The position numbers and the translations under genes are program-made. A model generated the notes under the pieces. The model saw nothing but the letters and a program-made list of their open reading frames with translations. It made no database searches and was not told where the DNA came from. A DNA stretch of 64,000 bases from Alloascoidea hylecoeti (Eukaryota). Shown here in pieces: positions 1 through 64,000 of this stretch; the stretch's first letter is position 1; the number at the start of each line of letters is the position of its first letter. The stretch is taken from positions 1,062,294 through 1,126,293 of the forward strand of contig BCKZ01000002.1 of the NCBI GenBank assembly GCA_001600815.1, read 5' to 3'.

Positions 1-65
1 GAAATTAAATTTCTAGTAGAATAGCTCAGTTATACTAACAATCTTTATTCTTCAATATAACATAG

Positions 66-2607
66 TTTACAGAGTGCTGATCATGATGTTATCGTAATCC
101 AAGGCTCTGGCCCTGAAGCAAGTCCAGTGCTTGTCTCTGGAAATGTTGTTTTATCGCTAAGTGAGCCTATGACTATCAAGAAACTCACCTTAAGATTATA
201 TTGTACCGCTAGAGTACACTGGACAGATGAACCTTCAACCGATAACAATCTTGTTCCAGCTAGACATGTTCGGTTTCAGCAGTGTGTCTATGATCATACG
301 TGGGACAATTTAATCCCTATGGATATGGCTAAAGATCCCACAAAAAGTCGCTTGAGATCAGGTTCATCGGCCGTATCGCTTCAAAACTTGGCCATTGGTT
401 CAGCATACTCCAGATCAACAGGCAGAGCAAGGTCAAGCAGCATGTTGTCACAATCATCCCTTTCTCCTTCAAATTCTAGGTCTACTACTTCTCTGTCATC
501 TACAGCAGTAAATCAGTTTCCTAAGGGCAACTATGAATTCCCTTTCCACACCATTTTAGATGGCGAAGCACCCGAATCTGTTGAAGGGTTCCCTTTCGCA
601 TCATCCGTTTATAAATTTGAAGCAACTATCGAGAGAGGACGTTTCACTGCAAACATTCAGACTAAAAAGCATTTACGAGTAGTCAGAACTTTAAGGCCAG
701 ATAATGTTGAATTATCTGAAACCATGTCTGTTGATAATACGTGGCCAAACAAAGCTGAATATCTTGTTAATATTCCATCGAAGGCCATTGCAATTGGATC
801 TTCTGTTCCCGTTAGTATATTAATGGTACCTTTATTGAAAGGTTTGAAACTTGGTGATATAAAAATAACATTATGTGAAACATCTTCTTTGGAAACAGCG
901 TATTACCAATATCGTACCGATGAACGAATCGTACTTGAAGCTAATATCCCAGCACTGGAAATAACTGAAAATTCAGATGATTTTGAATTCGAAAAGCAGA
1001 TAACAGATGATAGGTGGGAAATTGAGGGGTATCTTCAAATTCCTTCTAATCTCTCAAAATGTACACAGAACTGTGATGTTAGTAAATATATAAAAATAAG
1101 GCATAAGCTTAGATTTGGCATATCGTTAATCAATCCAGATGGACATATCTCTAAAATAAGAGCAGCTATTCCTGTTAGTTTATTCATTTCACCGAATATT
1201 ACCTTATCTTGCCGACACGAACGTGAAGATTTAGAGCCTGGTCAACACTGGGTTGAAGAAAACTTATTTGAAGCTGTAAATAATGGAAATCCCACACAAA
1301 GACACTTAGGAAATGGTGATATCCAAGCGCCACCAAATTACTCAGATCATATTTATGATAGATTATGGTGTGATATATCTCCATCTGTATTTGATACGCC
1401 TCTTCCTTCTGGCTTAACCACACCGGGAGATATGATCCCAGAAGCAGTCTCTTATAACTTACAAGCTGCTTCTGATATATTAGTTGACGAGATGCAAACT
1501 GATAGCGAGCGAAATCTATCACATGCTTTAGGAAATCTTCACCTCGCAAAAGGTAGTCCTCATTATCAGGATGTTGTGTTTTCTTTTTCACCATTACAAA
1601 ACGGTCCAAGAACCTCTGGTTCAGACGATGGGAATCAAAATCATTCACAAATAGCTGAATTCTCTCATGTTTCAAGGGACGTATCACCATCTCCAATGTT
1701 AAACTGGCATAATTTAGATCCTAGTAAAGTCGCCGAAATCCAGTCATTATCAAGAGTTCCATCCTATGATACAGCAGTCAAAGGAGAACCTACCGCTACA
1801 GCGACTGATGAACCTGCTCCATCTTATGCGCCCAGTGTATTGGCAACCCCTGCCACAATCCCAACAACTTTAACTTCATTTACCCCAACCCAAGAAGAAT
1901 CTTCTCCTCGTTTCCATATTGGGTCGTACAAAAGTAAAAATCATAAAAGAGGTGATAGTGGGAAATCATTGAAATCACCCCGTAAATCTGTGAGTAAGGT
2001 TAATCTCAATTTACTATTTGAAGGACGCTCTAGAGGGAATAGTACTGGAAGCCACACAAAGAGCTTTGCATCATCTCTAACAGGCCTATTACGATCAACA
2101 AGAAGCAGTTCTGCTCTTAATAATATGGTAGGTTCAAGTTCAAGAAATACATCATTCATAAATTTACCTGAAATCAAAATGTCTGATACTTCTGGAACGG
2201 ACGTTCCCCCTGTTATACCTAATGAACATTATTTAAATCCATCAATTATAAAACCTGTTTCAGCGGTTAATGTTTCACCTATCCAAGGAGACATTGAGGT
2301 GCCAAGTTTAGCTGTTCCCATACCTGCACCAGCTCCAACATACACTTCTTCAATTCATGAGCATTCAAGACCAAGTAGTCCTTTTGACAAATATGCTGGC
2401 TTACTTGAATCTCCAGGATTAGTAAACATGGGATCACATTTATCACCAAGTCCTTCATTCGTCTCATTACCACTGCAAACAGCTGCTGTTATATCTGATG
2501 ATTCATTAGAGGAGACACTATCAAAATCACCTGCTTTGGTTCGAGCCCAACAAACAACGGCTAAACCATGCTTAAATCTAAATGATTCGAGGGTCTTTGG
2601 ATTCTGA
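66..2607 (+). CDS. Alpha-arrestin / Rsp5 adaptor of the Rod1/Rog3 (CreD) type; last exon only, 5' exon lies upstream of the window
   Basis: Arrestin N/C motifs (GNYEFPF, YKFEATIERG, KKHLRVVRT, DNTWPNK, IRHKLRF) and PY-like motifs PPNY, VPSY, APSY. Branch point TACTAAC at 33-39 and 3' splice site CATAG ending at 65. The frame is open from 67 (LQSADHDVIVIQGS), so GTG at 127 is not the start. Confidence 0.85.
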
Positions 2608-2904
2608 CTTTATTGATCTGAATCAACTTATTTATATAAACAATAAAAAAGAAATATATCACACATCCACTTAAGAACCTTTAAAAATGTTGATGCCATT
2701 GCTTATAAAAATTTGAAACAACTTGCTTATTATTGCATACACTATAGCTCATTAGATTATACTAAATCATCATAATATTCATAGCAATTACAATAAAATG
2801 AAAAAATGAATAAATGAAACACATTATATAATAATAATAGTCATCTTTGGATTTTTAGTTCATTATTTAGAATCAATATTAGAGGCCATGTCTATGAAAT
2901 CCAA

Positions 2905-2923
2905 ACACACACACACACACACA
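2905..2923. repeat. (CA)n microsatellite
   Basis: Run of AC/CA dinucleotides between the convergent arrestin and TEF1 3' ends. Confidence 0.9.
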
Positions 2924-3372
2924 TATTGACTTGAGTCAAGGGAGATCTAACATAAGCATTATTTAAATTTGTTCAATACTCAATACTGGATGTATAACTT
3001 TAGTTCCCGTTTCCGTTTTTATTAAACCCTTATTATATACATGTATATCTTTCAAACATAAGGTTACTTATAGAAAAAATGAAGCAACAAAACATTCACT
3101 ATATATTTATACTAGTTGAAAAATTATAACTACAATATTGAAGAATATAGAATGTGTAGCATTGTGTTCAATTATAAATCTTAAAATTGATAATACATAT
3201 TGAAATTAACGAAATCTAACAACATTCAATATTATCATTATAAACTTTTTTTACATTTACTTCAATTGAAAATTTTGATATTTAAGTTAAGATACAAAAT
3301 ATGTATTAATAGTTCTTATTTAATTATAATATCTAAGATAAGTAGTAACAATTAAACGAATTTGTAACAAGC

Positions 3373-4933
3373 TTATTTCTTACCAGCCTTGGCAGCAGCC
3401 TTGGTAACCTTACCGGCCTTATCAGATTTCTCAACAGATTTGATAACACCAACAGCGACGGTTTGTCTCATATCACGGACGGCAAAACGACCAAGAGGTG
3501 GGTAGTCAGAGAAAGCTTCAACACACATTGGCTTAGAAGGAACCATCTTAACAATAGCAGCATCACCAGATTTGACGAATTTTGGATTATCTTCCATCTT
3601 CTTACCAGTACGACGATCAATCTTTTCAACTAAAGTGTCGAATTTACAGGCAATGTGGGCGGTATGACAATCCAAAACTGGTGCGTAACCAGCAGAGATT
3701 TGACCTGGATGGTTCAAGACAATGACTTGAGCATTGAAAGATTCAGCACCTTTTGGTGGATCATTCTTAGCATCTCCGGCAACATTACCACGTCTGATTT
3801 CCTTAACAGAAACATTCTTGACATTGAAACCAACATTGTCACCTGGAACACCTTCAACTAATTGTTCGTGATGCATTTCAACGGACTTGACTTCAGTGGT
3901 GACACCGGCTGGGGCAAAAGTAACAATTTGACCAGCTTTAATGACACCAGTTTCAACACGACCGACAGGCACAGTTCCAATACCACCAATCTTGTAAACA
4001 TCTTGGAGTGGGAGACGGAGAGGCTTGTCAGTTGGACGAGCAGGTGGTTCAATGGCATCAATGGCTTCCAATAAGGTTTTACCCTTGTAAGAACCGGTTT
4101 TGGTTTCTTTGGTCCATCCCTTGTACCATGGGCAGTTAGAAGAGGCTTCAATCATGTTATCACCGTTCCAACCAGAGATTGGGACGAATGGAACAGATTT
4201 AGGATTGAAACCGACCTTCTTGATGAAGTTAGAGGCTTCCTTTTGGATTTCCTTGAAACGGGCTTCAGACCATTTGACAGAGTCCATCTTGTTGACGGCA
4301 ATGATCAATTGTCGAACACCTAAGGTGAAAGCCAATAAAGCGTGTTCACGGGTTTGACCATCCTTAGAGATACCAGCTTCAAATTCACCAACACCACCAG
4401 CAATGATGAGGATAGCACAATCAGCTTGAGAAGTACCAGTAATCATATTCTTGATGAAATCTCTGTGACCAGGAGCATCAATGACAGTAACGTAGTATTT
4501 AGGTGTCTCGAATTTCCATAAAGCGATATCAATAGTGATACCACGTTCACGTTCAGCCTTAAGCTTGTCAAGAACCCAAGCGTATTTGAAAGAACCTTTA
4601 CCGAGTTCAGCAGCTTCTTTCTCGAACTTTTCAATGGTTCTCTTATCAATACCACCACACTTGTAGATCAAATGACCAGTGGTTGTAGATTTACCGGAAT
4701 CGACGTGTCCAATGACAACAACGTTAACATGTGTCTTTTCTTTACCCTATTTTTATTGAAATGTTAGAAGTTGTTCAAAAGTAGTTAAATTCATGCAGTG
4801 ATCGACGGCTGTCATAATAGAAAAAACTTCACAACGGTGTCGTATCTCACGCCACATATACGATGAGGAGGACCAATATGACAACCGAAAGATTTGGAAC
4901 ATGAAAAAAAAAAGACAAGACAAGACATACCAT
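3373..4933 (-). CDS. TEF1: Translation elongation factor eEF1A; exons 4933-4931 (ATG only) and 4746-3373, intron 4930-4747 (184 nt)
   Basis: Typical EF-1alpha sequence. Spliced N-terminus reads [33 protein letters not shown]. Donor GTATGT directly after ATG, branch TTCTAAC, acceptor ATAG. Confidence 0.98.
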
Positions 4934-5068
4934 TATGAATAGTGATAATTTTAATCAAATATATATATAACTCAGGAGGAAATGCAATTGATTTCTGGTG
5001 TGAGTAGACAAAGAAAAAAAAAAGAAAAGAATCAAAGAAAATGGAAAATTTTCTCCTTTTATAATATT

Positions 5069-5079
5069 TGAAAAATTTT
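5069..5079. promoter_or_regulatory. RRPE-like element TGAAAAATTTT in the TEF1 promoter
   Basis: Exact match to the RRPE consensus about 140 bp upstream of the TEF1 ATG. The background is AT-rich, so a chance match is possible. Confidence 0.4.
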
Positions 5080-5223
5080 CTCTATTTTTTTAACTTTGGC
5101 AGTGAAGTTACCCTCTTTTTCTACAGTATAATTTTTCAATTTTTTGGCATTAAAAATATGCTAAATTTTTCATTGATCTCAATTTATTATAATTATTTTG
5201 TATTTTTAAATTCAAACATATTA

Positions 5224-5225
<2 letters not shown>

Positions 5226-5255
<30 letters not shown>

Positions 5256-5267
5256 CTTCTTCTTCTT
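5226..5267. repeat. (CTT)n trinucleotide microsatellite, about 14 units
   Basis: Direct reading; lies in the divergent promoter between TEF1 and the ORF at 5484. Confidence 0.9.
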
Positions 5268-5483
5268 TGGAAAGAATAGATGGCCCAAAATAGGGTCTTT
5301 CAGGTTTGTCCTGGCGCTGTACTCAAAGTTACTTATTAAAATTTTGTTTTGCGGTATTTTGAGGAATGATTTATATGTGCAAAGAAGAAAAGTAAACAAA
5401 GCTTCTTTTTTCGTCTTTGTGTCTGCTCGATCAATTCATTATTATCATATATATATATATATTCTATCTATTAAGTTGCTGCC

Positions 5484-6770
5484 ATGAAAAAAACGGTCGA
5501 CGACTTTTTACAATCCGTGGTTCCAAATGACCAAACTCCAGATGAAACCTCCCTTGCTTCATCTAAGCGTTTAATATCAAAGGTTAAAAAACTGGCAGAA
5601 AAAGAAAGAGAAGAGGAAATGAAGATGGACTTCCCGGCTAATGAACCTCCCGCATTACAATCAAATATCATTGATATAGAAAATAACAACAGTACCGACG
5701 GTTTGTGGAGTGAGGTGTTGAATGAGATTAATAATAAGGGATTAAAATTTGACCCCAGGAAAGTAAGAATAGAAATCTCCGAATTGGATGATTCAAAAAC
5801 ATTTCCACTTCAACAACCCAAAGCCTCTGCCACATCTGAACACGATAGCTTGTGTATAGATCAATTATCTTACGAGGATGAATTGGCTAGTGAAGATCTC
5901 GAAAGTGTTTTGTCTGACGTTAAAGAAAGAGATATCATTATACCTAAAATGAGTAATCCAATACCCAACAATAATGATTCCAAACCGCATACCCCAAATA
6001 ATCATGGTAATCATTTACGAAATCTTTTCAGTAAAATTTCCTCTAAATTATTGCCAAGATTAAGAAGATCTCCTCGTCCTGTTAAAAATTCAACTTTCAA
6101 TATATACGATACCAATAAAAATAAAACTACAAAGACTATTAATACAACATATCCACTAATCTCCCCTTCTAATAAACCGAGAAATTATGCTTCAGTGAAT
6201 GCTATTGATATCCCCAAAACTAATGATTTTATTCATCAATATCAATTATCAGATAATAGTGCTGTACAGTTTACCGAAAATTCAGGTGATGGAAAGGCAC
6301 ATTTGCTGAATCCTTTGACATTAAGAGATATTCTTATTGATGACATGCAGGCTACAATTAGAGTTAATTCTAAAGGAAAAATTAGTTCTGAGATTAAAAC
6401 ACTTACCCATTTCTTAAATGATGACTCAACCTATGATTATGAGCCTCAAATACCAGTAATAATGGGCATTGATCCCGAACTCGCTGCTTGTGAAGCGGAT
6501 AGCTTGAGCAAGTTACTCCCAATAACAACCCAGCTTACAAAGATCAAGACTAATGGATGCATAATAGAGGAGAGCAGGAAGAGTATTAATAATGATCACC
6601 TATTTTCCACTCAATCTAATCCAAATAAACACCAAAGTTTCAGATTTCCTGACAACAATTACGGCATTACTACTGAAGATTTAAATCAAAAAACTGATGA
6701 AGATATATCAAAGGGACATAATGAAGGTGGTGAGTATTCCTCTATTGTGAAAATGTTTCCCCATAATTAA
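5484..6770 (+). CDS. Hypothetical 428-aa low-complexity protein, no family recognised
   Basis: Long ATG-initiated ORF in very AT-rich DNA, divergent from TEF1, ending 23 bp from the next gene's stop. Confidence 0.7.
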   Translation: MKKTVDDFLQSVVPNDQTPDETSLASSKRLISKVKKLAEKEREEEMKMDFPANEPPALQSNIIDIENNNSTDGLWSEVLNEINNKGLKFDPRKVRIEISELDDSKTFPLQQPKASATSEHDSLCIDQLSYEDELASEDLESVLSDVKERDIIIPKMSNPIPNNNDSKPHTPNNHGNHLRNLFSKISSKLLPRLRRSPRPVKNSTFNIYDTNKNKTTKTINTTYPLISPSNKPRNYASVNAIDIPKTNDFIHQYQLSDNSAVQFTENSGDGKAHLLNPLTLRDILIDDMQATIRVNSKGKISSEIKTLTHFLNDDSTYDYEPQIPVIMGIDPELAACEADSLSKLLPITTQLTKIKTNGCIIEESRKSINNDHLFSTQSNPNKHQSFRFPDNNYGITTEDLNQKTDEDISKGHNEGGEYSSIVKMFPHN

Positions 6771-6793
6771 AAGATGATTATGATGTACAACTG

Positions 6794-8590
6794 TTATAGC
6801 TCATAAATAACTTGCTGCTTATTAAATAAACATACTCTAGTAGTATCCTGTCTGTGGTAGATCCAATAATCATCAATGAGCCTGAAATGTTCCATATTTT
6901 TGTAGCTGGTCTGATATTGATCTTCTAAAATTTCATTTTCGAATAAATTTATTCGTTTATTTATGGTATTGATCTCTTTATGACCAAATAACTGTTGAAA
7001 AAAAGCAGGTTCACCAAACTTTGATCTAAATTTATGACCTAATAATATTTTCGTCTTAGTTGATAATTGAGATAATTGATGTAATGTTTGTAACAGAGGT
7101 TCATAATAAGTAGAATTATAAGAACAATCAGAAAGAATAATTAAATCCCAAAATTCACCAGGAGATATAGAATCGATATTTTCAGTTGATATCATTTTCC
7201 AAAACTTTTCATTTGTATTTTTAGGATTCCAATTTTTATTTGGAACAGGAAAATGTTTATCATTCCAAATATAGGTTTGAAACTCAATCTTTTTAAGATT
7301 ATTAGAGTCATCATATGTATTCATATTGTTTAAATTTATATTATAATTTGATAAATCTTTAGCATCTGGTAAATCAGTAAGCAGAACATTTGAATTTGGT
7401 AATAATTTTGAAATCGATATACCTAATAAACCAGTACCAGATCCTAATTCCAAAATATTAATATTATTATGATGATGATTTTGTTTAATTATGCAAGGTA
7501 TGAAAAGAGTTAAAATATATTTACTAACTATTAATCCACCATCCCATAAATGCCGTGCAATATCATGATTTGACTCTTCTAATATTATAAGTTCTTTTTG
7601 TCGTACAACATCTGCAGGTATGTTTTGATTTGAATTTGAATTTAAATTTAGATTAAAATTGAGATTTGAATCAATATCTTGGCCAATTTTAATTTTTCTT
7701 AACGAAAATTTTTCACTACTTCTAATATCATCAATTGCAACATTATTATGTTTAAATAATAATAGAGGTAATGAATATAATGTTAAGAATTCAATTTTTG
7801 GAATGATAATTTTTTCAACTTTGCTGGATTTGAATTTTTGTTTAGAATTTATAACGCCACAAGGGCTTCGACAGGTGAAGGATGAATTACATGGGTTATC
7901 TTGTGATTGGAGTATTCTGTTAGTATTGGGATGTTTCAGAACCTCATAATCATGATTATCTTCAACATGCTTATCAGTATTGTTATAGTTAACTGGGTTT
8001 AGTTCGTCTATTACTTCATTACTATTGATAACTTCAACAGAGACTGAAATAAAGAAGTTATCATTAATACTTGAAGATTTTGATTTAAATTTATTATTAT
8101 TATTAAGATGTTGTATTGCATGTTTAATTTGTAAAGAAGTTATTTCTATTTGATATAATATATCTCGATTTCCAATTTCCCATTGTATATTTGATTCATT
8201 AATAATTGGGAAGGATTTAAAATCACATGGCAAAACAGGATGATAATTGATTAACCTAGTTTTTCCATTATCATCATTATCATTATCATATGCATTATAA
8301 TTATTATCATGTAGTATTGTTGTTATTTTTAATGTTAAATTTCCATAAAAGAAAGAATCACCTAAATCAGTAACTATTGATATTATTGATTTTAAGCAGT
8401 AAGTATAATTTAAATTTGTTGTTGTACTTGAATTTTTTATAATATTACCTTCAGGTTTCCTTTTTAAGGAATTATTCCCCTTCGTATACTTCTTAGTCCC
8501 ATTAATATTCTTACTAATAATATTATTGCTATTATTATTTTTATTCAGCCGTATTAACGTAGGAGATTTTAAAAAACGAATATGAAACAT
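6794..8590 (-). CDS. Seven-beta-strand protein methyltransferase (Methyltransf_16 / METTL21-like) with Asn-rich insertions
   Basis: Motifs IARHLWDGG, ILELGSGTGLLG (SAM motif I), LLTDLP and DLIILSDCSYN. Likely start is ATG at 8590 (MFHIRFLKSP). Confidence 0.85.
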   Translation of the reverse strand: MFHIRFLKSPTLIRLNKNNNSNNIISKNINGTKKYTKGNNSLKRKPEGNIIKNSSTTTNLNYTYCLKSIISIVTDLGDSFFYGNLTLKITTILHDNNYNAYDNDNDDNGKTRLINYHPVLPCDFKSFPIINESNIQWEIGNRDILYQIEITSLQIKHAIQHLNNNNKFKSKSSSINDNFFISVSVEVINSNEVIDELNPVNYNNTDKHVEDNHDYEVLKHPNTNRILQSQDNPCNSSFTCRSPCGVINSKQKFKSSKVEKIIIPKIEFLTLYSLPLLLFKHNNVAIDDIRSSEKFSLRKIKIGQDIDSNLNFNLNLNSNSNQNIPADVVRQKELIILEESNHDIARHLWDGGLIVSKYILTLFIPCIIKQNHHHNNINILELGSGTGLLGISISKLLPNSNVLLTDLPDAKDLSNYNINLNNMNTYDDSNNLKKIEFQTYIWNDKHFPVPNKNWNPKNTNEKFWKMISTENIDSISPGEFWDLIILSDCSYNSTYYEPLLQTLHQLSQLSTKTKILLGHKFRSKFGEPAFFQQLFGHKEINTINKRINLFENEILEDQYQTSYKNMEHFRLIDDYWIYHRQDTTRVCLFNKQQVIYEL

Positions 8591-10821
8591 AATTATGAAT
8601 TTATGAGATACTAATAAAATATTGATAAACAAATATAGTTATTTGAAGAAAGTGAGAAAAAATTATTATATAATTATCTTGATGGATTACTAACTTTTCA
8701 TACAGAGATGAGTAATATATTACTAGCTTTTTTTCCATAGAGTAAAGGAGTTTAACAGTCATAACATTTAACAATAACATATTATTACAATATTTATGAC
8801 ATTTTTTATTTCAAAATGAATATTAAACATTTTTATGTTATTTTTAAAATTCTCTTTTCTTTAACGATTTAATTTTTTTCATCCCCCGCACTTTTATAAT
8901 TAAATGTTTTCTATTATTTTTTTAGTCTGATTGCAATTGCAATTTCAATTTCAAATGCGATTATTGAAGTTAAATTTTTTACTTATTCATTGAAAATTAA
9001 TTAAGCAAATTAAGCTTAAGATTTATTAATATTTAAGGGTGAATGTTTAAGCTATACCGGTATACCGCAACAATATAAACCGTTAGACAAGTAATCAATG
9101 TTAGTAATAACTATAAATGAATGATATATCAAAGTGTAAAGTAAAAGTATAAAATGAGAGGCTTTATCTTCTAATCAATGTGATCTAGATTAACGCTTTA
9201 TTATTAATGAACTAGCAAAAATCGTGAGTAAACAGATCTAGACGGGATTCTTAAAAAAGTGTATTATGATTCTTACAGTTCTAGCTAGAAAATCTTTTTC
9301 ATTCATTAATTAGTTATAAGAACGAATAATCAATTTAATTTTCAATTGAAATTTCAATTGAAATTGATTGTAAATTTTAAATTTTGAAAGATTTTAAATT
9401 TTATTTATACATGTTTCATGACGATTAATTATATAATTATGTTTCTATTATTTATACGATAATATCAATCAATGAAATGTTTAAAAAACGGGAAAAATGA
9501 AGGAGGATAAGATGCATTTGGAAACTGTGGCTGGTATGAAATATAAGATATCTAATTATAGAGATGCTAGTTATTTCTAGAAGTTTCTGGACATGTCAAA
9601 ATCTATAACTAATTAAAATTGAAAAAAGTGCAAACCAAACAATAATCAAATTATAAATCTGTTATATTACCAATATTATGTATATTATATATTATATTTT
9701 ATATATGCATTCTTAATCAAAAAAGGCGCACCATAAAATAATTAATGAATTAATAATTAGAGAATTAATTAAAGAAATATTATAACGTTTTCAAATCCCT
9801 TAAATCCTCATATGATGAATCATGATATGTTTTAAAAAATGTTGGTTAATTATAATCACGTGTGCAAAACTGTTTCAATTTTAGTTTGATAATTAATTAA
9901 TATTTTGAAGATATAAAGTTTAGTTGAATAACTTAAATATATACTTAAATCGTTCTATTATTCTTTGAAAGTATAAGTTATTGTATTGTCTGATATTATG
10001 TAGAGTACATTTCATCTTGTTCGTATTTCTTAATGGAGTATATTGAATCTAAAAATATAAATGATGTGAAATCTTTGATGATCAATCAGTCTATTATTTG
10101 TATTAATTTTTTAAAAAGAAGTATTAATTATATAATATTGAGAATAATATCAGTAAGCTGAGCATTTAATTAATAATTTTTATAAATATAGTAAATAATA
10201 AAAGTTGAATGATGATGATTTTGCAATTGTCTTAAACCCACACAGTAAATCTAAGACCAGCAAAAGTTAATTAAAGCAGGATACATATAACGTTGACAGA
10301 GTTTATAAGGCTTGACAAAAGTGTATAATGGTAAGTTTTAAAGAAGATATACATATATATTTATATATAAATTCCTAATTGGGATTAAATTCATTCGAAA
10401 GTGTATATGAACAAGGAATGCAGAGAATAATAAACCAATTGTAAACCGTTAATAACGTTGCAAGTGAGAACGAACATAACATTAGGTGAGTATATAATAT
10501 CAGCCATATGCATATATGGTATTAAGATTATATTACGTTGTGGAGTAGATATATATTTTTATTCTAATGATAAATACAATACATGAAGTTGACCATTTTA
10601 AACATAATACTGAACCCAAAAGAAAGAGTGTGTATAAATATGGAGTATGGGTTTCTTGGAATGATTATAAAGTATCTTTGCAGGAATTTAATATGAGGAA
10701 TGTATGTAATCACGCAGCACGTGCACCGCCATCTGCAAGTAGTAATATGCATAACTGCATGGAGCCAGAGATATGAATTATATAACACTGGGACTCCCCT
10801 GAAGAAGACTCACCAGATACT

Positions 10822-13428
10822 ATGCCTGCCAGAAAACGGCCTCCTGCCCCCGCCCCTGTCCAGCGTCCCCTCCAGGGCCTCCAGGGCCCTCGCCCACACC
10901 CGTCCCCGTCGCTTCCAGGCCCCACCATGCCCGCAGCCAAGAAGCAAAGAATCGTCCCGGAACAGGCTGTAAGTTGCTTGCATTGTACAATAAGCTCCAT
11001 ATGTCTAACCTCCATCCCCAAAACAGTGCGACTTTTGCAGAAGAAGAAAACTAAAGGTAAGCCATACTATCCTGTCGTGTCTCAAGCAGCCCTAGAAGCC
11101 CTAACACCCCACAGTGCTCCAAAGACCACCCAAGATGCCTCAAGTGCACCGAGATCGGACAGGATTGTGTCTACTCGCCCAGAGCCATGCGCTCTCCGCT
11201 GACCAGGGTCCATCTGACAAACGTCGAGGATCGTGTCAAGGCCCTGGAGGCGGTCATACAGAAACTGCTCCCCAAGTACTCCATTGACGACATACTGAAC
11301 CAGGTGTCCCCCGAAACCACCGAAGAACCTTCATCCTCATCCTCATCTTTTTCCTTTCCTTCGTCACATGACCCGAAAATCAAACAAGAACATCCTTCGG
11401 ATATCGACATTGACGTCCACATGGATAACGATAATCCATCAGACTCTAATTCTAAACTACGATCACAGTCACAGTCACAATCTCAACCACAATCACAATC
11501 ACAAGATTCAACCAATAATAATAGTAATACCACAAAAAAAGATTTCATACCCGAGTTACCTCCTGACGAAGCCCCAAATGAACCTTCGGGTTTCGAATGG
11601 AATGAGGAAATTGTAGACACCAAAGAGTCGGCCGCTGACGGGATGGCTGCTTTGTCCATCAACCCACAAGGTACCGGGTATCTCGGCATAGCGTCCTCCG
11701 CCGTGCTGCTACGTGCTTTACGTGTTAGCGTTTGGGACGAAGAAGTACGGAAGCCCGATACAAATGCTTTATTGCGTATTAACCAATCTGATAATTCAAC
11801 AAGTAACCAAAATAATGGAAATCAATTTATTCCTGGTTCTCCAATCTCCTCTTTTCCTAAAAATGTAATTTTAAAGTATATTGATGCTTATTTTACTTAT
11901 TATCATACTTCTTATCCTTTTATACATGAGGAAACTTTTAGAAAACAATTTAATGGTGAATCCCCAAAACCAAATGATGAAGTTTGGAAATTATTATTAT
12001 ATACAATCTTAGCCCTTGGTGCTTGGTGTGCAAGATCAAGAACAAATACTCAAAATGATGGTGATATTGATGTTATATTTTATGAAAATGCCAAAAAACA
12101 TTTATCTTCTCTATGTTTTGAAACTGGTTCAATTACTCTACTACAGGCTTTAACTTTATTAAGTAATTATGCCCAAAAAAGAAATAAACCAAATACTGGT
12201 TGGAATTACCTTGGTTTAGCTGTTAGAATGGCCTTTGGTTTAGGTTTACATAAAGAATTCCCTTCTTGGGAAACCGATCCATTAACTTTGGAAATTAGAA
12301 GAAGAATTTGGTGGGGGTTATATATGTTTGATGCTGGTGCTGCAATTACTTTTGGTAGACCAATTAATTTGCCTGATGCAAGTTTAATTGAAACAAAACA
12401 AGTATCAAATATAAATGATGAAGATTTAAATAATAAAGCAATTGGTTATAAAATAATTGAAAGAGATACTCCAACTATTTATTCTGGTATGATTTATCAA
12501 GTTAAATATACAATTATTTCAAATCGAATTTATAATCGTTTAATTGCAAAACCTGGTCCCACTGCTGAAGAAAGTTTAGAATTTTCAAATCAATTGGATC
12601 AATTAGAATCTGAATTACCTACTTATTTTAAAGAAAAAGATCCTTTTAAAACTGATTTACAATGGCTAGCTTTAACTCGTTATAGATTGATTTGGCGTTA
12701 TAAAAATATGAGAATTATTTTATTAAGAGCTTTTGTATGGCAAAATGTTTTAGTCAAAACAAAAAATAATTCTGTTTCTTCTAATAGTAATATTAATGGA
12801 ACAAGTTTAAAAGATTTAAATATAACCACCGGTTTAACGGCCGCTGCTGAAAAATGTAAAGATATTTGTCTTAATAATGCTCATGGTACAATATGGGCAA
12901 TAAATGAATATATAACAACTTATGAATTTAGTCAAATTGGTGTTTGGTATGCTGTTTATTTTTTATTTCAAGCATGTTTAATAACTATTGTTTCATTATG
13001 TTCGGATCCAATTTCAAAAGATGCTTCTATTTGGATACGTGATATAATTCAAACAAAATCAATTTTGTATACTTTATCTTCTTTAAATGGTGTTGCAAAA
13101 AGATTTATTAATATTATTAACCGTTTATGTGGTCCTTATTTGCCTCATCAACAACCTCAACCTCAACCAGCACCACAACAACATTCTCAACAACAATCGG
13201 ATGAATATCTTAATAAAGGACAAGAACGGAAAATTCCCGTTCCAAAACAGGTTCAATTACAGTCTCAAAATGAACAACCTCCAAATCCACAAAACCAACC
13301 ATTATATCAGCAAGTTCAACAATATCAAATGAAAAGACAATATCAAGAAGTTACTAATGTTGAACATGCTCAAGCTGTTCAAAATCAAAGAATACTTCAT
13401 TTACAACAACAACAGCAACAGCAACAGC

Positions 13429-13483
<55 letters not shown>

Positions 13484-13485
13484 GC

Positions 13486-13528
<43 letters not shown>

Positions 13529-13542
13529 GCAACAACAACAGC

Positions 13543-13574
<32 letters not shown>

Positions 13575-14213
13575 CTTCATTCTCATCCTCATTTACAACC
13601 TCAACTAGCATCTCAACAAAATCAAATTCTTTCACAACAACAATATATTCAACAACAACAACAAAAATTTCAACAACAACAACAACAGCAACAACAAATT
13701 TTAGAAAATACACCTCAATATGCAACATCACATGGTAAAATGACTGATTATAATATTAATCCTGTACCACAATATCCTGTTCAAATTCCTTATCCAACTC
13801 CTCATCATGATCAAATATCTACTGAAGTTGGTCAAACTAATTCAGTTGCTGCAGTAGCTGGTGCATTTGCTGCGACTTCAATTCTTGATCAATCACAATC
13901 TACTAGTACTCCAATATCTACTCAACAAACATCAATTCCTATTCAAGTACCAATGAGTGGTTATCCACAAATGTCCCCACAACTATCATCATCAATGAAT
14001 GCTTATAATATAAATCCACCAATATATCAAATGTCTGATCCAAATGGTATTCCAATACATGAAAATATCAATTCATTGGATGTAGTAGGCTTGGATGATA
14101 AAGGTTCAAAACAAGATTGGTTGAAGGATATTTATTCTTTATTATTTGAAGAAATGGCTGATCCTCAACAATTTGAAACGTTTGGTCAAGGTATGGATTT
14201 TGGTGGTGTTTAA
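10822..14213 (+). CDS. GAL4: Gal4 Zn(II)2Cys6 transcription factor; exons 10822-10968, 11027-11056, 11115-14213
   Basis: Removing two GT-AG introns (10969-11026, 11057-11114, both with CTAAC branch points) gives [54 protein letters not shown], collinear with the Gal4 zinc cluster and its RSPLTRAHLT linker. Fungal_trans middle region and a C-terminal DIYSLLFEE activation-like motif are present. Confidence 0.9.
13404..13574 (+). repeat. Poly-glutamine (CAA/CAG) tract of 57 codons within GAL4
   Basis: 171 nt of uninterrupted CAA/CAG codons. Confidence 0.95.
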
Positions 14214-14945
14214 TATTTATTATATTCATCTTTTATTTTTTAAAATCTTTTAAAATCTTTTTAATTAATTTGTTGATTTTGTGTTTGCTTGCTTGTTTTT
14301 ATATTTTTGCATTAATATTTCATATGTTTTATGTTTTTTCAACCTTTTATCCCTTTTTGATGATTATTCTCACTTAATTTATATTTCTATTGTTATTTTA
14401 TTGATCAATTTTGATTATTCTTGCTTCATAGTATATATTTTCTCGTTTGTTTTTTTATAACATCATATCATATCATATCATATCATAACCTCATCATATA
14501 TCATCATTTTTCATTTTTCATTTTTACCATTTATATTTGATATTCAATTAAACCTGTGAATAATTTTTATTGCACACTTAAACTTATGAATCCTTTTTAT
14601 ACTGACTAATTTAATTATAATTAAGTATTGTTTTTTTTGTTTATATATATATATATATTATTTATGCCATTATTATTATTATTGTTTTGCTTTGTTTTAT
14701 TAATTGATATTAATAAAAACGTATCAAAATTTTGTTTTTGTTCTTGTTTTTGCAATTGCCTTTCTTTACATTTATATTTTTAATCAATTATACTGTTCCT
14801 TATATTCATTTGAATTTTGAATTTTGAATTTTGAATTTTGAATTTTGAAACTTGGAATTTGCGATTTGATGTGGTATACGTTTTTGTTTTTGTTTTCGTT
14901 TTCATTTCTTCTATATCAATTGAAAGGTATATATTGCGTAATTAA

Positions 14946-15160
14946 AAGATTCAGACAATATAGAGAATTTATAATTAGTTGTACTAGTATGTCATAATAC
15001 ATGTCTCAATGAACTTTTTTCCAAATATTGGAATAAATCGTTGTGCTATTAAAGAGATTGTTAACTCGTCTTTCATCTAAAGTTGCTCAACCACATGAGA
15101 TCCCTAGAAATGCCTATTCTATTGGTGGTTCGTCACAAATGTTTTTAGCAAATGGTTATG
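14946..15160 (+). pseudogene. Degenerate duplicated fragment of the neighbouring SPG5-like CDS (matches about 16566-16790)
   Basis: AAGATTCAGACAATATAGAGAATTTTAT matches 16566-16593. ATGAACTTTTTTCCAAATATTGGAATAAA matches 16615 onward. CCTAGAAATGCC..TATTCTATTGGTGGTTC matches about 16726-16760. Indels break the frame. Confidence 0.75.
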
Positions 15161-15172
15161 GAACTTATGACA

Positions 15173-15371
15173 TAGTTATTATACTTAATTTCGGCCATTA
15201 TGATCATTAATTTTCGGTTAGGGTTGACACCCGAGGTTGTTCCAAATCCCTGCACAATGCAGTGCACATTAACAGGCAAACGCTCATATAGGCAATAATG
15301 CGCCTAAATACAAGTCATGGAAGTGACCAATAATTAGTAATAAGAATGGCCTATCTTAGGTGTATTCACTG
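15173..15371. mobile_element. Putative ~200-bp Tc1/mariner-type MITE with degenerate terminal inverted repeats
   Basis: Left end TAGTTATTATACTTAATTTCGGCCAT shares 16 identical nt with the TA|CAGTGATTCAACTTAATTTCGGCCAT end at 18345-18372. Right end ATGGCCTATCTTAGGTGTATTCACTG|TA is its same-length, partly mismatched reverse complement followed by TA. Confidence 0.55.
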
Positions 15372-15529
15372 TATATCCGATGTAGTTCTAGATATAAATT
15401 CAAAAATTAGATTATGAACATTAACTATTCTTTGGTCAAAATTCGATATTAGATTTATGTTTAGTACCTTTGTGATTAGATCAATTAAAGATAATACTGC
15501 TTGCTCTGTGCCCTAAATACCATCCGTCA

Positions 15530-15920
15530 CAATACTCATGACCATCACCACATTTCAATAGGTAACGTTCAATCACCACCAATATATAATTTTGTACAAA
15601 TTTGGGCCGATGTCCTTGCAAGGTCTTCTTATTTATCCCCAAAAGTTGATCTCTCTGCTTTTCCGTAGTTTTATAAGGGGTGATTCATTTTTGCTGACAA
15701 TTATTTTTCACACAGGAACTTTCCCAATTGAGTTCAGAATCTTCAGATGAAGACAATATATGTATGCAGGCTACTCCATCATTTCAATTTCCTCCTCTTC
15801 CAACCACGACATGATAACACCAGCTTTGTGTAGGGGCATTATATTGCATGAAGATTGATTAGATTATCTTCTCTGAAACTTTCGCCAACGTTTTCGAGGA
15901 TATTGGGCACTTTTCTACGA
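15530..15920 (-). mobile_element. Tc1/mariner DDE transposase relic (frameshifted, with stops)
   Basis: Minus strand reads IFMQYNAP/HKAGVIMSWLEEEEIEMME*PAY...LNSIGKV, matching the Tc1 pattern FMQDNAPxH...W...WPxxSPDLNPIENxW. Confidence 0.7.
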
Positions 15921-16287
15921 ATTGTTTTAGCATATGTCCTAACGGCAAATAACGGTCAGACTGACGTTAACTATTGAGATATAGTTAAACTTCAGTATTT
16001 AGTGTACTACAATGCTTATATATTCGATGGCAGTTAATTTCAGCCGTAGCATAAAATTTCCGATTGTCGGGTATTACGTAATACGTAGAAGCAATGTCAA
16101 AAACAGTAATACAATAAATGTGCGAAAACTCCGTCCAGCAATTCCTACAAATCACAGTCTCAGTTTTTATTACAGCCTTCAAAATTCAAATACCGAATCT
16201 CCAAAAAATAAATAAACACCCTTATAAAATTTCCGACTGTTATAATAATTACTCAACTTATTCAGGATGGGGAGACATCAATGCCCT

Positions 16288-17679
16288 ATGTCTGTTTCTA
16301 AAACTGCTGTAAATGCTGTTTGTTGTTCAATGGATAATTTTGCAAATGCTTTCTATAAGCTTAGTCCTTTAAATTTCAAGCCATTAAAATCAACTTTTAC
16401 TCTTGTGAGAGTACCTGTGTTTTTTTGGAACACTAAACATTCAACTATAGTTGTTGAAGCAAGATTAAATTCCCCTCCTAATGTTCGATTTTTCTCTACA
16501 ACTGCTCAAAATGATAATAAAACTTTCAAGTGTCATCGAGGTCGTCATCAACATGATCATAGTAGAAGATTTAAACGATATAAAGAATTTTATTGTGCAG
16601 ATTCAAATTCAGCAATGAACTTTTTTCCAAATGTTGGAATAAACTGCCGTGGTATTAAAGATACTGTTAATTCGTGTTCTGCTTTTAGGAATGTCTTTCA
16701 TCCAAAATTAATTGGAGGTACACTTCCTAGAAATGCCTGGGGTTATTCTATTGGTGGTTCATCACGACTTTTCTCCACCTATGGTATTACATCCAGAGAT
16801 GTAGTTCAAAACATGAATTCTCATATTAGAACTAAATTAGTATCAACTGTTGATAAAGGGAAAGCGTTTTATAATCCAGAACCTGTTGTTTCTGTTATCC
16901 AAACAATGGCTTTAGCAAGATCAAATAGTGAAGAACATCATAAAGGATGTTATGTTGATTTTAAATTTAATCCAAAATTTTCTATAAGAGCTGATGCCTT
17001 TTTAGATCCTCAGGTTATGAAACAAATAAAACAAGATTTAGATAAATTTGAAGAAGAAATAAAGTTAATCTATAAAGATATTGAAAAGATTTCTACAAAT
17101 TTAGGTGAATTGCCTGTTTCAATAAATCAAGATACGATTGAAAATGTAGTACGTGTTCATTTTCCAAATTGTGATGCTGAGCATGCTAGATCCTTATTAC
17201 GTGATATTGGTGTTACTAGAGGTGCTGTGTATGAAGAAGAAGAATCCAAAGTTCCAGTTGTTGATGAGATTCGGTCAATGGTAACTGGTAACCCTAGTTT
17301 GAATCATATACCTAGGAATCATACAGAATCAATTGGAACCGATGATTTGATGTCATTGACAGAAGACAATTCATCCTCTTATGGTAGCGGAATCTCAAGT
17401 CAGTTACAGACTAACAATGGTAGCGGTACAATATCAAGTCGCGGCCCTAGCCGTGAAGGATCTTTCTCGGTAAACAGTAGTTTTTCTGGTTTTGATGTTA
17501 ACTCTGATATTGATGTTCATAACCACCATCCCCGAATGCATCGACATATCTCTCCTCTTTCAAACTCTGAATTAGTTCAATTATCCCCTATTACAACACG
17601 TCAACAAATACAACAACAACAACGAACAATAGAAGTTTTTGGGCCCGGCTTAATTGAATGGAATGAAGCTTATTACTGA
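16288..17679 (+). CDS. Spg5-like fungal protein (alternative start at 16267)
   Basis: Long ORF. RLFST..VVQNM and GCYVDF..P segments resemble the Spg5 family; the family assignment is from memory only. Confidence 0.6.
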   Translation: MSVSKTAVNAVCCSMDNFANAFYKLSPLNFKPLKSTFTLVRVPVFFWNTKHSTIVVEARLNSPPNVRFFSTTAQNDNKTFKCHRGRHQHDHSRRFKRYKEFYCADSNSAMNFFPNVGINCRGIKDTVNSCSAFRNVFHPKLIGGTLPRNAWGYSIGGSSRLFSTYGITSRDVVQNMNSHIRTKLVSTVDKGKAFYNPEPVVSVIQTMALARSNSEEHHKGCYVDFKFNPKFSIRADAFLDPQVMKQIKQDLDKFEEEIKLIYKDIEKISTNLGELPVSINQDTIENVVRVHFPNCDAEHARSLLRDIGVTRGAVYEEEESKVPVVDEIRSMVTGNPSLNHIPRNHTESIGTDDLMSLTEDNSSSYGSGISSQLQTNNGSGTISSRGPSREGSFSVNSSFSGFDVNSDIDVHNHHPRMHRHISPLSNSELVQLSPITTRQQIQQQQRTIEVFGPGLIEWNEAYY

Positions 17680-18344
17680 AGTTATAAAAAAACGTACATT
17701 ACTCGGAAGGAAATTTAGACATTTGCGGGCCAACATCATTGATTTTTTATTTCCATTGTCATTTATTTTATTTGTTCGTTTGTTTGTGTTATGCTTTTAA
17801 CAAAATAAATTTTACTGGGATAGTTATATCAAATATATTGATGGAATCAGGAATAATTGATAGCTAGTGATACAAATCGATTGATACTAATAATATATTA
17901 TATTGATTTTTCTTTTTTCTTCACCCTGCCTTTCCCCCTCTTATAATTATATCAATGCCTATACATGAAGGCGATTACGATTTTTTCTTATATTCTTTAT
18001 GAAATTAACTAAATGATTGTGTTAGAAGAAGTTTTAAAATCTAGCTATGGTTCTAGATTATTTTATATTATAATTCGCCTTTTTATATATATTTTTATGA
18101 CTTATTAGGAATATTGGGGGTCAAGATATGATATGATAATTTTTATATACTATAGCTAATAAGTCTTAAATATAGTTAAAAATATGAGGATCAATGTTAA
18201 CAAATGGTGCTTGGTATTGTTTTATCATGGTTGGATTTATAGATAGATTATTTGTTATATAATAATATAATTGGTAAAAAGACATACTAATATTAGTAAC
18301 CTCATATTGTAGTTTGTAATCGTTTTATTTCAAGATTACCCATA

Positions 18345-19560
18345 TACAGTGATTCAACTTAATTTCGGCCATACTAATCACTAAATTTTAGCCCGAAGTG
18401 GTCCTACATATTCACGGGTCATACTGTGAATAATGTGGCCGAAGTTATAGGAAGGCCGGTAATTATGCGTGATGTGGGCGAATATAAAACTCAATAAGTG
18501 GTCGATATTTACGCATAGTAATGTAACTTTAAAAAAAGAAACACTAAACTTAAAATATCACCATCTCTTAAATATCATTGCAGTCACATATTATATAAAA
18601 TTTATTAGAAAAAAAAATAGGTGAATGCTTTGTATAAAAGAAAAATCAGAATACATCTCCTCTCGATTTATGTCACTCACGTATACACTGTAATATAATG
18701 ATTGTGTGCCCGCCACATTACCACCACCGTCTTATCAATCTTCAGCATTCAAGACATACTATCAGAGAAGAAATCTGGGTGAATTCTGACGAAATATCTT
18801 CCAATGTATTCATGAATTTTGGTTTATTTGCATCCGGGTAGTTATATGAGGATTAGTTCATTTTTGATGATAAATCTTTTGGGTCTTCTCAATTGGGTCT
18901 GATTCGGGCGATTTACGCAGGCAGGCACCAGATCCAGCCAAGACAAGATATCGCCGGATTTGTGCACAGGAGCATTGACGTATATGAAAATTATAGTGTC
19001 TCCCAAATTTATTTTGGCCAAACTTCTTTCGAAAGTGAGGCTTCTATCATCTTTAGGAGCATTTAGACGCACAGTTCGTTTCACGATACCTTCCATCGGC
19101 AAATCATGGTCAGAAGGCGCCGAACGTGCCAATTGTTCTTTAGATCTAGGTAAAAAATTCTGGATTTCTGACACGAGTTTCAGGCCTCGAAATAGCTGGA
19201 TTTTGACGGTTTAATCGCTGTTTCGTAGGACGTGTTTTTTTAGAAACTTTAAATGAGCCCAAAATCGTTTTTTCGGCTTGATTGAAACGCCACTGGATTT
19301 TCTTTCCTATAAGAAATATTTCTACAGTTTTTTTAATTAATGGACTTAAATATTTGAGTTAAATGTTTTAAAGTTATTACTTTTAGGAGGTGAAAAAAAA
19401 AGAGCATCTTTAATAAGATCTTACACCTCTTTCGGGGTATATGGTATAGTACATCGTACACTATTTTGTTTAAAGCTGTACTGAACCAGCCTAGGAATAA
19501 CCTCTCAAGGAGAATAAACTTCTCTAAGTAACTGATGAGTAGCAACCTCCATTCGAAACA
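18345..19560 (-). mobile_element. Second Tc1/mariner relic: TA|CAGTG terminal repeat at 18345-18372 and decayed transposase at about 18690-19560
   Basis: Minus strand has IFIYVNAPVHKSGDILSWL (for FMQDNAPxH), SPESDPIEK in another frame (for SPDLNPIEN), and C-terminal DSMS*MLK...DGGG..TQSY (for SMPxRL..GGxTKY). The 5' terminal repeat was not found. Confidence 0.6.
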
Positions 19561-20059
19561 CATGTACAGCTCTATTTTTCTTTTAATGTTCTTTGGTGCC
19601 TACAGTAGTTAACGCTACTAGTTATAAGCTATATTCAAAAGGTTGGAACTGCACGATAACGCAAGTGCAAAGTAAGTTTAAGTGTAAGCTTAAAGCCGCC
19701 TAAAAAGTCTAAAAAATGCGAAGACATTGCTACAGCTCGTTATATTGTTAAGCCTAAACGACAGTAGAGACATGTCGTTACTTTTGGTTTTATATGAAAT
19801 ATAACTTAAATAATTTAATGTCGAAAGATCTTTTTTAGCTGATTAATTTTAATTCTTGGAATGGATGTAGAACCTGTATCTAAAGGAGTCATAATTTGGG
19901 CAAATATATACACTAATGATATTACTATGTATGTTTTGAGATAATACTACATACCATGTTAGTATGATAATAATTTTATGAAATATAAGTTATTATATTG
20001 TTATAGAATTTGTATCCAATTGCAAAATTAAAAAAACACATGTTATCAGTGAAACCCAA

Positions 20060-21241
20060 TCACTCCCCACCGGCTGATGTAGATATTCCATTTTTCGAAC
20101 TAGAGAGTGCTGCAATGGCCTCTTTATACTTCTCTAATGTGAATTCCCAAGCAGCCTTTTGATTCTCTTCTTTCCATAAATAGCCAGATTGATTAGCTTT
20201 TTTAAAGGTTGGATCACAAGAACCATTAATTATATGGGCTCCTTTCTTGAACTCATCGCCAGTTGCTGACACATATAAAAATTTTTCCCCACTTTGCTCT
20301 TCAGGTGTAGCAAAACATTTGGCAAGAGGCATAGCTACTACTCGAATATACCAAGGAATTTCACGTCCAAATCCAGTATTAACAAAACCTGGAAAAGCAT
20401 GAGTAAATGAAGTATCAGGATATAGTCTAGCAAAATTCTTTTTTTTAAAAATTTAACAACTTTCAAGTTAGTTATGATTAATATAGTTATTGATAGCCAC
20501 CAAAACACCTCAGCGCTTAAATATAGTTAATATAAACATACCAGAGTAGCAAGAGAATTAAACATAGAATTATGTTTTGCAGCGTTAAAGAGAGAATAAT
20601 CTAAATTTTCAATATTAGTAAGTCATTTGACATAACAGGCCAGATATGTATGGATATATGGGGTCTGGATATTAAAATAAAAGAGCATTCGTACGTGTTT
20701 TTAACCCAATATCTTCTGGATGAACAAATGCGGGAGAATTTTCACGACTGCCTAGAACCGAAACAACTCGGGAAGTTTCCTTTAATTCTGATGCTTTTTG
20801 AAGCAATGGCATTAAGCTTTCAACGATTTTCCAACGTGAAAAGTAATTAACGGCCATTTTCTTATCAATTCCTTCAATACTTATGGATTGTGTTAAAGAA
20901 AGAGACCCACAGGACAAGAATAGAATATTTACTTTTGATTCATTCTCTAGTACCGTTTTACTGAAATTTTCAGCCTCTGAAATCAATGTCAAATCATGAC
21001 TATAAAATAAATATTTTGAACCTTCATCACTGTTTAAAGTCTTGAGATTCTCAATAACCCTAGTACCAGATTCTTTATTTCTTCCAACAATATAAATTGT
21101 TGGGGATTTAGTATATTTCGCAATGGTATAAGCGGTATGTTCCCCTATTCCACTTGTGGCACCAACAATGACGGCGACAAGATTCTTCAGTTGAGGGCCA
21201 ATTGTAGTGTTTGCTTCTTTTATGACGGATAGTGCGGGCAT
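20060..21241 (-). CDS. Short-chain dehydrogenase/oxidoreductase; exons 21241-20695, 20600-20542, 20437-20060
   Basis: Rossmann motif VGATSGIGE. Introns 20694-20601 (GTACGA..TACTAAT..TAG) and 20541-20438 (GTATGT..ACTAAC..AAG) join the two ORFs in frame: IGLKTHYSLFNAAKH...NFARLYPDTSFTHAFPGFVNT. Confidence 0.85.
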
Positions 21242-22189
21242 TTTAACTTTAATATAGTAATAACTTCAATTACACAGTTACAGTGGTGAATAGATTAAAA
21301 ATAAAACAGGGAATGGAATTGGAATTTAAATATAACGAAGGTTGACCCTCTTATATATTATTGAACTCCAAATTTACATATTTGCCACTGTATTAGGATG
21401 TATATCTTATTTCCGGTAAACGCTTAAGTTAGTGATTATAGGTCTCGTATAAATTCTTTTTTGAACCTTTGAACCCGATCCATGGGCAGAATTAACATAT
21501 CAAAAAATCTCAAAGTTATACAAATAAAACTGAAAAATGCACAGTACCATCAACTTGATTTAAATATCTTTATAGAATTAAAAACCTTGAGATGTTAGTA
21601 TATATATAGTTTTATGAGATTTAGAGGAACAGCTCAAAGTCCCAACGGAAAAATATATATATTGGAGAGACTGACAGTTTAACTAGTATAACTAATAAAA
21701 TTAGTAATTGAGAGATTTATGAAAGGTTAGAAGAAACGTCGAGTCTTTTTTACTTTAGAACTAAAATGAAATTGTTTAAATACAATCAGGAATAAAATGA
21801 AACCCCTTTTCATCCTTTTTACTAATTAAGCATGTTCCAGTGATGGTTTCTCAGCCAAGATGACAGTCTATAGGTCACTATTTATATGTGCTAAATCCCA
21901 AATATTTTCTCGCATCACCCGAATCCTCATGCTATAGCTAGGAAATTGGCGAGCTTATAGAGACGACCCATTTTCTAATTATGGACCCAAATTCTACTTG
22001 TAGAGCATAGTAAAGACATATCAAGAAGAATAAAGAAGTCAAAAAATAATTAAAAGTGAATAGATGATGGAATAATGTATCATAAAAATAAAAAAGTTTT
22101 CCATATACAAAAGAGGATGGATGAGGAGGAGGAGGGCATAGAAATATAACGAATAAAGTATATTAAATTTCTTCCTTAGAACATACATA

Positions 22190-22261
22190 TCCGAAATAGT
22201 GTAATGGCTAGCACGGTCCGCTCTCACCGGGCAGATCGGGGTTCAATTCCCCGTTTCGGAG
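22190..22261 (+). tRNA. tRNA-Glu (anticodon CTC)
   Basis: Acceptor stem TCCGAAA/TTTCGGA, anticodon arm GTCCG-CT-CTC-AC-CGGGC, B box GGTTCAATTCC, downstream T-run terminator. Confidence 0.95.
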
Positions 22262-22429
22262 TGCAATTTTTATTCACTATAAATGATGATATATAAACTT
22301 TTCCTCCCGTGGCGCAATAATTTGAAATCCTTTTTTTCCTTTTATTATTTTATATTAGAAGAATAGAAATTTAAGCTAGATTATTAAACCAGTAAAGAGG
22401 GTTTTAGGCTTAAAGTTGAGTCCCATGCC

Positions 22430-23610
22430 ACATTATAGAAATCTACCAAGGTAATAAAAATTACTTCATAGTGATAGCGGCCATGACCAGTCTTTCGACA
22501 ATAATGACAATGGCAAATATCCAATACGATAAAAGCTTGGATCAAAAATTCGCGAGCCCAAAGATTGGTTCATGTACGGCATTCTGCAAATCTAAAAATG
22601 ATCCAGCTCCCTTCAAGAAAAATCACTCTTCTCATTTTCCTCTCCATCAAGAGGTAGAATAGCAAAGCCAATTGCCGACCATGAAACCTGTCTCCTAAAA
22701 AGGAAAGATTGAATTCTCCTACAAAAGAGTTCCTTCCAATCGTCATTCTCCAAGCCCTTCCTTCACTTAACCCAACGGATTTTATATTGTCAGCTAAAGT
22801 TAGTTTTTCGAAAACATCCAACCGTCTCGCAAGTAGAAATTCTATTGAAGTGATGAGATTGACCCAGCTCTTGGTGATGAAACCTCTGAACTAGAGAATG
22901 AGAATGGTAGGGGAGATACCATGAACGATACAACAATGTCTGGATTTATGGGGATCCAAGAACGTTACATCTCTAATGGATGAAAAATAAGGTGATGCGA
23001 TCTTCTACTCTTTTCAAAATTATTGGCCTCTAGAGGTATGAAAGTTGTCATTCAACTAGGAACTCTACAGATACGACTCATTAGCAATATTTATGCACTC
23101 AACGACAGTGCAGATTGTTACTAATTTTTTGTTGAGCTTACTGTAGGAAGATACGTACTCCTGGTGAAGAAATTTTATTTGCAGGAGATTTGAAGTTTGA
23201 ACTGTGTAGAAAATGCTAATGATTCGCTGGGTTTAGTCCTACTAAAACTCAAGTATGACCCATTCCCCGTTACAAGAACACCTATAACCTTCGAAATGTT
23301 TATAACTACATATTACGTATACAATTATTACAATGATATTCAAGTTACAACCAAAGGCACCGCCTAGTGGTGTATCTGTATGTACTATGCATATGTAGAG
23401 CGTTTGACCGTTATTATCTAACTGCTTCTTCGACGTTTTCTGATTAGTTGAAAAGCTCGTCCTTTGAAGGTTTGGATCTGGGCCCTCAATTCTAGCGCCG
23501 AGCAAACAAAACTGTTTTCTCTCAGGTTCTCATCGTAATATTCTCAATGGTCTTCAAGCTGTACACATGCACACACAAATTATGAAAATGCTCGAGCGAA
23601 AAAAGAGAAA
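22430..23610 (+). mobile_element. Highly decayed L1-like non-LTR retrotransposon ORF2 3' relic downstream of tRNA-Glu
   Basis: Collinear broken motifs: LSI/RGRIA.AN (about 22640-22675), SPTKEFL, KVSF, and RRFLIS*KARPLKVW (about 23430-23476, for zinc-knuckle HFLxxC...VW). Boundaries are approximate. Confidence 0.4.
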
Positions 23611-24754
23611 ACTCGCGGTGTTAATATCGCAAGTGTATCATTTTGAACTAATATATGATTGTACCCGAGCTTGGTTTCTGTAAGTTATATGTTTCAGCAT
23701 GGAATGAGTTCAGACACGAGTCTGGTCGTTATTAAAACCTAGGGCTGGATTGCATAAGCTTAACGTGTATATCAAAATTAAGCTTAATGATATCATTTGA
23801 GAAATTAGAAACTGCATTTTAAGTCATTTTTTGGCTTTCAATTGCTGTTGTAAAGCTAGCTATAGGTCAAATTATAGAACGTCCCTTACAAATGAGATAA
23901 TCAACGTTTAAATTTGAAAACAAACAAGAATAATACCTGGCATTCTTCTATTGCAATTAATAGAGTCTATAATACTCTATATATTCATTTATAACTAAGG
24001 AACCTTTTAAAAGGCTTACTACTACAATTACTATCATAGAACATAACAAAGCAAAACATTTTTATAAATTTTCAATACAATTTGAAACTATATATCTAAA
24101 ACAAACAACTAACGCATAAAAACAAATGATATATATAAAAGTTAGTAACTATATATATATAATGCCATCTCAATCAATTTATTTCGTCAACTATTTAATA
24201 ATTTGAAGGCTTATAAATAAAACAAATTTAAAAGTTATCATGTAGAAAAATAAAGCTTTTATATACTTTACTATTCTCATTGATTTTTCTTTTATTGAGC
24301 CTTGTTTTTATAATAATTTTGCGATTTGTAACTTTTATAAAAAATAGTAATAATAATAGTAATAAATTTTTTTCATAATAAAAATTATTTTTTAAAAAGC
24401 ATATCCGTATATATCATCCATATCATCAAAAAAGGGGCAAGATATAAACAGCAAAAATAATGAGTGTATAAGTGAGTGAGTAATTTCTAGAATGAAAAGT
24501 AAAAAAAAAAAAAAAAGAATGAAAAGAATGAAAAGAATGAGTTAATATGAATTAATTGAATTTACTTGAATTAATAATAATTATAACCATAACCCAGTCA
24601 TATATATAATAATAATAAAAAGAACAAATGTTAAACCAAATGTTAATCAACGTTTTTGAACAAAGCATAATATGTTCGTTTAATTTATTGTGAGAAATTA
24701 ATAGATAATAAAGATAAACAACAATAATAGCCAGTTATAATAAGAGATAATGGT

Positions 24755-27742
24755 TTATTCTTCAGAAAGGGCTTTTCTTAACTCAAGAAATTTTTTCTCT
24801 AATATTTTATGTTCTTCAGTCATTTTTTGCAAAGCTTCTTTTGTTTTAAATAAATCATCTTCCAATGAAGTAGTTTGTTCCTCCAAAACTCTATTTGTTT
24901 CCATAACTTCGGCATTTCTTTGAATAGTTTGATTAATTTCAGTTTCAATTTCTTTTCTTTGATCTTTTAATTTTACTTCTTGTGATTCAATTAATTGTTT
25001 CTTTTCATTTTCTAAAGCAGCTAATTGTTGTTTTAAATTATAATTCTCAACTTGTAAATCATCATTTTCATCTTGAATATTTGCAATTGTAACTTTCCCT
25101 TGTACCATTATATTAGCAATTTCAATATGTTCTTTATTTAATTCAGATAATTCAGATTCTAATTGTTTAACAGAAGTATTTAATTTTATATTTGAAGATC
25201 TTAAATTTTCTAATTCTTCTTTTCTTTCAAATTCTTGTTTAATCATATCATTATATTCATTTTCATATTTTTTAATAACTGATGATACTAATTTAATACT
25301 ACTTGCATCATTGATTAATTCATTAATACGATATTGAATATTATTTGTATTAATTGTATTATTTGCAGTTGCACTTTTAATAAAAGTCATAAAAGTTTGA
25401 CCAGAATTATCATTTTTATCTTCAATTTTAGATAAATAAAAATCAAATAATTTTTCCTTCAAATAATTTTTCAAATCATCATTTGATAATAACATTATTT
25501 GAGTTGAATTTCTTTCCATTAAACAAATTGAAAATTTTAATAAAGATTCAATACCTTCAGAAATAATTATATCAAATATTCTTAAAACTATTGAAATTGG
25601 AAATTTATGGGCAAATAAACTTAAAAACCAATCAGAAGCAAAACTTAATGAAGTAATATTATTTCTTGATAAATGTAGAGAAACTTGTGGTAAATTATCT
25701 TCCAATAATCTATCAAATTGATATAATCTAACATGTAAACCGGGCATATCAGGTAAATAGAATTGCCTTAAACCATAATCATACATTAAAGCAACTAAAG
25801 CACAAAAGGCTTCAGATTCAGTCATATTTAAAATTAATGGTACAACAATATGAGCCATACCTTGAGTATAACCAACCTCTTTATCATAAAGACTGTATGC
25901 TTTAATAACATTAAATAGAGAAATCATTTTATCATTAGCCTGAGTGTGAATAACAATGCTTGTTTTAGCTAAATCTCTTTTAATTTGTTTTTCAAAGGGA
26001 GATCTTTGAGTAATAATATCATTATAACAATCTTCTAATTCAGCAGATTTTGATTGCAAAATTAATTGCCAAACAAAACCTCTTATTTCATTAGGAATAC
26101 CAGAAGTAAGTGCACTAGATAATTCAGCAGGAGTATTTCTTGCAAAAGTTGCATAATCATGTATAACATAAGTCCAAAAATTCCAATCAATATTTAACTC
26201 AGGAGCAATTGAAGAAGTACGAAGTTTTGCCTTTGTTTGTTCAAATTTACCTTTAACTTTTTCAAGTCCTTGACGATGAATATCTTGAATTGGTTGTTCT
26301 TTTGCGGTAAATACTTCAGAAGATCTTTTCAATCTATTTAATATTAAATCACAATTAAAAGCATGATCAATATCATTGAATCCAATGGTTCTTGAAGAAG
26401 TTGAAGAATGAGAAAAAGATTGAGATTTTTTAAACCATGAAAAAGCAGGAGATTTTCTTGGTGGTATACTTCTACCTGTATGAGTTCTTAAAGGTACAGG
26501 TGGAGTAGGATGATGAATAATAGTTGGAGGAGTTGGAGGGATTGTATCTTTTGAATCCAATTGTAAAGGACTATCTAAAGATTCCATAACTCTTAAAGTT
26601 CTAAGACGTTCTTGTCTAATCATTTCAAATTCAGAAGAAGAAGAATCACAAGATCTTCTTGGACTTAAAGGAACAGTAGTAAAATCTTTTGAACTTTCAT
26701 TTGATAAGACTCTTTGAGGGAAACTAAAACCAAAGGTATCAGGCTCTTGAAAGCCACTATCAGATTTAACAGAATGGCAACTACTCGCTTCAGATTTTGA
26801 AGCAATGGTATGCATATCAGAATCGGTTATACTTGATTCTCTTGATAAGATTCCTGGAATTCTAATACCTCTTTTTGGAATATCTTTATCATCATTGGAC
26901 TGTTGATTATTTGTTTCCTTAGCAATATAACTTAATCTAAATTCTTTTTTCGGAACCTCACCTCCTTTTGGAGGAGATGGATCTTTTGAAGCAAAACCTA
27001 AACGAAAGCCACGTTTTGGTACATCTTTAACTTCTGTTGGGAAAGAAGTTTGTGTTGAAGAGGCAGTTGGGGATTTTAGTTTTAAATTCAATTCATCTTC
27101 AGCACCGGCAGTTGATAAAATACTTAATCTAAATCTCTTTTTTTTATCTTTATAAGATTCTCTTGGTCTGGCGCCAGTTAATAGAGCAGCCGGAGAAGAA
27201 TAGGCGGGGTTTATGATTATATTGTTAGTACTGTTTATACTGTTTGTACTTTGTGCACTAGTAATCGGCTTTAATGAGTGATCAGCATCTGGCTCGTGAT
27301 GTTGCTCATGATCATTGTCAGATTGGGAAGGACTTATATTTGAAGTTGGAGAGGCAACATGGATGGATGTTGTAACAACATTAGAGTCATCAGCAGCAAC
27401 AATAGTAGCATTAGTTGACTCGTTTGAGGGATGCTCCTGTTCTTGTTTTTTTTCTTTTTCATGTTCTTCATTCTGCTCTTGTGGTTGGTGTTGAGTTTGT
27501 TCGATCACAGGTGAAGAATCGTGTAAAATTTTGGAGACATCTTCCGTAGACTCATTGAGAGTAGTTGATTGAGAAATGTCATCATAGGCAGACTCGGTAG
27601 TGTCAGTGGACTCGGTACTTGAATGGAGAGATGTGAGTTTTGTAGCAGGGACCTGATCTTTCTGGTAGACGTTGTCGTGAAAGTCAGAATTCAGGTGTCT
27701 ATCCGGCAGACATGATGGTAAATCAGCTTGAACTTCGGTCAT
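24755..27742 (-). CDS. TBC-domain Rab GTPase-activating protein, Gyp5/Gyl1 family, with C-terminal coiled coil
   Basis: Motifs GIPNEIRGFVWQ, IKRDLAKT, YSLYDKEVGYTQGM, LYQFDRLLED, FASDWFLSLF. Likely start is ATG at 27742 (MTEVQAD). Confidence 0.9.
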   Translation of the reverse strand: MTEVQADLPSCLPDRHLNSDFHDNVYQKDQVPATKLTSLHSSTESTDTTESAYDDISQSTTLNESTEDVSKILHDSSPVIEQTQHQPQEQNEEHEKEKKQEQEHPSNESTNATIVAADDSNVVTTSIHVASPTSNISPSQSDNDHEQHHEPDADHSLKPITSAQSTNSINSTNNIIINPAYSSPAALLTGARPRESYKDKKKRFRLSILSTAGAEDELNLKLKSPTASSTQTSFPTEVKDVPKRGFRLGFASKDPSPPKGGEVPKKEFRLSYIAKETNNQQSNDDKDIPKRGIRIPGILSRESSITDSDMHTIASKSEASSCHSVKSDSGFQEPDTFGFSFPQRVLSNESSKDFTTVPLSPRRSCDSSSSEFEMIRQERLRTLRVMESLDSPLQLDSKDTIPPTPPTIIHHPTPPVPLRTHTGRSIPPRKSPAFSWFKKSQSFSHSSTSSRTIGFNDIDHAFNCDLILNRLKRSSEVFTAKEQPIQDIHRQGLEKVKGKFEQTKAKLRTSSIAPELNIDWNFWTYVIHDYATFARNTPAELSSALTSGIPNEIRGFVWQLILQSKSAELEDCYNDIITQRSPFEKQIKRDLAKTSIVIHTQANDKMISLFNVIKAYSLYDKEVGYTQGMAHIVVPLILNMTESEAFCALVALMYDYGLRQFYLPDMPGLHVRLYQFDRLLEDNLPQVSLHLSRNNITSLSFASDWFLSLFAHKFPISIVLRIFDIIISEGIESLLKFSICLMERNSTQIMLLSNDDLKNYLKEKLFDFYLSKIEDKNDNSGQTFMTFIKSATANNTINTNNIQYRINELINDASSIKLVSSVIKKYENEYNDMIKQEFERKEELENLRSSNIKLNTSVKQLESELSELNKEHIEIANIMVQGKVTIANIQDENDDLQVENYNLKQQLAALENEKKQLIESQEVKLKDQRKEIETEINQTIQRNAEVMETNRVLEEQTTSLEDDLFKTKEALQKMTEEHKILEKKFLELRKALSEE

Positions 27743-30700
27743 TTTGCCTTTAGCCAGAGAATCGATGTAGCAAGAAAGAAAAAGGAGGAGAAAAGAAGAA
27801 GGTGAAGACAGAAAACAACGCAGCAAAGCACAGAAGGCGGTTGTCACCAAAATGCCATAAATTATAATTACTCACCCAAAGCGGTAGCTGAGGTCACGTG
27901 GCTCGGAGAGATGTTTGCTCTCTAAATTTATAATTTACTTATCTTCTGCTTAAACCTCCAAATCTTTAACTCCAGATCTTCTATCTCCGATCAGTATTGT
28001 TATTCCTTCGTATTATCGTACTGCTCATCATGAACATGTGGCATTTACCTACAAAACCCTCTGTTATGTAGCTACAATTAGTCATATTAAAAATATATAC
28101 AAGTAATGCAATCGGCGATAATACTCGCATTTCTTGTGGCTTACTTGCTTATAATTATGAAGGAAAATATTATATACATGTATATTTAACTTGCCCATAG
28201 ATTGCTGGCCAATTTTGAAATCCTCAGTCATTCCACTGAAATTAGTATATATACAATTGAGAAAACAAAAAGTTCTAGGTAACTCAATTGTAAGATCTGC
28301 CTCTACAAGCCTTGGAAACAATTGCAATTTTTGCTACTTCAATTGCTTAGAGGAAGAACTGAAACCGTCACACAACATATGCAATATAATGGATTTCGCA
28401 AATAATAGGGGAAATAATAATAAAAAATAGATTTTAATTTGAATGATCAATCAATCAATCATTCATTCAATCAATCATTATTAAGAGGTTTCAATTCAAC
28501 TTTCCCTGTCTAAATTCCTCAAACCCATTAAATATTGAAAAACACATGCTACACACATGATTAATCATTGCTACATTAAGAAAATAAGGAGAAATAGAAA
28601 TTACTAATATATAATTATGATATTATGGCATATATAAGTGCTGGATTTATTTTATATCATGACCAATAAATAAAAATATTCCCAAAACTCTTCATTCGCG
28701 CGAATTCGCGAATTCTTTGCATACTATTTAATTAATGCTAATTAAAAAATTAATCGGTGAGACCATAAGATACTCAAATGAACATGTAATTAATATAACT
28801 AGAAATAATTTTTTACCCAAGACAATACAATCGATATCATTTTACAAATAATGATCTAGAGCAATTGCAATGCACAACCAACTCATAGTGAATCTGATAT
28901 CTAGTCAATGTAGTCATACGTGTATCTTTTGTGAGGTAAATAAAAGACATTCAACTGTAATACTTCAACCGCTAGGAGCCGAGGGGCTTACCAGTCATGT
29001 GAATCTGTATATTCATTAGCGCACTAGCTATATACATAACCTTTCCGTATAATATATAGTAGTCAGTTTAGTATACTTTAAATTTACCTCCAAAAAATAT
29101 AAGGATTACTATATATTATATCAAGCTTCAGTTCTGCTCCATCATTAAACTTATAGTTATTCATCACATGAATCAAGAAACTTAAATTTATAGTTATAAT
29201 GGAAAGTTCGAGGGGTTATTGCTTATAACTTATAACTTATATTATAACATTAATTAGAATTACGGGCTGAAGTTAACATGTTAATTTCAACGATTATCAA
29301 AGATATAATCATGCTCATCTATTTATCCTTAATAGCTAGGCAGGAATCCATTCATAATATATTATATCAAAAACGTTATCTACATTTTAACAGCTAGCGA
29401 TGCAAATATAGAAATATTGTTGATGAAGCGCTATATTTCTTGAGTATGTTATAATTTTAGTTACATATACTTATGATTTTATAAATCAATAGGCTATAAA
29501 TATCTATTAAATTTGAATAATTATGTATGTTTAATTTATATTTAGCTATAGTTTTAGTTACGATTAATATATTATAGATATCGATCATCTTTCATCTTCC
29601 TTAATAACTATTAAATATACCTATAATATAATCTTAATCACAAACGAGTTAAGGATAAGCGGGAAAGTTCATTTATTATTATTTCGTAATTATGAATTAA
29701 AGATATGTTCTGTAGATATTTGAATATTTAGGAACTTAAACCGTTATCAACGTTAACATTACGATCTAGAGCATATAATGTATTAAATATAGTGTAAGTG
29801 ACGTACCAACTGCGATGTTCTACTAACCACCTCATCTAAAAGTGTTGGGCCTTCCATATTTCTTGGGTTTGCTATATACCATCATTTTGGTATTGAGCTG
29901 AGTTTTAAAAAAGTTAAATTTCACGTGGCATGACATTTTGAAAAGATTCTCTCAACTCGTGGTTCGTAGTACATACATTATATGATTATACAATGCAATT
30001 CACTAGCTGCAATCACAATATAACTTATATGTTGAGAATAGTAATTAATATTGATTCTTCGGTTACCATAGGAAGGGTTGACGTATCCTTGACCAAGCCT
30101 TATAATTACCTTCTGCTTAATCAATTACCACTTCACCAGTCACCACCACGCCAAAAAAACTTCATCCGAAGCGGGAGGAGCACAAGTTGAGATTAGATAT
30201 AGCCACTGTTTACGCACTGCTGAATCCTAGCCCGTCCATAAGAAGATTTCAAAAGGCTTCTGCTTTCCTCAGATCTTCCTTTGGGAATAGGTCTGTAGTG
30301 AAATAAAACTTCTCCAATCGAGGAGTTTAATAAAACAAAACAGAAGCTTTCAGTTTTTCGGGAAGATGGGGTATTGGAACATTCCTGGGAAATGGCCAAA
30401 TGTGGCTTCACTTTTGATAGCAACGATCGTTACGTGATCAACTACTTCGTCGTAGGCTTTTTAGATAGACATGATAAGATTGTTTCCAAACCGTCTTACG
30501 TTCTTGAATCTTATATAATTACCTGTAGATTATCGGCGCTACTTCACAAATATGCCAGATCTATAAAGAGAACTTAATTCACTAGAAATTTTGAATGTGC
30601 CATCTTCTAGAGTCAACCCAGATATGAGAGGGTTTCCAAGATAATTAACATCAATGAAATCGTACTAATGGTGAATTATGCGAAGAACATGCATATGCTT

Positions 30701-32488
30701 CCATATTTAGGACATACATGTATATGCACATATTCTACCTGGTAAGTGACACTACTTCTAAAATTTAAAAACTGCCTTGTTCTCCCGTGCCTCATTAAAG
30801 ATATTCACATAGTGCTATTTTAAATGACAATTTACAAGTATGATATATATTGATAGTTAACTGGGATTGCGGAATTTTTTGCGTGACAAAGAATGTACAG
30901 CTGGCCGCAGATTAAACTTCACGTTTTTTCGGGTCACCACTTCAATAAAATGGCCAGCTGCTGAGCAGTGAGTACTTTATAAGGCCTTAAAATAGTACAT
31001 AATGTTCCAAAAATTCTAGAGGTTCCTTAAGCCTATATGAAATGGCATCATAAGTTTGGTCTTAATAGTTAGTACTGTTAGCGCCATTAACGTCATGAAC
31101 GGCTGCCATTCTAGATCTACGAGGTATGGAATATTATAATTGGGAACTCATCCACTCTATACTGTAAAGAATACTAAAAGATTCTACTAAAGAACTACCA
31201 TTTTTCCAAAATTCCACCCCATACCATGTGGTATGTATACCATATATAAGACTCCCAGACCCAAACTTCCTTAGATTCTAAATTTTCGAAGCTTCAAAGC
31301 CCTGGCCTGACCGTCGTCAATCATAAACTTTTCCTGACTGGTATCCTGTAGCGACCCGATTGCACCCGATTGCAACATTCGTTACCACATCCCAAACGTT
31401 CTCAGATCACTTGGAGCCGTATCATTCTGTTCTATTGATTCTTCTCATTCAAAGAAGGCCTTTTATGAGATATGCCCAGAATATTACATATACGTATCCA
31501 TTTTTAAAAAAAGGGTTCTTATAATTACTACTTCTTAGAGTAGGTCTTTAGAGTGGTACCCGCCGAAAAAAGGGTAAGATTAATCTTGACTCGGCTGTCA
31601 TAACCGCGTCCGCATATTTGCAGTGGATTTTATGTTACTTGACAGTTTTATTTTTCATTACAGACATCTACACTGTCCAGATCTAGATCTTAATATATTG
31701 ATTTTCTATAATAATAATAAAAACATATATGGATAAAGTCTGGGCAACTAAACAGGTAGAACTGCTAGTATTGATCCGTAGCTGCCAGCCTACCATGGAG
31801 AATCAGTGGCGAATAAGCGCAGTGACTGATCATTATTCAAAGGAATTCGCGAACGTTAACCTAATCAATATAATACCACTTTTATGATTTATGCATATCA
31901 TCCGGAAAAAGTCACGAGACACCGTACTTTGAGTACAAAATGGTGCAGGGCTCTGCAGGCGCAACGTTAATTGGAAAAATATCCATTACCCGGTCTTTTA
32001 AAGCAAAAAAAGAAAAGAAGAAAAAGAGCTAATATATAAAGCAGAAATATAAACTTTAAATTTGATTTATACCCACTCATATAGATGGTCGATAAAGTCG
32101 TTTGCAGTGTACGCGGAAAATGTATATTGACAAGCCAGACTCCAATGTGTCAAACACACGCATAGAAATATATTTAACCAATCCAAATAAATGACAATTA
32201 GGACATTTGTAGTTCTACACATAAATATTTACTTTTCGTAATATTTACATTTGCAGGCACATATGGCTAATAGTAGCCTAATACCGTATAGATCCCAGAA
32301 GGATTATCTTAACGTGCAACAATGATCTGCTGCTGCCATAGTTATTAATTAATGATATGCATATATTATGCCAAAATATTACAAACAAATCTTCAGCATG
32401 ATCGGAGTCGGATGTAATAAATTCCAACACATATATATCTTTTACCTTCTTTTATATAACCCAATTGAAAGCCCTAACCACCTTCATT

Positions 32489-33559
32489 ATGGTTCCAATT
32501 TCAAGCAAAACGGTACTCTTAACCGGTTCCTCTGGGTTCATTGGCCAGCATATACTTCTTATACTTTTAAAAAAAGGTTATAATGTAATCGCACAAGTGC
32601 AAACTGAGGAAATAGAAAAAGAACTAAAAGATGGTTTTGAGCAATATATTGCAAGTCCCAATCAATTGAAAATAATCATCATTCCTGATATTAGCAAGCC
32701 TGAGTGTTTTGATAAGCTTTTCATAGACCATAAAGAAATTACTGGTGTTATTCACACGGCGGCCAAAGTCACTGGCGCTACGGAGGATAATAAAAAAGCT
32801 TATGTGGAGACCGCTACTAATGGCGTTGCAACCCTTTTTGGTTCAATTCTAAAGTTTGCTCCTCAGATAACGAGAGTCGTCTTCACTTCTTCGATAGCTG
32901 CCATTCAAAATGTTACTCAAATGTTTAATAAAGATTTTGTTCATACCGAAGATACATGGGATCCATTGCAATGGGATGACAGCTTTCAAAAAATTCCATT
33001 TTATGCATATGCTATTTCTAAAATTGAATCAGAAAAGGCTGCTTGGAAATTTGTTAAGGACCATAAGGTTAACTTCAAGTTAAGTGTGGTTTGTCCCCCA
33101 TATGTAATTGGCCCTCTTGCTTTGGATAAAAGCATAGGAAGACATTTGCCATCATCCGCTGATATCGTTAATAGATTGTTATACACAAAACAAAACACTG
33201 ATAGCGATATATTTTTCAAAGAACCTTTTGGGTATGTTGGAGATGTTCGAGATGTTGCTTTAGCCCATGTTTTATCTTTAGGAAGAGAAGAAGCTATTGG
33301 TCAAAGATGGCTACCTATCTCAGGAAAGTGGGTTCTTCAAAACTCTTTAGATTTGATACATAAGAATTTTCCCGAGCTTACTGATAAAATAGCAAAAGGT
33401 CAACCTGGTAAAGGATTTGAATTAATACAGTCAATGGCAGGGTATGATGTATCTAAAACTATACAGCAGTCCGGTATAACTGAATTCGTATCCATTGAAC
33501 AATCAACAATAGACGCAGTTAGACAAGTCTTGGATAACTACGACATAACTTGTAATTAA
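32489..33559 (+). CDS. NAD(P)H-dependent aldehyde/methylglyoxal reductase, Gre2/Ari1 family
   Basis: Motifs VLLTGSSGFIG, VIHTA, VVFTSS, YxxSK (YAISK), DVRDVALAH. First in-frame ATG at 32489. Confidence 0.9.
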   Translation: MVPISSKTVLLTGSSGFIGQHILLILLKKGYNVIAQVQTEEIEKELKDGFEQYIASPNQLKIIIIPDISKPECFDKLFIDHKEITGVIHTAAKVTGATEDNKKAYVETATNGVATLFGSILKFAPQITRVVFTSSIAAIQNVTQMFNKDFVHTEDTWDPLQWDDSFQKIPFYAYAISKIESEKAAWKFVKDHKVNFKLSVVCPPYVIGPLALDKSIGRHLPSSADIVNRLLYTKQNTDSDIFFKEPFGYVGDVRDVALAHVLSLGREEAIGQRWLPISGKWVLQNSLDLIHKNFPELTDKIAKGQPGKGFELIQSMAGYDVSKTIQQSGITEFVSIEQSTIDAVRQVLDNYDITCN

Positions 33560-34250
33560 AATTAATGAGACATATACATAAGTAGATAAATTTATATAAC
33601 TATTAACTACAGATGTGAATTATAGCGATTATAATCTTATATTACGCCATCCTGTATATTTTATAACTTGCAATTGTATTGTTTTTCAAATCTTCCGTGG
33701 CGTAACGCTATGCATTTTAATTTTAGTTAATATTAATCATGATAATATATAAGGGCCTATAATATTGTATACCTTATAACTTACTTAACTTTTTACTCTT
33801 AATAGACAATAAATCATCAATACGATAAGAGGATTAATAACGTTAATTAATACAGTGTTTGCGTTAATATGGACCACTTGTTGAACCTATATTTCTCCAC
33901 ATTTTTGATTAAAAATCGAGCACATAGTCAATAATAAGAAAGTTACTTAAATTAGAATTATTCTTTGAATATTAAATTACAAATTAATTATAATCTTTTT
34001 TAACCTACTGAAAAAATCTAGTTAAACGCCTATTGAAATATTAGAAAAAAATTACAATACATAAATAAACAAAATTTTTAAATAGTCATTAATTATAAAG
34101 TAATACAATAGCAAGAAGCTATATTGCATAAGCTTTGTTGATAAGAATTCTAAACAAAACAAAAAATTAGTAAAGCGAAAAAATAGAAGACAAGACAAGA
34201 GGAAAAATATAAATACAGTATAAAGTTATAACTGTATTGATTGCGTCCAT

Positions 34251-35759
34251 TCATGAATAGTTTGTATCAAAGAGACCATTTGGATGACTGCCGGAGTCCA
34301 AATCTGAAAAAATACCCAAAAGCTCATCACCAAAATGTGAACCAACCATATTAGGATCCATCATTGCTGACATGTGATCTACCATTGCCAACGGTTGATT
34401 CATCGTTGTGGACGTCTGATCTATGGTTGTGGACGCCTGGTCCATCATTGTGGGTGTTTGATACATCATTGTCGATGTTTGATCCATCATTTCCGATGGT
34501 TGATCCATCATTTTCATAGGAGGGCTGGTGACATAATTATTATTATTGAAAGGTTCAAGATTATGTAGTACAGGAGAGAAATTCGATTGTGAAGTGCGAA
34601 GACTTTCCCTAGAAAGGTGCGAAAAGTTTGAATTTGTAGAGTTCATTGATGATACAGAACCTGTAGACCTTGGAGTATCAAAGGGATCTTGTAGTGCTAA
34701 AGATGAATGTTCAAAGTTGTGTCCCGATGTCTGAGTTGAGGGAACATTATAGTAACCCATTTGGTGTTGCAAATTATAGCCAGGAATTTGGGGAGAAACA
34801 ATCGTTGGTATGTAATTGCTGTCTAATCGTTCAATATTCTCTCTGTACATATCGTTATTATGAGTCGACGTCTCTTGATGTACATTACTAAAAAACATTG
34901 GGAATTGATCAGCCGTTCGACTATTCTCGAGGTTTGCTGAAGAAGTAACAGGAGTTGATGGAGAGTAATCCGACGAAAAATCACCAGTGAATTCAGGGTT
35001 GAATAATGAGGAAGACGGTTGTCTTACAACTAGAGGTTCTCGAGGAGATGCTTGAGGAGATGCTCGATGGGATGCTTGATGGGATGCTTGATGGGATGCT
35101 TGAGGAGGTGGATAAGAAGGTGGTTGATATTTTACACGTCTCTCCAAAGGTACTGGTAAGGTTTTAGTAGTTTCTCTTCTTTGAATTCGATATAAGTGGT
35201 TTCCAATAATGGTCGAATTTCGCACTGGAACATTAATCTTCCCCTTTTCTTTTAAAAGAAATTCCTTGCACATATCACCATACACCTTAGGTGTTTCTCC
35301 TGTAACATTCTTGAAAACCCTGTGGAAATGCCACGGTGAAAGTTGGACAATTACTGCCAACTCTTTGAATCCCAATACACCACCCCGTCTTTTAGTTTGT
35401 TTTGATTTTTGTCCACGTTTTGTATTTGTGACAACTTCAGCAGCAGCAGCAGTAACAATACTTTTGCATGCTTTAATCACTTTATCATAATGATCAAAAT
35501 CATTCTTCCCCTGCTTCTGGTCAACATTTGCGGCACTAGTCGGTATTTGCTTCTTGAAATCAATTTGACTGTTAACTGCAGCTAATGTTTTATTTATGAG
35601 CATTTCGTTTATTGCAAGTTCTGGAACTCTTTTTTTTTTCTTCGTTAATTCGGATAAATGAGAAGGAATATCTTCTTTAAATAAATTTAACCCGCTCTCT
35701 ACCGTTTGCAAAGGGTACCTAGAGCTAGTTGATTCTTCTCTATCTGTTAACCTTGACAT
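34251..35759 (-). CDS. Ada/AraC-type helix-turn-helix protein with a low-complexity C-terminal tail; no Ada Zn-binding cysteines
   Basis: FKELAVIVQLSPWHFHRVFKNVTGETPKVYG matches the HTH_AraC motif of Ada-family regulators. No CRPxC or CKRC motif in the ORF. Confidence 0.75.
   Translation of the reverse strand: MSRLTDREESTSSRYPLQTVESGLNLFKEDIPSHLSELTKKKKRVPELAINEMLINKTLAAVNSQIDFKKQIPTSAANVDQKQGKNDFDHYDKVIKACKSIVTAAAAEVVTNTKRGQKSKQTKRRGGVLGFKELAVIVQLSPWHFHRVFKNVTGETPKVYGDMCKEFLLKEKGKINVPVRNSTIIGNHLYRIQRRETTKTLPVPLERRVKYQPPSYPPPQASHQASHQASHRASPQASPREPLVVRQPSSSLFNPEFTGDFSSDYSPSTPVTSSANLENSRTADQFPMFFSNVHQETSTHNNDMYRENIERLDSNYIPTIVSPQIPGYNLQHQMGYYNVPSTQTSGHNFEHSSLALQDPFDTPRSTGSVSSMNSTNSNFSHLSRESLRTSQSNFSPVLHNLEPFNNNNYVTSPPMKMMDQPSEMMDQTSTMMYQTPTMMDQASTTIDQTSTTMNQPLAMVDHMSAMMDPNMVGSHFGDELLGIFSDLDSGSHPNGLFDTNYS
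34354..34511 (-). repeat. Coding 21-bp minisatellite, about 7.5 copies of a 7-aa MMDQxSx unit
   Basis: MMDQPSE MMDQTST MMYQTPT MMDQAST TIDQTST TMNQPLA MVDHMSA MMDP. A 12-bp QASH repeat also lies at about 35045-35105. Confidence 0.85.
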
Positions 35760-38700
35760 AAAATAATATTAAAAAAATGGTAAGGTAGAAAGCTATTCAT
35801 ATATTCTTATTCTTTTTTTTCCCCCAGGAGCCTAGTTCCTATTTATAATTGATGCAGAAGTTTAGACTTTTTGAAACTTAAATATGTTGGGTTTACTTAT
35901 AACTGCCTACCACGGTATAGATGGTTTCTGCATATTTACGCATGAATCGTGTTTGTATTCAAAAATCGTAAATATGCATACGCATCGATCAATATCATAC
36001 ATCTCTATTGTTATATATTTTAGAAGTTGAACATCTTTTAGTGAAAGCTTATTCTACTGATGTATAAATCTAGCTCGTAGGGAAATTCATAATTTTTTAT
36101 TGAATGTATACTTACTTATACCACATATTTACAATTATTCTATATATAGCTACGCATATTTAATGATTGTTCCAGTTTGAACCAATCAATATTTATAAAC
36201 GTTACTATTTTCTCTCCCTGGGGCTTCACATATATATAAACTTAAAAAACCACAATCATATAGAATCTAGACTGAAACTGCCATAATTTATGGGGAGAGA
36301 GATTCATACTATTTGATCTAATCTCACTTATTTAAACATTACGAAAATTTTTGGAGTCTCAAGATAATCCATTAATTTGTTTTCACTGAAATTCAAAGTA
36401 TCATGTAGTGCTTATGAAGATATATCAATAATCTATCTGTTAAAAACCTAGATGCGATTGTAATTGGGAAATTATATACATCTCGGTAACTTCCGGTGCT
36501 TCTCAGGTTACATATAATATATAAGATATCCAGATATTGTAAAGTCTTTGAAGTTTGTAGTAACTTTGTACTCATTTAAACTCGCAAGACAAGGTTAAAT
36601 TTATTCATTCTAAAATCAATTTGTCTCACCAACCCTATAACGTTAAGGTTCTATTTTAACCTTTTATATTGTTCATAGATAACAAAATGTTTGGTTCGAT
36701 AACATATCACAGACCAAAATTTCAGTGAATTTGAACACGTCTACAGCATCATACTGAACTAAGGACTCTATTACAACCGGTACATTAATACATTTTAAAT
36801 CTTCTTTTGATATACAACTATAGCTATGTTTATGTGAATACTTAATCTTCATGAATAATGGTTGTGTCATACGCTGATATCAATAGACAATTTTAAATGC
36901 AATACACATATCTTCTCTTTTTATATATATAGAGCTCGAGAAAGTTGTAATTGATATCATAAGTTTCATCTTAGTCAGACGCACTGGTGATTAATGTTAA
37001 CTAATTCAAACATCTGTTATAAAGTAAAAACAATCAAGAAGGATTCTTAGAGTCAAATATATAGAAGGATATTATTTTGATTTTATGTGTACCAATACAA
37101 TTAATATAATATTGGATGGAAACTAAAAACAAAACAAATCTAAAAGCGTTTAATTTCAATCTAATCCCGGACCTCAAGTAAAGTCGGGGGTACACTATTG
37201 TTATTTTTGTACTATTCAATGCTAATCATAAGTTCACGGAAATAGTCATACGTTTAAATCCATTCTACACATTAGCTAATTTAAATATATATTCATTTAT
37301 GTCGAGATTCTCAAAATAAAAACTTAAAACAGAATAAAGATAGTATATAGATTTTGAGCGAAATTCTCATACCATTAAAATTAGCCTTAACATGATATAG
37401 TAGTTAAGTATCTGAAAGTGTATACTCGTATAATAGAGAAAATTGGTTGATGTTAATCTTTAATATTAGTATCATGATCAATTGCAGTTTAGGTTAATGT
37501 TATGCGCATCGAGATGCCACCAATTAATTTTGTCCTATGCATATTTGAAAATTACGAGATGCGTCTTACATCTGTTCAACTATTTTTATCTGACGGTCTT
37601 CTTATTTAATTATAAATATATACGTATATACAGTGTTTCGTACCTATTACTCTTTCATACATTTAAAAATTACTTCATTATACATTTTCGATTGCAGAAC
37701 TCGAAAGAGCTTGTTTACCAGTATAATTGACTACTTACTTATATGTATACATGTATATATTTATAATCAACTGTAAATGTCAAATACATTAATATACCTT
37801 ATTAATTAGAAAAAGAAAATAAGGACCTAAAATATATAAGTACTTAGAGAGAATCACCTGTAGTTGCCGCTTAATTATTGACTAAATTACACTTGCATAT
37901 ACTAACCGTAGCCTATGTTGCAAAACACGTGTAATACACTATGTTAACGTTAAAGTTAATTTTCTTCTATGATATAAGAAGCCTACTTTCAGACTCGGAG
38001 AATCAAAAAGAGATATCATATATACCTCATCGGGTTAATAAGCATTTTGTTCAACAGCGGGACTCAACTTTAATGTTATAGTACAGCTATATATTTCCTT
38101 TTCTTTGGATGGTAGGAAATTTGCTCAATTGGAGTGAATCAATTCTCCGGAGTTAAGACAAAGCATTAGTTGTAACTAAGTATTAAAATTATAAACCACA
38201 TATTCCAATAAATAAATTGAATATATTACATTTATATGGTTATATGGCTTAAAATTTTATATAGCTAGAGAAATACAGTTTATAATAAGTAATAGGAATC
38301 AATCTCTGTAACTTTTTGTAACTAATTAATATTAATAACAAGAATATGATTATAATTTATATATATTCACTATCCATTCTTCTTATTCTATGTTACTGTA
38401 TCTTATCATCATTGTTTACGCAAATATTATACATTTAATCTTCATTTGATTCACGTAAGCGATGATCTGTAAAATGAAGCGTCATGGTATATGGATTTAT
38501 TTTTTTCTACATTTAAATCACTGCTACAGAAATACCTTACTATCTGTATATGATAGCATAATTAATGACGAGTTTAAATACAGGTCCGGGAAGGTGGAAG
38601 TGATTAAAATGTATCATTAATTGAATTATTAAGGATTTCGATAAAATTTATTTATACCAAAAAGTGAACTCTGAGATTTCCTATTTCTATTTATTATGGT

Positions 38701-39399
38701 TTTGAAGAAGTAAAAGAGATATGAATATATATGAATCTATATTATAATTGGTTCCTTTAATTTTGTGAAGCTTGTATTTTTGTACCTGCGGATTGTCGCA
38801 GGGTGCTTTTGAAAAGACGCATGATATAATTACGGATGATTGCCTAGTTTGTCAGCAGCATATATATATCACATGACGAATTATCAGCCGCACACTACAC
38901 AATAAGTAAGTANGTTTGTTAACTCTAAGGTCAGATTATGTAAGTTTATTCGTTCTTAGAAAGTCTATATATTTTATACCAATTACCCTCCTCGATATGT
39001 TCCGGCAGAGGTCCAACTCTAATTAGGGTATCCGATAGCTATTGAAAACTGTCTCCAGAAAACTGACACCTAGTCGTACATATACAATAGCCTGGTATTT
39101 AGCACGAACACATGGAAATGCATATGCCTGCATCCTTAAATTTAACAGGAGTGAACGTATATAGTTGTCCCGAATAAACAAAAGTGAGAGAAAATAAAAT
39201 GAATACCGTTTAAATACCAATTTTGACCACTATAAGACTTATATGTATCTAGATATTTAGCTTTACATATAAGAAACCACTCTTAGTTGTTATTATGGAG
39301 ACAAACTAGCCATAACATATTGATCGTTCCTTATTCATTTAGGAAAGTTCTCTAAAGAAAACTAAGACACCACCCATACATTCTACTTAGACAGTGATG

Positions 39400-40400
39400 C
39401 CCAAACAATAAATAGGCCTATACATGTACAAGCATTTAAGTTTGGATATAGGTTTTTTTTTCTTTTTTTGTGCTTACTCACCATTTTTATTCGTCCGAAA
39501 GATGGTGATCTTTGATATTATTTATCTGTCTAGATTTTTGAGTTTGTCTGTAGAAGCTTATACCTAGGCCTCCTAGTTTAAGGAAGTTGTCTGCCTCATG
39601 TGTGTTGAGATAATCAGTAATCTAATGTTTAAGCGTATAATTATCCTTTGATTTTATATAATATTACGTGCTTGTAGGTCTATTAAGTAACTGACTACAT
39701 ATAGGCTTTGGTAAATATATGATGGATTCCAATAAATAAGTGCGGGGGAGCTATTAAACCAGTAACTTATTTAAGCTTAAGCTTCAACATATTTCCATGA
39801 CAGGTACAATTTCAAAATTCTCTCCTATATTCACACCGATTGTTTAGTATTGCATATGTTCGTATCATCCCGCGTAAACATCAAGTCTATTATTCTTATT
39901 TTCTTGGAACTGAAACTGTACTTCTTATAATTTTAACATTTGCAATTGGTTTCTGTGTAACATTTAGTAGTTAAATGTTATATTGGATATGAATCGATAC
40001 TACCATTTGATATAGTCTATATGTAGACTATACTTCGAATTCATTGTTGAACGCCTCTTCAACTACAGAGTACAATCACATATAGACGTGATGTTTTGAA
40101 GAAGTTTCTGATCAATTATTAAATATCCTTGAGTATAGGTAAATGCATAGACTTATACATGTACTGTAATTGAGATTCCAGCCTCAAAAGACAATTGCAA
40201 AATAAACCCGAATTAGAAAACCTTTACTTTCAATAGGATTTCGGATCCATCTATATCCTTCAGTAGAGACATTCATGTACACTTACAAATTTATCCAATT
40301 TCTTTCTCCGATACTTTCTTAAACATTGTAGCTATATCACTATATCCGTTGTGTTTTTTACCCAAACTTCCATGGCCATTTAATTGGGATACATGTGCGA
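39400..40400 (-). mobile_element. Old L1-like non-LTR reverse transcriptase relic upstream of tRNA-Leu
   Basis: Collinear minus-strand motifs: KGFLIRVYFAIVF (for LDFxKAFD, about 40225-40186), RGVQQ* (40058-40041, for RGxRQG), VYA/DDT with one extra base (39879-39861, YADD), IKG*, and LGGLGI (about 39578-39560). Confidence 0.7.
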
Positions 40401-40920
40401 AATACAATTCCAATACTTTGTATGCCTATCCTTATAATTAATTATAATATAAACCCATCATTACTTATCGTTTTGTTTATATAGAACTTTCATTTTACTA
40501 TATTAGTTATAAGATTTTATAGCATTACAAATTTTATAATACCAATATCACCATTGTACAATTGAAACTTAGATTCTTTAGAGTTCAGTGTACGTTTTAT
40601 GTGTAACTACAGCTTGATCCTTTGAGAATAGTTATAAAAGTAAGAGTGATTTTATATTTGTTTAATAGATATCCAGTTTACCGATTAGTAAAACTGTATT
40701 AATACACGATTGTATTATTAACTAGCTAAACACTGATATCGATTTAGTGCCTCTTGATATAAAAGATAACAACATTATACCGGTATATTAAAACTGAGAA
40801 CTTTTTTAGAAATCAAACAAAAAAAGCTATTTAATTACTCAATTGCAACAATATAAATAGTTACCCTAATTCCCAAAGTGTCATCAACCTCCCCTATTAG
40901 ATGTACTGCATTCACCACTC

Positions 40921-41690
40921 TTTTTTTTAACCTTTCATATAATTTCCAATTAAATTATATAACTAGAAACTATGTAAATTCTGAGGAAATCTCTACTATA
41001 TATAGTGAAATAAAAACCTCTTTTTCTATTCTTCTTATTTTTGTGTATTCTTGACACTCTTCTTTCTTCCATTCTTATGTACCTAGACCACCTTTAAAGT
41101 AAATTTTTTTTTTAGATATATTTTACTTTTTCAAGTTTTTAGATATTAGAATTCCCCAATCAATCTCATTTAATATTTGTGGTGGTGTCCCTGCAAATCT
41201 AATATTTTTCCTTAGCTCAAGTGCCTTTTTGATAAAAGCCCCATTTTTTTCTATATGGTTATCTTTTGAATTTATGATCAATAATTTGATCCCAATTCTA
41301 TCGCTTCCTAACATCAACTTCTTTAGTATTCTTATGGTTGAGCAATCTTCAAATAGATGTAATATGTCGTCCTTACCTTGTTGACATAAACTACAAATAT
41401 CAGATTTTTGCCACCATTTTTTTGCATTTTTGTTAGGATGTAGCATATGAGTAACGTATCCCAAGCTGAGTAAATGTATCCATTGTGTCTCCTCAGGGTG
41501 TTCCTTATATGTTTCTTTGATAAATCCCCACCATTTCTTCCAATTTTCATTTTTTAGTTCCGGAATTAACTGCATCCATTTGTTTAGTTTCAATATAATT
41601 TTGTTTTTATTATACCACTTTTGGCTTATTGATTTAATTGAGTATTTGGATATGTTTTCTTCTTCACCAAAGGAACACCAAAAATAATGG
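40921..41690 (-). mobile_element. 5'-truncated L1-like element (ORF2 C-terminal zinc knuckle, 3' UTR, A-tail) starting about 40-60 bp upstream of tRNA-Leu
   Basis: Open frame with WKKWW and CSLCQQGKDDILHLFEDC (CCHC), stop at 41123, AT-rich 3' UTR, and T8 at 40921-40928 (A-tail on the minus strand). Confidence 0.8.
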
Positions 41691-41729
41691 TGATGTCATG
41701 ATTGTTGTTCCTTTACAGAGACAGAAGTT

Positions 41730-41812
41730 GGAGGGTTGGCCGAGTGGTCTAAGGCGGCAGACTTAAGATCTGCTGGACGTTGTCCGCGCGAGTTCGAACC
41801 TCGCATCCTTCA
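41730..41812 (+). tRNA. tRNA-Leu (anticodon TAA)
   Basis: GGAGGGTTGGCCGAGTGGTCTAAGGCGGCAGACTTAAGATCTGC...GTTCGAACCTCGCATCCTTCA with a long variable arm and a T-run terminator at 41818-41822. Confidence 0.97.
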
Positions 41813-41879
41813 TTATCTTTTTACCTACAAGGAATGATGAAAAGAGAAAAACTGCGTTTATATTTAAAATACAAATAAT

Positions 41880-43922
41880 AATGATACATACACAGAGTTC
41901 ATGATCATTTAGACCTGGGTCCTCATTTTATAAACACTGTTATGGGGTCCATCACAAACCAAACAGGATCGGTGCTAATAAATGGCGTCCAGCCCAGATC
42001 ATTCCTGTTACGGTCTGGGCTGCGCCAAGCCCAATTGCGCCTAGTTTATTCGCTTTGGCAATCGTACCGTTATCTCAATACTTACAACTCAACCTTGAAG
42101 GTGTCTCTATATCAGCAAAAAAAAACATCCGCTCACTTAAAGTGAGCTTATTTGCCGATGACCTTTCAATATTTATAAATTCCAGAAACGACAAAGACGT
42201 CCTTGATAGGGCATTATCTATTTACAAACGCTCATCTAGATCGGTGGTTAATGATGGGAAAACAAAAATATACTTTCCAGTGGACACCAAACGATCTATA
42301 AGTAATCAATCACCATTAAACAAGTATAAAGTCGTCAATAGTTTCTAATATCTGGGAATATCAATGGGTAGAGGAGTTAACCCCGGAATAATCTGGGAAG
42401 AAATGATAAAAAATATTAAATCAAGATTGATATATCTATTTCACCACTATAATAACATAAGAACCAGGTGCATCATAGTAAATATATACGTGATGTCCAT
42501 GATGTCCAAGACGCTTTTTCTTATGGAATTTATTCCACCCCCAAAAGGTATCTTGAACAAAATTATGAAAATAATTAAAAATACATAGGCACATATGGTC
42601 AAGTATCGCTCAAAGTATTAACAACCCCAGCAAAGAGTGGAGGTTATGGTCTGATAGACCTAATGGTTCGACAGAAAGGCCGACATTCCTATCATTTATC
42701 ATCCTTGCTAACCAATGAAGATGATGACCTCCAAATCACAATCAGGGAACAAATGATATATCATGGGGTTAAAGCTTCAATACTAGCAAATAAAATAATA
42801 GAAAAAGAAAAAAAATGCTAAAAATGATAATTTATTACACCTGGACTGGGATCAAATGTTAATAATCAATAATAAGTATCTTCATGAAAATTTCTCGACA
42901 GCAAATGTGCAATACCTTCAATACTTCAAACAAAATCTAAAAATAATCTAGCCCTGGAACACATATTTATCCCTTTTCTGTGAAACCACAACAGTTGGAG
43001 ACATAAGCATACAATTTATTAAAAATAAAAGTCTAAGGTCTATTAAAGATTTCATTCATTCCATGGAATTGATAGATAAAGCAGCAAACTCCCAAAGTTT
43101 GAATGTAGAGGATTCATCGGTTTACAAAATGAAGTGCTCGACAAATTCAGTTGGAGGAGCATTTGTAAAAGTTTCTTCAAAGCAAATAATCAAAAAGTAT
43201 TAGTACCAAATGAATTGGAAAAAACCTACAAAATTGGTGTCAATAAATGGGGTTTGCTATGGAAAATAATCCATAAAAACAACCTTTATCTATCAAACGT
43301 TATAGATGATTATCAAATATTCAGCAGTGGTTCATTTTTACATTTTTACAACAATCTCAAAGACAAAAGGTGTCCTTGCCATGATAAATTGGAATTATCT
43401 TTTGAACATGTATTCTCTACATGTGAAATTACAAAGAAAATATGGCCCTATAACCAAAAAGTGATAGAACTAAAAGAAAAAGAAATCGAAGTGAAATATT
43501 TCCTTGACTTTAATCATAAGGAAAGAAAAGAATTAATATTAAGAGCGGTAACCGTTTTTTTGGTTAGAAAATACCACAGAAGATACTATCAACAGGAGAA
43601 TAGTTTATCAGCATCTCAATGGAGTAAAATGATTGAAAGGGACTCCACAAAGCTTTGTTCTGAATCACTTACGTGCTATGGACAAAAAAAGAAAAATAGG
43701 AAAGATGTATACGTATGACATCCTTTATTCGTATTAATTGAGTAAGAAGTTGGAAATGGTGGCAATAATACTATAAAAAGTAACAACATTACTCAAAAAA
43801 GAGTGAACCCCTAACATTAGTAATAGGTTTTTTTATTTTCACAAATTTTTGGTATAAATATAGTATTTATAGATAAAGCAGTTTAATATAGAGCCTTAAT
43901 GGCCACTTAAAAAAAAAAAAAA
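41880..43922 (+). mobile_element. 5'-truncated, frameshifted L1-like element (RT domain to zinc knuckle, 3' UTR, A14 tail) starting about 70 bp downstream of tRNA-Leu
   Basis: Motifs LGPHFIN..VLING..SGLRQ, LFADDL (FADD at 42151-42162), VNDGKT, *YLGI, PAKSGGYGLIDL, CPCHDKLELSFEHVFSTC. Poly(A) at 43909-43922. Confidence 0.9.
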
Positions 43923-44043
43923 TATTAGTCTTTATCTGATAAGATGAAGAAATAAAAATAAATAATTACTATACATACATTTACAATATATATTTATAAA
44001 TTTAAATAGTTTACAATAAAATATAATTAAGTAAAAAAAAAAA

Positions 44044-44506
44044 GGGAAATTAGACAAATGTCCTATGCTTACAGAACGGTACTAAAACAGAAGAACATGT
44101 CTTTAACAGTTGTTCAATGAAAACTATAATTTGACTCGCTTATTGGAAAGATCTATGCTTGAATAATTTGCTTTGTCCACCCTTGCAAGACTCTCAATTT
44201 ATAAAACACATAAGCCTTAGTGTGGAGGTAATATGGCAAATATGGGTCATTAGGCGCTTTAGTTCTATATGTATTGATTTAACACTGGAGTCCTCATCAA
44301 TTATCAAATTGGCGAATATGGAAAAATGTAATCTAATTTAAAAATTCAAATACAGTAGATGATCACGTTAGATATGATCTCAGACTTGGTTTTACCACAT
44401 GGGTATTTATACCGTTATTTTATAAATATTCAATGATTCTTTTTATCGTTTTATAGATTAGCTAGTATAATTTATAATAAAATGATTACCGGTAGGTAAA
44501 AAAAAA
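44044..44506 (+). mobile_element. Second downstream L1-like 3' fragment (zinc knuckle, A-tail) in tandem behind the first
   Basis: DKCP/CLQNGTKTEEHVFNSC (44053-44113, one frameshift), VIWQIWVIR, A9 at 44498-44506. Preceded by another A11 run at 44033-44043. Confidence 0.7.
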
Positions 44507-44967
44507 TAATAGAAATCCTATGGCAAATACATAGAAGATTCAACTCTTGTGAATTAAAAACGGACTCAGAGTCCATCATTCATTTAGCAAATATACACAT
44601 CATTATAATAAATCTACACAAAATTCAATTAAAAACCAAATTTTCAAAGAAGTTGAGCGACAAAAATCAATTCATTAAAATGATGATACGTATAGAAAAT
44701 CTGTCAGATATCTAATTTAGTTATACGGATATAATGATCGCAATGTATATCTTGTGGAGCTAAGCTTGATCATTTATATCAAGTGTTTTACAAACCCTCA
44801 CGAACGTATTTTTGTAATGGACTCATATTTCTCTCCGCAGTAACGGATGATTTTTTTCCGATTACCGAAGATAAAGGAACCTATTCGAGCATATTCAAAT
44901 AGGTGTTTGGATGTTATATACACATTTGTTCGGCCTAAGGTCATTGTCCAGAGAGTAAAAACTGATC

Positions 44968-46630
44968 ATGATGAATTCAATGGAATACGACAACCCAACT
45001 CGCCTGGTTAATCGGCACGAGGGCCATAGTCATAAAATACATTCTAAGTTTGGGTATATACTGTTTGGGATAACGGTGTTTGTCTATCTACTCATTGGAG
45101 GGATAAACTTGTTACAATACAAAAAATGGCTGATTTCAAAACGATTGCGGATCATACGGATGCCATTATGGATATCCATCGGGTTCTGGGCAATTATAAC
45201 AGCAATATTGACCTTCGTTAACAACCCTATCTCTCTAGGTACGATAGCGCATCGTATAGGGAGGTAAGTAAATATTTGACATCAAAATTTCAACATCTGC
45301 TAATAGATACTACATCTTTAGGTTATGTTTTGTTTATTTACCATTCACAATTATGATAACATTAAAGCCTTCTCCCCTTCCCTACACGTTTTATCTTAAA
45401 CTGGTGCCTTTACATAAATGGATGTCGAGATTTGTAGTGTTATTAGGCACTCTTCATGGAATACTCTTCAGTGCAAAATGGATAAAAGAATCCACACCAC
45501 ATAAATTCTTTAAATTTCTAAACTTTTTAGGCATCATCACCTTATTACTCTGGTTTTCCATTTCCATCGTATCACTGAAACCAATTAGACAACGATTCTA
45601 CACTATGTTTTATACTAGTCATTATCTATTATCTTGGATTTCAATTTTAATGTTAGGAGTTCATTCTAGGCCAGGAGTCATTATTTATGCTTTAATCTGT
45701 GTGTTCGTTTTATTGGGTCAAATGGGTTATAGACGTTATATTTCAAAAGAATTGCGACTTCATGTAATTTCAGTATCACCTACATTATCAATAGTTAAAA
45801 TTGATAGAGATTTCTTACCAAAACAATTCATACCTGGCTCGCATATTCGATTATCAGGTAAACTTTCGATAATATCAAACTGGTTATTACCATCTCATCC
45901 TTATACAATTGCATCGATACCTTCAGATGAAGAAGCATCTCTTGTTATAAGAAAATCGAATTATAATATCAATTCGGATGATTTTTATACGATATGGAGC
46001 ACTTTTCCATCAATATCACAGGAAATGATTAACTCTATTGAAAGGTCAATTATAATTGCTGGCGGATCTGGAATTTCATTCGCTGCCCCAATATATAGAA
46101 CATTACTTCTAAAAGGTATCCCGGTTGAATTGATATGGGTTACAAAAAACAAGTTAGATAAATCTATTTTGGAGCATTTGAAAATTGAAAATGCCAAAGT
46201 TTATATTACTAGTGAAGATAATCCAGCATCAAATAGTGGAAACAACATGGAGTTACAAGATATTGACATTGAAAATGCAACAGAAAATCCTTTTGAACCA
46301 CCAAATGAAGTCGAATCAGTAGATCTAGAAGATGACTCCTTTAATATTGACTCTGATGAGGAAGACGGACAATTGTTAGGAAATGAAGTAGATGATAGTA
46401 GAATTCCTTTAACGGGGGGATTTACTTCGAAATCAACTAATATAGGTATTCAAATCTATCATGGAAGACCATTTCTACAAGATGATATACGGTCTTTGTC
46501 TGGAACATCAAGAACCAAAAATGATAATTCTCTGGTGTTTAGTTGTGGACCAGAGGGTCTGGTTAATGAAGTTGCTAAAATATGCAAAAGGGAAAAATTA
46601 CCATGTTTTAAAGAAATCTATCAAATGTAA
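44968..46630 (+). CDS. AIM14: Aim14/Yno1-type ferric reductase/NADPH oxidase family protein; intron 45264-45321
   Basis: N-terminal RHEGH..KFGY, LKPSPLP..YLKLVPLHKWMSR, FAD motif HPYTIAS, AGGSGISF, CGP. The GTAAGT..GCTAAT..TAG intron joins the two ORFs in frame. Confidence 0.85.
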
Positions 46631-46930
46631 ATAGGAAGAAGATCAAATAACTTTAAAAGCTTTATATCATTAATTAGAGCATGAATTTGGTACACCTTAT
46701 TACAATTCGGAAAGGATAAACTGCTGACTGCTGGAATTAGAATTGCAATTTTTTAATAACCATTATTGGGATATTTATGAAGCCAAAAACAATGGCTTTG
46801 TAAGTATAATTAATTTTATAGCTATAAATTATATGTATTATAAGATATATTAGTGTGCATATGAAAATTTTAACAAATGATGTTTACACAGAAAAATATG
46901 TGTAAAATATTCTATACTCTATTAATCTTC

Positions 46931-47857
46931 TTATTCAAGTAAACCCTTAAATAATAACAAGGTGTCACCATTTTTTAGATTCAATGAAGTCAATTTTTTA
47001 CTGAAAGTCAATAATTCAACATCGTCTTCCTTATACTCTTCCTCATTCAAATCAGCAGTGCTTCCAACTTTCTTATCATCTACCAAATTGAATAACAAAT
47101 ACTTTAACCAGTATAAATGAAATCTTCCGTTCTCATCACTTACATTATTATTAACACCTATTAATCCCAGCAAATTTAAAACATAATCTAGATTACGACC
47201 GATTGACCATTGATTATTAAGAACTATCGGAGTGCTTTCTAAATCGGCCCAATTTATGTCGTTTGTATTATAATTTGAATAGGAAGATTTGGGAAAATGC
47301 CGTAAATATAAATATAATTTAGAAGTTTCAGGAAGTTTTTTAATCTGTGGAGTTGTATGAGCATCTGCTAATCTTTTCATTTGTGACAATTGTGTTATTT
47401 GATATGATTTAGAATGGGGGTTTGGCTTCTTTGCTGCTAAACCGAATTTGAACTTAGAGCCTAACACAGTCGTAGATTGTGGAGGTTTTGAGGATGTATC
47501 CTGGTCCTTCAAGAATTTTTTTAGGCGGGTTAGGACAACCGCTCTCCAGTTTGCCTTCTTTTTTGAATTTATAGATAGGGGTGTAGATGTAGCAGCAGAA
47601 TTTCCTAAGACATGACCAGAAGAACCAACGCCTTTCCTATCGGGGAAATATTGATTTATTGATGTTTTATAGTGTATTGTTGTATTATATTGGTTATTGT
47701 TATTGTTATCATTATCAGGTTTACAATTATGCGATGATTGAGTACGATGTTTAGAACAAAATTCCTCGTTACAATGAACGCATTTAAAAGGTAGAAAGTC
47801 GATTTCATGACAGAAATGACAATGAACACCGATTTCCATTAAACCCGTCTTCGACAT
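46931..47857 (-). CDS. CUZ1: AN1-type zinc finger, Cdc48-associated protein
   Basis: GVHCHFCHEIDFLPFKCVHCNEEFCSKHR, WSIGRNLD and a C-terminal ubiquitin-like LKNGDTLLL. Confidence 0.85.
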   Translation of the reverse strand: MSKTGLMEIGVHCHFCHEIDFLPFKCVHCNEEFCSKHRTQSSHNCKPDNDNNNNNQYNTTIHYKTSINQYFPDRKGVGSSGHVLGNSAATSTPLSINSKKKANWRAVVLTRLKKFLKDQDTSSKPPQSTTVLGSKFKFGLAAKKPNPHSKSYQITQLSQMKRLADAHTTPQIKKLPETSKLYLYLRHFPKSSYSNYNTNDINWADLESTPIVLNNQWSIGRNLDYVLNLLGLIGVNNNVSDENGRFHLYWLKYLLFNLVDDKKVGSTADLNEEEYKEDDVELLTFSKKLTSLNLKNGDTLLLFKGLLE

Positions 47858-48026
47858 TTTCTTCTGTTAATTTTGCTAAGAAATAATACTTATAATTAAT
47901 ATTTGATATTTCTCTTCTATTTATAAGTAGAACATTAATAATGAAAATAATAATCTGTACTCCCATACATCCATACCACTAACTAGACAAAAAAAAAAAG
48001 TGTTTATAAATCAACCCACCATTATT

Positions 48027-49132
48027 ATGATATCTGATTTGAACATATTATGGCCTCAAAGACTTTATTCTGTTGCACCTTCACCAAATGATATCAATAA
48101 TGTCAAAAATATACTAGCAATGCTAATCGAGTGTATGTGAACTTCAGACACACCACCATACTATGATGATGACATTAACATTCTATTTAGTTGGTTATAC
48201 TCATGTCGCTCTAAACTTTTTACTGGAATCTGGAGCAAAGTTGCCAGCAAAAGATGTATGTAATATACAAATTGAGAGAATATATTTATTTTCCTATTTC
48301 TAACTTAGCTTGTTGTTACTGATAGATTTGTCCTATTAATCTAGGACTTTTCAAAGAATTTTCAGATAGGTTGAAAATATTTAAACGAATTACGATTATT
48401 GTAAATGATCCAGCACAATTCCAAAATATAGTACGTTATTAAATATTTATTAATTGATTTGCGTTTCAATGAATACATATTAACAAGATAAATTTTATAA
48501 AGAGCCGTTTACAATCAAATTTCGATATAATTGCAATTCAACCTACTACTGAGAAAGCATTACAGTTAGCAACAACAAATCTCGATATTGACTTAATCTC
48601 ATTAGACCTTGGCTCCAGACTTCCATGTTATCTTCGTCATAAAACATTGGGAGCTGCAATTTCTCGTGGTGTTAAGTTTGAAATATCATATTCAGGACTC
48701 ATTCCTGTTTTAAACAGTCAAGGCACACAAACACCATCACAAACCCGCCGAAATTTCATCAGTAATTTACAAATGTTAATAAGAAGCAGTAGAAAAAGAG
48801 GATTGATAATAACTAGTGGAGCAAATGCCGTATCACAACTACGATCGTCTTATGATATTATAAATATTATGTGTGTTTTAGGAATGGATAATATGAGTGC
48901 AAGAAATTCAATTCATGATGTTCCAATAAAGGTATTGAGTAATGGAATATTGAGAAATGCTAGTTATAAACAAACCATCAGAACAACAGGAGAACTATTA
49001 CTTAACGATGATAATGTTAAAGAAAAAGAAAAAACAGTTCAAGATGTTGTGGTTAAGAAGAAAAGGACAGGGACTAATATTTTGGAACGACAATTAAAGA
49101 AAAAGAGGAAGCAAAATCAGTGCATCAATTGA
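48027..49132 (+). CDS. RPP1: RNase P/MRP subunit p30; exons 48027-48132, 48191-48255, 48326-48430, 48503-49132
   Basis: Spliced product MISDLNILWP..FGYTHVALN..RITIIVNDP..FDIIAIQPTTEKAL..DIDLISLD..RGVKFEISYS..LIITSGA. Three GT-AG introns of 58, 70 and 72 nt keep the frame. Confidence 0.9.
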
Positions 49133-49660
49133 TAATAGAAATCTGCAATTATACATCTCAGTCTTAAATTCAAGAATCTATTTATAATTGCCTGTATACA
49201 AATTATATAATTATATTCCACTAAATTTAAGGGGTATATAAAATATGATATCGATAAATATGGCAATTAAGATTGTAACGACACTATAGCTAGCTACCCG
49301 ACTTCTGTTCACATAAATAATGATTGTAGAAGTATATGTAAGGTGTATTTAGTGATAATTGGATTCCTGAACTAAAAGTTTAGCTACAAGACCTGATAGG
49401 TAAATAATGATCTGTCTTTATTTTTGCAAGGAATTCTAATATGTTTTTGCTACGTGTGAATGAGACCATACATATTACTGGTAAGGCTTAACCATAATAG
49501 TTTTCAATCGGGTTATTAATCTAAATCTTGGCCATGGGTAACATTCTGATCATGTCTTTTTATAATTAGCAGCTATTTATAATTATCTATGAAATGTATA
49601 CTAACTCTTTACCAATTTAAACTAGAATTTGAAAGTTAAGGACCCTCGTAAACAACATCG

Positions 49661-51170
49661 ATGATGAGCAGAAAACAAAGAAACCCTCTTGCCCTCGAGC
49701 TGAGTTTGAATGGATATATGCCCGTCCCCCGCCCTAGTAATAAGCCTACCACAACACCACACTCGATTCCGGGTAAGTGCCTTAGAGTTTCAAACCTCCT
49801 TAAGCTGAAACTAACAAAACCCACTTACAGATTCTAGTACTAATTTATTATACTCACCACCAATATCAAGCACTAACAACACATTTTATAAACAATCGCC
49901 CCATTCTTCCGGCATTCTCCCTTTTCAACTCCAAAATATCCATAGAAAAATCATGATGAACACACAATACTTATCACATGAACAGCAGCAACAACAACCT
50001 CAGCAAATGTTCCAAGAAAATCATATTCAAACTTCCCCGATTAATAAGTCATCGATGATAAATGTTCAACAAGATAAACCTGTTCGATCAGCATATTATG
50101 AAGCAAATTGGCCGGTATGTGGGCTTGATTGGGCATGGATGGGTAGAGCTCATCAAGAATATATGGCAATATCCTCATATCGTGAAGAAACAACCAATAA
50201 AATCCAAGTTTTATATCCCGTACCAACAACTGATGTATTACCGTCTGGTCAAGGGGTGCCGGGCTATGATTTTTTCCGTATTGCAGAATCGAAGGTTGAT
50301 TATCCATGTACAAGACTACAATGGGAACCAAATTCTTTAGAACCAAAGTTAGCATCATCAGGAGATTGTTTACGAATATGGGAATTGAATAAAGAAACAA
50401 GACAATTAGAAACCAAACTAACTTTGATGAATAGAAGCAAATCTGAATTTCTACCCCCTTTAACAAGTTTTGATTGGAATAAAATTGATCCATCATTAAT
50501 TTTGACGAGTTCAATTGATACAACATGTACAATTTGGGATATTAATCAAGGTGGAGGTAGTGCAAAAACCCAACTAATTGCCCATGATAGCGAAGTCTAT
50601 GATGCTCAATTTACAGCGGGCTCAGTTAATATTTTTGCTTCAGTTGGTGCTGATGGATCAATGAGAGTTTTCGATTTAAGATCTTTGGATCATTCAACGA
50701 TTATATTCGAACCTCCAACACCAAGTAAAACATCTCCACTATTAAGAGTTGCGGCCTCGAACATTGATGGCAACTTATTAGCTACGATTTCGGGTGGAGA
50801 TAATAAAATTTTTGTTTTAGATATCAGGTTTCCTGGAACGCCGATTGTAGTTTTAGAGGGTCATGAAGCAGCAGTTAATAGTATTTCGTGGCATCCAACT
50901 AAGAATATTTTAGTCAGTGGAGCTGATGATTGTCAGGCACTCATATGGGACGTTATAACTGGTGATGCAAATATTAGACGATATAATTCGACGGTTGCAT
51001 CTGGACCACCAACACTACGAAATTCTGGTAATAGTAGTAAGGGCGTAGGTGTTCTGGCTGGGGTTTATGGCGATACTGGGGAAATCAATAATGTTCGATG
51101 GAGCCGAGATGGTGATTGGATCGGAGTCGCAAGTGGTAGATCGGTTCAAGGTGTGAGGGTAGTTTTATGA
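49661..51170 (+). CDS. WD40 protein of the DCAF7/HAN11/YPL247C family; probable exons 49661-49772 and 49831-51170 (or start at 49953)
   Basis: Motifs PPLTSFDWN, SSIDTTCTIWD, KTQLIAHDSEVYD, FASVGADGSMRVFDLRSLDHSTIIFE. A GTAAGT..ACTAAC..CAG intron at 49773-49830 joins ATG 49661 in frame with no stops. Confidence 0.88.
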
Positions 51171-52503
51171 TCATGAAGTTAACATATCACTATCACTCTA
51201 TATTATATTAAGTTGCTTCGAAATATTTGTACAGATGTATGTTAATTTACTTAATCGGATGCTATATATTTATTCTATAACTTATATATGAGTGTTCAAC
51301 TATAGCCAGTCAAGATGTCAATGCATAATTATTAAGCGTTACATAATGAGAAGGCGAATCGACAATTTGCTCATACGAGAGTAACTTCTAACTTCTGTAT
51401 TTTGATGCTTTGGGGATAATATCAGACGTCAAAGAATCAATATGAACATGTGCATCTACATAAGTACCACATATAGATATGCAGCTATATATAATTACTA
51501 CATATGGTAATGCATAACGTAAATTGCATATGAATAGAAAGTAGGCATGTAAATTGTTCTCATATAACTTATATTCCAAAAAACAACTTCCAAGTATTAA
51601 ATATTGCCTTCATCATCTAAACATAAATCATTACTATCGGTAGTGCTCCGATGTTTTGTAACTGCTTTAAAACAACAAGCCAAAATTGAGATGAAACGTG
51701 TTCCACATAGTAAGAATATTGAAACAAACCGAAAAGACAAATTAGTTACAACGCTGGAATTATACCATTCGTAATGCTTATTTCTCTTCAGGAACCCACT
51801 GTAATCTACGACAATTGTTTGATCGCCATTATAAGATTTTGCAGTTATATTCTAATATAAAGAATCTACAATAATAGTCAATTATTATAAGAAATTGGTC
51901 AATATTAGATTTTTTATTGATGAATATACAGATTTGGATGACAGATATAACATGTTGAAAGAGGGCGAGCATTGCGTGTCTGATTTTCAAATCGAGTTGT
52001 ATTTTATTTTCTATTGCTGTTCTTGATTTTCTTCCTCTGTAACTACATTCATTTTTTTGTTTTGTTTACGGTTATGTGATGAGAAAACTCCATTTTGACA
52101 ATAAAAATACATTAAATGTCAAATTCTCGTTTATGCAGTATGTACCGTATAAGTTATAACTTACAGAACGAAAAGCAGTCGATTCAATTAGTGCTTTACC
52201 AAAACATGATAACTATAAATATAAAATATTGTAACAGTTGCGGTGTGAATTGATAACCTGTTTAGCAATAACAACATCTTATGTAGAGCCGAGGGCGAAT
52301 GCCTTAAACAAATTGAATTAATATTATGCAAATACTTAATCTGGTCTGCGCATGAAGGTAAAATTTTCTCTTATATGCTTGCTCTGTTTATGGTTGACAA
52401 ATACAATGGGGGAGGGAGATGTCCGGGTGTTTCCGTCAAAAGCTTTCACCTCTTTAGTTTTCAGATAAACTCCCACATACTCCTTCACCTCTAATCACTA
52501 AGA

Positions 52504-54834
52504 ATGAAGTTGAAAGTGACTGTTGTCGCCGCAGACGGCCTCATAAAACGTGATGTTTTTCGTCTTCCTGATCCATTTGCTGTACTATCCACAGAGGGAC
52601 CATCATCTTCCCACTCGACTCATTCAACAACTGTCATCCGTAGGACATTGGCTCCATATTGGAATCAGTCCTTCGACCTGAATGTGGATCCCAATACAAT
52701 TGTCACCGTGAGAGTGTTCGATCATAAGAAGTTTAAGAAGAGGGACCAGGGTTTTTTGGGAATGATGACTTTGAAAGTAGGGGATCACATTGATGGTCGA
52801 AGTACTACAGTTTCCCAGCCATTGATAAAGTCAAACTCAAGTTTATCAGTTTCTGGAAAATTGGTGCTAACACTGGTACCTTCTGCTCCCGGCCCCTCTA
52901 CTGACTCCTCCGTGGGATCAAGTCAAGCTTCCTCCCGTTCTAGCGTAGGGAGTATTGCCACCCCCAGCGTCGCTACACGCCCTCCATCTACTATAAACAG
53001 CCCAACCACCAGTTCAGTGCCTCCTCCTGCAGCGGATTCCAACTCCAATTCAAACGGGAACACCCATCCCTTTTCATCGTTTGAAGACCAGTTTGGTAGA
53101 CTCCCTCCTGGGTGGGAAAGACGTACCGATAATATGGGCAGAACCTACTATGTGGATCACAACTCTAGATCGACCACCTGGAAAAGGCCTTCCTCCAACA
53201 CAGTTGATGCAGAGCAGCAATTAAGACAGCAACAAGACCAGACTAATCAGGAAAGATTAAATCATCAGCACAGAACGCTTCCTGGAGATTCGTCTTCGAC
53301 TTCCATCGGAATCTCTTCTCCGGCACTTGGAGTACCTTCTGCACCCACAGTAGCTACCACTTCTCCAGCTGCCGTGGGCGGCGGTTTAGGTGAACTTCCC
53401 GGAGGTTGGGAACAGCGTACTACACCTGAAGGTAGGGTTTATTTCGTTGACCATAATACCCGTACAACCACTTGGGTTGATCCTCGTCGTCGGCAAATTA
53501 TTCGCAATTACGGTAACGAGAATAGTGCTCCTGTTGTTCAACAACAACCTGTCTCTCAATTGGGCCCATTGCCAAGTGGTTGGGAGATGCGTCTTACAAA
53601 TACTGCAAGAGTTTATTTTGTAGATCATAATACGAAGACAACGACATGGGATGACCCCAGATTGCCTTCATCATTAGATCAGAACGTTCCTCAATATAAG
53701 AGGGATTTTAGAAGGAAATTGATTTATTTTAGATCACAACCTGCCCTTAGAATATTACCTGGTCAGTGTCATGTTAAAGTTCGAAGAGAACATATCTTTG
53801 AAGATTCATATCAAGAAATTATGCGACAATCGCCAGCAGATCTAAAGAAAAGGCTAATGATCAAATTTGATGGTGAAGAAGGTTTAGATTATGGTGGTGT
53901 TTCCCGTGAATATTTCTTCTTATTATCTCATGAAATGTTTAATCCATTTTATTGTTTATTTGAGTATTCTGCTCATGATAATTATACATTACAAATAAAC
54001 CCACATTCAAGTATCAATCCAGAACATTTGAATTATTTTAAATTCATTGGAAGAGTTGTTGGTTTAGCTGTGTTCCATCGAAGATTTTTAGATGCATTCT
54101 TTATTGGTGCTTTTTATAAAATGATCTTAAGAAAGCCTGTTTCCTTAGCTGACATGGAAGGTGTTGATGCTGAAATTTTTAAGAATTTAACCTGGGTATT
54201 AGAAAATGATATTACAGATATTTTAGAAATGACCTTTTCTGTTGAAGATGATCAATTTGGTGTAATTGTTACCATTGATCTAAAAGAAGATGGTAGAAAT
54301 ATTGAGGTTACAAATGAAAATAAACATGAATATGTTGCTTTAATGACAAAATGGAGAATTGAAAAGCGTGTTGATGAACAATTTCAATCATTTATAGCCG
54401 GTTTCAATGAATTAATACCTCAAGATCTAGTTAATGTTTTTGATGAACGTGAACTTGAACTTCTTATTGGTGGCTTAGCTGAAATTGACATTGAAGATTG
54501 GAAGAAGCATACAGATTATCGTGGCTATACAGAATCTGATCAAGTAGTTCAATGGTTCTGGAAGTTAATGGAATCATGGGATTCAGAACAAAAATCAAGA
54601 ATGTTACAATTCACGACTGGTACCTCAAGAATTCCAGTTAATGGATTCAAAGATTTACAGGGTTCTGATGGTCCAAGACGTTTTACGATCGAAAAATCTG
54701 GGGAGATTACACAGTTACCTAAAAGTCATACATGTTTTAATAGAATTGATTTACCCCAATACGACGATTTTGAAAGTATGAAACAAAAAATGACATTGGC
54801 TGTTGAAGAAACTATTGGGTTTGGTCAAGAATAA
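52504..54834 (+). CDS. RSP5: NEDD4-family HECT E3 ubiquitin ligase (C2, three WW domains, HECT)
   Basis: C2 domain, three WW domains ([24 protein letters not shown]), HECT domain with HTCFNR catalytic Cys, ending GFGQE. Confidence 0.98.
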
Positions 54835-57800
54835 ATCACCAAAAAAGGAAAAATAGATAAAAGATATTTTATCATGAAGTCCCGATTCCGGTTAATATTA
54901 ATATTATTACCTAAAATTTTACATTTAAAAAGTTCAGTAATGATACGTGTATAACTCTAATAAATATCAAAACTTCAATCCTAAAAAAAGGAGTATTCAA
55001 ACAAAAGTTTTGCCAAAAAAAAATACCAAGCAATCAATCATCATAATCGAACTTGCATGCCATTTCATAATCATTACCATCCTAATGATAATATTCTATA
55101 TATATTGTTTAAAATTATTACTTTCTCTGGGTCAGTTTATTCTATTAATATTGTTTGTCCTTCCTATTTTTATCTTATTCTTCTTTATAACGTTGATTTG
55201 GAAACAATATGTTTTAATTTTTTTTTAAAGTTGTAAGTAATTAAGTAGCGGTTATAAGTAATGATATGTACTCATATCTTATATCATTGAACCCTAATAG
55301 TATCTTAACCTGAGCTTTTAAATAGCAATCATACACCAAAGCATTATTGTAACTAAATCTTTCGTTATAGCGGAGACAAATGTAGAATGATAGAAATCAT
55401 CGGTGAATAATACAACGAATTTTGGTGATAGTTTTCGCGAATTCGAAGCTAATTCATGCGCCGATTCTGGTTCCCGATAAAACCGGAAACAATGTAAAAC
55501 TTTACTGTCATCTGAAGCTCAAAATATTCGGCAACACGATGATCTATTGTTTCAGGTGTATGAATGTTTCGGTCATTCCGGTAGATGATAGACGGCGATT
55601 TTATACTAAATATCCGGCCATGTAAATAAAATATTCGCTCATTTTTAAGATTAAATAATCGTTACATAATGCACTAATTCTCAGCCATGTTAACAAATAT
55701 CGGTCATATATTTAACTAAATATTAGCCCACTTGATAAGCTTACATGGTTGTTTAGTCACCCATATATTCATAAGTTTCCTTCACATTAGTAATGTATGA
55801 ACATTTAGAAGAGGACATCCTAAGAAAATGAATCAACTGCAGTGACAAATTTTTCAAACAAGATTTAGATATATTTATTGGGACCATGGAAATTGGAATA
55901 CAGAATTCAAAATAATTTAATGGATCATAATTGTAAGGCGTTAACCTTACAATTGCAGTATTAATAATAGTAGCAAACACTGAAGTATCAAATATGTGAA
56001 ACTTTTTCTGACGCAATTGGTATAAAAGTCAATATTTTAGTGAAAGTGAAACGGCTCATGGCTATCGAATTGATATGTATAATCGTATGCAGCTAAACCT
56101 AAACTGTACTATGCATAATGCATTGTATATATATAATTACCCTATATAGTAGATTCAGGAAAAAAAGATTTCCATCGCAAAGTAAAAACAACAGCGTTAA
56201 AATTTTCAGAATAAGAAATATCTAGAAAGCGAAATTTAAATAAATAAACTAACAGTTTTATTGAATCATCATAATACACCGTTTTGATAAGAAAAGAAAA
56301 AAAAATTGGATTAACATAATATTATAAATTCTCTATATCAAAGGTTAATTAAATACCGTAAATTTAATTAAAGGATTGATTGTGTAGATATTATGGTACT
56401 AACTTGATAAGTTTAAATTGATTGGTTGTTTCAAAAATAACTATAGCTTTAAATTACCATGTTTAGCTTTTATATAATTACTGTAACTCTACTATAGTTA
56501 GCTATTGGTTACGTTTTCAATTCATAAACAATATAAGCCTTATAATTAGTAGTGGTCTTCATTTCTTGGCTGCAGCTGCACATATGAATTACCATTGTGT
56601 ATTTGTAAACAAAATACTAATGATGAAAATTTTTAGTTCTATTCACTTATTGTGGGACTTATGTTCTACTGTAGATTTAAATGAGAGGAATAAAGTATTA
56701 ATATTGTTCCTTATAAATCTTTGTTGAATTGTTCCCAACAACTACAAATTTTTATACAGTCTTATCTAAACTCAACAATTGAAAAATTACACATACACTT
56801 TAAAAAATATGATGTGATCATGTTTAAATTAAAATAAACATCAATGAGATTGAGACTGTGTATGATCAAATCAAAAGATAATATGATTTTCTAGAAAGTT
56901 TTTCTTTATTCTATTGATCCATGAACGAAAGATAATAGTTGGTCTAATTTTAATTACCTCTATAGTCGGGTGTACAAAATTTCCAATAATTTTGTATATA
57001 AGGGCTTGCACTTAACAGTTATATATTATTAAGGAATTTTCATATATCTATGGTACATACTACGTAATACATAGTACAATTGAAATTTCTATTTATATCT
57101 ACATAGATGAATCTAGCTACCTATTGTAAGTAATATCTACTTATTGTCTTCGACTTAATGGCTTCTCAGCTACAGGGTTAATCAGCAGTAACCTTATATT
57201 TATAAATATATACTCATCAGCTGTTAAATATTAATTAATAGCGATAGCTTCTGGTGTAAGACTGACTAAGAATATATACATCTTTGATATATGAAGAATC
57301 ATTGAAGATATGTCAAAACCCACCGAGTAATATCTGTTATCCGATTTCCAGAGTCTTAATATCTAAATTTGATTCCAACTTACTTTTTAAGTTATAGATC
57401 TTATCGAATCTAACGGTACTCGTAAAAAAGGATAACGTTAGCGTGTACAAGTTTGTTCCCTTTTTATTTGGTCGTTACCTGGATCTAGAAAAGATAATCA
57501 AGTGCAAAGATATAATTATAGCCACATGATCTGATTATTAAATGTTTCTAAGTGAAATAAAATGTTTTATTTGTGAATGAAAACCAAACTGTGTTTTACA
57601 TTGTGCTCTGTGTTTTGTAATGTACCAACCCAACAAAATTTGATTCATGAATATTAATATTAATGTTAAAACTGAAATATACCATAGTTGTTGGCATTGT
57701 ACGTATACGCGTGTATCTGTTTTGTTTACATGTTTATGATTTCTCATCTTATAATATATGACAATAAACTCTTCAAATCAATCAACCCAGTAAGTGATCA

Positions 57801-60800
57801 TGAGGTATCTATAACCAAATTTTATTTCGAATTCTAGAAGGTTTTGATTTTTCTAAGCTGGTTGAAGAATATTTTTTGATTTGGTACCAAGCCTTTTTTG
57901 AACGAATTCGAAATAATAGAAATGTTTCAATTAATAAAATCAGTTTATATAATATGTGGATAATAGATATCATTCTTGAATATATTATTGTGAAATATGA
58001 TGCATAAAGACTCGCATTTTTCAACTCTCTTTTAGTTAACGTGACTCATATCAACAATTTAATTGGATTAAATATAGTTATATACATGAGGTGATGAATA
58101 AAAGAAGTATACACAGTACTGCTCCACCATATATACAATTAAAACAAGCAATTTCCACAGCTCTACATAAAGCTATATATATTGTAAAGCAAAAGATATA
58201 ATTCCAACGTTAACTACTTAATTATATACCTGTGAAAAACTCTATATTTAAGCTTAATTGAATCATTAAATATACCTAGTATTACATACCTATTATTATA
58301 AGCTACGAAACATTAGGTAAGTTGATCAGATGTCCACACTTAAGCTTGTCCCAATTAAAATTTCTATTTATAAATAAATACTTGAATGCCTTGAAAAAAA
58401 ACTTGCAGATGATGACTCAATATTAATTATAATGGTGAATAATAACGTTATCTCCACATGCTATTTTGACATCAAGCATTAGCCTGTATTCTGAAACTTA
58501 TGAATGCGGAGAAATTGATCAAGCTCGGGAGTCGGAACTAGCTAATTAAAGTAATAGCTTTAGGTATCACAATAAATCTGCTTCTTAAAAAGAGTTTTAA
58601 ATATATGTATGTAAGATCGCATTTCTTACAAAATATATATGATCATGAAGTTGAAATATTTAGACAGTTTGTGTGACGGATATATAGTACTAGAGACTCC
58701 ACGGGTACAGTTCAATATTATAATCACGTATAATTAACTTTATACATGTTTGTTGTATGATTTATGACTAATAATAATTATCAATTGATCATGAGGAGTG
58801 ATCTTTTTACCATTTTCCTTTCTATGTTCATGATCATACATAGACTCCTATTGGTCGTCTCACTCGTTTCTACATCTATAATACAAAAAGTAGTTATTTT
58901 CAAGCAAGACAATAGCCATTTAAAACCTTGGAGGTCGTGACCGAATTAATATTACAAGACATTGAAGTTTCATCTGAGGTTAACAAATTATGTTTCCGAT
59001 CGCGATATAAAGTTACCACAATATAATTGTATAATATAATATTAAAATCACAAAACTACTTCATACTTTTATCTTCAAATTTGTAAATATATAAGCGCTA
59101 AAGCTGAATAATATATTTAGCACTTTATTATTAATTGTGTTGTGTTGTATTATGCATATGTCGTTCAAAATTTTAACGGGAAATATTATAATTAATTATG
59201 AAAAATTAGATGAATCAACAAATCAAGTTTAAACATATAGCACTAGGGTTATGGATCAATTGCAATTGCAAGTTTATAGGGTTATAACGATCTATTTAGT
59301 ATTTGTAGGAGGTATATATATATAATATATATTATTTTAAGGCTTGAAATTTGGAAATATTAGGATATTAATCATAATTAAAATTATGATATTAATAATT
59401 TTCAAAGTTAGCAATTGCAACTTCTTAACTTTTTTTTTTTTTGAATTTTCGATGAAAGTCTCAAATCACCCTCTTCAAGTCTTAAAGTCGCATAAAATTT
59501 CCCTAGTCAACTACGCTGAAATAGGTTATAATCAAAAATTTTAAAAGATGTTTATGAGTCAGGCGGCTTTTTAGGCCAACATAACATGTCGTCTAAGGCT
59601 TGTTCATTCATCCTCCTTTAAAAAAACAGAACATATTATATATCATCTGATATTTCAGATAATATTATATATACTTTATTCTGGAGATTAGACTTTTGAT
59701 TTCACTATATTTATGCTTTTTTACGAAACCTTATAGGTAAATATTTAGAATTAATCATAGCATAAAATATAAATTGATAATATTAATATTGATATTAATC
59801 ATAACTTGATAAATAACTTGTACTTAAAGGTATAATGGAGTTCGATCTCCGTCTCCAAGTTATAATTAGTACATGAATATTATATCTGGTTATAGTGATT
59901 TATTAGATAACCTCGAAGATGAATTATGATTATTATTAATTTATTATGGTGTTGCCACAGCTATTAGAGATGATTGTTATTATAAGCTAAAGTGAATGCA
60001 TTGCATATTGAATATGAGCAGTTGCGCTTGAAGAATAAAATAGAAATTAAGGCTGGTATTATTATTAAGATATGTAGAAGTATCACTGTTTCTATAGCTT
60101 ATAAATTTCCCATATAACTTATATATTCTTTACTACATATATATACTTCATTTAAAATATGTTTGTGTATATAGACATCCGCGTATATTCGATGGTCATG
60201 ACATTTACTGTAAGTTATAGTCTATATACAAAACCAATTGCATTTGCACATTTATGGGAAGCTTATATATATTCAAGAGTCAAGACCGAAAAAACTAATT
60301 ATATAACTATATAAATTTATAAATACTTGATCATGATATGGTTCTAGAAGTGACAGGAGAGTTTGATTACTCGTGACATCCAGCTCAGCCAAATCCATAA
60401 TTCTTATATTTTACCTTCAATGATGGATAAAAACATGTTCTAGAATTCAAGCCATGTGTTTTAAACCTACTCCCTGGTAAGACAGTCAATTCCAATCATC
60501 TTAAACCTTGAATATATCAATTAAAACCCCTCGGAATATATATAATATGTTTGGATCAGATGATAGTCTAGATTTTGAGACTTTGACTTGTGAAATTAGA
60601 TTGATCAGTGATTACAGTTTTTTCATATATACCAAGTCCATTTTTCACTCTTTTAACTGAATGAATGATTCAATTGAATAATATTGGGTATAAAAGCTTA
60701 TATAACTTTAATGATGTTGTATACGAACACGTTTTCGTCTAAAAATATATTAGCTGTAGCTGCACGTGAGCTAAAAAGGAAATCATATTAACTTACAGGA

Positions 60801-62991
60801 ATCATCCGGTTACCTTTAACAACATCATGAACCATTAAAAGGAAATTGTATAAGTGCATCCGTATCAATGCATATGTGTATTTCCCAATGTATTTAGCTA
60901 TATCCAGAAAGAAGCAATTATTGCTTATATCATTTAACATAGATACGATTGATTAATCAAATGGTTTAATTTAAAATCATTCTTGTTTGATCTAGAAGCT
61001 GACATGATTTTTAATCATAATCAACAATGGTATCTAATATTAATATTGAAATTGGCGAGTAAATAGGTAAGGTTAAGTATAATAGCTGAAAGTAATTACA
61101 ACATTTTTAAAAATTATTCATCGATATGCATTAATCGCGATCAAAGCCTTACTTTTTTCACAGTTGCAAGTTAAATTTCATGTATCCCTAATACCATACA
61201 ATAGATTATTGGAAACTGATTATGATAATTCATATGAAGATCCATATATTTATTGAACAAAGAAGGATTTATTGTTAATGCATATATGAAATGCTGCTAT
61301 CTAGATTCTAAAGTATCAATAAATGTTGTATATTATAATTGGTTGAAATATTTTGGATCTTCTAATTCGATGATTTAAGGTTGATCTAAGTATCGAATAT
61401 TTTTCATCTAATTTGATCTTTTGATAATTAGTATTGATCGTTAGAGGGTGAAATATTTGTGTCATTTATAAGTACATTAAGTTTCAATCACCAATGAATA
61501 ACAATAATTTCCAATATTAATTGTTGTTATATGATAATAATTATTTAGTGTTAAGGTTAAGGTATTAATTAGCTAAATCTAGGCTGCAAAACATAGCCCA
61601 TTATATATCTTTAAGTAAGGTGGGGATCTAGAATTCAATATTGGGATTGTATACTTAGCTGTTTCTCCGCAATTTTAGCACCATGAAGTGGCATGAACTA
61701 TGAGCTGTAATATGGTATACTAGTTTAGATCTAGAAGGATTATCTTCACTGCTGGTATTGACCATCGAATCCGTGTATCCGATCGCCGTAATCCACAGAT
61801 AGCGAGCAACTTATAGCTAAGTATATGAAATTGCTAGGAACATCTTTTTTGGAAATTTTTAAACGAAAAGTTCAAAGAAAAAATTAAAAATAAATAATTT
61901 TTCGAATTTTGAAACTCATTTTAAATCATTTTCAATCATTTTAAATGTGCAATTAATATTGAAAATTGAAAATTGAAAAATGAAAAATGAAAAATTCTTT
62001 CATCCCCAAAGATCAGACGGCCAAGAAGTATTAGTGCATAAGGTGGTGTGGTTGAGACTTTCTTCTTTCATTAATATTCTATTCTTTTATATAAGGAGAT
62101 ACATACCATAGCGGGTTGTACAGATCGTCTAATTGTCACAATTTGTCAGAGATGTTCTGGCTAGACTATTATTTCTACTAAAGACAGGTTTCCGGGAGCA
62201 AGCTTATTAAATGATAAAAAATATTTCAAATTCCTTCTTTGAAAAGTTACAATTATCAAGGGTCTTGCAATTCGATTCGGAAGAGTTATGATATTTAGAA
62301 ATATAATGTAGAACATTAGATACGGAATTATAAATTCGGGATTTTTCATTAATACCGTTAACGTTATTGTATTTTAGGCGGTACCTTCAAGGTAATGGCA
62401 TCCCCATTATGAAAATTTGCAATTATCAGAACAATAATTATAAATTTTAAATGAAACCAATTTAAATATGAATATTAATGCACGTTAAAATTTCGACTTA
62501 TTATAATAAGGGGCCGGGGCTATTTTAAATTTTGCTGGAGACTTTGACACAAAATGAAACCGAAACGCCGAGACTGAATGAAAAATGTTTACTATTGTTT
62601 AGAGAAAGACGATAAACCTACAGATGAGAATAAATATTTAAATACCAGCGCACTCCACTATCAAATTAGTACCAGTTTTGTTGTGTAAATGGAGCCATGG
62701 AGTTACTAATTAGTTTTGCAATTGTTGTGTAAATGTAAGTGGGGGTTATGCTATGGAGTTATTAATTAATATCAGAGCAAAGGAATTCGTGAGTATGGCT
62801 GATTATGAGCAAATTAATTGCAATCTCAAAATATATATATATATGATTTCGAAATTCCAACAACGGTTGCACCAAAGCACACAAAAGCACACGAAGCTGG
62901 CACGAAGCGTGTCCGTCTGTTCTGGAATATATTTACAAGGCAAACATGCACCACTGCATACATTCCGTCAGCACCCGTGATGCGCTCGGTT

Positions 62992-63022
62992 GCGGGTGTC
63001 TGCGGCGGGTGTCTGCGGCGGG
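62992..63022. repeat. 13-bp GC-rich tandem repeat GCGGGTGTCTGCG (about 2.4 copies) upstream of the ECL1-like gene
   Basis: Direct reading, within a GC-rich patch about 170-200 bp before the ATG at 63188. Confidence 0.8.
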
Positions 63023-63187
63023 CCCCTGCCGCCACACGCGGGCGGCATTTGACCAGAACACGTGCGGGCGATTATTCAGCGGGTGGTCCAGCAAATAATT
63101 AAATATTGGCAGCCTGGCAGACGGAATATATATTTGGGTGCTCCTGCTGTTTCCTGCCTCTCTTGTATCCTCCAAATTTCAAAATCA

Positions 63188-63814
63188 ATGATGTCCTCTC
63201 CACACGTCTCTGACTCCTCCGAAGACTACCTCGGCCTCTGCTTCCACGACTACTGCATCATCTGTGACACCCAGTGCGCCCCCGGCGGTGTCTACTGCTC
63301 CTCCAAATGCCGCCATATAGATGAAGACAACTCCAGAAAAGCCAGCCCTTCGTTGTTCTCCCAAATGGAATCCCCAGACTTTTCTCCCGAGGCTCAGCGC
63401 AGGTCTTCCTACCCCAGTCCCATCTTCTCCATCGATTCTAACGAAAGAGTCGACGAGGACCTGGATCTGACTGATGATTACTCGGACTCAATTTATACTT
63501 ATGAAGTGCCTACTTTAGAACATTCAACTTCTGTATCTTCTACTTCTACAGGCTCCTCCTGGACAAATCTAGAGAATTTTGCCCGTGCTTATAATTTCAA
63601 TACATCTTCATCTTTACTGTCCAACTCAACCTTGGAAAATCACAAAGTTTCACCTACACACAATGCCCCAAGGTTAATACTATCGGAGTTAGAAGAATCG
63701 ACTAAGATCCCACAAAAACAACTGCAACAACAACCGCAATTCCAACAGCCTAGATCTAATCTTTCTGTCTCGAACTCAGACACATACAAGCGATGGTTAA
63801 ATGTTGTCTTATAA
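63188..63814 (+). CDS. Ecl1/2/3-family (extender of chronological lifespan) zinc-binding protein
   Basis: FHDYCIICDTQC..VYCSSKCRHID (CxxC..YCSxxC) and C-terminal YKRWL. ATG at 63188 is preferred over GTG at 63062. Confidence 0.75.
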   Translation: MMSSPHVSDSSEDYLGLCFHDYCIICDTQCAPGGVYCSSKCRHIDEDNSRKASPSLFSQMESPDFSPEAQRRSSYPSPIFSIDSNERVDEDLDLTDDYSDSIYTYEVPTLEHSTSVSSTSTGSSWTNLENFARAYNFNTSSSLLSNSTLENHKVSPTHNAPRLILSELEESTKIPQKQLQQQPQFQQPRSNLSVSNSDTYKRWLNVVL

Positions 63815-64000
63815 ATTATTTAATATTATAAATACTCCGCTTACAGGTAAAGCGTGTTCGTATTCCAGTTTAATTATCAAAAACAACAACAGTATACTAT
63901 GATTGGCTAATGATTTTATCTTTTTCACTTCATATTTCATCTTATCTCATGGTTAAAAAGTTTATGGTGTCATTTTATTTATGCTATGATGAACAACGAC

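Follow-up and report, generated by a model that had tools for sequence, protein, structure and literature searches.

L1-like LINE copies with 5' ends facing a tRNA-Leu gene in Alloascoidea hylecoeti: possible Pol III-directed integration in a yeast-like fungus

Why should several non-LTR retrotransposon copies lie on both sides of one tRNA gene, every 5' end turned toward it? The question was raised by a first-pass annotation of a 64,000-nucleotide stretch of the A. hylecoeti genome (the window), which placed L1-like relics around a tRNA-Leu(TAA) gene. To our knowledge, a layout with LINEs on both sides of a tRNA, all pointing away from it, has been described so far only in social amoebae. The tRNA call itself is confirmed by ARAGORN (41729-41813) and by Rfam (RF00005, 41730-41812, 54.5 bits, E 5.9e-9), and the gene (41730-41812, plus strand) forms the hub of the cluster. 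A T5 run that can be read in the sequence at 41818-41822 on the same strand is the presumed Pol III terminator. Summed contig depth in the tRNA-Leu bin is approximately 7-10 times that of the flanks, which indicates that the gene is multi-copy. The locus lies in a large intergenic gap (35769-45271) that has no ORF of at least 200 amino acids; approximately 41 kb of the 64-kb window falls outside such ORFs. The host is an AT-rich, yeast-like fungus.

Are LINE sequences concentrated at this tRNA? The window, translated in six frames into 2611 pieces, was searched in full with a profile of 54 full-length L1-like ORF2 proteins. Only six pieces score below E 1e-4, and all six lie inside 41126-43715, at tRNA-Leu; of the 89 pieces tested elsewhere in gene-poor sequence, none has a transposon domain. 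Copy number was approached by comparing the window with contigs from four public runs of the same organism (X1-X4), with summed contig depth as only a rough proxy. The interval 40921-44560 is multi-copy in the contigs of these runs, and in all four the summed depth climbs toward the 3' end of each element. The X1 contig pieces number 119, 142, 134 and 78 in the identity classes of 99% and above, 95-99%, 90-95% and below 90%. What the elements are, where they end, which way they point and that they are multi-copy is established here. There are five of them (A, F, B, D and E), each a separate insertion, and none extends farther from tRNA-Leu than 810 nt on the upstream side or 2.9 kb on the downstream side. 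The LINE copies are 5'-truncated and of the APE/RT/CCHC type. All 5' ends are turned toward the tRNA, and the orientation away from it that had been claimed holds for all parts. The C-terminal zinc-knuckle region of ORF2 is present in each of A, B and D, so these are separate events, and a single rearranged element is ruled out. The C-termini of A and B are unlike, which places them in different families.

Element A (40921-41665, minus strand) is a 5'-truncated L1-like copy that consists of the ORF2 C-terminus with a CCHC knuckle (41342-41395), a natural stop, a 3' UTR of approximately 200 nt and, at the end, a short A8 tail (40921-40928, read as T8 on the plus strand). The ORF at 41126-41695 matches profile positions 956-1058 from residue 16 onward (E 8.7e-12), and tblastn adds 28 matches (E 1.7e-6 for the best). 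In each of the four runs, the loose ends of 11-13 diverging contigs mark 40921 as the 3' end, while on the 5' side one contig diverges at 41665. These results agree with the minus-strand element reported earlier at 40921-41690. The 5' end of A faces the 5' end of the tRNA across a spacer (41666-41729, which follows from the coordinates of A and the tRNA) of approximately 64 nt, at most 79, a junction placed by that one contig and the start of the profile alignment. The depth of A is approximately 11-17 times that of the flanks and rises to approximately 180-225 times at the 3' end; four paralogous protein fragments of the family have 76-84% identity.

On the downstream side, B (41886-43921, plus strand) is L1-like and 5'-truncated: it begins in mid-RT and continues to the end of ORF2, followed by a 3' UTR and an A14 tail (43909-43922). 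Its 5' end faces tRNA-Leu, with a spacer of 73 nt. The coding part, four frame pieces with one in-frame stop that cover profile positions 596-1121, is collinear with the profile (596-643, 645-738, 747-821, 830-873 and 960-1121; E 1e-24 to 7e-5) and contains an FADD motif at 42151-42162 and a Pfam RVT_1 domain (E 1.4e-5). The closest database relative is 33% identical. The limits of B are fixed by joined contigs that lack it: in the joints 41885->43922 and 41886->43922, each at approximately single-copy depth, the shorter side matches over 29-48 letters. Together with the collinear profile matches, the FADD motif and the tail, these contigs bear out the plus-strand element annotated at 41880-43922. 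The depth of B is approximately 2.5-4 times that of the flanks, rising to approximately 28-41 times at the 3' end. Its nearest other copy is approximately 97% identical. The stop at 42346 is private to this copy (every other contig of X1, X4 and X2 has A there), and many other B-family copies contain one more C behind 43112. The B family, at least, seems to have been active recently, so that the word relics, used in the first-pass annotation, was an understatement.

B does not sit on the bare flank of the tRNA; it lies inside an older element, F. The B-less joints reveal the left part of this short repeat (41823/41839-41885, plus strand), which starts within 41823-41839, i.e., 10-26 nt past tRNA-Leu. 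The 3' part (43922-44043, plus strand) carries an A11 tail (44033-44043) and is bounded by the same joints and by the loose ends of four contigs behind 44043 in X3. We infer that the two parts, split by B, are one element. No ORF2 profile signal is found in the right part, and F may be a LINE fragment made up of UTR only, or else a SINE-like repeat.

Directly adjoining the F tail is D (44044-44506, plus strand), a copy, heavily truncated at the 5' end, from another LINE family; its CCHC region is decayed and is followed by a 3' UTR and by an A9 tail (44498-44506). As a multi-copy repeat D stands as claimed, with a depth of approximately 6-13 times that of the flanks and loose contig ends that mark a 3' end of its own at 44488 in all four runs (4-5 contigs per run). 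Its protein likeness is weak: 44054-44131 and 44135-44338 match profile positions 1033-1051 (E 0.76) and 1071-1114 (E 3.2) collinearly, and tblastn with P0116 gives E 0.024. The outermost and most diverged copy, E (44507-44712, plus strand), weakly resembles D in the ORF2 C-terminal part (blastp between the two, E 0.005; profile positions 1079-1127, E 6.4). The depth of the bin 44486-44696 is approximately 3-5 times that of the flanks, a unique contig begins at 44532, and only approximately 44507-44570 matches other copies at 80% or better. F, D and E adjoin one another tail to head. The identity to the nearest other copy falls outward, from approximately 97% in B and approximately 88% in D to below 80% for most of E, which fits an outward age gradient. 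An older RT relic that had been placed at 39400-40400 is not an element by any test used: tblastn, the ORF2 profile, Pfam and a motif search give no signal there, and single-copy contigs span 39000-40952 with 0 differences.

What could produce such a layout? The best reading is LINE integration directed by Pol III, to which we give about an even chance. We infer that the position of the elements is dictated by the Pol III complex. At least four L1-like LINE families, all of them abundant, would then have contributed to the nest by insertions independent of one another, and they would integrate beside Pol III-transcribed tRNA genes in a fixed orientation. The upstream family A would land, in the opposite orientation, approximately 55-65 nt before the 5' end of the mature tRNA, like TRE5 of Dictyostelium, and the downstream families F, B and D/E would land 10-75 nt past the tRNA in the same orientation, like TRE3. 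Target-primed reverse transcription would, on either side, start from a DNA 3'-OH that points toward the tRNA gene, so that the 5'-truncated end becomes proximal and the poly(A) tail distal. Reuse of one narrow interval would push older copies outward, probably with E inserted before D, then F, and finally B inside F; the outcome would be head-to-tail stacks in which each tail adjoins the next, older 5' end. By analogy with TRE5-A, a protein of the element might bind TFIIIB or TFIIIC. The downstream junction distances are broad, from 10 to 75 nt. As the first-pass annotation had noted for clean target-site duplications, none is significant at the cluster, so the exact target sites are putative. 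If confirmed, Pol III-directed LINE integration would be new for fungi.

Does the association recur elsewhere in the genome? Among the joints listed, whose sides are 27-50 letters at 80% likeness, two link an A- or B-family 5' end to a tRNA-Leu end in the same geometry. At 41822->43428 (X1, X4 and X2, single-copy depth), a tRNA-Leu-like 3' end with its T5 is followed by 25 other letters and then by a B-family copy in the same orientation. At 41180->41729 (X2 only), an A-family copy truncated at 41180 adjoins the first base of a tRNA-Leu-like gene. For the tRNA side of these joints, any copy may be the source, in principle even a variant form of the tRNA-Leu locus itself. In addition, 41175->43870, present in all four runs, sets an A-family copy (minus) against a B-family copy (plus), as at the tRNA-Leu locus. 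P0282, the sole one of the four A-family protein fragments to extend beyond the element, appears to run through an antisense tRNA: judged from its protein letters only, the upstream part can be read as the T-arm, acceptor stem and D-arm of a tRNA in antisense, which end 53-62 nt before the A homology. Its tRNA log-odds is 15.4, compared with 17.6-18.1 for the two real tRNAs of the window, and this value is reached by 16 of 3000 shuffles and by 7 of 150 chunks of real ORFs (approximately 5%). Two permissive compatibility tests of the antisense tRNA are not significant.

The stacking, in turn, is ambiguous, since insertion into poly(A) tails would also give head-to-tail stacks. It is conceivable, though we consider it unlikely, that the locus is a permissive nest in which the tRNA is a bystander: LINEs that prefer poly(A) or A-rich tracts, as Zorro3 does, would have placed a first copy in a long gene-free spacer, and later copies would have entered the tails of earlier ones to give same-orientation stacks. 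The portion of PMC7175516 consulted describes integration of Zorro3 into poly(A) tracts. The long gap around the locus and the tail-to-head contacts of F, D and E are in line with this, and GTAAAAAAAAA flanks D on both sides, with a score that 27 of 500 shuffles reach. Head-to-tail joints of the same kind recur elsewhere in the genome (among those listed, 44483->44176, 44488->43829, 43915->43605 and 41324->40939). However, tail insertion does not explain why A lies on the opposite side in the opposite orientation, approximately 64 nt from the tRNA, nor the two other tRNA-LINE joints and the P0282 arrangement. A and B lack poly(A) at their 5' ends, and an outermost copy that looks most diverged is not the simplest prediction of successive tail insertion.

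Could the tRNA copies be by-products, not targets? Somewhat less probable still is that the downstream units are chimeric retrocopies, formed when the LINE RT switches template to a 3'-unprocessed pre-tRNA ending in a U-run; this would yield units of a tRNA and a truncated LINE in the same orientation. Mammalian U6-L1 chimeras offer an analogy: there, as here, the sequence of a small Pol III RNA immediately precedes a 5'-truncated LINE and shares its orientation. The downstream elements do share the orientation of the tRNA, as template switching requires, and F may begin directly after T5. The likeness to the other tRNA-Leu-like copy stops exactly at the last T of T5 (41822) in the joint 41822->43428, but this limit may reflect alignment tolerance in a T-rich trailer (30 letters, at least 80% likeness), and at that other locus T5 and the B-family copy are 25 unrelated letters apart. 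On the other side of the tRNA, in the joint 41180->41729, likeness begins at 41729, one base before the tRNA. RT jumps of Zorro3 to other RNAs upon expression in Saccharomyces cerevisiae are described in the parts of PMC7175516 and PMC3956500 consulted. Template switching cannot, however, yield the head-to-head arrangement of A and the tRNA with its spacer of approximately 64 nt, nor the antisense tRNA approximately 55 nt from A in P0282, and no duplication flanks the putative unit of tRNA plus F. The locus also differs from U6-L1 chimeras in that the tRNA keeps its trailer and a spacer, and in the opposite-orientation element across the tRNA, which is no product of template switching.

We regard it as very improbable that one old, accidental tRNA-Leu cluster was merely copied to a few places by segmental duplication, so that the recurrence is only apparent. 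The multi-copy tRNA bin and the 10-nt trailer in common with the other copy would fit, but the truncation points differ between loci (43428 versus 41886 in the B family, 41180 versus approximately 41665 in the A family), and so do the spacers, so these are separate insertions. Moreover, the elements come from at least three unrelated families and the P0282 tRNA is not Leu-like.

How far does the proposed Pol III-directed integration hold within the window? The second tRNA gene, tRNA-Glu(CTC) (22190-22261, plus strand; ARAGORN and Rfam), has no adjacent LINE by tblastn, the ORF2 profile or transposon-domain tests, and no Pol III genes beyond these two were found in the window. A possible diverged A-like 3' end at 21656-21736 (plus strand; blastn, 72% over 87 nt, E 0.005, a weak match) has the terminal TATGAAAGGTTA in common with A; it lies 455 bp upstream of tRNA-Glu with its 3' end toward the tRNA, the wrong orientation for the rule. 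The earlier proposal of repeated, orientation-specific, tRNA-linked integration is upheld in part: the layout is real for A, B and D, while the relic at 39400-40400 drops out and tRNA-Glu is without a LINE.

How does the locus compare with known systems? Ty3, Ty1, Tca8, Tyl3, Tyl6 and Ylt1 likewise use Pol III genes as a safe haven in yeast, according to the part of a review consulted (PMC5911963). They are integrase-based LTR elements with upstream insertion only, whereas the elements here have no LTRs and use target-primed reverse transcription. Zorro3 of Candida albicans is, like these elements, an L1-group LINE in a budding yeast. Zorro3 targets poly(A) tracts with no known regional preference (PMC7175516), and poly(A) borders its copies at both ends, much as it does D here. 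In contrast, A and B are without 5' poly(A) flanks and lie at set positions by the tRNA. We found no close sequence relationship to Zorro3, and it is by its description that we set Zorro3 apart.

The nearest parallel in layout and domains is offered by TRE5 and TRE3 of D. discoideum and NLTR-A/B of other dictyostelids, L1-type elements with APE, RT, a zinc-finger ORF2 and an oligo(A) tail, to which the elements here are alike. As given in the part of the review consulted (PMC5911963), TRE5 inserts 44-54 bp upstream of tRNA genes and is oriented against them, TRE3 inserts 40-150 bp downstream and is oriented with them, and downstream insertion is known only in dictyostelids; the match to this geometry proposed earlier is good for A, B and D. 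There are differences: these elements reside in a budding-yeast-like ascomycete, the proteins most closely related to B come from fungi (Microbotryum among them) at no more than 33% identity, ORF1 is not seen at the locus, and the closest downstream junction is nearer to the tRNA than that of TRE3. What is alike is the arrangement itself: A lies approximately 64 nt upstream in the opposite orientation, and F and B share the orientation of the tRNA and begin 10-26 and 73 nt past it, respectively.

The gene for tRNA-Leu(TAA) (41730-41812), one of two tRNA genes identified in the window by ARAGORN and Rfam, is bracketed by 5'-truncated copies of L1-like LINEs. Upstream, on the minus strand, lies copy A (40921 to approximately 41665); downstream follow copies B (41886-43921, plus strand), D (44044-44506) and E (from 44507). 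The first-pass annotation had placed LINE copies A, B and D here, and this is borne out by a profile search, by tblastn and by CCHC motifs, weakly in the case of D. We searched the reverse transcriptase (RT) fragment of B by phmmer against 1.84 billion representative proteins and obtained 214 matches with an E-value of at most 0.001 (best E-value 1.3E-17; top identity 33%). A Pfam scan of seven relatives of B finds RVT_1 in all seven, zf-RVT in five and Exo_endo_phos in three. An ORF2 profile of 1152 positions was built from the alignment of 54 phmmer matches of 1000-1400 amino acids and run on the window in six-frame translation (2611 pieces in all). Only six pieces match with an E-value below 1E-4, five of them in B and one in A. 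Those in B are collinear on the plus strand (41885-43715; profile positions 596 to 1121; E-values down to 1E-24), and the one in A is a minus-strand ORF (41126-41695; profile positions 956-1058). On both copies tblastn with 150 representative proteins agrees with the profile.

An RT domain of the LINE type is present in B, where Pfam RVT_1 scores 25.3 bits (E-value 1.4E-5), under the curated cut-off of 29.6, and where a motif scan places an FADD motif at 42151; the truncation points of A, D and E lie downstream of the RT. The same kind of scan finds the C-terminal CCHC knuckle of ORF2 in A (41342-41395) and B (43371-43424), with weak Pfam zf-RVT matches (E-values 0.09 and 0.24), and D has a decayed remnant. 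Every copy in the window is 5'-truncated before the N-terminal APE-type endonuclease domain. D gives weak collinear matches to the C-terminus (profile E-values 0.76 and 3.2; tblastn E-value 0.024), and E, which begins directly behind the A9 tail of D, resembles D (E-value 0.005). The elements are L1-like in their poly(A) tails (A8, A14, A11 and A9), their variable 5' truncation and a contig depth that rises towards the 3' end in four sequencing runs. The knuckle region is present in A, B and D alike, which makes them separate insertions rather than pieces of one rearranged element, a possibility that had been raised against the cluster. The C-termini of A and B have no recognizable likeness to each other, and the 3' UTRs likewise differ among A, B, D and F, a short poly(A)-ended repeat. 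No longer relatives of the B C-terminus came up in a word-indexed search.

The cluster first described is real and, with E and F added, richer than described, except that one of its supposed members is wrong. An older RT relic had been claimed at 39400-40400; this region is blank in tblastn with the 150 proteins, in the ORF2 profile search, in Pfam at E-values up to 10 (44 pieces) and in scans for CCHC and xADD motifs. Nor is it a copy of the cluster repeats, since it is single-copy with no differences in the contigs of the sequencing runs. The approximately 5 kb left of the cluster (35769-40920) are single-copy, with no ORF of at least 90 amino acids, no Pfam signal and no repeats. A search of 35700-45400 for long terminal or inverted repeats found nothing beyond short AT-rich chance matches, and a centromere-type repeat nest was rejected: the repeat block spans only about 3.6 kb and the idea has no other support. 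One inverted match of 21 nt (81%), between the tRNA-Leu trailer at 41818-41838 (T5 plus ACCTAC) and the 3' end of D at 44482-44502 (GGTAGGTAAAAA), is probably chance in AT-rich DNA.

The window as a whole is AT-rich (GC content approximately 22-44% per kilobase) and carries ordinary fungal genes, among them a Gal4-type factor, RSP5, an eEF1A-like GTPase and a ferric reductase. Its RSP5 protein has at most 69% identity to named homologues, the top ones being from Trichomonascus and Lipomyces, and on this basis the host resembles a budding-yeast-like ascomycete without near relatives among named species. Fourteen ATG-ORFs of at least 200 amino acids together occupy about 23 kb of the 64 kb, a low gene density for a yeast. 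The gaps free of long ORFs, several of them 4-9 kb in size, include 8.6-10.7, 17.7-24.7, 27.9-32.4 and 55.2-62.8 kb. Away from the tRNA-Leu cluster, none of 89 pieces from gene-poor stretches of the window has a transposon domain. In the eEF1A-like ORF (3373-4746, minus strand) the GTP_EFTU profile is matched only from position 87, counted from the first ATG, and the open frame continues upstream of that ATG; an intron near the N-terminus or a different start may lie behind the partial match. A 197 amino acid open frame at 20675-21265 (minus strand) has a partial short-chain dehydrogenase domain (adh_short, E-value 1E-13) and no long ORF around it, and could represent a pseudogene or one exon of a gene with introns.

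Four public sequencing runs contain this stretch: organism A supplied X1 and X2 (a single sample) and, in a different study, X4; the remaining run, X3, is a wood-decay metagenome. The fraction of sampled words present in the four runs is 0.74-0.79. X3 contains 77% of the sampled words from 38500-46500, with flanks identical to the window, which indicates that the organism occurs in such a sample. Contigs from the organism A runs total about 25 million letters, suggesting a large genome. We placed the contigs of the four runs on 39000-45300 at 80% likeness. In all four, the flanks (39000-40952 on the left, from 44532 on the right) are single-copy and identical to the window, and everything between them is repeated. 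Summed contig depth, which is relative to the flanks and is not a copy number, increases towards the 3' end of A (approximately 11-17, 25-38, 43-49 and finally 180-225 times the flanks) and from approximately 2.5-4 times in the RT part of B to 28-41 times at its 3' end; it is approximately 6-13 times in D and 7-10 times in the bin of tRNA-Leu. Such a 3'-biased gradient, common to the four runs, is what LINE families with 5' truncation usually produce. Contigs diverge from the window at 40921 (11-13 per run), 43920-43922, 44043 and 44488, which places the 3' ends of four families at these positions. The B copy at tRNA-Leu has a private TAA stop at 42346, where all other contigs of X1, X4 and X2 have A instead, and it is missing an extra C found after 43112 in many B-family copies; the nearest other copy is approximately 97% identical. 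Given these private defects and the close relative, the B family looks recently active, and the copy at tRNA-Leu is a decaying member of it; the private stop and the missing C also imply a family consensus that is probably still open-reading.

The limits of B are set by contigs that join 41885/41886 straight to 43922; in one form of this joint, 17 other letters lie between the two sides. These B-less contigs join 41839-41885 to 43922-44043 elsewhere, and we read the two segments as the short poly(A)-ended element F, split by B. Alternatively, the B-less joints may represent an empty allele; X2 and X3 contain some private letters of this B copy, and contigs cannot show the absence of B from the locus. 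If F is a split element, its start can be narrowed further: another contig follows the 3' end of tRNA-Leu to the last T of the T5 run, read in the sequence directly downstream of the gene (41818-41822), and then departs, so that F would start within 41823-41839, 10-26 nt past the tRNA. The 5' end of B lies 73 nt past the tRNA, D adjoins the tail of F, and E adjoins the tail of D. On the upstream side, the profile match to A starts at 41650 and a single longer contig departs from the window at 41665, which puts the spacer to the tRNA at approximately 64 nt, with a maximum of 79. All five elements at tRNA-Leu follow one orientation rule (opposite to the tRNA upstream, the same downstream), in agreement with the earlier observation that every copy points away from the gene. 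Clean target-site duplications had not been seen, and among the 11 flank pairs that we tested none is significant; shuffles equal the best candidates in 105 (B), 240-259 (A) and 27 (D) of 500 trials.

Stacks of this kind could also be produced by poly(A)-tail targeting, as in the Candida albicans LINE Zorro3. Head-to-tail stacks recur elsewhere in the genome, and D, the right part of F and E each abut a preceding tail, the only sense in which poly(A) lies on both flanks here. The excerpts from PMC7175516 and PMC3956500 describe Zorro3 as targeting poly(A) with no regional preference, whereas neither A nor B has an A-tract at its 5' junction. Moreover, poly(A)-tail targeting leaves unexplained the oppositely oriented A family approximately 55-65 nt upstream.

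Are there similar arrangements at other loci? One contig joint links positions 41822 and 43428: the 3' end of a tRNA-Leu-like gene with its T5 is followed by 25 unrelated letters and a B-family copy in the same orientation. The truncation point of this copy differs from that of B at tRNA-Leu, and the joint has single-copy depth in X1, X4 and X2. A template-switch chimera with a pre-tRNA also fits such a junction, in that the similarity ends exactly at the T5, but template switching, too, fails to account for the A family and its opposite orientation upstream. In X2 only, an A-family copy truncated at 41180 adjoins the first base of a tRNA-Leu-like gene (41729), and in all four runs a joint from 41175 to 43870 places A-family and B-family copies face to face, the arrangement also seen at tRNA-Leu.

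A word-indexed protein search with the ORF of A finds four paralogous protein fragments (76-84% identity). Three start inside the element, and P0282 alone extends upstream. This upstream part reads like an antisense tRNA: all fixed letters of the T-arm are compatible, as are the acceptor and D arms, and the tRNA-like structure ends 53-62 nt before the homology to A. Two base-compatibility tests had no power, as shuffled or unrelated proteins did equally well; only a log-odds version separated P0282 from shuffles. Its score of 15.4 (17.6-18.1 for the two real tRNAs of the window) is equalled by 16 of 3000 shuffles and, among 150 chunks of real ORFs, by 7. These comparisons are no more than suggestive of an antisense tRNA ahead of an A-family element. 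The three joints and P0282 are consistent with the orientation rule. Metagenome contigs searched with the A protein gave 61 pattern matches, none confirmed; a 20-mer taken from the 3' end of A matched three loci in them, all chance, with nothing beyond the 20-mer matching the window; and prokaryote genome contigs searched with the A-family alignment gave 101 pattern matches, again none confirmed. Pooled from few junctions with partly inferred limits, the distances between element and tRNA are approximately 64 nt (A) and 53-62 nt (P0282) upstream, and 10-26 nt (F), 73 nt (B) and at most 35 nt (the other locus) downstream.

Targeting of tRNA genes is the textbook case of transposon safe havens in compact genomes. 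It is tempting to hypothesize, at somewhat less than even confidence, that Pol III-directed integration of LINEs on either side of tRNA genes arose independently in a budding-yeast-like fungus, with one family upstream resembling TRE5 and several downstream resembling TRE3, the tRNA-targeting LINEs of Dictyostelium. This interpretation is a plausible candidate, with some support from the other loci. Against it, the second tRNA gene, tRNA-Glu(CTC) (22190-22261), has no adjoining LINE. At 21656-21736, 455 bp upstream of tRNA-Glu, a weak A-like 3' end (72% over 87 nt, E-value 0.005) has its tail facing the tRNA, one weak counter-example to the orientation rule. No other Pol III genes were found close to tRNA-Glu or tRNA-Leu. 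Under Pol III-directed integration, the ribonucleoprotein would nick whichever strand allows cDNA to be synthesized in the direction of the Pol III complex, the priming 3'-OH being directed towards the tRNA gene in both flanks. By analogy, the particle might be tethered to TFIIIB or TFIIIC. Reuse of the same integration window would push older copies outwards, which fits the order of divergence downstream: identity to the nearest copy is approximately 97% for B, 88% for D and below 80% for E.

We found no report of a fungal tRNA-targeting LINE in the literature collection searched. If true, targeting here would be the first of its non-LTR kind known in fungi, the first downstream of tRNA genes known outside dictyostelids, and a second, independent origin of tRNA-targeting LINEs, on both sides and in the TRE5 and TRE3 orientations. 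It would make it possible to compare directly how the Pol III complex is read by target-primed elements and to test whether tethering geometry dictates orientation; it might provide a genetically tractable fungus in which to study targeted LINE insertion, and it would help to explain the low gene density of a genome of roughly 25 Mb. In the excerpts from PMC5911963, with which those from PMC5006619 agree, tRNA targeting by non-LTR elements and insertion downstream of tRNA genes are both listed for dictyostelids only, and the tRNA-targeting elements of yeasts are LTR elements only. According to the same part of PMC5911963, TRE5 inserts 44-54 bp upstream of tRNA genes in opposite orientation and TRE3 inserts 40-150 bp downstream in the same orientation; the two-sided priming geometry proposed for the tRNA-Leu cluster would be that of TRE5 on the upstream side and of TRE3 on the downstream side.
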